A stretch of 32,000 bases of DNA from Telmatocola sphagniphila. GTDB taxonomy: Bacteria > Planctomycetota > Planctomycetia > Gemmatales > Gemmataceae. The number at the start of each line of letters is the position of its first letter. Position 1 is the first letter of the stretch. The stretch covers positions 6,060,001 through 6,092,000 of the forward strand of contig NZ_CP074694.1 in assembly GCF_018398935.1 (NCBI RefSeq), in the 5' to 3' direction. The notes beneath the pieces are model-generated. The model saw nothing but the letters and a program-made list of their open reading frames with translations. It did no database searches and was not told the origin of the DNA. The position numbers and the translations under genes are program-made. Shown one piece after another: positions 1 through 32,000 of the stretch.

Positions 1-470
1 TGCTCCGGGTGTTGGATGTATCCCCGGATTTCATCCGGGGCTTGAATCTGCCACCCCTCCGGGGTGGTTTGTTTATTTGTTTGGATGCCCGCGGTGAAAA
101 AATGTTTGCCGAATTGTGAATGTCCCGGATTTGCTCCGTGTGTTGGATGTTTCCCCGGATTTCATCCGGGGCTTGAATCTGCCACCCCTCCGGGGTGGTT
201 TGTTTATTTGTTTGGATGCCCGCGGTAAAAAAATGTTTGCCGATTTGTGAATGTCCCGGATTTGCTCCGGGTGTTGGATGTATCCCCGGATTTCATCCGG
301 GGCTTGAATCTGCCACCCCTCCGGGGTGGTTTGTTTATTTGTTTGGATGCCCGCGGTGAAAAAATGTTTGCCGAATTGTGAATGTCCCGGATTTGCTCCG
401 TGTGTTGGATGTTTCCCCGGATTTCATTCGGGGCTTGAATCTGCCACCCCTCCGGGGTGGGATTTACATG
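1..470. repeat. Tandem array of a 131-bp unit, at least 3.6 copies and cut by the window edge, with 262-bp higher-order periodicity
   Basis: Unit starts (tgctccg...) fall at 1, 132, 263 and 394. Units 1 and 3 read identical by eye. Units 2 and 4 share the same diagnostic substitutions (ccgTgtg, gtTtcc), and unit 2 also differs at ggtAaaaaa and gaTttg, a stretch unit 4 lacks. Each unit carries the hairpins CCCCGGA-TTTCA-TCCGGGG (22-40, 153-171, 284-302, 415-433) and CCACCCC-TCC-GGGGTGG (51-67, 182-198, 313-329, 444-460). A weaker CCCGGA-TTTGC-TCCGGG hairpin spans unit junctions. ORFs in the track across this region (204..500, 326..526) only translate the repeat. Confidence 0.9.
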
Positions 471-580
471 AAACCCCGGAGGGGTTTCAGAGATCAGCAC
501 CGGGTCAGCGCAGCGCCACCCGGTGAATATCGCAGCGCCACCCGGTGAATATCTGTGTCATTGCGTCACCCGGTGCAATC
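454..580. repeat. Composite palindromic module X followed by a 22-bp tandem duplication
   Basis: ggggtgggatttacatgaaaccccggaggggtttcagagatcagcaccgggtcagcgcagcgccacccggtg closely matches 5954-6037 and 6154-6237. It contains AACCCC-GGA-GGGGTT and CACCGGGT...ACCCGGTG inverted repeats. gcagcgccacccggtgaatatc occurs at 510-531 and again at 532-553, with a degenerate third copy near 561-577. The module lies directly 3' of the minus-strand gene that ends at 608. Confidence 0.85.
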
Positions 581-607
581 GATCTCGCACCGTCCCCAGC
601 CCTCAAA

Positions 608-3600
608 TCATTTGGCTGTTGCGCTGGTCTTCAACTGGTCGCCTTCCACCTTCAGATAAAATCCGTGGTCCTTGCTTTTCGACACAACCTTGACCACCAC
701 TGGATTCCAGCCCTCTTTCAGATCGACCGAGATCTCATCCTGTTCCGGTAGGTTAGGTCGAACCGCGGCTTCATAACTGCGGACCAGATTGCCGTTCACC
801 CAGACCTGGTAGTGCGAATTGGCTCCCAGTCGAAGAATCGATTTCTGAGACTTCGGCGAATACACATAGGTCAAGCCATACCCGGCCATGTTGTCCTTGT
901 TGAAAACTTCCTTGAAATCGAGATAGCCGTTGGTCTTGCCCGAACGCGGCTGCCATTTCAAAGGTTCTTTGGAATTCTCAACCGGGAAACTAGCAGTGGC
1001 TTCGAATTGTTTTTCCGGGCCGAAGGGCTTCTTCAAATCTCCCGGGAACGGGCCGACTACTTTAAAGTCGGTCACATATCCCCTCAGAGATTCCTGCGAC
1101 TGCCGATTCTTCAGGAAGGCCACCAGATCGAGCATCTGCGAATAGGAGAGTTGAGCCACCACATTGTCCGGCATTAGCGAAACTTTGGAGACTTTAATCT
1201 CCTCGATGTCGTCTCGAAGAATTCGGGTATCTTGGCCATTCGCGTCTCTGATGGTCACTTCGGTTGGCTTATCCACCGTCTTCAGACCAGTGATGGTCTT
1301 GCCCTCCTTGGTGATCACCTGGAAGGACTGATAGCCTTCCTTGATTTCTTTGGACGGTTCGATGATCGATTCCAGAATTTTCTCGACCGACATGGTGTCC
1401 CAAAGCCGGGTGAGATCGGGGCCGACGTTGCCTCCCAGGCCTTCCATCTTGTGGCAATTCATGCAGGCCAGGGTGGTCGTGTTCATGTAAATCTGCTTGC
1501 CTCGACGGGGATCGCCCTTGGTCTGAATTTCGGTTCGGATTTTTTCGACCTGAGCGCCATCCAGAGAGAGTAGTAATCCCCCTTTCATCACATCCGAAAG
1601 GAGAGTCGCCAGCTCGGCATGTTTGCCGAGGTGCTTTCGTAAACCTTCGGATACTTGAGGAAGTAGATCCCGGGGAAGTTTTTTGGCGGCAAACATTTCG
1701 CCGACTTTCTTGGCGCCTTCGAAAGTGTCTCCCAGAATGGTCACCGATTCCCGCTGGAGATTGGCATCTCCGGAAACTAAAAACTTCGAAGCGAATTCGC
1801 GGGCCGCTTCGCTATCGATGGTGACCAGCGTTCGCAGGCTCTCGGTCCGCAGGGCCGTCGGTTCCTCGCCGCTAAGAATCTTGCGCAGGACCTCCGTGGC
1901 GGATTTATCTTTCAACACCCGCAGGGTCTTCAGCAGGTTCAACCGTTCCGAAAGTTCCCGGGATTTGTCTTCCAGCATGGCCACCAATTTGGGAACCGCC
2001 TTGGTGATGCGAGCGGTTTCAATCGCTTTAATGGCGGCCGCGCGGGCGGCTTCCTCTTTCTCATCGAGCAGTTTGAATACAAACGGAACGGCCCGCTCCG
2101 ATTTGATCTGGCCCGATTCGGATAGTACCGAAACAGCGGCCGTCACCACTTCGATTGGATCTCCCTTTCGCTTCGTCAGAAAGTCGATCAATGAATCCAG
2201 GGTCAAAGGCGGGTCCAACTGGTAATTGGCATAAGAGCGTATCAGTTCCGCACGCTGTTCGGCCGAGATATGGACATTGGAAAGTAACTCGGGCAGCGCG
2301 AGGGCGGCTTCGCGAGTTCGGAAGGCCAGGAAGATTCCAACGACCTTATCCCGAAGGACTTCTTTGCCGCTGGCGGCCAGTTCCAGAAGTTTTTCAAAGC
2401 CCGGTTTACCAAGCCGCTCGAAGCTGCGGATCAGTGCGTCGGTATAGTAAACATCCATACCATCATCGAATTTCAAAACATTCACCAGAACATCGGCGGT
2501 ACTGGCATCACCAATCCGACCCAAGGCCAGTGCGGCCGAGCGACGTACGGAGAGTTCCTCGTCCGTCAAAAGCTGAGCCAAAGCATTCAAAACTTTGGTG
2601 TCTCCCTTTACGGCAAGCCTGCCGAGATATTCCGCACAGAGCCGCCGCATGTCCGGATCGACATCTTGAAGCAGAGAGAGGAATAAATCGATGGTGGAAT
2701 CGTTTCGAAGCTGAAATAGACCGCCCAGCGCAGCGTATCGGGAACTACTGCTCACTCGAGGCAGGCTCTTATTCTGCACCATCGCCTGAAGCAGCCGAAT
2801 GGCGTTCTGTTTGTCCGTATCGTTTTTGGCGCATTGGGCAATGTAGTCGATAAAGGCATGCGAGCGAACCGTGAAGTTTTCCCAGTCACTGACTTGCTCG
2901 GTCTCCCAGCTTTGCCAATCGCGCAGGGCAATTTTCGGTTCTTCTTTCCCTCCGGGCACTTCGCCGCCTACCCAGGTCAGACGATAGATCCGGCCATGCA
3001 CACCGTCCCCGAATAGTTTCCCGGCTCCACCACTGTTGGTTCGCCAATCGACGATGTAAATCGCGCCATCCGGACCGGTGACCATTTGACAGGGACGAAA
3101 CAGCGGATCCTCGGATTTCAGGAATTCAAACTCATGGGTGATGGTAAAGGTGCTGCCTTTGGGAGCGACTTCGTAAGCGCGGATCAGCTTGCGGAACACA
3201 TCGGGATAGTAAAGCAGCCCGCGATAGAACTTGGGCAATTGCGTATCGTTGTAAATCAACAGCCCGGCGGGGGAGCCTCTCCCCGTTTTCATCATGGGTG
3301 GTACTTTCCCGGGGAGTTCGCCCGCGACGGCACCGCGCAGATGATCGGGCAGGCAGCAGCGCGCTCCAGGCAGCAACCGCCAGCCGAAGTCTACCGCCTC
3401 GGGGACGTGCATGATCCGGCATCCGGTGAATTTGCTACCGTCTTCATTGTCGTTATCGACGTGGAAGATGTTGTATTTGTCGTCGAAGGAGATATCGCGA
3501 TAGGGGTTGCGGAAGCCTCGGGCATATTCTTCCATCTTGGAGCCGTCTGGCAGGCAGCGGAAGATGGCTCCGGTGCGAAGTACGGTCGCCCGGCTACCGT

Positions 3601-4273
3601 CGGAGCCTTCCACGTAATTGTCGTCGTCTCCCGAGGTGATGTAGAGCCAGCCGTCCGGCCCGATGGACATGCCCGAAACCTGGTGGTGATGGAAGCCGCA
3701 GAAGCCCTGGGCGATCACTTCCTTCACATCGTAAGGGCCGCCAGGCTTCGACTGCTTGAAGCGTCGGATCGAACCTCGTCCCGAGAGATAGATCCAGCCG
3801 TCATGAATGAGAATGCTCGAGGGCAGTTCGTCGTGGAGGATAATTTCGGATTTCGTGAACTGCCCGGTAGCGGGATCCCTTGTGAGAATTTTGACGACGT
3901 CTTTGACCGTCTTTTTCATCGTGGCGACGTTTCGAGTCGTGCCATCTTTATAAGTGAATTTCTCCGGGACTTCGTTCCAGCGATCCGAAACATCAGGCAC
4001 CCATTCGAGAACATAGCAGGTCCCCTTGGAGTCGAAGGTCATGCCGACTGGGTTGATGGTTACCGACTCATCGGCGACAATTTCGAGTTTGAAGCCGTCG
4101 GGGGTGATGTAGCCCTTCAAGCGGGGGTCGAATTTGCCCTGATCGATCATTTTCAGACCAGTGGGCATCGGCTTCGCTTTACTCTGGGGTTGCGCGAAAT
4201 CCGCGGGGGGATCGACAGCAAAAACGGGTGCAACCGGTAGGCAGAAAAGGAAAAAGACGGAGAGTCGAAACAT
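608..4273 (-). CDS. Secreted PVC-type heme-binding (CxxCH) protein with a membrane-bound-dehydrogenase-like N-terminal region and HEAT-like repeats
   Basis: This is the track ORF 608..4492, trimmed to the in-frame ATG at 4273. MFRLSVFFLFCLPVAPVFA is a typical signal peptide and the 73 upstream codons look non-genic. There is a single cytochrome-c motif (CMNCHKMEG), a long central A/L-rich HEAT-like helical repeat region and a beta-propeller-like N-terminal part. This architecture is typical of Pirellula/Verrucomicrobium-type proteins (TIGR02603/TIGR02604, from memory). Confidence 0.8.
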   Translation of the reverse strand: MFRLSVFFLFCLPVAPVFAVDPPADFAQPQSKAKPMPTGLKMIDQGKFDPRLKGYITPDGFKLEIVADESVTINPVGMTFDSKGTCYVLEWVPDVSDRWNEVPEKFTYKDGTTRNVATMKKTVKDVVKILTRDPATGQFTKSEIILHDELPSSILIHDGWIYLSGRGSIRRFKQSKPGGPYDVKEVIAQGFCGFHHHQVSGMSIGPDGWLYITSGDDDNYVEGSDGSRATVLRTGAIFRCLPDGSKMEEYARGFRNPYRDISFDDKYNIFHVDNDNEDGSKFTGCRIMHVPEAVDFGWRLLPGARCCLPDHLRGAVAGELPGKVPPMMKTGRGSPAGLLIYNDTQLPKFYRGLLYYPDVFRKLIRAYEVAPKGSTFTITHEFEFLKSEDPLFRPCQMVTGPDGAIYIVDWRTNSGGAGKLFGDGVHGRIYRLTWVGGEVPGGKEEPKIALRDWQSWETEQVSDWENFTVRSHAFIDYIAQCAKNDTDKQNAIRLLQAMVQNKSLPRVSSSSRYAALGGLFQLRNDSTIDLFLSLLQDVDPDMRRLCAEYLGRLAVKGDTKVLNALAQLLTDEELSVRRSAALALGRIGDASTADVLVNVLKFDDGMDVYYTDALIRSFERLGKPGFEKLLELAASGKEVLRDKVVGIFLAFRTREAALALPELLSNVHISAEQRAELIRSYANYQLDPPLTLDSLIDFLTKRKGDPIEVVTAAVSVLSESGQIKSERAVPFVFKLLDEKEEAARAAAIKAIETARITKAVPKLVAMLEDKSRELSERLNLLKTLRVLKDKSATEVLRKILSGEEPTALRTESLRTLVTIDSEAAREFASKFLVSGDANLQRESVTILGDTFEGAKKVGEMFAAKKLPRDLLPQVSEGLRKHLGKHAELATLLSDVMKGGLLLSLDGAQVEKIRTEIQTKGDPRRGKQIYMNTTTLACMNCHKMEGLGGNVGPDLTRLWDTMSVEKILESIIEPSKEIKEGYQSFQVITKEGKTITGLKTVDKPTEVTIRDANGQDTRILRDDIEEIKVSKVSLMPDNVVAQLSYSQMLDLVAFLKNRQSQESLRGYVTDFKVVGPFPGDLKKPFGPEKQFEATASFPVENSKEPLKWQPRSGKTNGYLDFKEVFNKDNMAGYGLTYVYSPKSQKSILRLGANSHYQVWVNGNLVRSYEAAVRPNLPEQDEISVDLKEGWNPVVVKVVSKSKDHGFYLKVEGDQLKTSATAK

Positions 4274-4550
4274 TATAAAGTGCTCCTCATGCGGTAATTC
4301 GATCTTAGTCGAAGAACTCGACGAATGCAACGAATGCCCGGGAATTGCCGCCGAGGATTTGTCGTGTCGGGTGGAAAAATAGTTCCGAGTTGCCGAGGTT
4401 AAGGCGTTTGCGAAACGGCAGACCAGGGCCGGGAGAGGGAAAAAGCGGGGGTTAAACCCGAAAAATGATCCCTGGCATAAATTGGCCGACATCGGGCGAA
4501 TCTTCTAAACTTTGAGCATCAACTATAACACTCCCAACAGGCTACGATCG

Positions 4551-5936
4551 ATGAGCGAACCGAAATACGAAAAACTCACTGCACCCAAAACCGGCACCCG
4601 AGTGACCCCGGAAGCTTACGCTTCGAAGAAATTCCCGGATGATCCGATCGTCTGCCTTCTGAAAGGGGATGGTATTGGGCAGGATGTGGGTTCGGCTCCC
4701 GGTATCACGACCTGTGCGGCCAAAGTCCTCGACGCGGCCGTTGAGAAAGCCTACAAGGGTAAGAGGAAGATCCACTGGTTCGACATTCATGCCGGGGATG
4801 TGGCCCGCTCGATGTATTCGCCGGGCATCACTGATGATCAGATCAAGGCTCTCGACGAAGACGGCCAACGCAAAGTCTATCTTCCCGACGACACCTTGAA
4901 AGCGTTCGATTATTACAAGCTGGGTCTGAAAGGCCCGCTGACCACTCCCATCGGCGGCGGATTCCGCAGCATTAATGTCTTCCTCCGCTTTAAGTTCGAT
5001 CTGTATGCTTGCGTTCGACCGGTGAAGTACTTCAAGGGCGTTGACGCCCCGAACCGCAACGCCAGCAAAGTTGATATGTGCATCTTCCGCGAGAACACCG
5101 AAGATGTGTATTGCGGTATCGAATTCAAGAGCGGTAGCGATCGGGCCAAGAAGGTCATCGCTCTGCTTCGCGAACTGGGCTACAAATCCGACCAGATTCT
5201 GGATTCCGCGGGCATTGGCATCAAACCGATCAGTCCGGAACGATCCAAGCGATTGATCCGCATGGCCATCCAGTATGCTCTGGAAAAGAAGTCCCCGAGT
5301 GTGACCCTGTGCCACAAAGGCAACATCATGAAGTTCACCGAGGGTGCTTTCAAGGATTGGGGTTATGAACTGGCCAAGGCCGAGTTCCGCGACCAGATTG
5401 TGACCGAAGACGAAGTTTACGCGAACTTTGGCGGCAAAGTGCCAGCGGGCAAGCTTCTGATCAAGGATCGCATCGCCGACAGCATGTTCCAGCAGATTCA
5501 GCTGCGACCGGATGAATACAGCGTGATTGCAACGCCGAACCTGAACGGCGATTATCTGTCCGATGCGATTGCCGCTCTAACCGGTGGTATCGGGCTGGCG
5601 GCCGGGGCGAACATCGGCGACACGGCCGCGATGTTCGAAGCGACTCACGGCACCGCGCCGAAGTACACCGGCCAGAACCGAGCGAACCCCGGGGCCGTGC
5701 TGCTATCGGGTGTCTTGCTGTTCGAATTCCTGAATTGGTTCGAAGCGGCGAAACTGGTCACCGACGCGACAGAAAAGACCTTCGCGGAAAGCGATGAAAT
5801 CGCCAAGAAGGGACCGGGCGGCAAGCTGTACGTGACCTACGATATCGCTCGTCAATTCCCCGGATATGGCGAAGCCGCCGGTGTCAGTAGCTCGGCCTTC
5901 GCTGACCGGATCATTGAGCATATCCATCAGGCGTAA
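4551..5936 (+). CDS. icd: NADP-dependent isocitrate dehydrogenase (homodimeric IDH/IMDH family)
   Basis: The protein is near-colinear with E. coli Icd as I remember it: GDGIGxDV, AAVEKAYKGxRKI, IKGPLTTPxGGGxRSxNV, HKGNIMKFTEGAFKDWGY, NLNGDYxSDA and FEATHGTAPKYxGQ. The track ORF starts at a TTG (4512). The ATG at 4551 (MSEPKYEK) is the more likely start. Confidence 0.95.
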   Translation: MSEPKYEKLTAPKTGTRVTPEAYASKKFPDDPIVCLLKGDGIGQDVGSAPGITTCAAKVLDAAVEKAYKGKRKIHWFDIHAGDVARSMYSPGITDDQIKALDEDGQRKVYLPDDTLKAFDYYKLGLKGPLTTPIGGGFRSINVFLRFKFDLYACVRPVKYFKGVDAPNRNASKVDMCIFRENTEDVYCGIEFKSGSDRAKKVIALLRELGYKSDQILDSAGIGIKPISPERSKRLIRMAIQYALEKKSPSVTLCHKGNIMKFTEGAFKDWGYELAKAEFRDQIVTEDEVYANFGGKVPAGKLLIKDRIADSMFQQIQLRPDEYSVIATPNLNGDYLSDAIAALTGGIGLAAGANIGDTAAMFEATHGTAPKYTGQNRANPGAVLLSGVLLFEFLNWFEAAKLVTDATEKTFAESDEIAKKGPGGKLYVTYDIARQFPGYGEAAGVSSSAFADRIIEHIHQA

Positions 5937-5953
5937 TTGTGATGATTCCGTAC

Positions 5954-6280
5954 GGGGTGGGATTTAACATTAACCCCGGAGGGGATTCAGAAATCAGCAC
6001 CGGGTCAGCGCAGCGCCACCTGGTGAAATAGATAGCGCAGCCCCCGGTGATTGAATAATCTACACCCATTATCCGATTAAATCTCCCCGGATTCCATCCG
6101 GGGCTTGGATTTATCCCCGGATTCCATCCGGGGCTTGAGTCTGCCACCCCTCCGGGGTGGGATTTAACATTAACCCCGGAGGGGTTTCAGAAATCAGCAC
6201 CGGGTCAGCGCAGCGCCACCCGGTGGAATAGATAGCGTAGCGTCCCCCGGTGAAATAGATATCGCAGCACCACCCAGTGC
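5954..6280. repeat. Second locus of the same palindromic-unit mosaic, with two copies of module X and two or three hairpin units
   Basis: Module X occurs at 5954-6037 and 6154-6237, exactly 200 bp apart. CCCCGGATTCCATCCGGGG occurs at 6085-6103 and 6115-6133, and CCACCCCTCCGGGGTGG at 6144-6160. The mosaic fills the convergent intergenic region between the icd stop (5936) and the TPR gene stop (6304). Track ORFs 5911..6147, 6111..6380 and 6194..6463 are repeat translations. Confidence 0.9.
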
Positions 6281-6303
6281 TTGCCCGTTGAATAGCTTCG
6301 TAA

Positions 6304-8655
6304 TCAATTCTTCTGCGCCCGTTCCAGCCATTCCGCCCAGTATTTTTTCGATCGATTGCTGGCCGTGTTGTCGTAAACATCGTCCTTCAGAGTGATGTAC
6401 ACCGTCCGGAGTTGGGTGAGAATTTTCTTGGCTTTCTCCGGCTTCTCCTGGTACTGGCAGCATTGGTACATCTGCCCGAGGGCAACCAGTTGTTCGACCT
6501 TGCCGACGAAGCGTTCAGTCAGCTTTTCGTAGCGGCCGTAGGCAGTGTCGTAGTCGCCGAGCAACAGACAGCAATCGGCCCCGGCAAACGCCGAGTTGCG
6601 CCATAATCGTCCCATGGCCGAGGCCGGTTCGTTAATAGCTTCCGTCACTTCCAGTTTGGCTTCCACTTCCTGAAACGCTTTGCGGGCGTTCAGAATCTGA
6701 TCCCGGTAGGTTCTCTTCTGGTTAGCCAATTTCTTATCCAGATCGGCTTTCTGATTGTCGGTCAACGTCGAACTTCGCAGCTGTTCTTGAGATTTCTGAA
6801 TCTCTTTCCCATCCTGCCCGGCCATATACCAGTAACTCCGGCCGATGTAATATCGAGCGGAAATCGCCCGATTGGTTTCGGAGTAGTAGGAAACCGCCTG
6901 GGAAAATTGCTCGATGGCCTTCGTCCAGTTCTGCAACTGGTAATGAGCATCCCCCAGCGAGTAAAGAGTTCGTTCCTGAAGCTTGGCCTGATTGGGTAAC
7001 TCGGGATTCTTGAGATTCTTTTCGAGTTGATCGATGGCCTCCTGCGTGCGAGATTCCTTGAGCAGGACATCGGCCAGTTCTACCCGAAGGGCGATTTCCT
7101 GGTTCCCCGGATTTTTCAGTCCCGATTCCAAAGCGATGATGGCTCCCTTGAGATCATTGGCAGCCATATGCAATTGGCTTTTCTTCAACCATAGCTCGCC
7201 ATCGACATTTTCGGGGCCGCCAATGGAGACGATCAAATCGTCGAAACTCTTTAGAGCCGAGATTGAATCGCCCGACTGAACCTGGAGATCGATCGCCTGC
7301 TTTAACCATTCTTTTCGCTGGACCGGATTGCTGGAATTCAACGCGATCAGTTCATTCGCGGCTGAAGCGGCTTTGGTGTAGTAAGTTTTGCGATCCTCGA
7401 GGCGAGGCTGCGATTCGGCCCAGGCTTTGTAAGTTTCGAACAGCATCAGCTTATCCCGGCCCGGTTCGGCAAAACGCGAGTAAAGTTGAGCAATCCGTTC
7501 CGCGAGATCGAAGCGTCGCTCTTTTTGAAATGCGGCATAGGCCTGATCGCAAATATCACGCAACTCGTTCAGTGAAAGACATTCGTTCTTGGATGTTTTC
7601 AGATCGGGCTGGCTGGTGACTTTTTCCAGCTCGGCGATCAGACTCTCCGAATTCGCACTGTCGATGCCCTTCAGAAGCACCAGCTTCAAACTAGCGGCCT
7701 GACCCGCGTTGGAATTGCTTTGCTTCAATTCCGTCAGGATCTTCATCCCTTCATCGCTTCGGTTGGCCCGCAAGTAGACATTGGCCAGTTCGTACTGCAG
7801 TTGTTCCAGTGTGGCGGCGGAGGCCCCTTTGACCTGCCGGGCTTGTTCCAGATACCGCAGAGCCTGCGACCAGTCGCCATCACTCAAATAAGTCTTGGCC
7901 AGCGTGGTGCGAGCCGCCACGTAGATTTCTACAGGAGCATCGGGGCCAATCTGTTCCAGTTTCTTCCGGGCATCATCCAGTTCGTGCAGACTCAGAGAAA
8001 TGCGACCGATTTCCAGTCGAGCCTGACTGATGGCGCCCACCCGACTACGAGGTGGTGCGGCTTTTAAATATTCCCGGTAAGCTTCGCGAGCTTTGACGTA
8101 ATTGGGCGGTGTCATTCTCAATAAACAATCGCCAAGCAACCGCTGTCCTTCCGCACGCTCTTCATCCTGCGGCATAGTGGCCAGAAGTGCCGGGATAACT
8201 TTGACCGGATCCTGGGAAGGATCGGCGGCGGCGAGTCGAGCCAGCCGATAGTTCCAACGTTTGTTCTCCTCCGGTACCAGTTCAGTCGCTTTCACCGCAT
8301 TCAGCTGTTCGGCCGCTTTCTTCCAGAAGAGCTTGGCCGAGGTAGGTGTCTCGGCGGATTCGGAAAGTCTCTGAAAGCCGGAACCGACCAGATGGTGAAG
8401 AGAACTCGTCCAGTTGACCGCCGGGGATTCGGTGACTCGGTTGAGAACCGACTCCAACTGCTCTGGCACCGATTGCTGGGAATCGAGAAGACTTCGCAAA
8501 GACTGGAGGTCGCGCTGCAATCGCTCACCCGCGGAAGGCTGCCAGTGAGGGCGAGCGTACCAGACTGCCAACAAGGCGGTAGTTCCCAACAGAAACACCG
8601 GTACCTGCCAGAGTTGTTCCGAACGCGATCTGATCCGGGCCGATTCCCTGGCCAT
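6304..8655 (-). CDS. Membrane-anchored tetratricopeptide-repeat (TPR) protein, function unknown
   Basis: A 783-aa ORF with an ATG start. It has an N-terminal basic stretch followed by one hydrophobic helix (WQVPVFLLGTTALLAVWYA). The rest is repeated TPR-like A/L/Y-rich helical pairs (for example LGDAHYQLQNWTKAIEQF and YYIGRSYWYMAG). Confidence 0.7.
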   Translation of the reverse strand: MARESARIRSRSEQLWQVPVFLLGTTALLAVWYARPHWQPSAGERLQRDLQSLRSLLDSQQSVPEQLESVLNRVTESPAVNWTSSLHHLVGSGFQRLSESAETPTSAKLFWKKAAEQLNAVKATELVPEENKRWNYRLARLAAADPSQDPVKVIPALLATMPQDEERAEGQRLLGDCLLRMTPPNYVKAREAYREYLKAAPPRSRVGAISQARLEIGRISLSLHELDDARKKLEQIGPDAPVEIYVAARTTLAKTYLSDGDWSQALRYLEQARQVKGASAATLEQLQYELANVYLRANRSDEGMKILTELKQSNSNAGQAASLKLVLLKGIDSANSESLIAELEKVTSQPDLKTSKNECLSLNELRDICDQAYAAFQKERRFDLAERIAQLYSRFAEPGRDKLMLFETYKAWAESQPRLEDRKTYYTKAASAANELIALNSSNPVQRKEWLKQAIDLQVQSGDSISALKSFDDLIVSIGGPENVDGELWLKKSQLHMAANDLKGAIIALESGLKNPGNQEIALRVELADVLLKESRTQEAIDQLEKNLKNPELPNQAKLQERTLYSLGDAHYQLQNWTKAIEQFSQAVSYYSETNRAISARYYIGRSYWYMAGQDGKEIQKSQEQLRSSTLTDNQKADLDKKLANQKRTYRDQILNARKAFQEVEAKLEVTEAINEPASAMGRLWRNSAFAGADCCLLLGDYDTAYGRYEKLTERFVGKVEQLVALGQMYQCCQYQEKPEKAKKILTQLRTVYITLKDDVYDNTASNRSKKYWAEWLERAQKN

Positions 8656-9071
8656 GATGGTATTCCTTGTTGCGGCGGCTTGTGCATGTCCGATATCCGC
8701 TATCCCTCGCAGATATCAAAGCGCTTGCGAAATTAGTGCAAATCGGCGTTAGCCTGTCAAGGCGAACTCCGCCTGAACCCCGACAGTTTTTACAATCGGA
8801 AAAATCCTCCCAAACCCAAATAATTTGCCAAAGCATCACAATGAACTTGACAATGAAGTAATAGGTCACTATTTTTATAAACTAATGAACTTTTATAGTT
8901 CATCAAAACGATAAACAAAGTGCACAATTAAATTCGCACTTGTGTTTCCAGGGATTTTTGCATGTTTGATTATGTTGATCTGAAAGATGATCATTTGAAC
9001 CCCTAAGTGGGATCTAGCTAAGGAATTGCGTTCCCAATCGATCCTTTAATTTGGAATCAGGAGTTTCGAGG

Positions 9072-10091
9072 ATGCGTGAACTGAAGTTGAGCAAGCGAAC
9101 CCGAGCGGGTTTCACATTGATTGAGTTGCTGGTTGTGATTGCGATCATCGCGATTCTGATCGGCCTGCTGCTCCCGGCGGTGCAGAAGGTCCGGGAAGCG
9201 GCGGCTCGCATGAAATGTCAGAACAATCTGAAACAGGTCGGACTGGCCCTTCACAATAGTGAAAGTACCTATGGCCAGTTGCCAGTGAGCTATCGGCCGC
9301 CTTCCCCACTGCCTCGCGTGAGCTGGACGGTGACGATCCTTCCGAATCTCGAACAGGGGAACCTCGTCAACACTTACAATACAAACCTCAACTGGGATGC
9401 GGGTACCAACCTCGCCATTACTTCAATCCCCGTCAAGATTTTCCAGTGCCCTTCGAGTCCCAATCCGACCCGGACGGATGGCGACCCGACCAACAACCTC
9501 TGGACCCCAGGTGTGGCGACCAGTGATTATGGAGCTTCCTCCACAGTTTCCCCTCTTGCCACCGGACTGAGCTACAATGGAATTTCTCTTGCAGGTCTGC
9601 CAGGCCTATTGTGGAAAGTCACTAACCCGGCCGACACGCGTCGCGGCGTGAAATTCGCCCAGGCAACGGATGGTTTATCCAACACTTTGATGGTCGTGGA
9701 ATCGGCGGGCCGACCAATAATTTATCACGGTTCCCAGCCCTTCAGTACCGGATCTAATCCTCCGACGCCCTTCACCAACGGGGGCGGCTGGTGCCGACCG
9801 GCTTCGGATATCGATTTCCTGCCGACGAATACCAGTACCTTCGGTTGGACTAATGGCGTCACGGGTGCGACCGCCATCGGTCTAACAAATGGTTTCCCGT
9901 TTGGTCCCTCCTCGCCGGATGCCACGTTCGGAACGGAAGGAAGTGGCGCGCCCTATGCCTTCCATACCGGTGGGATCAATGCTTTATACGGTGATGGTTC
10001 CGTGCACTTCCTCACGAATTCGATCGACATCATCACTTATGCCTCGCTGGTGACGATGAATGGTGGGGAAATAGTAACCGGTAACTACTAA
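9072..10091 (+). CDS. DUF1559 / H-X9-DG protein with a prepilin-type N-terminal cleavage/methylation signal
   Basis: [34 protein letters not shown] is a canonical type IV prepilin-like leader and helix. The C-terminal [18 protein letters not shown] is the H-X9-DG motif (TIGR04294, from memory). The start is set at ATG 9072, preceded by AGGAG (9059-9063). The track ORF begins at an upstream TTG (9051). Confidence 0.9.
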
Positions 10092-10102
10092 AAGTGAGGG
10101 AG

Positions 10103-10138
10103 GGGCTCTGAGGCTAAAGGTCAGAGCCCGCATTTTTT
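10103..10138 (+). terminator. Rho-independent terminator after the DUF1559 gene
   Basis: GGGCTCTGA (10103-10111) pairs with TCAGAGCCC (10121-10129) around a 9-nt loop, followed by gcaTTTTTT (T-run 10133-10138). It lies in the convergent gap between the stops at 10091 (+) and 10144 (-). Confidence 0.75.
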
Positions 10139-10143
10139 AAAAA

Positions 10144-11862
10144 TCACTTAAACAGCCCCGTCGGGACCCCAAACTCGGCGTCCTTGGGCGGGGTGATATT
10201 CAAAGCTTTCGAGAAAATGGAAGCGATCTGCTGCGGTCTAGCAAGTTCTTTATGCGTCCCGGGTTGAATTCCCGGGCCGTAAACCAACAGTGGGACGTGC
10301 GTATCGTAGTCATAAGGCGTGCCGTGAGTGGTGCCCGTGGACAGGTTGCCGCCGATCAGATAATAGGGCTTCAATAAGAATGCGATGTCCCCCGAGCGGT
10401 CGGGATAAAACGATCGCTTCATCATTTGCCCGATTTTGTCGTCTTTGAAGTCGCTTTGCAGTAGTTCCGTGCGCGTGTACACGTGGGCCACTCCAGGGCG
10501 TGTTTTCAGGAACTCCGCCACCTCTTTTTCCACATCGACTTGCTTGACATCCATGCTCGCCATCAACTTTTGATTCAAGTAAATCCAGGGAACCGTGCGG
10601 GCCGATTCCAGCCATTTCGCTTTGGGGGGGATGGCGCCGAACTTTTTGCTCAGTTGGGTCTCGATATCGCCCAGAATGTCTTTCATCGCCACACGCTTGG
10701 CATCGCGACCTTGGGATGCGGAAACTTCGGGTAGAGGGCAGATCCCATGGTCCGCGGTTAATGCAAGGATGTATTTCCCGGCTCCCACCTTTTCGTCGAG
10801 GAACTTGATGAACTCGGCCATGATCCGATCCGAACGCAGGGTGACGTCCATCACCTCTTGAGAATCGGGACCCCAGCAGTGTCCGATGGCATCATTGCTT
10901 GAGAAGCTCACCGAGAGGACATCTGGAACTTCTCGTTGTCCGAGGTGCTCGGCGACAATCGCTCGCTTGGCGAGTTCCAGCAAAAAATCGTTCCCGTAGG
11001 GAGAATTGAACAGCGCCCCAAAATAACCGCGTGTCAGTTGCTTGGCTCCGGCATTCATCGGATGCGGAAAAACTCTTCCCTGCTTGCTGCCGATGCCTTC
11101 ACCAATTACGTCGTCCGGGCCGCTATAGGTTTCGTAATTCACATCGGGTAACAAGTGGGTCCAGGGCTTCATCAACCACTGATCGGCCAAGTGAGAATTG
11201 TTGATTTCCGTCACCCAGGGGCTGGGAGTCGTTCGAAAATAGGTCGAAGTGACTACGTAACCATCGTACGAATCGAGCCAGTATGCGACGTCCGCCTTGC
11301 GACCTACGGTCAGAATAGCCCCGCGATCTTTAAATGAGAGCCCAATAGCCTTGGAAGTCGGACTGACTGCTTTCAGGGCATCGACGACTGTGGGAGAAAG
11401 CAGTCGATCGGGACAGCCGCGGGATTTCGTATCTTCTTTTTCTTCCGAAGTGGTTGACGGTTTCGTCTCCACCAGCGGTTTGAGGCGTTCCGTCTCGGGG
11501 GGCACTCGATCATAGCGGGCTGAGGTAGAGCAGTTGACCATCGTTCGGCTGGCCCGGTCGTACCAGGAATTGTCAATGATGCCATGTTTGTCGGGGCAGG
11601 TCCCAGTCAGCATGGAGGCATGGCCGGCGCCGGTGACCGTGATGGCGTAGGGATAATGGCAGTTGTTGTACCAGGCCCCCTCTTTTTTCATCTTCTCGAA
11701 ACCGTCAGTTCCGAAGAGCTTTTCCCAGCGTTGAACGTAATCGCCCCGCATCTGATCGAAAACGACCAACACGACTAGCTTGGGTTTGGTAGTCGTTTCT
11801 TGTGCAAAGACGGGGGTAAGCGCCAGGAGCAGAAACAGAACGGTTGAACTCAATCGGAACAT
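10144..11862 (-). CDS. Secreted alkaline-phosphatase-superfamily enzyme (nucleotide pyrophosphatase/phosphodiesterase type)
   Basis: It has a signal peptide (MFRLSSTVLFLLLALTPVFAQE). It also has metal-site-like motifs typical of the type I phosphodiesterase/NPP family (VVFDQMRGDY, TVTGAGHASMLTG, LTADHGICP, THGTPYDYDTHVPL). Confidence 0.8.
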   Translation of the reverse strand: MFRLSSTVLFLLLALTPVFAQETTTKPKLVVLVVFDQMRGDYVQRWEKLFGTDGFEKMKKEGAWYNNCHYPYAITVTGAGHASMLTGTCPDKHGIIDNSWYDRASRTMVNCSTSARYDRVPPETERLKPLVETKPSTTSEEKEDTKSRGCPDRLLSPTVVDALKAVSPTSKAIGLSFKDRGAILTVGRKADVAYWLDSYDGYVVTSTYFRTTPSPWVTEINNSHLADQWLMKPWTHLLPDVNYETYSGPDDVIGEGIGSKQGRVFPHPMNAGAKQLTRGYFGALFNSPYGNDFLLELAKRAIVAEHLGQREVPDVLSVSFSSNDAIGHCWGPDSQEVMDVTLRSDRIMAEFIKFLDEKVGAGKYILALTADHGICPLPEVSASQGRDAKRVAMKDILGDIETQLSKKFGAIPPKAKWLESARTVPWIYLNQKLMASMDVKQVDVEKEVAEFLKTRPGVAHVYTRTELLQSDFKDDKIGQMMKRSFYPDRSGDIAFLLKPYYLIGGNLSTGTTHGTPYDYDTHVPLLVYGPGIQPGTHKELARPQQIASIFSKALNITPPKDAEFGVPTGLFK

Positions 11863-11943
11863 AGGAAAACTCGAATGTCAGGCGGGAGGGATCTTAGTAG
11901 TTCAACAAATTCGGAAGGCGAATTCAATTCGAGAGTACGATAT

Positions 11944-12780
11944 TCACGAATCTTTCGTGGAAGGATGAGAAATTGATGAGCGAATTCGATCCAGCGCGGT
12001 CAGGCCCAGCTCGGCCACTTGCGTCGGTTTCATACTCCAGAGAGTGGGGTTCATCAGTTCGAGAGAAAGGTAGCCCGTGTAGCCGGTATCGGCCAATTTT
12101 TGAACGATGGGCTGAATTTCAAATTCTCCATCGCCGGGCAAAATCCGGTCGCTATCTGTCATTAGTTCCCGCAACACACCGGCCACATCACACAATTGCA
12201 CGTGGCGGATCAGACGTGGATCGATGGCTTCTAAATCCTGGAACTTACTAGGGCCCTTATAGTAATGGAAAATATCCAGGCAGAGGCCGACGTTGGGCTC
12301 CTGGATCGCTTCAACGAACTGGGCGGTGGTCGACAGGTTCGTACAGAAAGCGTCTGTTCCCCGAAATTCCAGCGCCAGATGCACGCCGAAACCGGCGGCC
12401 CATTGCCCAGCTTGCTTCAAAGATACGAGTGCCCGCTCCCAGGCGGCGGGGTCCATTTTCGGCAGATAATCGGCCGCCAATAACAGTGTGGGAATCTTCA
12501 GGGCTTCGCAAAGTTCCAGGCGTCGTCGAAAGTGCTCGAAATGAGCCTGGCGGGATTCCCCGTGAGACAACAGCAAGCCGCCCTGGTAGGCCGCGGCCAC
12601 TGCTTGAATTCCCCGATTCGCGAAGAGTTCGCGCACGGAATCCAGCGATGCCGTTTCCAGGTGCTTTTCCAGCTTCGTCAGCCAGATTTCAACGGCTTTC
12701 CAGCCACTGTCGGCGCAGGCATTCACATCCTCTGCGAAGGGCGTCGACATTAACGTGGCTTGACTGATACAAAGCTGCAT
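11944..12780 (-). CDS. Sugar phosphate isomerase/epimerase (xylose-isomerase-like TIM barrel)
   Basis: A 278-aa ORF whose pattern is typical of AP-endonuclease-2/xylose-isomerase-like TIM barrels (GWKAVEIW, LALEFRG, GLCLDIFHY, HVQLCD, YLSLEL). It starts 20 bp downstream of the preceding gene stop on the same strand. Confidence 0.75.
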   Translation of the reverse strand: MQLCISQATLMSTPFAEDVNACADSGWKAVEIWLTKLEKHLETASLDSVRELFANRGIQAVAAAYQGGLLLSHGESRQAHFEHFRRRLELCEALKIPTLLLAADYLPKMDPAAWERALVSLKQAGQWAAGFGVHLALEFRGTDAFCTNLSTTAQFVEAIQEPNVGLCLDIFHYYKGPSKFQDLEAIDPRLIRHVQLCDVAGVLRELMTDSDRILPGDGEFEIQPIVQKLADTGYTGYLSLELMNPTLWSMKPTQVAELGLTALDRIRSSISHPSTKDS

Positions 12781-12800
12781 CGGGACGATCTACCTGCGAT

Positions 12801-13958
12801 TTATTTACTTTTGGTTTTGGCGGGAGGAGACGGTTTGGAATCGCTTCCGGAACCGTTGAAAATCAAGAACCAGCCAACGAGTCCCACTAACCAGGTAACG
12901 GCGCCAATCATCAACCAGGTGCTGGTTTTGATACCGCCTTCTTCCTTCCGGGGCAGGATCGGTGCCGAGGAAGTTTCTTCATCCGAGTAGTTCTCCAGCG
13001 AACCGGAGAAAGCGTTGTGAGGTTCCGGCAACTCTTCTTCAGACAGCGGTTCGGTGTGCGGTTGAGTGATCTGCACCGAGCTGCTGAAGGCCTGAAGGGT
13101 TTGTGCGATTTCGATCACGGTCGGTCGTAGAGCGGCATCTTTGCTCAAACAGCGTTCCACGAGATCTGCGACGATGGGATCAACATCGTTTCGGAGGGTG
13201 TCGAGTCGAGCAGGGTTAGACTGCTGAATCAAAAGCAGCACTTCAATGGGGCTACCCGCTTGAAAGGGCGTTTGAGCCGAAAGTAGGTAGTAGAGGCAAG
13301 CTCCCAGGCCGTAAGCATCGGTACGGGAATCGAAAGCGGTGCTACCGATGCGTTCCGGAGCAAGAAACTCGACCGGGCCGAGATCGGCCTCAGGATCGTA
13401 GGGGCGGTCGTGAATGGTGGGACGCTGCGGCAGAAGGCCGACATCGGCCACCTTGATGCTGGAATCGGGAGAAGGGCGGAGCGATTTGCTGCCGTCGCCG
13501 CGGATTTTTTCGACGACCGGTTGGAGCATTAGGCTACTCGGCGAGAGCCAACCCTGGTAGAAACCGGCATCGTGAGCCGCCTGGATTCCGGTCGCCGCCT
13601 GCCGGATATACTCGCAGGCCAGCGATTGCGGCACGGCCCCCATTTCGACGACGAACTGATTCAGCTCGGCCGATTGGAGATACTCGCTGGCGGTGTACGG
13701 AACGCCGTCTTGCAAACCGGCATCGAGGGTGGCCACCAGATGCGGATGGTGCATGGCCGTGGCAGCTTGAACGCGCAGGGCATATTCTTCGGGCGATTCG
13801 AAATTCTTGAGAAGTTCCGGGTCCCAGCGACGCAGCACCACGGGTAATTGGAGCGTCAGATGATCCGCCCGATGAACTTGAGCTAACAGGCTTTTAGAGA
13901 GTTGATCCCCAATGCGGTAATCGCCGAAATTCAACGGTGCACCTTTTCGAAAATCCAA
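12801..13958 (-). CDS. Tail-anchored Ser/Thr-kinase-fold protein with degenerate catalytic motifs (predicted pseudokinase)
   Basis: Kinase-fold landmarks are retained: HHPHLV after an alphaC-like Glu, DVG in place of DFG, APE (FLAPERI), DAYGLG and ALRP. The G-loop reads LSKSLLAQV, VAIK-Lys reads VVLRR, and HRDLKPxN reads YQGWLSPSS. A C-terminal TM helix (TWLMIGAVTWLVGLVGWFLIF) is present. The only available start near the 5' end is a TTG at 13958, so the start is uncertain. Confidence 0.65.
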   Translation of the reverse strand: MDFRKGAPLNFGDYRIGDQLSKSLLAQVHRADHLTLQLPVVLRRWDPELLKNFESPEEYALRVQAATAMHHPHLVATLDAGLQDGVPYTASEYLQSAELNQFVVEMGAVPQSLACEYIRQAATGIQAAHDAGFYQGWLSPSSLMLQPVVEKIRGDGSKSLRPSPDSSIKVADVGLLPQRPTIHDRPYDPEADLGPVEFLAPERIGSTAFDSRTDAYGLGACLYYLLSAQTPFQAGSPIEVLLLIQQSNPARLDTLRNDVDPIVADLVERCLSKDAALRPTVIEIAQTLQAFSSSVQITQPHTEPLSEEELPEPHNAFSGSLENYSDEETSSAPILPRKEEGGIKTSTWLMIGAVTWLVGLVGWFLIFNGSGSDSKPSPPAKTKSK

Positions 13959-14013
13959 CCGTCAGGCGATTTTGAATTTATAGGTTTGAAAATGCGTTCG
14001 GCGAGTTCGGCTT

Positions 14014-14481
14014 TCAGACCGTATCGTTTCGTGCATTCCGCTCCTGAGCGAACTTCTGGATTAAAAGTCGTTGTTCCTCGGTCTCTACCGAGCCGGGACG
14101 GAGCATTCGAATATGGTTGATGGCATCGTCCCCCGGCATCCCTTTGGAGACCAGGTAGAGAGCCAGAACCGTGCCGGTGCGCCCTTTACCGGCGAGGCAA
14201 TGGACCATGATGCCCATATTCGAATCGCGGGCCTTTTGAATCACCCGCAGGCATTTCTCGATATCTTCCGTGGTGGGAACAGTCATATCTTCAATCGGGA
14301 CGTGAACGTTCATCAAGCCCTGATTGTCGATCCATTTGCGGGGCAGGGCCTGTTCGGTAAGAGTCAGCACGATATCGATTCCCTGATCCCGTAACCAGGC
14401 GAGCTCGGTTTCATCGTGCGGCATGGCCGAGGCCGCCAGAAACGGCTTTTCGATCCAGGAAAATCCATAAGGCTGAGACAT
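14014..14481 (-). CDS. Dual-specificity (Cys-based) protein phosphatase
   Basis: The HCxxGxxR(T) P-loop is intact (VHCLAGKGRTGT) in a roughly 155-aa DSP-sized protein. The start is set at ATG 14481 (MSQPYGF). The track start at 14502 is a TTG only 5 nt from the upstream gene stop. Confidence 0.85.
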   Translation of the reverse strand: MSQPYGFSWIEKPFLAASAMPHDETELAWLRDQGIDIVLTLTEQALPRKWIDNQGLMNVHVPIEDMTVPTTEDIEKCLRVIQKARDSNMGIMVHCLAGKGRTGTVLALYLVSKGMPGDDAINHIRMLRPGSVETEEQRLLIQKFAQERNARNDTV

Positions 14482-14506
14482 CACTGTCCTTTTAAGGCCC
14501 AAAAAA

Positions 14507-15034
14507 TCAGGATGATTTCAAAGGCTTCTGATTGTGCCGGGCGCGGAGCACGTTCACCTGTTGCCAGAGTTTCGGATCCTCTTCCATAAATTGGATGAGG
14601 TTGGCGGTGCTCACCTTCAGCCAGGCCGCGGCGTCGCTGACGCGTGCTTTCGCCACATCCAGAGCATCCAGAGCGACCCCCGCCGCCGCCCAAAACGCGG
14701 GATTCTTTCTGCCTAAATGAATTCTGCCTTCAGAATTCAGAGCGGTGGACCACTCGGGCAAAGAAGAAACCGTCTCCGGTAAAATTTCTTCCCTTATTTG
14801 AAGATAGCAGGCTTTGCGGAGTCGGACGAGGGCTTTTGCCTTGTTTTCGTGCTGCGAGCGGCTTTCTTCTGCAATTACAATCAGACCCGAGGGAAGATGC
14901 CGTAAGCGGACGGCGGAGCTGGTTTTATTGCGTTTCTGACCGCCAGGACCGCTCGCCCGGTAAGTATCGATCTCGCACTGACCGAGCAGAACGTCGTCGG
15001 AAGCGGTGGCCCAAGCGTTTCTGGAGGAACTCAT
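14507..15034 (-). CDS. RF-1/GGQ-domain protein (ArfB/PrfH-like peptidyl-tRNA hydrolase domain) with a non-canonical C-terminal domain
   Basis: [26 protein letters not shown]...[16 protein letters not shown] matches the class-I release factor GGQ domain as found in ArfB/YaeJ. The last 80 or so aa are not the Lys/Arg-rich ArfB tail. They form an acidic/hydrophobic helical region instead. Confidence 0.75.
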
Positions 15035-15056
15035 GAATACTAATCCGGGCGAAAAC

Positions 15057-15095
15057 TGAAAATGGTCGCTCGATAAGAATCCGCGACCATTTTCA
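15057..15095 (-). terminator. Strong stem-loop between the oxidoreductase stop and the GGQ-gene start (probable terminator or intercistronic element)
   Basis: TGAAAATGGTCGC (15057-15069) pairs perfectly with GCGACCATTTTCA (15083-15095) around a 13-nt loop. On the minus strand it is followed by GTTTTC. It lies 77 nt after the stop at 15172 and 22 nt before the start at 15034. Confidence 0.5.
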
Positions 15096-15171
15096 GGGGA
15101 CGTTTATTAACGACCTCCACGTTCGGATGATGCGGAGTCGTTTACGTCCATCTAATTGTAATAGTGTCGAA

Positions 15172-16623
15172 TTACAGTGACACATCCAGCTTCCAGGGAG
15201 CGCGGTACTCGCGGGTCAGCAGCTGGTTGGCACCGGCGTCGTCGAACTTATGCTCCTTGGGATCCCATTTCAGCTTCTTGCCGGTGCGCAAGGCAATCGC
15301 GCCGATGTGGCAGACGATCACCGAACTGGCTCCGATATTCACGCTGGTAATCGGTTCCTTTCGGCTGGCGACGCAAGACAGGAAGTTGGCCATCTGGTTC
15401 GTCGGTCGGCCGTCGTAGAGCTTGGGGTCTTCCTTCAGCGGTTCGGAAATGATCTTGGCGTCGGAGGCGACCAGGAAACCGCGGCTGACGAAAATTTTGC
15501 CCTGATCGCCAATGAAAAGAACGCCGTTTTCACTGTCGCTGATGGTATCCATTTCCTTGCGATCGCGGCCGTAGACGGGGAATTTGCCATCCTTGTTGAC
15601 CATGCCCTTCACAACCGTGCCGCCATCGCTCATCGCGATCATTTCGACGCCATTGGCATAAGTGTATTTCACCTGGAAATTGACGTGGCAGTTGTAGCCA
15701 TCTCCAGTGGTGTTCGGGACGTCGCCCTTCAGTTTTTCGACCAGCACCGGGCCGTTGCCATCCATGCCCAGTCCCCACTGAGCGATGTCGATGTGGTGGG
15801 CTCCCCAGTCGGTCATTTTGCCACCCGAGTAATCGTACCACCAGCGGAACTCGTAATGACAATTCGATTTGCCGTTTTTGCTGCCATCGGCCACGTAACG
15901 ATAAGGAACTTTGGCGCGTGGCCCAAGCCACATATCCCAGTCCAGACCTTCGGGGACGGGAGCTTCGGGTATGACCCCGGAGGTTGGGTTATTGCCGATG
16001 CGGCATTCCACTTTGGAAATCTTGCCGATTCGGCCGCTACGGACCAGTTCGCAGGCCAGACGGAACATGCCGCCCATTTCGGCGCGTTGCTGGCTACCGG
16101 TCTGCACGACCCGGCCGGTTTCCTTGGCCACTTTCATCATGGCCAGAGCTTCCTGTACGGTCAGCGTCAACGGCTTTTCGCAGTAAACGTCTTTGCCGTT
16201 ACGCATGGCATCGATCGCGACCAGGGCATGCCAGTGATCCGGCGTGGCCACGATAACGGTGTCGATATCCTTGGAAGCATTCAGTTCCCGGTAATCTTTG
16301 TGGAGCTTGGTTTCGTAGCCTTCCTTCTTGTACATCTCTTTCGAGCGCTGAAGGTGCCGGGCGTCCACGTCGCACAGCGCGGTGACGGTGAATTTATCCC
16401 GGGAGCCGCGCGAGGCGTTGTAAATACCCCAGGATCGGGACTCCGGGCTGCCGGTGCCGATGATCCCCATCCGGAGTTTTTCGGTCGGTTTCTTTTCTTC
16501 CTTCTGCAGTACATCGGCAGAAAACACTTCCTGCGCGTACCACAGAGGAAGTCCCATGGCACCCAGGCTGCCCAGGGAGCGCTGCATAAACCCGCGGCGG
16601 GAGAGATTACCTTTTTTGAACAT
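15172..16623 (-). CDS. Gfo/Idh/MocA-family oxidoreductase with a twin-arginine (Tat) signal
   Basis: It has a Tat motif ([17 protein letters not shown]) and a Rossmann N-terminus (MGIIGTGS). The family core [28 protein letters not shown] is also present. The start is set at ATG 16623 (MFKKGNL), since the track ORF adds 15 unlikely residues. The antisense ORF 15250..16638 is treated as a shadow. Confidence 0.85.
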
Positions 16624-16850
16624 GAAAATGCCCTGTAGGAGAGATTGATTCAGGCGAACTTGCATCACACTATATCAGCGTCCCGTCCCGTAGGGAATTG
16701 ATTTCTGGAAACTCCGTGCCAGACGGCCGGCTCGCTTTTGCAGTTTCAAAACGAATTCTTTATCGTCTGCACTTGTGTTCTCTGTTTTTAGCCCTTCAGG
16801 CGACTAAACTTGCATTAATGACGGATTAGCCAATTTCCAAGGAGATGTGA

Positions 16851-19574
16851 GTGCTACTTTCGAATAAATTTCAATGGCTGGCTTTCTTAAGCTTGGCTTT
16901 AATCTGCGCGGGGCTGCGAAACGGGGCCTCCGCACAGGAATTGACCAAGGTCGGAACGGTGGAAGGCATTACCGAATACAAGATGGCCAACGGCCTTCAG
17001 GTTCTGCTGCTGCCCGACCCCAGCGAAGCCAAAGTAACGGTGAACATCACTATTCTGGTCGGTAGCCGGCATGAAGGATTGGGTGAAACCGGGATGGCTC
17101 ACCTGCTCGAACATATGGTGTTCAAAGGCACGCCGACGTTCCCCAACGTACCCAAGTCCCTGTCCGAGCATGGGGCCGATTTCAACGGAACCACCTGGCT
17201 GGATCGTACCAACTACTTCGAAACCATGCCCGCCAGTAACGACAACCTGGAATTCGGCATTCAACTCGAGGCCGACCGACTGGTGAACAGCAACGTCAAA
17301 CGCGAAGACCTGGTTAGTGAAATGACCGTGGTTCGCAACGAATTCGAGATGGGGGAGAACAATCCCGAAGCCATTCTCAGCCAGCGGATGAATGCCGTCG
17401 CTTACGAATGGCACAACTATGGGAAATCGACCATCGGCAATCGATCGGATATCGAGCGGGTACCCGTCGAAAATCTGCAGCAGTTTTACAAGAAGTACTA
17501 TCAGCCCGATAACGCCGTGCTGATTGTCGCCGGGAAATTCGACGAGAAGAAGGCGCTCGAACTCATCGGCAAATATTTCGGCAAGTTGAAAAAGCCGACT
17601 CGCGTGCTACCGAAAACCTATTCGGAAGAACCGGCCCAGGACGGCGAGCGAATTGCCGTGCTTCGCCGCGTCGGTAAGGTCGGCGCTGCCGGTCTGCTCT
17701 ACCACATTCCGGCGTTCGTTCACCCCGATTATCCGGTTATTGAGCTCCTCGAGGATGTACTGAGCCGCGACTCCGGCCGTTTGCACAAAGCCTTGATTGA
17801 CACCAAGCTGGCCACCACTTTGAACGGGACCAGCTACGGTCTGCACGATCCGGGCTATCTCGAAGAGTTCTGCAAATGCACTCCCCAGAATGTGGACAAG
17901 GTGCTCGATACCATGGTCAACGTGGTCGAGGGTATCGCCCAGCAGCCGATCACGGAAGAAGAACTGAAAATCTCCAAGCAGCGCTTCACCAAATTCAACG
18001 AGCAACTCGTCAGCAAGACTAGCAATTTCGCCATTCGATTGAGCGAAGCGGCCGCCTGCGGCGATTATCGTCTCTTCTTTTTGCATCGCGATCGGGCCGA
18101 GCAAGTGACTCTCGAAGATATCAATCGCGTGGCCAAAACCTATCTGATTCGCAGCAATCGAACGATGGGCAAGTACTATCCCACGGCCAAGCCGGAACGG
18201 GCCAAGATCCCGGCGACACCTGAGATCGCTACCGTTCTGAAAGATTACAAGGGTCGAGCCGCGATGACACTCGGCGAGGCTTTCATCCCCACTCCCGAAA
18301 ATATCGAAAAGCGCGTGGTGCGCGGCCAGATCGATTCGATTAAGACCGCTTTCATTACCAAGAAAACCAAGGGGGAAGTCGTCGATCTGCACCTGAACCT
18401 TCGCTTCGGCAACGAGGAAACACTGAAAGGGAAGAACAAGTCGATCGACCTGCTCGGCGACCTGCTGATGCGCGGCACGGCTACAAAAACCCGCAAACAG
18501 ATTCAGGACGAGTTGGATGCCCTGGGAAGTAATCTTTCTGTCGGGGCCGATCTGGGCCTGTTGACCGTTTCCATCCACAGCAAGAAATCCAAATTGTTGC
18601 CAACCCTGGCGATTCTCGAAGATGTGCTGCGGCATCCCGGATTCAACGTCGAGGAATTCGAGCTCCTGAAGAACGAATATCGGGAACGATTAACGAAGGG
18701 CAAAACCGATCCGCAGGCTCTTGCCATGCGGGAGATGCGCCGTCGGTTGAATCCGTTCCCGAAGGACAATATTCGCTACACGCCGACCGTTGATGAAGAA
18801 CTGGAACGGCTGGATTCCACCACCCTGGAGAGTTTGAAGGAAATTTACAGTCAGTTCTCGGCCCAGACGGGGGAACTGGCGATTGTCGGGGATTTCGAGC
18901 CCGAAGTCGTACAGCCCGCGATCAAGAAATTGATTCTGGGTTGGACCACGACCGTTGCGTACAAGCGCGTGGAGCGACCGGCGGTCAAGGATATCCTCAG
19001 CGGCAAAGAAGTGATCAATACACCCGATAAGGAAAACGCGGTCTATCTGGCTGGGTTGAGCTTCCCGATGACCGATTCCGACCCGCAATATCCGGCTATG
19101 CGCATCGGGAATTTCATCCTGGGCGAAGCGCCGTTGGCCAGCCGCATCAGCGTCCGCGTTCGCGGTGAAAAAGGCCTGTCCTACGGAGCAGGTTCCTTCA
19201 CCTCGTCCAGTCCGAAGGATAAAAATTCCAGCTTCACCATGTATGCCATCACCAACCCTAACAACATGGGCAAGGTGAATGCAACCATTGCCGAGGAATT
19301 GAATAAGTTCCTTAAAGAAGGCTTGTCGCTGGATGAATTGGATAAAGGGAAGGCTTCGCTTTTGGAAAGCATGAAACTGCAGCATGCCGACGATAACGTC
19401 CTGGCGAACGATCTGGCCAACGGTTTGTTCCTGGGCCGAACCTTCGATTACTACAAGAATCTCGAAAAGCAGATTCAGGACGTGAAGGCCGAAGAGGTCC
19501 AAAAGGCCTTCCAGGAAAACGTGAAACCCGAACGGCTGATCATTATCGAGGCCGGCGATTTCAAAAAGAAATAG
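16851..19574 (+). CDS. Secreted M16 (pitrilysin/insulinase) family zinc metallopeptidase, two tandem M16 halves
   Basis: It has the inverted zinc motif HLLEHMVFKGT, the downstream E of the family (NEFEMGE) and a signal peptide ending ASAQE. The 907-aa length fits a fused active plus inactive M16 pair. The GTG start at 16851 is preceded by AAGGAG (16840-16845). Confidence 0.9.
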   Translation: MLLSNKFQWLAFLSLALICAGLRNGASAQELTKVGTVEGITEYKMANGLQVLLLPDPSEAKVTVNITILVGSRHEGLGETGMAHLLEHMVFKGTPTFPNVPKSLSEHGADFNGTTWLDRTNYFETMPASNDNLEFGIQLEADRLVNSNVKREDLVSEMTVVRNEFEMGENNPEAILSQRMNAVAYEWHNYGKSTIGNRSDIERVPVENLQQFYKKYYQPDNAVLIVAGKFDEKKALELIGKYFGKLKKPTRVLPKTYSEEPAQDGERIAVLRRVGKVGAAGLLYHIPAFVHPDYPVIELLEDVLSRDSGRLHKALIDTKLATTLNGTSYGLHDPGYLEEFCKCTPQNVDKVLDTMVNVVEGIAQQPITEEELKISKQRFTKFNEQLVSKTSNFAIRLSEAAACGDYRLFFLHRDRAEQVTLEDINRVAKTYLIRSNRTMGKYYPTAKPERAKIPATPEIATVLKDYKGRAAMTLGEAFIPTPENIEKRVVRGQIDSIKTAFITKKTKGEVVDLHLNLRFGNEETLKGKNKSIDLLGDLLMRGTATKTRKQIQDELDALGSNLSVGADLGLLTVSIHSKKSKLLPTLAILEDVLRHPGFNVEEFELLKNEYRERLTKGKTDPQALAMREMRRRLNPFPKDNIRYTPTVDEELERLDSTTLESLKEIYSQFSAQTGELAIVGDFEPEVVQPAIKKLILGWTTTVAYKRVERPAVKDILSGKEVINTPDKENAVYLAGLSFPMTDSDPQYPAMRIGNFILGEAPLASRISVRVRGEKGLSYGAGSFTSSSPKDKNSSFTMYAITNPNNMGKVNATIAEELNKFLKEGLSLDELDKGKASLLESMKLQHADDNVLANDLANGLFLGRTFDYYKNLEKQIQDVKAEEVQKAFQENVKPERLIIIEAGDFKKK

Positions 19575-19585
19575 GAAAGTTCCAA

Positions 19586-19649
19586 GGAAGAACCCGACTC
19601 CGAAACTGAGCTATTTGGTTTCAACTTAAAGGGTTCTTCCTGTCTTTTT
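19586..19649 (+). terminator. Putative terminator of the M16 peptidase gene
   Basis: GGAAGAACCC (19586-19595) pairs perfectly with GGGTTCTTCC (19631-19640), with an inner GAAAC/GTTTC pairing, followed by tgtcTTTTTc. The loop is long, so confidence is moderate. Confidence 0.5.
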
Positions 19650-19756
19650 CACTCGAATCTGGATGAGATTTTACAAATTCCCCTACGTACCCTACCCGTT
19701 TACCAGAACACGGGTTAGGCTTTAGGGTACACTCCCTCTCTTCCGGAGAAGCAATT

Positions 19757-20470
19757 ATGTTGCTCCTCACCTTGGCTATGTTATTGGTTATCTCCCCTGT
19801 TTCGCGCGCTGCCGAATCGGGGTTCATTGACAAGACTTTCAAAAACGCGGATGGTACAGAATCCAAATACGTGGTATTCGTGCCGCACGACCTGAAGCCG
19901 GATGCTCATCCGCCGATTATTCTTTCGTTGCATGGTTCGGGAGAAACCAAGGGTGGTAGCAAGATGCCGGTGGAAGTGGGGATCGGTACCGCCATTAAGA
20001 AGCGGGAAAAGACTTTCCCCTTTGTGGTGGTGATTCCCCAATCGGAAAAGCGAACCTGGCAGGCGACCAGCGAGGACGGCCAGCGGGCTTTGAAAATGCT
20101 GGAAGCAACTGAAAAAGAATACAAAACCGATCCGAAACGGGTCTACCTGACCGGTCTTTCGATGGGCGGATACGGAACCTGGAGTATTGCGGCCAAGTAT
20201 CCCGATCGCTGGGCGGCCATCGTGCCGATCTGCGGTGGCGGCGATCCCAAGAACGCGGAAGCGATCTGTAAGATTCCCTGCTGGTGCTTCCACGGCGATA
20301 AAGACGCCGCCGTGAAGGTGGAACGATCCCGGGAGATGATCGAAGCATTGAAGAAAGCGGGCGGCGAACCGAAATATACCGAGTATCCCGGTATCGGTCA
20401 TAACAGCTGGGACAAGGCGTACGATACTGACGAACTCTACGTTTGGTTGTCGAAGCAGAGCAAGAAGTAG
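19757..20470 (+). CDS. Secreted alpha/beta-hydrolase (carboxylesterase / PHB-depolymerase-like predicted peptidase family)
   Basis: It has a signal peptide (MLLLTLAMLLVISPVSRA), an oxyanion-region LHGSGE and the nucleophile elbow GLSMGG. The acid and His regions are FHGDKDAAV and GIGHNSW. Confidence 0.8.
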   Translation: MLLLTLAMLLVISPVSRAAESGFIDKTFKNADGTESKYVVFVPHDLKPDAHPPIILSLHGSGETKGGSKMPVEVGIGTAIKKREKTFPFVVVIPQSEKRTWQATSEDGQRALKMLEATEKEYKTDPKRVYLTGLSMGGYGTWSIAAKYPDRWAAIVPICGGGDPKNAEAICKIPCWCFHGDKDAAVKVERSREMIEALKKAGGEPKYTEYPGIGHNSWDKAYDTDELYVWLSKQSKK

Positions 20471-20485
20471 TGCGGGTAAAGCGAA

Positions 20486-20890
20486 ATGATCGAACTGCCC
20501 ACATTCGAGCAGATTGGAAAAACGATAGGAGCATTGATCCAGACCGATGGGAAAATAACGGTGCTAGTGAGCGGTTATGAAGGGCCAGGAAAAGGAGTTC
20601 GCGGTATTCCCAAGATGAATGGGCTCATAAAGGCGCATGTGGAAGCTCAGGCCGCCGTGCTTATGCGAATGCGGAATCTTTCGCAAGCTACCTTGAGAAT
20701 CAATCGCGTACCTTGTCCAACGATGAATGTGAAAGTGCTGGGTTGCGACGAAGCGTTGCCTCACATGTTGCCGGAATCAGCGAGTTTGACTGTTATCGGT
20801 CCGGACGAGTTTTCGAGAGAATATATTGGGAAAATGGATCCTCCTCGAACGAGAATTCAAGGTCTTGAGGGAGCGATTGAATTTGCATGA
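20486..20890 (+). CDS. Stand-alone SCP1.201/DddA-like nucleic-acid (cytidine) deaminase toxin domain
   Basis: A 134-aa ORF. AHVEAQAAVLMRMRNLSQATLRINRVPCPTMNVKVLGCDEALPHMLPESASLTVIGP parallels the DddA toxin core as I recall it (GHVEGQSALFMRDNGISEGLVFHNNPEGTCGFCVNMTETLLPENAKMTVVPP). That includes the HxE zinc/catalytic motif (H51/E53, nt 20636-20644), the Cys ligands C77 and C87, and the LP..LP...L.V tail. Upstream, SGxxGP (VSGYEGPG) also matches. No signal peptide or N-terminal trafficking domain is present. Confidence 0.75.
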   Translation: MIELPTFEQIGKTIGALIQTDGKITVLVSGYEGPGKGVRGIPKMNGLIKAHVEAQAAVLMRMRNLSQATLRINRVPCPTMNVKVLGCDEALPHMLPESASLTVIGPDEFSREYIGKMDPPRTRIQGLEGAIEFA

Positions 20891-21330
20891 CAATCGAAAC
20901 ATCTACCAAAGTCTGGGCTTTTCACAATTCGAACTCCGACGAGAAGGCGGAGTTGGATAATATCGATGATCTTTGGGATCATCTGGATAACTTTCGAAAA
21001 CGCTATTCGAATTCAGTTGGTATCTTGATCGCTCCGGATGGGCAGCACTTGAATCTCGGTCGTTCGAATGTTATGAACGACTACACCGTACTACCGCAGG
21101 AATTGGGATACGTCGAACATTGTCCCGCCGACGGGAATCCACCGTATCTAGCACCGGTAGAAGATCCTTCAATCAGTATCGGAGATGGAATACTGGTTTT
21201 CCGATATGCGGATGAATTATCTGAAATACCGCGTCGTTATTGCGTGAAGCTATCGAAAATGAAAGAAATTGTACGTCATTTTATGGCGACGAACCGATTG
21301 CCCGACTGGATAATGTGGGAACAGATTTAA
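20887..21330 (+). CDS. Putative cognate immunity protein (Imm1-like)
   Basis: The start ATG overlaps the toxin stop (ATGA at 20887-20890). It is a 147-aa acidic cytoplasmic protein whose C-terminus (IVRHFMATNRLPDWIMWEQI) resembles the conserved Trp-containing end of the Imm1 family associated with deaminase toxins (Pfam PF14430, from memory). Position and size fit polymorphic-toxin immunity genes. Confidence 0.55.
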   Translation: MTIETSTKVWAFHNSNSDEKAELDNIDDLWDHLDNFRKRYSNSVGILIAPDGQHLNLGRSNVMNDYTVLPQELGYVEHCPADGNPPYLAPVEDPSISIGDGILVFRYADELSEIPRRYCVKLSKMKEIVRHFMATNRLPDWIMWEQI

Positions 21331-21357
21331 AGCGATCACTTAATTGGGAGTTTTAAT

Positions 21358-22926
21358 ATGAGTGAACTGGATCGACGCGGTTTTATAGCCGCAGCTTCTG
21401 TCGCCGGCACGGCGATGGCCATGACCGCGAAGAGCTACGCCAATGTGCTGGGCTCCAACGGCAAAATCAACGTCGGCTTCCTCGGTGTCGGCGGACGATG
21501 CCAGCAGCACATCGACGTCGTCCTCGACATGAAGGAAGAAGGCAAGGACGTCGAACCCTTCGCCGTCTGCGATGTGTGGGACGGCGATGAGACCCTGGGC
21601 AATCGCAGCAATCCGAAACACAAAGACAAACGCAAAGGGCGCGGCCTTTATCCTTCGGCCAAGACCTGCGGCATCGATGCCAACGACAAGACCCGTGTGA
21701 CGAAGGATTATCGCAAAATCCTCGAAAATAAAGACGTCGACGTCGTCTGCATCGCCGCTCCCGACCACTGGCATGCTCGCATGGCCATTGACGGCTTGAA
21801 TGCCGGCAAGCACGTCTACTGCGAAAAGCCGATGACCCGAACGGTCAACGAAGCCTGGGAACTTTACAACACCTGGAAGAAGACCGGACAGGTTATGACC
21901 GTCGGCGTGCAGTCGATGGCCGACCCGACCTGGCTTGAAGCTTACAAGTACATTCAAGCTGGGAACTTGGGACATATCTTCCAGGGCCAGACCAGCTACT
22001 ATCGCAACTCCGATGTCGGCCAGTGGCGTTATTATCCCCTCCGTAAGGAAATGACCCCCAAGACCATCGATTGGGATATGTGGCTGGGAACCGGATTCGA
22101 ATGTGCCGGTCAGAAGATTGGCCCAACAGCCAAAGAAATGCCATTCGACCGAGCCGTGTGGGCTCAGTGGCGCTGCTACTGGCCGTTCGGCGGCGGTATG
22201 TTCACCGACCTGTTCGTTCACCAGACGACTCACCTGCTGGCCGCCATGGGTCTGCGGGAACCGGCTCGCGTGGTCGGCGCGGGCGGGATCTACTTCGAAT
22301 ACGACGGCCGGGACGTTCCTGACGTCGCGACGGTGGTAGCCGATTACATCGAAGGTGCTCAGGTCATCATTTCCGCGACGATGTGCAATGGCACCCAACT
22401 GGGTGAAGTCATCCGCGGTAAATTGGCGACCATTAAATTTGGCGATAACATCGGCGGCGACTACGTCTCCGGTTTCGACGTCTTCGGTGAAGCGGTGGCC
22501 GGTGGGGCCGCCAAACCGACTGGCGGCTACAAGGAGCCTATCCACTCCTATAAGAGCCCGTTTGTCGGCAAGCAGGGCCTCAACGCCACTTACAATCTCT
22601 GGGCGAACTTCCTGGAGTGCGTCAAGGCTCGCAAGCAGGAAACCCTGTCCACGCCGTTCCTGGGGGCTTCGGCCTTTACCACGGTCAACCTGGGCGTGCA
22701 GTCTTACCGCAAGGGCAAGGCTTACATGTTCGATAAGGAATCGCATCTGGCCAAGGATGCGGACTCCAGCTGGGCCGACAAGTGGGAAGCTCGCTCGAAA
22801 CAGCGCGGCAAGCCGAACAATATCATTGGCTGGGCCGGGGGCGACAAGGGTTGCTCGCTGCATCCGCCGGAATACCAGAAGCTGGAAGGCCCCTGGGTTG
22901 ATGGCAAAGATCCTGCCGCAGGTTGA
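21358..22926 (+). CDS. Gfo/Idh/MocA-family oxidoreductase with a Tat signal (paralog of 25007..26473)
   Basis: It has a Tat motif (DRRGFIAAASVAGTAMA), a Rossmann start (VGFLGVGGR) and APDHWHARMAIDGLNAGKHVYCEKPMT. It shares long colinear strings with the 25007 gene (RVTKDYR, MPFDRA.WAQWRCY, PPEY.KL.G.W..G.DPA). The antisense 507-aa ORF 21340..22863 is treated as a shadow. Confidence 0.85.
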   Translation: MSELDRRGFIAAASVAGTAMAMTAKSYANVLGSNGKINVGFLGVGGRCQQHIDVVLDMKEEGKDVEPFAVCDVWDGDETLGNRSNPKHKDKRKGRGLYPSAKTCGIDANDKTRVTKDYRKILENKDVDVVCIAAPDHWHARMAIDGLNAGKHVYCEKPMTRTVNEAWELYNTWKKTGQVMTVGVQSMADPTWLEAYKYIQAGNLGHIFQGQTSYYRNSDVGQWRYYPLRKEMTPKTIDWDMWLGTGFECAGQKIGPTAKEMPFDRAVWAQWRCYWPFGGGMFTDLFVHQTTHLLAAMGLREPARVVGAGGIYFEYDGRDVPDVATVVADYIEGAQVIISATMCNGTQLGEVIRGKLATIKFGDNIGGDYVSGFDVFGEAVAGGAAKPTGGYKEPIHSYKSPFVGKQGLNATYNLWANFLECVKARKQETLSTPFLGASAFTTVNLGVQSYRKGKAYMFDKESHLAKDADSSWADKWEARSKQRGKPNNIIGWAGGDKGCSLHPPEYQKLEGPWVDGKDPAAG

Positions 22927-22955
22927 TAAATTGTTAAAAATCTAAAATGCAAAAC

Positions 22956-22988
22956 AGGCGTTCTGAGTTTTCAGGACGCCTATTTTGT
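22956..22988. terminator. Bidirectional rho-independent terminator
   Basis: AGGCGTTCTGA (22956-22966) pairs with TCAGGACGCCT (22971-22981). That is 11 bp with one G-U wobble and a GTTT loop. The hairpin is followed by ATTTTGTT on the plus strand and by GTTTTGCATTTT on the minus strand. It sits between the convergent ends at 22926 (+) and 22988 (-). Confidence 0.8.
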
Positions 22989-23173
22989 TAATACCATCTG
23001 AAGTAGATAACCAAACCAATGGCGAGAGCCAGCATGATCACCAGCCACATCGTGCCCATTTTTCGAACCAGCGAGTAAATCCCCGCATTGATCGCCGTGC
23101 GAACCAGGGATTTCAAAAAATTCTGCAGCTTGGGATCATCAGCATCGAATTTGGACATGGACCGCTCCTCCAA
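22988..23173 (-). CDS. Small (56-61 aa) single-pass membrane protein, hypothetical
   Basis: The ORF lies 40 nt downstream of the glycosyltransferase gene on the same strand, and the shared terminator comes only after it. It has a C-terminal hydrophobic helix (MWLVIMLALAIGLVIYF). An alternative start is M6 (23158). There is no homology support. Confidence 0.4.
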   Translation of the reverse strand: MEERSMSKFDADDPKLQNFLKSLVRTAINAGIYSLVRKMGTMWLVIMLALAIGLVIYFRWY

Positions 23174-23213
23174 TCAGCTTGTTGCCGCTGCCTATCTTGC
23201 CTCGATTTCACTG

Positions 23214-24875
23214 TTATTGCAACTCCAATAGCAGTAGCTTCAGCCCGTGCTGAACGGCGGTTTCCCATTCGTGGCTCTTCTCCTCGGCCAGAATTCGGTA
23301 GGGATACTTCAAATCGGAAAGCTTTTTGCGGGGAATGATGAGCCATTTAGGCTGGCGATTTTTCAGCAGTTCCTCTAGTTCCTCCGGCACATCGGCATCC
23401 GGGATCGGATGATCCAATTTCAGATCGAAGACGATGTCCCGAGAGGAGTACAAGACCAGCCGATCTGGCTCGTCTTCAATGGTTTTTCGAACCTCCTGCG
23501 CCAGTGTCTTACGGCCCCGTTCCTCCTCGAACTGCGGTAGTGCGAAAAGAAACAGATACCCCAGACCCAGGTAAAGTACTCCGGTCAGCCAAACCATGAT
23601 CGTTCGCCGTTTGAACAGCAGAAAGATTCCCACCACTACGCTGAGCGCCCAGCCGATCCCGAACAGAGCTTGCATCGGCAACTCGGGAAGTTGGTTATAG
23701 GGCGCCTTCACATAATCGCGCCAGGGCAGCAGCACGGCCCCGGCCAAAAGCACCACGATTGAAAAGAGAAGGATGCCGATACGTTTCATAATCCGCACGG
23801 CGGGGCTCAGAAGTGGCTCAGGTGTGGCAAAAAACCGGGCTGACATCAACGCAGCGGCCGGTAATATCGGCAGGAGATAGTAGCTCCGCCTCGATGCGGA
23901 GAGAGTGAAGAAAATGAATATCGTCCAGAAATAGCACTTGGTGAGTAAATCGGATTCCGCTTGCCGACTATCGGAATCCGAACGTCGATGAATCTGCCAG
24001 AGCCCGGGAATTAAAAAGAGCGACCAGGGAGCGAAGATGACGAAAATCACCCCCACGTACAGATAGATCGGCCCCGTGTGGTTGTGCGGCGAAAAGAATC
24101 GTTTGAGGTTTTCGCGATAGAGCAGAGCCAGGCCATCGCTCTGCGGATTCTGCATCGAGGAAATCATGAAGGGCGTAAGAAAAATGGCCAAGCCGAGCGG
24201 AAAAGTGAGGAAAGTGGCCCTATTCCAAAACCAGGGATTAATGCATTGAAAAGAGAGATATTTTCGCCACCCGGTTCTCGTCGTGGTTTTGATTTCGGAA
24301 ACAAAGTGGTGTACCAGAAGCAAAAGGCCAGGCAGAGCGAAGCCGAGTAACCCCTTGGTCTGCGAAGTGCAGGCCATAATCACCCAGAGTAATACGATTT
24401 TCCAGAACCGCGGCTGGTGAGGATTCCAGGCATAGAGCATGTAGGCGAGTAAAACTCCGGTCAGTGTTTCCAGATCGGCGGTCGCCCGGCGGGAATAAAA
24501 AACGAAACCATAACTGGTGGCCAAAATCACGCCGGCCCAAATGGCCGTGCGTTCATCGTAGAGTCGACGGGCGAGCAACATTACAATGACCAAGCTGATC
24601 AACCCGCTGATTGCCGCGGGAAGGCGGGCGGCCAGTTCGTTCACTTCGCCGGGGATTTTTGCGGCCGCCAGAACCAGCCAGTAGGAGCCGAGCGGTTTGT
24701 CGTAGTAGAGCTTTCCGTCGATCGTCGGCCAGAAATAATTACCAGTGAGGTCCATTTCCCGAGCCACTTCGGCCCAGCGCAATTCCTCGGAAATCACGCC
24801 CCGATCACCCAGCCGGCCTAGGTAGAGCACGGCGGAAAGTGCGACTATTCCGATTACTATCCCTGCAAATTTCAT
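23214..24875 (-). CDS. ArnT/PMT-like polytopic membrane glycosyltransferase (GT39/GT83-type)
   Basis: A 553-aa protein with many TM helices. The N-terminal signature EELRWAEVAREMDLTGNYFWPTIDGKLYYDKPLGSYW matches the first periplasmic loop of ArnT / dolichyl-phosphate-mannose transferase-like enzymes (E.RYA...EM....W..P.......KPPL.YW). Confidence 0.8.
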   Translation of the reverse strand: MKFAGIVIGIVALSAVLYLGRLGDRGVISEELRWAEVAREMDLTGNYFWPTIDGKLYYDKPLGSYWLVLAAAKIPGEVNELAARLPAAISGLISLVIVMLLARRLYDERTAIWAGVILATSYGFVFYSRRATADLETLTGVLLAYMLYAWNPHQPRFWKIVLLWVIMACTSQTKGLLGFALPGLLLLVHHFVSEIKTTTRTGWRKYLSFQCINPWFWNRATFLTFPLGLAIFLTPFMISSMQNPQSDGLALLYRENLKRFFSPHNHTGPIYLYVGVIFVIFAPWSLFLIPGLWQIHRRSDSDSRQAESDLLTKCYFWTIFIFFTLSASRRSYYLLPILPAAALMSARFFATPEPLLSPAVRIMKRIGILLFSIVVLLAGAVLLPWRDYVKAPYNQLPELPMQALFGIGWALSVVVGIFLLFKRRTIMVWLTGVLYLGLGYLFLFALPQFEEERGRKTLAQEVRKTIEDEPDRLVLYSSRDIVFDLKLDHPIPDADVPEELEELLKNRQPKWLIIPRKKLSDLKYPYRILAEEKSHEWETAVQHGLKLLLLELQ

Positions 24876-25006
24876 GGGAATCCGATCCCTAGCGGAACTT
24901 GAGTGAGCGAGGTTTCGTCAATGAAAGTATGCTACGAAACCGATTAAAGCCTGAAAGAGGCTCCAAAAAACGATACAAGCTTCGTTTCATCAATTAAAAT
25001 AAAATT

Positions 25007-26473
25007 ATGACGCAATCCTCCGCTTTTGATCGACGTGGTTTCCTCCGGCAGACAACGGCCGCCGGTTCAGCTTTGGCGTTATCCGCCGTCAGCTATGGGC
25101 GGGTTTCGGGCAGCAACGAACGCATCAATATTGCTTTTTTAGGCTGCGGAGGTCGGGGTCAGGCGCATATCGACATCATTCAGCGGCTGGCTCGCGAAGG
25201 CCAGAATCTGACGATCGCGGGCGTCTGCGATGTGTGGAACGGGCTCGAAGAAGAATACGAGCAGAACATCGGCGGGCAAAAATCCCGGCGAAAATACCTG
25301 CAGGGTTTGATTCCCACCGCGCGAAAAGCGGGGCTCGATCCCAAGGATCGCCGGCGAGTCACCAAGGACTATCGCCGCTTGCTCGATCTCCCCGAAGTCG
25401 ATACGGTTTGCATCTCGACGCCCGATCACTGGCATGCCCGGATGGTTCTCGATGCCGTTAGTGCGGGAAAATCCGTCTACTGCGAACGGCCACTCGCCCG
25501 AACGGTTTCCGAAACGGTTTCCATTCTCGATACTCTGGCAAAAGCCAATGTTCCGGTGAACGTCGGCCTGCAGACACTTTCCGATCCGTCCTGGCTTAAA
25601 GCTCGAGAATTGATTCAAAGTGGTCGACTCGGACATGTGGCTCAGGCTCAGACGCACTTCTTCCGCAATGATATTCGCGGCTACGGTCGCTACTATCGAC
25701 TCGTCGAGGAGATGACCCCGGGCACGATTGACTGGCCTCGCTTCACTGGCAAAGAGAATATGCCATTCGACCGTGCCAAGTTCGCTCAGTGGCGCTGTTA
25801 CGAAGCCTTTGGTTCCGGGCCATTTGTCGATTTATTGCAGCCGCAGATTGCCCGCATGATGCTGGCGATGAACGTCAAAATGCCGCGCCGGGTGGCCGGT
25901 CTGGGTGGGCTATTTCTGGAACATGACGGCCGCGAGATTCCCGATCTGGCAACGCTGGTTGTCGATTTCGAGGAAGGTTGCCAGCTTACCGCTACGGCCT
26001 GCTCGATAGGATCTTATCCGAACGAGGAAATCATCCGCGGCCGATTCGGGGCGATTCGGTTTACTTCCCGAGGGCTGGATCTTTTCGCTGAAGATCCGCG
26101 AAGTTCGAAGAATCCCAATCGTTTGGGAGATCGGCCAGTCGCGCCGACGGAAGCTATTGCCATTAACAAGCCGGGAAATGAAACGCTGGCGATGTGGCAG
26201 CACTTCCTCGAATGCGTTCGAACTCAATCTAAAGAGACTCTTTGTCCGCCAGATCTAGCGGGAACCGCCGGTATCGTCGCCTTAATGGCAGCGGAGAGCT
26301 TGAAGACAGGGCAAATGCTGGCCTGGGATAGTGAAAACCGAAAAGTGAGTCTGGCCACGGAAGCGAGAGCCAAAACCTCCACCCGAAAGCTGACCGATCT
26401 GCAACCTCCCGAGTATATGAAGCTGGCCGGCGATTGGAAAAATGGAATCGATCCGGCCAAGCCTATCGGTTAG
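25007..26473 (+). CDS. Gfo/Idh/MocA-family oxidoreductase with a Tat signal
   Basis: It has a Tat motif (FDRRGFLRQTTAAGSALALSA), a Rossmann start (IAFLGCGGRG) and TPDHWHARMVLDAVSAGKSVYCERPLA. It is a clear paralog of 21358..22926. Confidence 0.85.
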   Translation: MTQSSAFDRRGFLRQTTAAGSALALSAVSYGRVSGSNERINIAFLGCGGRGQAHIDIIQRLAREGQNLTIAGVCDVWNGLEEEYEQNIGGQKSRRKYLQGLIPTARKAGLDPKDRRRVTKDYRRLLDLPEVDTVCISTPDHWHARMVLDAVSAGKSVYCERPLARTVSETVSILDTLAKANVPVNVGLQTLSDPSWLKARELIQSGRLGHVAQAQTHFFRNDIRGYGRYYRLVEEMTPGTIDWPRFTGKENMPFDRAKFAQWRCYEAFGSGPFVDLLQPQIARMMLAMNVKMPRRVAGLGGLFLEHDGREIPDLATLVVDFEEGCQLTATACSIGSYPNEEIIRGRFGAIRFTSRGLDLFAEDPRSSKNPNRLGDRPVAPTEAIAINKPGNETLAMWQHFLECVRTQSKETLCPPDLAGTAGIVALMAAESLKTGQMLAWDSENRKVSLATEARAKTSTRKLTDLQPPEYMKLAGDWKNGIDPAKPIG

Positions 26474-26571
26474 GTTCAGCTTTTGGAATTTCGGAAAAAC
26501 CAAATCATTTCGCAGGAAAATATCCATCGCGCCTTACGCTCGATGGACGAAGACTCGTTCTCTCTGCCAAA

Positions 26572-27741
26572 CTATTTTCGGCCGTTATCTAATACCAGAC
26601 CGACCGAGTTCAGGATCGCACCCTGCTTGCAGTGAATGCCGATCACAGCCCGTCCCGTTCCTCCCAGTTTAGTTTCTTTGGCTCCGTTCACCTCGACTCC
26701 CAGCCATTCGCTGGTGTAGTTGTCGGCGGGGTCCAAACTTCCATCGGCTTTGATCTTCATAAAGATCAGTTGTACGGCATTGACGAAAGTTTTGGATCGA
26801 ACCGTCATCCCACCCACTGCATAGCCTTCCCGAGAGAGCACCCGTTTCGAAACGCCATCGGTCGGTTGTTTGGTATCGTAAATTGGTGTCAAACGGGCCA
26901 GGCAAGGTTCGTTGGCCCACTGGCCGGTCCAATATTCGACGCCAATTACCTTTTTGCCGGGCTCGGCATAGCGGAAGGAAGCGGCATTCTTCTCGCCTAC
27001 CAGGGCCGTGTCCTCACCCACCGTGGGATTGGCATTCACTTTTGGTCCTTCGGGGGGCGGATTTTTCAGAACGGCCAATTCCTTATCCGTCCAGGGCCGA
27101 GCGAGCGTCAGTCCCAATTTCGGGGTTCCGATGGTTACCGAATTCGAGACTTTGAAGGTGGGTCGGAAACCATCCGGATAGCGATTTTCCTGTCGAGTGA
27201 AATACATTTCGCAATCTTTGGGAATCTGCTGTCGCGGTCCGAAACCCAATTTAATTTCGAGAACGCCCGCCCGGTCATTCATGCCGCCGAAAATCAAAAT
27301 CGTCTGCTCATTGCCATTGCTGTCTCGGATGATCAACGACTGGCCGCCATATTCCCCGTCGGTGAGCCGTTCGTAATTCACCGATAAAAAAGGATAGGGT
27401 TTTTTACCAATTGGCTCCGTCCTGGGGTTGGAAAGGCGATAGACAATATCGCCCTTGCGCGGTCGCATGGGAATACTGGATAGGACATTGCGAGGAGAGA
27501 ACGCTTCATTTAAACCCTCTGAGTAAAAAGCCTCGGCCGGGTCGGGGGCATTGTTCGCTGTGGTCTGTTCCTGCCTAGGAATCGGGTTGGTATTATTGGA
27601 GCGAACAACACTTTCCGGTTTAGAAGAATCAGCGGATGGATCTGACGGAGGGTGGTTAGCACCCTTGTTACATCCGAGGGCGAACAAAGAAACGATTCCT
27701 AACTGTAATCCAAATCGGCGTAAAATTTTCGAGTGAATCAT
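26572..27741 (-). CDS. Lipoprotein of unknown function
   Basis: It has a signal peptide with a lipobox (SLFALGC, Cys at residue 24), followed by a low-complexity Pro/Ser/Asn linker. The C-terminal third has three similar beta-hairpin-like segments (VIGVEYWTG..., VGGMTVRS...VQLIF, VIGIHCKQGAILNSVGLVL). These are reminiscent of a beta-prism/jacalin-like fold, which is a weak inference. The antisense ORF 26632..27387 is rejected. Confidence 0.6.
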   Translation of the reverse strand: MIHSKILRRFGLQLGIVSLFALGCNKGANHPPSDPSADSSKPESVVRSNNTNPIPRQEQTTANNAPDPAEAFYSEGLNEAFSPRNVLSSIPMRPRKGDIVYRLSNPRTEPIGKKPYPFLSVNYERLTDGEYGGQSLIIRDSNGNEQTILIFGGMNDRAGVLEIKLGFGPRQQIPKDCEMYFTRQENRYPDGFRPTFKVSNSVTIGTPKLGLTLARPWTDKELAVLKNPPPEGPKVNANPTVGEDTALVGEKNAASFRYAEPGKKVIGVEYWTGQWANEPCLARLTPIYDTKQPTDGVSKRVLSREGYAVGGMTVRSKTFVNAVQLIFMKIKADGSLDPADNYTSEWLGVEVNGAKETKLGGTGRAVIGIHCKQGAILNSVGLVLDNGRK

Positions 27742-27919
27742 GATTCAGTTTCCTAAAAGGAGGAGAGGGGGGCTAAACCGAGACCTTAACGCATGGAAGG
27801 TCAGAGATTTATTTGTCAAAATTTTAGAAAATGTGCAGATCAGCGGCAAATTTGCATTTTTCGAGCGATTTGAGAAGAGCTAATCGAGATGATAGATCGC
27901 AAGACTTCAGGTTGTGAGC

Positions 27920-27947
27920 GAGAGAGCAACCGGTCGGTTGCTCTCTC
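27920..27947 (-). terminator. Stem-loop immediately downstream of argG (probable terminator, no clear U-tract)
   Basis: GAGAGAGCAACC (27920-27931) pairs perfectly with GGTTGCTCTCTC (27936-27947) around a GGTC loop. It lies 17 nt after the argG stop at 27964. No T-run follows on either strand. Confidence 0.5.
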
Positions 27948-27963
27948 AAGCCTATCTTCGGAA

Positions 27964-29205
27964 TTACTTCTTACCTTCGGCGATTCCCGGCAGATCGAAG
28001 CTTCGACCTCCCTTAAGTAGCTGCCGATTGGCCTGCGTCGTCTGGCTGAGCCCGTGAATCTTGATGAAACCCTGAGCGGCCGATTGATCGTACGAAGAGC
28101 CTTCGTCGTAAGTGGCCAGTTTCTTGCTGTAAAGGCTGTTATCGCTCTTGCGGCCGACCACGGTGGCCTTGCCTTTGAACAGCTTCACCCGAGCGAAGCC
28201 ATCCACAAAACGCTGGTTGCTGTCGACGAACGCGTACAAATCCTGGTGGTAGGCACTGAACCAGAGACCGTTATAAATCAGGTCGGCGTATTCCTGCGAG
28301 ACGATCGTCTTGAAGCGGCTGGCCTGCTTGGATAAACAGAGCGATTCGATTTCGCGATGCGCTTCATGTAGCACCACGGCGGCGGGTGCTTCGTACAGTT
28401 CCCGGCTCTTGATACCCACCAGTCGGTTTTCCACGTGATCGATCCGGCCGACGCCGTGCTTGCCGGCGATGACGTTCAGCTTTTCGATCAGGTCGGCGCC
28501 GTCCATTTTCACGCCGTTCATGGCGACTGGGACGCCGTGCTTGAATTCCAATTCGAGGTATTCCGGCTCGTTGGGAGCTTTAGTCGGGTCGGTGGTCCAA
28601 TTGAACGCTTCGGCGGGGGGTTCATCCCAGGGATCTTCCAGCACGCCGGCTTCGCAGCTGCGGCCGAATAAGTTTTGATCGATCGAATAGGGGCTTTCAA
28701 CCGTGGCTTCCACGGGAATGTTATGCTCCTTGGCGAATCTCAGAGCTTCCGGTCGAGTCATGCTCCATTCGCGAACCGGGGCCACTATCTTCAAGTCGGG
28801 GGCCAGCGTCTGGAAGGTCACATCGAAGCGGACCTGATCGTTGCCTTTTCCGGTACAGCCGTGTGCCACGGCCTTGGCGTTGTATTTGCGGGCCGTATCG
28901 ACCATCAGCTTGGCGATCAAAGGTCGGCCCAGAGCCGTCGCCAAGGGGTATTTGTGTTCGTAAAGGGCACCTGCTTGAATGGCCGGGAATACGAAGTGAT
29001 CGACGAAAAGCTTGCGGGCATCTTCGGCGACGGCGTCCACAGCACCGGTCTTCAATGCTTTCGCTTTGATCTTCTGAATGTCGTCTCCCTGGCCCAGATC
29101 GCAGGTGTAGGTCACCACGTCGTAGCCATATTTTTCCTTAATCCAGGGGACCATGACGGACGTGTCCAACCCGCCGGAGTAAGCCAAAATGATTTTTTCT
29201 GCCAT
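27964..29205 (-). CDS. argG: Argininosuccinate synthase
   Basis: It has the N-type ATP-pyrophosphatase motif AYSGGLDTS and family strings (CDLGQG, HGCTGKGNDQVRF, PYSIDQNLFGRS, VGRIDHVENRLVGIKSRE) over a length of 413 aa. Confidence 0.95.
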   Translation of the reverse strand: MAEKIILAYSGGLDTSVMVPWIKEKYGYDVVTYTCDLGQGDDIQKIKAKALKTGAVDAVAEDARKLFVDHFVFPAIQAGALYEHKYPLATALGRPLIAKLMVDTARKYNAKAVAHGCTGKGNDQVRFDVTFQTLAPDLKIVAPVREWSMTRPEALRFAKEHNIPVEATVESPYSIDQNLFGRSCEAGVLEDPWDEPPAEAFNWTTDPTKAPNEPEYLELEFKHGVPVAMNGVKMDGADLIEKLNVIAGKHGVGRIDHVENRLVGIKSRELYEAPAAVVLHEAHREIESLCLSKQASRFKTIVSQEYADLIYNGLWFSAYHQDLYAFVDSNQRFVDGFARVKLFKGKATVVGRKSDNSLYSKKLATYDEGSSYDQSAAQGFIKIHGLSQTTQANRQLLKGGRSFDLPGIAEGKK

Positions 29206-29272
29206 CGCCTAAATCTCGGTTCTTGAGGAAAATATCTTACGGGTATCGTATGCGTATCGGGGGAAGTCGAAC

Positions 29273-29725
29273 ATGTTCAAACGGTTCAGGATGCGGATAC
29301 CATTCGCGATCGTTCAAGAAATCGTGGCTCAGGCGGAGAGGGAGCTTCCCAGCGAATGCTGCGGTTTACTGGCGGCGGACGACGCAGTACGGCCGGGTGA
29401 GGCCGAAATCATCGAGATTTCGCGGCATTTTGAGCTGACCAATCAACTCAATTCGCCGATACGATTCGAGTCGGAACCCTCTAGCCTGTTCGCGGCGATG
29501 AAAGAAATGCGGCGACGAAAGTGGGAACTGGTAGCCATTTATCACTCTCACCCCACGAGTCCGCCGATTCCCAGCCGGTTCGATCTGGCCAATAATTTCT
29601 ACGGCGACCAAGTGCAACATCTGATTCTAGGTCGAGTGGAACGGCAGTGGTTAGCCCGGAGTTGGTGGCTGCTCGAAACGGGATACGACGAAGCCGAAAT
29701 GGACTGGGGCGACCCGATAGTGTGA
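29273..29725 (+). CDS. JAB/MPN+ (JAMM) metalloprotease-domain protein (Mov34/MPN/PAD-1 family)
   Basis: The JAMM motif is complete: E in SECCGLL and HSHPTSPPIPSRFD (H-x-H-x7-S-x2-D). It is a 150-aa single-domain protein. The start could instead be M7 (29291). Confidence 0.85.
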   Translation: MFKRFRMRIPFAIVQEIVAQAERELPSECCGLLAADDAVRPGEAEIIEISRHFELTNQLNSPIRFESEPSSLFAAMKEMRRRKWELVAIYHSHPTSPPIPSRFDLANNFYGDQVQHLILGRVERQWLARSWWLLETGYDEAEMDWGDPIV

Positions 29726-29759
29726 TCGGTGCCGCCCCGGAAAATCGAATCGTTAAAAA

Positions 29760-30881
29760 TTAGGGATTGCGCAGGCCGTAAATATCGAGCGATGTTTTCA
29801 TGGGAACGTCGGTGTTGGCGTTGCGTTGAACCCAATCGCTACCCGCCAGCTGTTTTTTCTGGGTTTTTACCATGAATTCGACGATGATCTTGATCGTGTC
29901 GAGATTTTTTGACGGATCGCAGAGGTTGATGCCGAGCAGGGATTTGCCATTTTTCACTTCGATCATGTATTTGGCAATCCGAGGATCATCCGTGGCGGTA
30001 TTTGGAATGCCCCATTTATCGAACCACTTGCGAGCCATGCTCTGAGATTCCCGGTCGCCATCGCCATAGATGAAGGCCATGCTGACCTTATCCTTGATGA
30101 TTTCACGAGCGACGTTATCCGCCTGGATGGCGTTATTGACGACGGTGAGGGTGCCCCCGGGTCCGTTACGATAGGAGAGCCAGACACCGGCAACGAGATC
30201 CTTGCTACCATAGTGGTTGTAAGGTGCGATATCGAAGGTGTTCTTGGGGTAAATGGCGATGCGTTTAAATTCCGTTCCCATCCAGGCCATGCCCAGTCCG
30301 CAGGAATCGCGATCGCCGATCACGCTGATGCGTCCCGAGTTGCACTCGCCCGCATCGTTCCGGTTATCGATGAATTTGCGAGCCGCGGCAATGTCATTCA
30401 CCAGATAGGGATAAATGGCGGAATTGAATTTGGTCGCATCAATCGATTTCAATCCCAGAGGATTGGTCATCTGTGAGACGCCGGCCAGTTTGTTCCAGGG
30501 GAAGGAGTAGACATCGACGTAGCGTTTGGGTTCTTCGAAAGTCTTGATGCTCTTGCTTTTGCCATGGCCCCGGAAATCGAAGGCTAATACGGAAAATCCT
30601 TCGGCCTGCAGCGCTTCCGCCAGGGTGTTCCATTCCCCCTTGGCAACTTCCCCTTTGAAGTTGGGAAGCAGCATCACCGCATCCGAGTTCTTGCCCTTAT
30701 TGCCTCGATACCAGTTCCCGAAAAGTCGGAGCCCATCCACGGTCAGGAACGAGACATCCTCGTATTTGGGTTTGGAGTTGGTGCCGTCTTTCGTTTGCGC
30801 TTGAAGAACTTGCGAATCCAAACAAGTAAACATGCCCAAAAACAGGGCCAACAGGACTGGTTTTTTGAAACCGAATCGCAT
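29760..30881 (-). CDS. Secreted alpha/beta-hydrolase-fold protein, function unknown
   Basis: The track ORF 29760..31019 is trimmed to ATG 30881, because MRFGFKKPVLLALFLGMFTCLDSQVLQAQT is a signal peptide. The fold is indicated by AVMLLPNF, AFDFRGHGKS and DIAAARKFI. The nucleophile-elbow position reads VIGDRDSCGLG rather than a clean GxSxG. Confidence 0.65.
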   Translation of the reverse strand: MRFGFKKPVLLALFLGMFTCLDSQVLQAQTKDGTNSKPKYEDVSFLTVDGLRLFGNWYRGNKGKNSDAVMLLPNFKGEVAKGEWNTLAEALQAEGFSVLAFDFRGHGKSKSIKTFEEPKRYVDVYSFPWNKLAGVSQMTNPLGLKSIDATKFNSAIYPYLVNDIAAARKFIDNRNDAGECNSGRISVIGDRDSCGLGMAWMGTEFKRIAIYPKNTFDIAPYNHYGSKDLVAGVWLSYRNGPGGTLTVVNNAIQADNVAREIIKDKVSMAFIYGDGDRESQSMARKWFDKWGIPNTATDDPRIAKYMIEVKNGKSLLGINLCDPSKNLDTIKIIVEFMVKTQKKQLAGSDWVQRNANTDVPMKTSLDIYGLRNP

Positions 30882-31275
30882 GGAGAGAACTCCGGCGGTG
30901 TGGCAGGAAACAGATATTGTTATTTCTATTCTAACCAACCATTGCGGATTTGAGATCGTTTGTCTGAAGAATATCTTGGAAGTTTCTGGCAGAAGTGTGA
31001 AATTGAAGGGCGCGGACAAAGCGTTGGAAACCTATAGCGGATCGCATCGAAATTGTCAGTTATTTCGCTTTTAAATTCTCAATTGTTGGAAATTGCGCTT
31101 GACAGGTCTTTACAAACAGGCGAGAACATATCTAGATAAAAAAACAGCTACCCGAACCGTTGTACCACCTCTCCCATGGCCAGTCAGTCCGGATAGCAAG
31201 TTTTTTCAAGTTGAAATACTTATTGCACCTGGTGTGCCAAACTAATATTTCAACACCCCAAATCCACCTCTCCAT

Positions 31276-31320
31276 AGCCGTAAGTAGTGGCACTAAAACT
31301 ACTTACGGCTTAATTTTTTT
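31276..31320 (+). terminator. Strong orphan rho-independent terminator in a non-coding AT-rich region
   Basis: AGCCGTAAGTAGT (31276-31288) pairs perfectly (13 bp) with ACTACTTACGGCT (31298-31310) around a 9-nt loop, followed by taaTTTTTTT (T-run 31314-31320). No credible upstream CDS exists on the plus strand. The track ORF 31160..31429 runs straight through the terminator. Confidence 0.8.
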
Positions 31321-31711
31321 CTTCCTAAGCCGCTTAAGATTCTTTCTTCTTCATCAAATTCTGACTTACTACTGCCTACGGACTGGGCAAGAGCTGCCCT
31401 GCAAAGCATCATTTGTGAGCGAGCCATGAGAGGCGCACCAGTCTCGTCCTCCTCCTTTAGAATATTCCCCACAATTAACAATCTCAGTCGATTTCCTGGT
31501 CTGAAGAGCGAAGTGAACGCCGCCGACTAGAGCCGGTTAGGGCCGTTACAATAGGAACGTACCAACCAGCAGGCCCGACAGAGTTTACCGGACCGCTAAA
31601 TACGACAGATTTCGTTGAGTTAGGTCATACAATTTGTCATAATTGCCTTTTGCGGAATATTTTTTTGAAACTGCACGAGATTCGGTGTTCCTCGGATAAA
31701 CAGAGTACGCT

Positions 31712-32000
31712 GTGCGGAAATTGTTGATTGCGAGCCAAAAGGGGGGTGTCGGCAAGACAACCGCGGCCATTAATTTGGGTGCCGCAACCGCCCTCTCTGG
31801 TGGGAAAGTACTGCTCGTCGATGCTGATCCATTGGCTTCGATTCAACATGCGCTAGCGCTGAGTCCGCATGATAGGGCCGAACGTTTGCATTCCATCGGA
31901 GCCGAAAGCGAGGCCCCGATCTGGCGGAACATCGTTCCCGGTCTGGATGTCAGCACTCCTTATGGAGATCCAAATTCTCCTTACCATACTCTCTTCGAAT
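31712..32000 (+). CDS. ParA/Soj/MinD-family P-loop ATPase (5' part; continues beyond the window)
   Basis: This open frame is not in the track because it has no stop in the window. From the GTG at 31712 it reads VRKLLIASQKGGVGKTTAAINLGAATALSGGKVLLVDADPLASI. That gives the deviant Walker A motif KGGVGKTT and the DxD Walker A' region. The start codon choice is uncertain. Confidence 0.75.
   Translation, partial: MRKLLIASQKGGVGKTTAAINLGAATALSGGKVLLVDADPLASIQHALALSPHDRAERLHSIGAESEAPIWRNIVPGLDVSTPYGDPNSPYHTLFE

Follow-up and report, generated by a model that had tools for sequence, protein, structure and literature searches.

Two overlapping genes in the genome of the cultured planctomycete Telmatocola sphagniphila (Gemmataceae; genome of about 6.6 Mb) encode a predicted stand-alone cytosine deaminase toxin of the BaDTF1 family, here called ORF1, and an Imm1-family immunity protein, ORF2. 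With the role of the pair left aside, the identity and the predicted biochemical mechanism of both proteins can be assigned with high confidence. When the role is included, the reading we favour, and hold to be reasonably probable, is that the pair is a horizontally acquired orphan module of a polymorphic toxin system, made up of a stand-alone BaDTF1 toxin and its cognate Imm1 protein. The DNA that was analysed is a stretch of 32 kb (the window), in which the following features are found:

19757..20470, + strand: gene for a secreted alpha/beta-hydrolase esterase, upstream half of the junction (Pfam Peptidase_S9/DLH/Esterase)
20471..21357, no strand assigned: inserted low-GC segment with the ORF1-ORF2 pair (base composition; empty junction in relatives)
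20486..20890, + strand: ORF1, predicted 134-aa stand-alone cytosine deaminase toxin, ATG start (Pfam PF14428, AF2 model, Foldseek)
20887..20890, + strand: ATGA overlap, ORF2 start codon on the ORF1 stop codon (read directly from the sequence)
20887..21330, + strand: ORF2, predicted 147-aa acidic Imm1-family immunity protein, DddI/Sddi-like inhibitor, ATG start (homology and fold)
21358..22926, + strand: gene for a GFO/IDH/MocA oxidoreductase, downstream half of the junction (Pfam PF01408/PF22725)

The deaminase ORF1 and its Imm1-family partner ORF2

The coordinates of both reading frames and the start-in-stop ATGA overlap are exactly those given in an initial annotation of this DNA, which had proposed a DddA-like (SCP1.201) deaminase followed by its immunity gene. 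ORF1 is present in public databases as WP_213496391.1 under the name 'hypothetical', and our analysis supplies this protein with a functional annotation. Against Pfam PF14428 (DddA-like/SCP1.201/BaDTF1) it scores 58.5 bits at a cutoff of 25 (E 8.4e-16); residues 11-109 align to positions 24-126 of the 137-position profile and are followed by a 25-residue tail. PF14428 is also assigned to it in public precomputed annotation. HMMER, run exhaustively against 1.8 billion representatives, returned 431 relatives at E<=1e-3, while word-indexed homolog searches with ORF1 and ORF2 each essentially returned the query alone, and tblastn found no match in plasmid and phage record collections. The profile match and the relatives place the proposed deaminase assignment far beyond chance.

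The motifs of ORF1 occur in the order and with the numbering first described: S29-G-x-x-G-P34, H51-V-E53-A-Q55, I72-N73, P76-C77, G86-C87, L91-P92, L95-P96 and L101-x-V103. H51, E53, C77 and C87, as well as N73, are invariant in an alignment of 88 sequences. The deaminase signature, consisting of [HD]xEx[KQ] in helix 2, an N that ends strand 3 and PC...C, is present as H51-V-E53-A-Q55, N73 and P76-C77...G86-C87. From the invariance of these residues, and from the alignment of the HVE motif and C87 to the HVE motif and the second Cys of DddA, H51, C77 and C87 are predicted to be the zinc ligands and E53 the catalytic residue. Between the two cysteines ORF1 has a spacer of 9 residues; in the family its length ranges from 2 to 14.

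The AF2 model of ORF1 (pLDDT 94.2, pTM 0.89) has the order strand-strand-helix(HVE)-strand-helix-strand-strand. When the model was searched with Foldseek, the best solved matches were DddA structures (9jo8/6u08/8e5d, TM 0.60-0.64); all of the top 10 were DddA/TOD deaminases with a probability of 1.00, followed by CDA-type cytidine deaminases. [quoted passage not shown] The distance to DddA itself is large, with about 23% identity, a phmmer E of 0.03-0.6, a TM of about 0.6 and an rmsd of 4.5-4.8 A.

No signal peptide or trafficking domain was detected in ORF1, in which Pfam sees the deaminase domain only. Upstream of its ATG there are only 2 in-frame codons, preceded by an in-frame TAA. ORF1 is therefore not a complete polymorphic toxin: no N-terminal trafficking, repeat or pre-toxin domain is fused to it. 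A read-through fusion of the esterase and ORF1 in a common reading frame was also considered and is ruled out by two intervening stop codons.

ORF2 had been described as a small acidic protein with an Imm1-like, Trp-containing C-terminus, and this description holds: its pI is 4.89, it ends in ...LPDWIMWEQI, and among Imm1 relatives W144 hardly varies, while P86, Y87 and F105 are conserved too (residues 85-87 form a PPY motif). The Pfam search for Imm1 gave a borderline answer, since PF14430 matches residues 74-145 only, with a score of 22.4 bits that just equals the cutoff (E 2.2e-4), but homology to Imm1 genes was established by BLASTP and by a profile. ORF2 is 38% identical (E 3e-30) to the PF14430 gene that follows the free-standing toxin P0005, and 29% identical (E 9e-16) to the PF14430 gene that follows the Rhs toxin P0004. 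In addition, a profile of ORF2 and 21 downstream genes retrieves 131 proteins, which are mostly PF14430 members and several of which are named Imm1.

The AF2 model of ORF2, which was built with database homologs, shows a central sheet and two helices (pLDDT 84.4). Its sole significant fold matches in the PDB are the DddI chains 6u08_B/D/F of the DddA-DddI complex (TM 0.63/0.74), and the Imm1 profile matches the DddI sequence at E 0.002. Homology to recognised Imm1 genes, the conserved Trp, the DddI-like predicted fold and the position downstream of the toxin show that ORF2 belongs to the Imm1 family, and the proposed toxin-immunity layout is borne out. Searches of NCBIfam, PADLOC (E<=10) and PHROGs returned no hit for ORF1 or ORF2; the two proteins match no component of a catalogued anti-phage defence or toxin-antitoxin (TA) system in these collections.

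A probable foreign cassette in a housekeeping junction

As stated in the initial annotation, the pair lies in a housekeeping setting. Its neighbours in the window encode an M16 peptidase, the alpha/beta-hydrolase esterase, GFO/IDH/MocA oxidoreductases, a PMT glycosyltransferase, isocitrate dehydrogenase and argininosuccinate synthase. The window contains no Rhs, VgrG, Hcp, PAAR, adaptor, chaperone, transposase or phage gene; delivery or secretion genes and a full-length toxin are likewise absent over the 11-20 kb that it covers on either side of the pair. There was also no match to tRNA genes or Rfam families in the window. Spacers of 15 nt on the esterase side and 27 nt on the oxidoreductase side separate the pair from its neighbours. 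No promoter-like site was found on the + strand between the esterase and ORF1, and no terminator after ORF2; transcription into the pair is probably read-through from the esterase gene.

The GC content of the pair is 0.47 and its GC3 is 0.47, versus a GC3 of 0.60-0.73 in the neighbouring genes. In 31 of 47 metagenome loci the oxidoreductase lies directly 3' of the esterase homolog, and the esterase-oxidoreductase junction is present without the insert in about 28 related metagenome loci. The foreign composition and the insertion into an otherwise conserved housekeeping junction indicate that the pair is a horizontally acquired cassette, and the locus provides a tidy case of a toxin-immunity cassette inside such a junction. 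When the borders of the insertion were searched for target-site duplications and for inverted or terminal repeats, only short chance matches were found.

A second environmental strain has the same toxin-immunity pair. It is represented by the near-identical metagenome contig L001, which differs at 4 of 1364 positions, with no change in the toxin gene and one in the immunity gene. These 4 differences are too few for a test of selection.

Relatives, known systems and the likely substrate of ORF1

The initial annotation had considered a free-standing pair of this kind unusual, and this view has to be given up. Scanning of genomes gave a set of 89 toxin ORFs, to which the window itself and a few loci found earlier also belong. 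An Imm1-like gene lies 3' of the toxin in 56 of them, and roughly 24 leave no space for a domain N-terminal to the toxin. All five short free-standing relatives that were checked (P0003, P0005, P0010, P0052 and P0149) are followed by Imm1. The short forms keep all catalytic residues, at a mutual identity of only about 50%. The closest relatives of ORF1 (P0003, P0004 and P0005) are each followed by an Imm1-like gene, and overlaps of 4 nt or 1 nt, or gaps of 3 nt, between toxin and Imm1 genes occur also at loci L087, L086 and L003. The family is present in at least 10 planctomycete genomes, and fusions to PT-HINT and Rhs occur among planctomycete relatives; across the family, relatives carry Rhs, DUF6531, PT-TG or PT-HINT. 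A single ancient free-standing lineage was considered as well and dropped, as pairwise identities give no distinct free-standing and fused clades.

The relation to a fused toxin is best seen with P0004, an Rhs-DddA-like T6SS effector (MAG GCA_025933995.1, locus L003) that is 52% identical to ORF1 over the whole toxin domain. It has the same unusual 9-residue loop between the cysteines, and its Imm1 gene, the one 29% identical to ORF2, starts 3 nt downstream. In P0004 about 1000 aa of DUF6531/Rhs/YD-shell precede the DPLGL motif, and a VgrG gene and two DUF2169 genes lie upstream, whereas ORF1 has none of these. The Rhs core of P0004 ends in ...YADPLGL, then QPPGPTPGGNTLPPYDGGKT; ORF1, P0003 and P0005 start inside that linker. 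ORF1 is a bare toxin tip, which aligns with the fragment of P0004 after the DPLGL autocleavage motif of the Rhs core.

ORF1-ORF2 joins a well-described toxin-immunity family and is not a new type of system. The pairing of SCP1.201 with Imm1 (SCP1.202) was described in 2011 (Iyer, Zhang, Rogozin & Aravind, PMC3239186) and also by Zhang et al. in 2012 (PMC3482391). These modules share with ORF1 the signatures of the toxin clade ([HD]xEx[KQ], N73, PC...C; PMC3239186 Table 1) and with ORF2 the immunity family, with an alpha+beta fold, a C-terminal Trp and a gene directly 3' of the toxin. Both also fit the idea of a toxin cassette that stands alone and lacks trafficking modules. However, the described cassettes adjoin a complete toxin gene, whereas the pair has none within 11-20 kb and sits in a conserved housekeeping junction. 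The SCP1.201 clade was reported from Actinobacteria and beta-proteobacteria, whereas ORF1 comes from a cultured planctomycete; the documented range of BaDTF1 (Proteobacteria and Actinobacteria in the cited papers) is thereby extended to this organism and, according to our scans, to many other phyla.

The nearest solved structure for both proteins is DddA-DddI, a T6SS effector and its immunity protein from Burkholderia cenocepacia (6U08, 8E5D/E). The HVE catalytic helix, the acidic immunity protein and the order of toxin and immunity gene are alike in the two systems. In contrast, ORF1 consists of the deaminase domain only, which in DddA forms the C-terminus of a large protein delivered by the T6SS. 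The cysteines are spaced as CxxC in DddA and as C-x9-C in ORF1, in a loop that lies in the DNA-contacting region, and the relation between DddI and Imm1 is seen at the profile level only. Specificity for dsDNA and for 5'-TC are features of DddA that may not extend to ORF1.

Imm1 itself we take to be the family listed as InterPro IPR025680. Among known systems, the one that most likely resembles ORF1/ORF2 in function is Sdd-Sddi, in which a compact PF14428 deaminase (~130-160 aa) is followed by a DddI-fold inhibitor of 136-140 aa. The Sddi inhibitor family was drawn from IPR025680, and its members are encoded directly 3' of ssDNA deaminases of the SCP1.201 clade (PMC13034033). Inhibition by the downstream gene was demonstrated experimentally in 2026: Sddi proteins bind tightly and thereby block the DNA-binding face, without degrading the deaminase, and inhibition is 100% (NAR 2026, PMC13034033). 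Acidic DNA mimicry is common to the immunity proteins of BaDTF1-3 (PMC13346905). The tested Sdd-Sddi examples are from Actinobacteria, with no planctomycete member reported as tested (bioRxiv 10.1101/2023.05.21.541555; PMC13034033).

The initial annotation went too far in naming ORF1 a double-stranded DNA deaminase. In the work of Huang et al., dsDNA editing was limited to an 11-member DddA subclade, and most PF14428 members tested outside this subclade edited ssDNA and not dsDNA (bioRxiv 10.1101/2023.05.21.541555). Specificity for dsDNA can therefore not be inferred for ORF1 from PF14428 membership or the family name, and ssDNA would be the more likely substrate. That ORF1 is nevertheless a true DddA-type, dsDNA-specific cytidine deaminase, a question of substrate that is independent of the role of the pair, we regard as unlikely. 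In its favour, the solved structures that match best (DddA and the deaminase domains of TOD4/TOD6) are dsDNA deaminases, ORF1 aligns with DddA in the HVExQ helix and in the C-terminal LPE..L.V strand, and ORF2 has a predicted DddI fold. However, DddA is the top structural match by default, because there is no Sdd structure in the PDB. ORF1 is remote from DddA, with an rmsd of 4.8 A in the model; its Cys-Cys loop has 9 residues versus 2 in the DNA-contact region of DddA; and its partner is of the Imm1 type.

The 9-residue loop of the ORF1 subclade may alter DNA recognition. As a naturally minimal predicted deaminase of 134 aa with a matched off-switch of 147 aa, ORF1 could enter the pool of candidates for compact base editors. 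This value is tempered by the hundreds of comparable proteins, several of which have already been engineered.

Mechanism and role of the pair

The role of a catalytically intact deaminase toxin without a delivery domain inside its host is a question that can be approached here in a culturable organism. As suggested by characterised relatives, ORF1 would bind zinc via H51, C77 and C87, and E53 would deaminate cytosine to uracil in DNA. The uracil would be mutagenic, and lethal once its excision breaks the DNA. ORF2 would be translated through coupling at the ATGA overlap and would bind ORF1 tightly, an acidic DNA-mimicking surface covering both the DNA-binding face and the active site.

A role as orphan module is most likely because ORF1 has no delivery domain and there is no full-length toxin nearby. 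The main benefit to the host would then be immunity against related deaminase toxins of neighbouring bacteria, while the ORF1 toxin would be kept in a neutralised state, either as a reservoir for recombination or as an element that stabilises itself by addiction. The classic orphan layout is seen at locus L096, where a 592-aa toxin with Imm1 is followed by a bare toxin with Imm1, as in the model that Iyer et al. put forward in 2011 (PMC3239186). In the window, the complete toxin gene that is expected in the neighbourhood of an orphan cassette is missing.

Two further observations on the locus weaken the case for an orphan module: a clean ATG lies exactly at the domain boundary of an ORF1 that keeps every catalytic residue, and upstream of ORF1 there is no tract of Rhs-core homology for recombination. 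The recurrence of catalytically intact short forms that are only about half identical to each other points to selection on a stand-alone toxin that is active.

The alternative that fares best, although we consider it improbable, is an autonomous intracellular TA or abortive-infection module. Its deaminase would never be exported; phage infection or stress would free it from Imm1, after which it would mutate or destroy phage or host DNA or transiently raise the mutation rate. The lack of a trafficking domain and signal peptide, the translationally coupled two-gene layout like that of type II TA systems, the five intact short toxin-Imm1 pairs and the isolated insertion among housekeeping genes are all consistent with such a module. 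So are a DNA methyltransferase near the L087 pair, the 23 family members on IMG/VR contigs called viral, and the precedent of deaminase-based defence in other folds and families (AvcD, RADAR). However, neither protein has a PADLOC or PHROG match and tblastn found nothing in the plasmid and phage collections. Furthermore, Imm1 lacks domains for DNA binding or autoregulation, and characterised Imm1 relatives are stable, tight inhibitors and not labile antitoxins (PMC13034033). Among the nearest relatives is a bona fide effector linked to Rhs and VgrG, and most of the viral-contig members carry N-terminal extensions of 200-350 aa and therefore look like delivered toxins. For the broader claim that the pair is no remnant of a delivered toxin and that BaDTF1 and Imm1 form a new class of defence or TA system, one that recurs in diverse bacteria as short free-standing pairs and in which a deaminase inhibited by a DNA mimic is released on phage infection or stress and acts in abortive infection, in addiction or as a conditional hypermutator, we see a somewhat smaller chance still.

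Doubtful as well, and ranked below both of these, is an exported cargo effector, in which ORF1 would be loaded non-covalently on an apparatus encoded elsewhere (T6SS Hcp/VgrG/PAAR, an eCIS or an unknown planctomycete route) and used against competitors. ORF1 corresponds to the tip that an Rhs/T6SS effector releases, its catalytic residues are fully conserved, and at locus L002 a free-standing homolog lies 20 nt 3' of a FliMN_C/SepQ_C gene (type III sorting-platform-like). The PT-HINT and Rhs fusions among planctomycete relatives also indicate that the phylum deploys the BaDTF1 toxin. Against this, the 32 kb lack genes for an adaptor, a chaperone, VgrG, Hcp or PAAR, and the insertion is in a housekeeping operon and not in an effector island. 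With a domain that begins at residue 11 and a tail of 25 residues, ORF1 has no extra residues for a loading signal.

Finally, a dead and functionless orphan cassette, kept only through recent insertion, is very improbable: its foreign composition, the missing delivery domain and the many N-terminally truncated orphan toxins beside intact Imm1 genes in other genomes (e.g. L014, L022, L047, L052 and L060), which show that decay occurs, are set against two intact ORFs (starts, stops and invariant residues) with confidently folded models and against the same, nearly unchanged pair in the L001 strain. As an intact and uninhibited toxin would be lethal, at least ORF2 would be under selection.

The deaminase and its immunity partner

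A DddA-like (SCP1.201) deaminase toxin gene (ORF1) followed by an Imm1-like immunity candidate (ORF2) had been proposed in the initial annotation, and this interpretation of the pair is correct. In the Telmatocola sphagniphila chromosome (Planctomycetota, Gemmataceae), both reading frames lie exactly where it placed them, on the + strand, the TGA of ORF1 sharing bases with the ATG of ORF2 (ATGA overlap), and the motifs and residue numbers that it quoted for ORF1 are all right.

Features of the pair and its upstream border
20468-20488, same reading frame: gap between the esterase gene and ORF1 (TAG, two codons, TAA, two codons, ATG)
20486-20890, + strand: ORF1, 134 aa
20714-20746 (ORF1 residues 77-87): Cys-Cys loop, PC-PTMNVKVLG-C, 9 residues between the two predicted zinc-binding cysteines
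20887-21330, + strand: ORF2, 147 aa

ORF1 is 100% identical to NCBI KIH39_24325 (WP_213496391.1), which is named 'hypothetical protein'; a PF14428 tag was already present in public precomputed annotation. When searched against Pfam, ORF1 matched PF14428 with 58.5 bits (E 8.4e-16, gathering score 25). HMMER, run exhaustively over 1.84 billion representative proteins, returned 431 relatives at E<=1e-3, nearly all of which carry HVE...PC-x(2-14)-GC. Across an 88-sequence alignment of the family, H51, E53, N73, C77 and C87 are invariant, in agreement with the signatures of the SCP1.201 clade, [HD]xEx[KQ] in helix 2 and an N ending strand 3 (Iyer et al., PMC3239186). With this alignment as input, AlphaFold2 gave a model with pLDDT 94.2 and pTM 0.89. 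Its best ten Foldseek matches in the PDB (probability 1.00, TM 0.59-0.64) were without exception DddA itself or deaminase domains of DddA type (9jo8, 6u08, 8e5d/e, TOD4/6); CDA-type cytidine deaminases ranked next. ORF1 is therefore a member of the BaDTF1/SCP1.201 ('DddA-like') deaminase family. Pfam found the deaminase domain and nothing else in ORF1, and just two codons separate its ATG from an upstream in-frame stop; ORF1 is a bare toxin tip.

Against Pfam Imm1, ORF2 alone scored 22.4 bits, exactly the threshold. However, ORF2 is homologous to the Imm1 genes that follow the free-standing toxin P0005 (38% identity, E 3e-30) and the Rhs-fused toxin P0004 (29%, E 9e-16), and a profile built from ORF2 and 21 genes downstream of toxins retrieved 131 proteins, for the most part annotated as PF14430. 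Compared with the whole PDB, the ORF2 model (pLDDT 84.4) matched the fold of just three chains significantly, each of them DddI in the DddA-DddI complex 6U08 (TM 0.63/0.74), and an Imm1 profile searched against PDB sequences placed DddI on top (E 0.002), in an alignment that spans the full length and includes the C-terminal Trp. These data identify ORF2 as an Imm1 immunity protein with a predicted DddI fold. An insertion of about 11 residues (~61-72; model pLDDT about 59) is common to ORF2 and the Imm1 protein of the P0005 pair (L002:6438-6911) and is lacking in the other 20 aligned homologues.

Predicted activity and substrate

The nearest experimental analogues of the pair are DddA-DddI (6U08) and Sdd-Sddi. 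By comparison with characterised relatives, ORF1 would deaminate cytosine in DNA using a zinc site (H51, C77, C87) and E53, while ORF2 would bind ORF1 and cover its DNA-binding face. Sddi proteins (136-140 aa) are encoded directly downstream of SCP1.201-clade ssDNA deaminases and inhibit their partners completely, by binding and not by degradation (PMC13034033). DNA-mimic inhibition has been reported for BaDTF immunity proteins (PMC13346905), a mode that fits the acidity of ORF2 (pI 4.89).

In the work of Huang et al. (10.1101/2023.05.21.541555), dsDNA editing was observed solely in a small DddA subclade, whereas the tested PF14428 members outside it edited ssDNA. Since ORF1 is remote from DddA (identity about 23%, TM about 0.6, a different Cys loop), ssDNA is by analogy its more likely substrate. 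The two cysteines are spaced as C-x9-C in ORF1 and as CxxC in DddA, while ~5 residues is the most frequent spacing across the family. The unusual 9-residue loop is common to ORF1, P0003, P0004 and P0005; placed where DddA contacts DNA, it might alter substrate recognition.

The insertion site

The pair looks compositionally foreign, with a GC of 0.47 and a GC3 of 0.47 compared to a GC3 of 0.60-0.73 in the flanking genes. It occupies the junction between an esterase gene and a GFO/IDH/MocA oxidoreductase gene, with spacers of 15 and 27 nt. Among metagenome loci, 47 carry an esterase homologue (47-74% identity). The oxidoreductase homologue comes next in 31 of these, at a distance of roughly 50-300 nt (mostly 80-150) in about 28 of them, and none of the 47 contains a toxin or immunity sequence. 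The environmental contig L001 shows the same arrangement as Telmatocola; of 1364 nt, 4 differ, none of them in the toxin gene. No flanking repeats were found at the borders of the pair. As neither a + strand promoter-like site nor a terminator was found for it, the pair is probably transcribed via read-through from the esterase gene. A translational fusion is unlikely given the two intervening stops; if read-through happened, the signal peptide of the esterase would make the product a secreted esterase-toxin fusion.

This junction is occupied in another organism by a different, closely packed cassette of two genes (L129:1500-2294, Ga0163152_10026453), one for a DUF6941 protein of 133 aa and the other for a protein of 129 aa with a weak LuxR/GerE-like HTH. 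The junction gaps are almost equal (892 nt, and 887 nt in Telmatocola), and small cassettes may land here repeatedly. Elsewhere in the window (14014-14502 and 12801-13958, both - strand), a 162-aa dual-specificity phosphatase has PF22784 'Swiss Army Knife' and PF22785 'polymorphic toxin system DSP-PTPase' as best Pfam models. Genes next to it encode a Ser/Thr protein kinase and an RF-1-domain (ArfB-like) protein. Although a toxin-system model is among the top matches, this is probably ordinary signalling.

Recurrence and role of free-standing pairs

The pair is real, yet it belongs to an already described toxin-immunity family. Work from 2011-2012 had described the pairing of SCP1.201 with Imm1, cassettes that stand alone and the presence of Imm1 in planctomycetes (PMC3239186, PMC3482391); the family was renamed BaDTF1 in 2021 and mined for base editors in 2023-2024, and downstream inhibitors were characterised in 2026 (PMC13034033). 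What sets this pair apart, modestly, is its isolated insertion into a housekeeping junction for which the empty site can be demonstrated, together with its planctomycete host and its C-x9-C subclade.

Scanning species-representative genomes gave 80 loci in Myxococcota, Actinomycetota, Chloroflexota, Proteobacteria, Firmicutes, Verrucomicrobiota, Spirochaetota and others, including at least 10 planctomycete genomes (among them Limnoglobus, Gemmataceae and Gemmatales), where PT-HINT and Rhs+PT-TG fusions also occur. Together with the window and a few loci fetched earlier, 89 toxin ORFs were tallied: an Imm1-like gene comes next in 56, and about 24, some being truncated fragments, have room for at most 45 residues of N-terminal extension. 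Imm1 lies directly downstream of all five short relatives inspected (P0003, P0005, P0010, P0052 and P0149; 116-133 aa), with start/stop overlaps in two, and L096 has the textbook layout of a full toxin and Imm1 followed by an orphan toxin and Imm1. The free-standing pair is therefore a recurrent architecture and not a peculiarity of planctomycetes.

P0004, 52% identical to ORF1 in its toxin domain, is a DUF6531/Rhs protein of 1134 aa; upstream of its gene lie VgrG and two DUF2169 genes. Its Rhs core terminates in ...YADPLGL, followed by the toxin start QPPGPTPGGNTLPPYDGGKT, and the starts of ORF1, P0003 and P0005 fall inside this linker. Pairwise identities do not set free-standing toxins apart from fused ones as a clade of their own, a pattern compatible with repeated shuffling of cassettes.

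ORF1 has no delivery domain and the window holds no full-length toxin; the pair is thus best read as an orphan polymorphic-toxin cassette. Its main benefit would be to protect the cell from related toxins, while its own toxin would stay neutralised, serving as a reservoir or addiction element. Evidence to the contrary is the clean start codon and fully intact active site of ORF1, and the recurrence of free-standing forms with intact catalytic residues at about 50% identity; all these features hint that selection has acted on a stand-alone toxin. Alternatively, ORF1 could be an effector carried as cargo by an apparatus whose genes lie elsewhere; across the 32-kb window, no gene for Rhs, VgrG or PAAR and no secretion, transposase or phage gene was found. 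The pair could also be a decaying remnant. An intracellular toxin-antitoxin/abortive-infection or mutator module gains no support from PADLOC and PHROG.

On a 7.77-Mb ENA metagenome contig (L002:4790-6911), the P0005 pair (GC 0.64 vs 0.69 around) lies 20 nt downstream of a gene for a 396-aa protein with SepQ_C/FliMN_C (type III/flagellar sorting-platform) domains. In IMG/VR, 23 viral-called contigs (L088-L110) carry DddA-like toxins, for instance L092:928-1887, L101:1036-2127 and L105:416-1795. Most are 300-460 aa long, with a 200-350-aa N-terminal region without a Pfam match, and are followed by Imm1; this region may represent a trafficking domain not yet described, or the loci may be tail-like secretion loci miscalled as viral. 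In many genomes, N-terminally truncated DddA-like fragments starting mid-domain (L014, L022, L039, L047, L052, L059, L060, L067 and L068) often adjoin an intact Imm1 gene and look like decayed orphan toxins whose immunity gene was retained.

Follow-up and report, generated by a model that had tools for sequence, protein, structure and literature searches.

The prototype of Pfam family PF14428 is the DddA-DddI pair of Burkholderia cenocepacia (PDB 6u08). The toxin described here is encoded in the window, which is the 32-kb stretch of Telmatocola sphagniphila DNA that was analyzed, and it shares with DddA the Pfam family, the fold, the HVExQ motif, and the presence of a downstream immunity gene. 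However, the two toxins are only 21-28% identical, and DddA forms the C-terminal end of a large protein delivered by a T6SS, whereas the window toxin consists of the domain alone. DddA also combines a C-x2-C arrangement with a 10-residue C-terminal hairpin insertion, whereas the window toxin has a C-x9-C arrangement and lacks the insertion. Because dsDNA specificity is confined to the small subclade of DddA, this property should not be extended to the window toxin.

The Sdd-Sddi pairs are ssDNA deaminases of the SCP1.201 family in which an inhibitor ORF of 136-140 aa, located directly downstream, fully inhibits the deaminase (PMC13034033; PMC11472066). These pairs, as well as the SCP1.201-SCP1.202 (Imm1) pairs of Streptomyces (PMC3239186), belong to the same family as the window cassette and have the same toxin-then-inhibitor order. 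The Sddi inhibitors are similar in size to the 147-aa immunity protein of the window, and the catalytic Glu is separated from the first Cys by 24 residues in each toxin (E53-C77 in the window, E190-C214 in SflSdd, and E193-C217 in Air1Sdd). As judged from their published description, the Sdd proteins are actinobacterial, longer, and require engineered truncation to reach 146-177 aa, whereas the window toxin is naturally 134 aa in length.

Rhs- and HINT-linked PF14428 toxins, including P0004 and a 1354-aa Rhs protein of Chondromyces apiculatus (L001), have toxin domains that are 48-55% identical to the window toxin. P0004 furthermore carries a PCPTxDPRSxGC loop and is followed by an Imm1 gene, as in the window cassette. 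These toxins possess Rhs/YD-shell or HINT trafficking/processing regions and adjoin T6SS genes. In contrast, the window ORF has none of these parts and starts approximately 12 residues past the point where an Rhs DPLGL motif would end.

Two other known arrangements are relevant. Orphan rhs-CT/cdiA-CT modules resemble the window cassette in that they consist of a toxin tip and its cognate immunity gene without a delivery part. Classical modules of this kind are located downstream of a full-length locus, keep a core stretch for recombination, and usually have no start codon of their own. In contrast, the window cassette is solitary, has no core remnant, and has an ATG of its own, and purifying selection acts on the clade to which it belongs. 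Likewise, its locus does not have the layout of an orphan cassette, since its neighbors are an esterase gene, only 15 nt upstream, and an oxidoreductase gene. The second arrangement is that of Tse2 (158 aa) and Tsi2 of Pseudomonas aeruginosa, which are encoded away from the T6SS cluster and for which T6SS export has been demonstrated. Like the window cassette, this pair comprises a small, cytoplasm-acting toxin lacking a trafficking domain and a downstream immunity gene with no secretion cluster nearby. However, Tse2 has a fold and an activity that are unrelated to those of the window toxin.

A toxin gene that encodes little more than the deaminase domain

The toxin gene (locus tag KIH39_24325, annotated by NCBI as a hypothetical protein) occupies positions 20486..20890 of the + strand. 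Its ORF starts with the ATG at 20486 and, on the basis of PF14428 and AF2/Foldseek matches, encodes a predicted domain-only DddA-like/SCP1.201 cytosine deaminase of 134 aa. The upstream junction (20468..20485, + strand), as established by sequence reading and a signal scan, comprises the esterase stop codon TAG (20468-20470), which lies in the frame of the toxin ORF, a second in-frame stop codon TAA (20477-20479), and a 15-nt spacer. This reading confirms the in-frame stops reported by the original prediction. Because both stops lie directly 5′ of the toxin ATG, an earlier start is impossible and the N-terminus is fixed.

The original prediction also proposed that the ORF begins essentially at the deaminase domain and lacks any delivery portion, and both proposals hold. 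The PF14428 DddA-like profile (positions 24-126 of 137) matches residues 11-109 with a score of 58.5 bits (E 8.4e-16; family cut-off, 25 bits), and thus the protein starts only 10 residues ahead of the match. Since this match covers nearly the whole 134-aa protein, the toxin is essentially the domain alone, and the ORF does not have the classical polymorphic-toxin layout of N-terminal trafficking, repeat, and processing regions followed by a C-terminal tip. The N-terminus MIELPTFEQIGKTIGALIQTDGK shows no signal-like hydrophobic stretch. Pfam scans of the 18 other large ORFs in the window revealed housekeeping families only, with no secretion, Rhs, PAAR, or mobile-element genes, and hcp, vgrG, and adaptor genes were likewise not found. 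This agrees with the earlier remark that no secretion-system gene is visible here. A + strand scan found no promoter-like or terminator-like site belonging to the cassette itself, and the cassette is probably expressed by read-through from the esterase operon.

It was also envisaged at the outset that a sequencing or assembly frameshift might have severed the ORF from a longer toxin gene on its 5′ side. The toxin ORF does share a reading frame with the esterase gene, but two stop codons separate them, and the esterase gene is itself complete, with orthologues that terminate at the same residue, 237. Moreover, an independent metagenome contig (L013) that is 99.7% identical over 1364 bp has an identical junction, including the stops and ORFs. 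As a result, the cassette arrangement is not an assembly artefact, and we consider the frameshift explanation to be refuted by this contig and by the ends of the esterase orthologues, leaving it a vanishingly small probability.

The gene directly 3′ of the toxin gene (20887..21330, + strand) encodes a 147-aa Imm1-family protein, and its start overlaps the toxin stop codon (ATGA), in agreement with the proposed two-gene cassette. The PF14430 (Imm1) score of 22.4 bits falls exactly at the cut-off. The protein shares 39% identity with the product of the Imm1-annotated gene that follows P0005 and 32% with that of the gene following the Rhs toxin P0004, and it retains the C-terminal Trp of its Imm1 relatives (W144). 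The best PDB match of the immunity profile is DddI (6u08_B, E 0.035), and a Pfam scan detected no DNA-binding domain. The toxin and immunity protein of the window have diverged together. By analogy with DddI/DddA and Sddi/Sdd, the protein encoded by this overlapping downstream ORF would neutralize the toxin through direct 1:1 binding.

Catalytic residues, fold, and likely substrate

Iyer et al. (2011, PMC3239186) described [HD]xEx[KQ] as a signature motif of the SCP1.201 clade, and the HVEAQ sequence of the window toxin fits this pattern. The full signature that was evaluated places this motif in helix 2 and an Asn where strand 3 ends, and it includes two Cys residues that bind zinc. It is complete in the toxin: HVEAQ (H51, E53, and Q55), N73, C77, and C87 all occupy invariant alignment columns. 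The H51-V52-E53 codons, corresponding to a zinc ligand and the catalytic Glu, are located at 20636..20644 (+ strand), and the columns for H51 and E53 are invariant in two alignments. The two remaining putative zinc ligands bound the Cys loop PCPTMNVKVLGC (20714..20746, + strand), in which C77 (codon 20714-20716) and C87 (codon 20744-20746) are separated by 9 residues, and C77, G86, and C87 are invariant in the alignments. Thus, the protein is predicted to be a zinc-dependent cytosine deaminase that would use H51, C77, and C87 together with E53.

Alignment to 6u08/9jo8 confirmed that the 9-residue spacing differs from the C-x2-C of DddA, as originally noted. However, the proposal that this spacing is a sign of novelty did not survive comparison with the family, where variable spacing is ordinary. 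Among the roughly 148-149 nearest relatives, x5 is the commonest spacing (85), x2 is found in 16, and x9 is found in 12; lengths from x2 to x16 are all present across PF14428 relatives. The C-x9-C arrangement is the signature of the toxin's own standalone clade and also occurs in the Rhs-linked P0004. The initial lead is therefore corrected: a long Cys-Cys loop is nothing unusual among PF14428 members, and it is the C-x2-C of DddA that is the minority form. The cassette belongs to an already known toxin family, and its cysteine spacing is normal there.

The description of a 30-aa tail following the core likewise requires revision, because approximately half of this segment belongs to the fold itself, as its conserved C-terminal beta-hairpin. 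In the alignment, residues 105-118 (GPDEFSREYIGKMD) match the family-conserved GPDGFxxTYxGLPD, and they include the last beta-strand (110-114) of the predicted structure. The true C-terminal extension is only about 14-16 residues in length, part of which (P.T.I.GL) is common to the clade.

The AF2 model of the toxin (pLDDT 94.3, pTM 0.89) has a beta-beta-alpha-beta-alpha-beta-beta topology, with pLDDT values of 94-97 in the Cys loop and a helix that begins at C87. The top PDB matches found by Foldseek are the DddA structures 6u08, 8e5d, and 9jo8 (E about 4e-8, TM 0.60), and cytidine deaminases come next. Most probably, the toxin converts C to U in DNA. The original caution that the substrate cannot be assumed was well placed, given that, of the PF14428 members tested, the majority deaminate ssDNA, with dsDNA activity occurring only in the small DddA subclade (Huang et al., bioRxiv 10.1101/2023.05.21.541555). 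The window toxin departs from the traits of this dsDNA subclade in its C-x9-C loop, in the missing 10-residue hairpin insertion, and in a TM of only 0.60. By comparison with these characterized members, the toxin is more likely to act on ssDNA, as Sdd enzymes do, than on dsDNA in the manner of DddA.

The insertion site

The cassette is flanked on the left by an alpha/beta-hydrolase (esterase) gene (19757..20470, + strand) and on the right by a Gfo/Idh/MocA oxidoreductase gene (21358..22926, + strand). Both assignments were made by using Pfam and synteny, and the esterase gene is the ancestral neighbor of the oxidoreductase gene. Esterase orthologues (47-74% identity) were found at 47 metagenome loci, 31 of which have a same-strand oxidoreductase orthologue following the esterase, and none of the 47 has a toxin or immunity gene. 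Furthermore, GC3 is 0.47 in both cassette genes and 0.66-0.73 in the neighboring genes. The empty site at 31 loci, coupled with this difference in GC3, indicates that the cassette is an insertion. In five other genomes, the GC content of the cassette is also 5-7 points lower than that of the surrounding locus. We therefore conclude with high confidence that an intact, solitary SCP1.201/DddA-like (PF14428) and Imm1 (PF14430) cassette of ~850 bp has been horizontally inserted into a conserved esterase-oxidoreductase pair of T. sphagniphila.

An 8-bp direct repeat, TAAAGCGA, is present on both sides of the cassette, with its left copy at 20477..20484 and its right copy at 21328..21335, the latter beginning with the stop codon of the immunity gene. 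This is the only word of at least 7 bases that is common to both flanks, and it is a weak candidate for an insertion scar (shuffle P about 0.05). In L022, the cassette is bordered by a similar 9-mer, but none is present in L020, L021, or L019. Given these absences and the modest P value, we rejected the flanking repeats as the mark of a defined transposition mechanism.

Relatives of the cassette and its possible uses

When the toxin and the immunity protein were used as queries, word-indexed protein searches matched only these proteins themselves, an exhaustive HMMER search recovered 431 relatives of the toxin, and a genome-collection scan with a 6-sequence alignment yielded 12 loci. The family consists overwhelmingly of delivered interbacterial toxins, as the domain is preceded by more than 60 residues in 121 of the 149 nearest relatives. 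The closest long relatives of the clade that includes the window toxin are Rhs/T6SS and HINT-processed toxins. The nearest of these, P0004 (a 1134-aa Rhs protein, 52% identical, C-x9-C), is encoded in a vgrG-DUF2169-DUF2169 cluster and is followed by Imm1. Perhaps, then, the window toxin is an exported cargo effector that is secreted non-covalently by an unlinked apparatus (e.g., through a T6SS Hcp ring or a VgrG/PAAR adaptor, in the way that Tse2 is delivered) and kills neighbors lacking the Imm1 gene. The original prediction offered two scenarios, an intracellular TA/Abi-like module and an orphan warhead, and did not consider this third one. The near-exact match between the toxin ORF and the portion that Rhs toxins release past their DPLGL motif is consistent with this role, as is the purifying selection on the toxin described below, which would fit a weapon in use. 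However, hcp, vgrG, paar, adaptor, and other secretion genes are absent from the window, and the 8-10 kb surrounding five other clade loci likewise contain no secretion gene. We therefore regard this possibility as doubtful. A literature search for T6SS in Telmatocola/Gemmataceae returned nothing usable.

The original prediction allowed that homologues might always be C-terminal domains and that this copy might be decayed, but a clade of standalone toxins exists and the window copy shows no visible decay. This clade comprises at least 15 proteins of 131-134 aa that are 50-58% identical to the window toxin and have in common the N-terminal boundary, C-x9-C, and an ...I.GL end. A homologous gene is located directly 3′ of the toxin gene at all seven clade loci, and the same is true for three of three other short relatives. 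Eight of these 10 downstream genes have an Imm1 Pfam match, and the other two (L021 and L022) are 47-63% identical to the Imm1 of L014. The contexts differ among clade members: the cassette lies between zwf and opcA in L021, between cREC_REC and rlmN in L020, and in a TA-rich island in L070. In each of the contexts that were read, clade members stand alone in unrelated housekeeping surroundings, with the downstream immunity homologue as their only partner.

Across the clade, both genes of the cassette are under purifying selection, because dN/dS is well below 1 wherever dS could be computed (0.07-0.32 for the toxin and 0.17-0.37 for the immunity gene, values that are rough given that dS is near saturation). 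Clade toxins also keep their catalytic residues at 50-74% identity. The window toxin itself departs from 10 of 46 clade-invariant columns, compared with 0-3 for other standalone members, and lies on a long branch. Thus, to judge from its sequence, constraint on this copy may be relaxed.

The absence of a trafficking domain, the solitary housekeeping loci occupied together with an immunity partner, and the selection acting on both genes lead us to favor, tentatively, the hypothesis that the cassette is a self-contained intracellular addiction-type module that is selfish and resembles a toxin-antitoxin system. In such a module, the toxin would already be a "released warhead" without its delivery part, and as a by-product the host might be protected against related Rhs- or HINT-delivered deaminases from neighbors. 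An addiction module needs an antitoxin that is less stable than its toxin. Several observations run counter to this hypothesis. The toxin-then-immunity order and an Imm1 protein without a DNA-binding domain represent the syntax of polymorphic toxins rather than that of the usual type II TA systems. Furthermore, no NCBIfam or PADLOC family, and hence no known type II TA or defense family, matched the cassette, tblastn revealed no plasmid or phage homologues, and the predominance of delivered toxins in the family noted above also weighs against addiction. Literature searches for standalone deaminase TA or defense systems also returned nothing usable.

Zhang et al. (2012, PMC3482391) recognized solo toxin-immunity cassettes as components of polymorphic toxin systems, and the cassette might instead be a reserve (orphan) warhead with its immunity gene. 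It would be kept mainly because Imm1 protects against injected deaminases, and it would recombine occasionally onto a full-length Rhs/HINT gene. Traces of such an origin exist among relatives. Members of the clade that are 172 aa in length retain, ahead of the toxin, a remnant of the C-terminal block of PT-HINT. Pfam missed this remnant, which was recognized by pairwise alignment to a PF07591-containing relative and indicates that the clade arose from long toxins that underwent processing. Copies that are truncated or decayed (L006, L011, L012, and P0191) and the long branch of the window copy are likewise in keeping with a reserve. However, no full-length toxin gene adjoins the cassette, and the 15 nt to the esterase stop leave no piece of an Rhs/HINT core as a homology arm. 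Moreover, the toxin has its own ATG and an apparent translational coupling to the immunity gene, and the low dN/dS and conserved catalytic residues of the clade are unlike those of unexpressed spare parts. On balance, a reserve function seems unlikely.

It can also be imagined that phage infection or stress depletes or displaces Imm1, such that the freed deaminase puts uracil into phage and host DNA during replication, when it is single-stranded, or serves as a transient mutator. The compact two-gene mobile form of the cassette is compatible with such an abortive-infection or stress-gated module, and one clade member is located in an island with PhdYeFM, Uma2, and YhcG genes. In addition, DNA deaminase toxins are reported to cause mutations in the cells that survive them (PMC7901873). 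However, a sensor domain is absent, five of six loci have no defense-island context, and the missing PADLOC matches and phage or plasmid homologues apply here as well. This proposal is highly improbable.

A broader and rather improbable proposition is that the 131-134-aa deaminase/Imm1 cassettes form a distinct class of solitary mobile intracellular DNA-deaminase TA (or Abi/mutator) modules. Such modules would derive from HINT-/Rhs-delivered warheads and persist by addiction in housekeeping operons, not by killing neighbors. If true, this would be the first TA family whose toxin is a DddA/Sdd-type DNA cytosine deaminase. Regardless, within the SCP1.201/Imm1 family there is a conserved clade whose deaminases are naturally minimal (131-134 aa) and have predicted cognate inhibitors. 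Base-editor engineers obtain such a size only via truncation, and the natural pairs could be candidate compact editors with off-switches. The clade also poses an evolutionary question: is a warhead freed from its delivery vehicle, located in housekeeping operons and under purifying selection, a weapon, a spare part, or an addiction module? With its clear empty-site comparison, the cassette of T. sphagniphila is a tidy test case.

A SepQ_C/FliMN_C gene that precedes the cassette in L014 and L022 was weighed as a possible link to secretion and rejected. This gene follows response-regulator and kinase genes and is absent elsewhere, and the two loci are simply syntenic.

Boundaries of the toxin gene and its partner

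The toxin ORF (20486-20890, + strand; 134 aa) matches KIH39_24325, a hypothetical protein of the planctomycete T. sphagniphila (Gemmataceae), in a word-indexed protein search, and its residues 11-109 align to positions 24-126 of 137 in the Pfam family PF14428, 'DddA-like' (E 8.4e-16, 58.5 bits; cut-off 25). The in-frame stops that the original prediction placed upstream are both present: TAG 20468-20470, which terminates the upstream gene (19757-20470), TAA 20477-20479 and ATG 20486 share one reading frame. No start codon is possible before 20486, which sets the product length at 134 aa. The metagenome contig L013 (JGI, 1364 bp) is 99.7% identical to window positions 20140-21503, with four substitutions and none in the toxin gene. 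Thus, the junction and stops are real, and the matching junction rules out a toxin cut off from a longer gene by sequencing or assembly error. The upstream esterase gene, whose product has an N-terminus resembling a signal peptide, lies in the same frame as the toxin ORF (19757-20890), spaced by TAG TGC GGG TAA AGC GAA. This is probably coincidence, since a fusion would require read-through of two stops.

The toxin stop codon overlaps the start (ATGA) of the immunity ORF (20887-21330, + strand; 147 aa), a cognate Imm1-type partner that scores 22.4 bits against PF14430 (Imm1), exactly the gathering score. The top PDB match of its profile is DddI, the immunity protein of DddA (E 0.035, across the C-terminal Trp region). 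Neither protein has an NCBIfam or PADLOC match. The cassette belongs to the PF14428/PF14430 family of toxin-immunity pairs, which Iyer et al. 2011 (PMC3239186) and Zhang et al. 2012 (PMC3482391) were the first to define.

It had been claimed that the toxin has no delivery domain and no secretion gene nearby, and this is correct and mildly interesting. The ORF is domain-only, and Pfam scans of the 18 other large window ORFs revealed no secretion, Rhs, PAAR or mobile-element genes; those ORFs represent M16 peptidase, isocitrate dehydrogenase, Gfo/Idh/MocA oxidoreductases, argininosuccinate synthase, PMT glycosyltransferase, DUF1559 and similar families. A 161-aa dual-specificity phosphatase gene adjoins a Ser/Thr protein kinase gene (12801-14502, minus strand). 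The two are probably an ordinary signalling pair; the phosphatase nonetheless also matches PF22785 ('polymorphic toxin system DSP-PTPase'), a name that ties it to conflict systems. A 150-aa prokaryotic JAB-domain protein (PF14464; 29273-29725, plus strand) is unrelated to the cassette; JAB was assigned to the deaminase-like fold by Iyer et al. 2011 (PMC3239186).

Cysteine loop, predicted fold and likely substrate

An exhaustive HMMER search yielded 431 cluster representatives at E<=1e-3 (108 at E<=1e-10). Among the best 149 of these relatives plus the query, the zinc-binding Cys pair after the HxE motif is spaced by x2 in 16 sequences, x3 in 1, x5 in 85, x6 in 8, x7 in 15, x8 in 5, x9 in 12 and x10 to x16 in 7. 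The loop therefore varies across the PF14428 family. Its usual form in this set is PCxGxxGC (x5), with the C-x2-C of DddA a minority, and the window loop PCPTMNVKVLGC fits the PC[PV]Txx[PA]RS[LP]GC of its closest relatives. The claim of novelty based on the spacing, proposed as a mark of a divergent subfamily, is refuted, since the gap varies across the family and x9 is typical of the toxin's own clade; judged from these alignments, the spacing is a clade marker rather than the sign of a new subfamily of unpredictable chemistry.

The catalytic set is intact. All of the invariant alignment columns (H51, E53, N73, P76, C77, G86, C87, S29, G15 and L91) are kept, and HVEAQ satisfies [HD]xEx[KQ], the signature of the SCP1.201 clade (Iyer et al. 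2011, PMC3239186). The tail of roughly 30 aa described in the original prediction is only in part an extension. It opens with GPDEFSREYIGKMD, which aligns to the conserved GPDGFxxTYxGLPD and makes the last strand of the predicted fold (model strands 100-104 and 110-114). The true extension is about the last 14-16 residues, of which one part (P.T.I.GL) is common to the clade and EGAIEFA is unique.

The AlphaFold2 model (pLDDT 94.3, pTM 0.89; 45-sequence alignment) comprises, in order, strands 14-19 and 24-28, helix 52-62 carrying HVE, strand 67-72, the Cys loop, helix 87-94 beginning at C87, and hairpin 100-104/110-114. Foldseek ranks DddA structures first in the PDB (6u08, 8e5d/e, 9jo8; E 4e-8 to 1e-7, TM ~0.60, 21-26% identity), followed by free-nucleotide cytidine deaminases (E ~1e-3). 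The toxin is therefore of DddA-like fold and not a close DddA homologue. DddA has a 10-residue insertion in its C-terminal hairpin and C-x2-C, whereas the window toxin and its relatives have no such insertion and the window toxin reads C-x9-C. On these differences, together with the TM score and identity, we reject membership in the dsDNA-acting DddA subclade.

The original caution that the substrate cannot be assumed was justified: Huang et al. (bioRxiv 10.1101/2023.05.21.541555) report dsDNA activity for DddA and about ten neighbours only, and ssDNA deamination for the majority of the PF14428 members tested. In SflSdd and Air1Sdd, two ssDNA deaminases (Sdd), the catalytic Glu precedes the essential Cys by 24 residues, as E53 precedes C77 here. 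Because of this distance, the missing hairpin insertion and the prevalence of ssDNA activity in the family, ssDNA cytosine deamination seems the more probable activity. By analogy with its family, the toxin would be a zinc-dependent deaminase converting C to U in DNA, and the immunity protein would inhibit it through stoichiometric binding, as in the DddA-DddI and Sdd-Sddi pairs. In the latter, the ORF directly downstream of Sdd abolishes activity (PMC13034033). An abortive-infection or mutator role for such an activity ranks last among the modes of deployment that we considered, and is improbable.

Origin and maintenance of the standalone clade

Homologue architectures and Cys spacings were tabulated, as had been suggested. 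C-x9-C proved not to be novel, and the family includes standalone proteins as well as long toxins. The motif could be located in 149 sequences, namely the query, 147 relatives and one further sequence that narrowly missed inclusion in the Cys-spacing count. The domain is preceded by over 60 residues in 121 of them and by over 500 in 13. Species-representative genomes encode it at the C-terminal end of a 1354-aa Rhs protein (Chondromyces apiculatus), of 1998- and 2202-aa proteins, and of 274-492-aa proteins. The relative P0004 (1134 aa, 52% identical to the window toxin, also C-x9-C) is an Rhs/YD-shell protein whose gene sits in a vgrG-DUF2169-DUF2169 cluster, followed by Imm1; further relatives are Rhs proteins or carry PT-HINT. 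The window toxin lies outside the architectural definition of a polymorphic toxin.

Profile searches also recovered a well-populated clade of 131-134-aa proteins, 50-58% identical to the window toxin (P0003, P0005, P0158, P0161, P0162, P0164, P0170, P0172, P0175, P0176, P0178 and P0186-P0191). All start with M..TPGG..P.Y.GGK, contain C-x9-C and end with GLPDP....I.GL. In a neighbour-joining tree the window toxin clusters with them, and the Rhs-linked P0004 and P0013 form the next branch outward. Four 172-aa variants (P0165, P0173, P0174 at L070:10001-10519, and P0185) each carry a 41-residue N-terminal extension that aligns to the C-terminal block of the P0025 PT-HINT domain (EEYHAFFVG...VH[ND]G), and the start Met of the shorter forms is conserved internally in them (PLM[TI]TPGG). 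Because the variants keep this PT-HINT remnant, their sequences indicate that the clade descends from autoproteolytically (HINT-) processed long toxins. In the 133-aa P0191 the motifs are HGEAH and PGPT, with Gly in place of both the Val of HVE and the first zinc Cys; this copy has probably been inactivated, or the long-read sequence is in error.

An immunity-gene homologue directly follows the toxin gene in every readable context (P0003, P0005/L014, P0161/L020, P0176/L021, P0189/L022, P0174/L070) and in the more distant short relatives P0010, P0052 and P0083. Imm1 is matched in Pfam at 8 of 10 contexts, window included; the downstream products at L021 and L022 have no recorded match, yet are 47-63% identical to the L014 Imm1. 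Between loci, the flanking genes are unrelated: the cassette lies between zwf (G6PD) and opcA at L021, between cREC_REC and rlmN-like radical SAM genes at L020, between a response-regulator/kinase block and an MFS transporter gene at the syntenic L014 and L022, and beside PhdYeFM, Uma2 and YhcG genes at L070. At L021:6438-10102 the insertion is thus inside a conserved housekeeping pair, with zwf and opcA broken into pieces, probably by frameshift errors in the assembly. A SepQ_C/FliMN_C (SctQ/FliN-like) gene of ~400 codons, itself after response-regulator and histidine-kinase genes, precedes the cassette at L014:6790-7980 and L022:6237-7448; L022 also has an aspartyl-protease gene between this gene and the cassette, and a DDE transposase 5 kb downstream.

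No secretion-system genes lie within 8-10 kb of the cassette at L014, L020, L021, L022 or L070. Export of the toxin as cargo through an unlinked system, considered against these loci on the one hand and the Rhs-linked relatives on the other, comes second in our ranking and appears rather unlikely. Where dS was computable, dN/dS is 0.07-0.32 for the toxin and 0.17-0.37 for the immunity gene; these values are rough, with dS near saturation, yet dN is clearly far below dS. Because both genes behave in this way, the standalone form is conserved and under purifying selection across the clade; it does not consist of fragments that each decay on their own. Decay of such cassettes does happen elsewhere, as shown by PF14428 copies that are truncated or decayed at L006:3488-3757, L011:148-342 and L012:8795-10192 (Planctomycetaceae, Actinomycetota and Pirellulaceae MAGs). 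A reserve warhead or orphan-immunity cassette ranks third and is doubtful; by position, the cassette falls outside the definition of a classical orphan cassette.

The window copy has all family-invariant residues, a confident model, a start codon of its own and an immunity gene translationally coupled to it, as a functional copy should. Its toxin is 49-57% identical to the clade and its immunity protein 32-39%; the corresponding within-clade values are 63-74% and 47-63%. The two proteins have thus diverged in step. This is the pattern expected of a pair co-evolving on an early branch, rather than of a toxin in decay next to an immunity gene that stays conserved. Of 46 columns with no or almost no variation across the other 22 clade sequences, the window toxin deviates at 10, compared with 0-3 for the remaining standalone members and 8 for P0004. 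On this count the window toxin may be either an outgroup lineage like P0004 or under relaxed constraint. Our first-ranked, still tentative, reading is that the cassette is an intracellular, addiction-type module. Solo toxin cassettes are a known concept. We found no literature description of solitary domain-only DddA-like/Imm1 modules that form a coherent clade under selection within housekeeping operons; such a clade extends the concept modestly.

Insertion at the esterase-oxidoreductase junction

A metagenome search with the esterase found 47 loci with orthologues (47-74% identity), against which five window proteins were compared by tblastn. At 31 of the 47, the esterase gene is followed on the same strand by an oxidoreductase orthologue (Gfo/Idh/MocA, 54-67% identical), usually 50-130 bp away; most others stop shortly past the esterase or are distant paralogues. 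None of the 47 matched the toxin or immunity protein. In the window this distance is 887 bp, of which the cassette occupies 845 bp, flanked by spacers of 15 nt and 27 nt. Both cassette genes have a GC3 of 0.47, against 0.66-0.73 in their neighbours, and in five other genomes cassette GC is 5-7 points lower than that of its locus. These features show that the cassette was horizontally inserted between the two genes.

An 8-bp direct repeat, TAAAGCGA, flanks the cassette (20477-20484 and 21328-21335), each copy opening with TAA as a stop; if the cassette were excised together with one of the copies, the esterase and oxidoreductase genes would be 41 nt apart. A 9-mer, GACAAGGTC, occurs at equivalent positions in L022, and the other loci compared have no such repeat. 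With this distribution and a shuffle P of ~0.05, we record the repeat but do not base the insertion argument on it.

At the orthologous metagenome junction L041 (1500-2294) there is a different two-gene insert, whose products are a 133-aa member of DUF6941 (PF22091, 29.5 bits) and a 129-aa protein in which a LuxR/GerE-type HTH is weakly matched. Because of this second insert, the site seems permissive, tolerating or attracting small two-gene cassettes. A + strand scan for promoter-like and terminator-like sites found none among the esterase, cassette and oxidoreductase genes, although it used a sigma-70 consensus that planctomycete promoters may not fit. Since no such site separates the genes, the sequence fits expression of the cassette by read-through.
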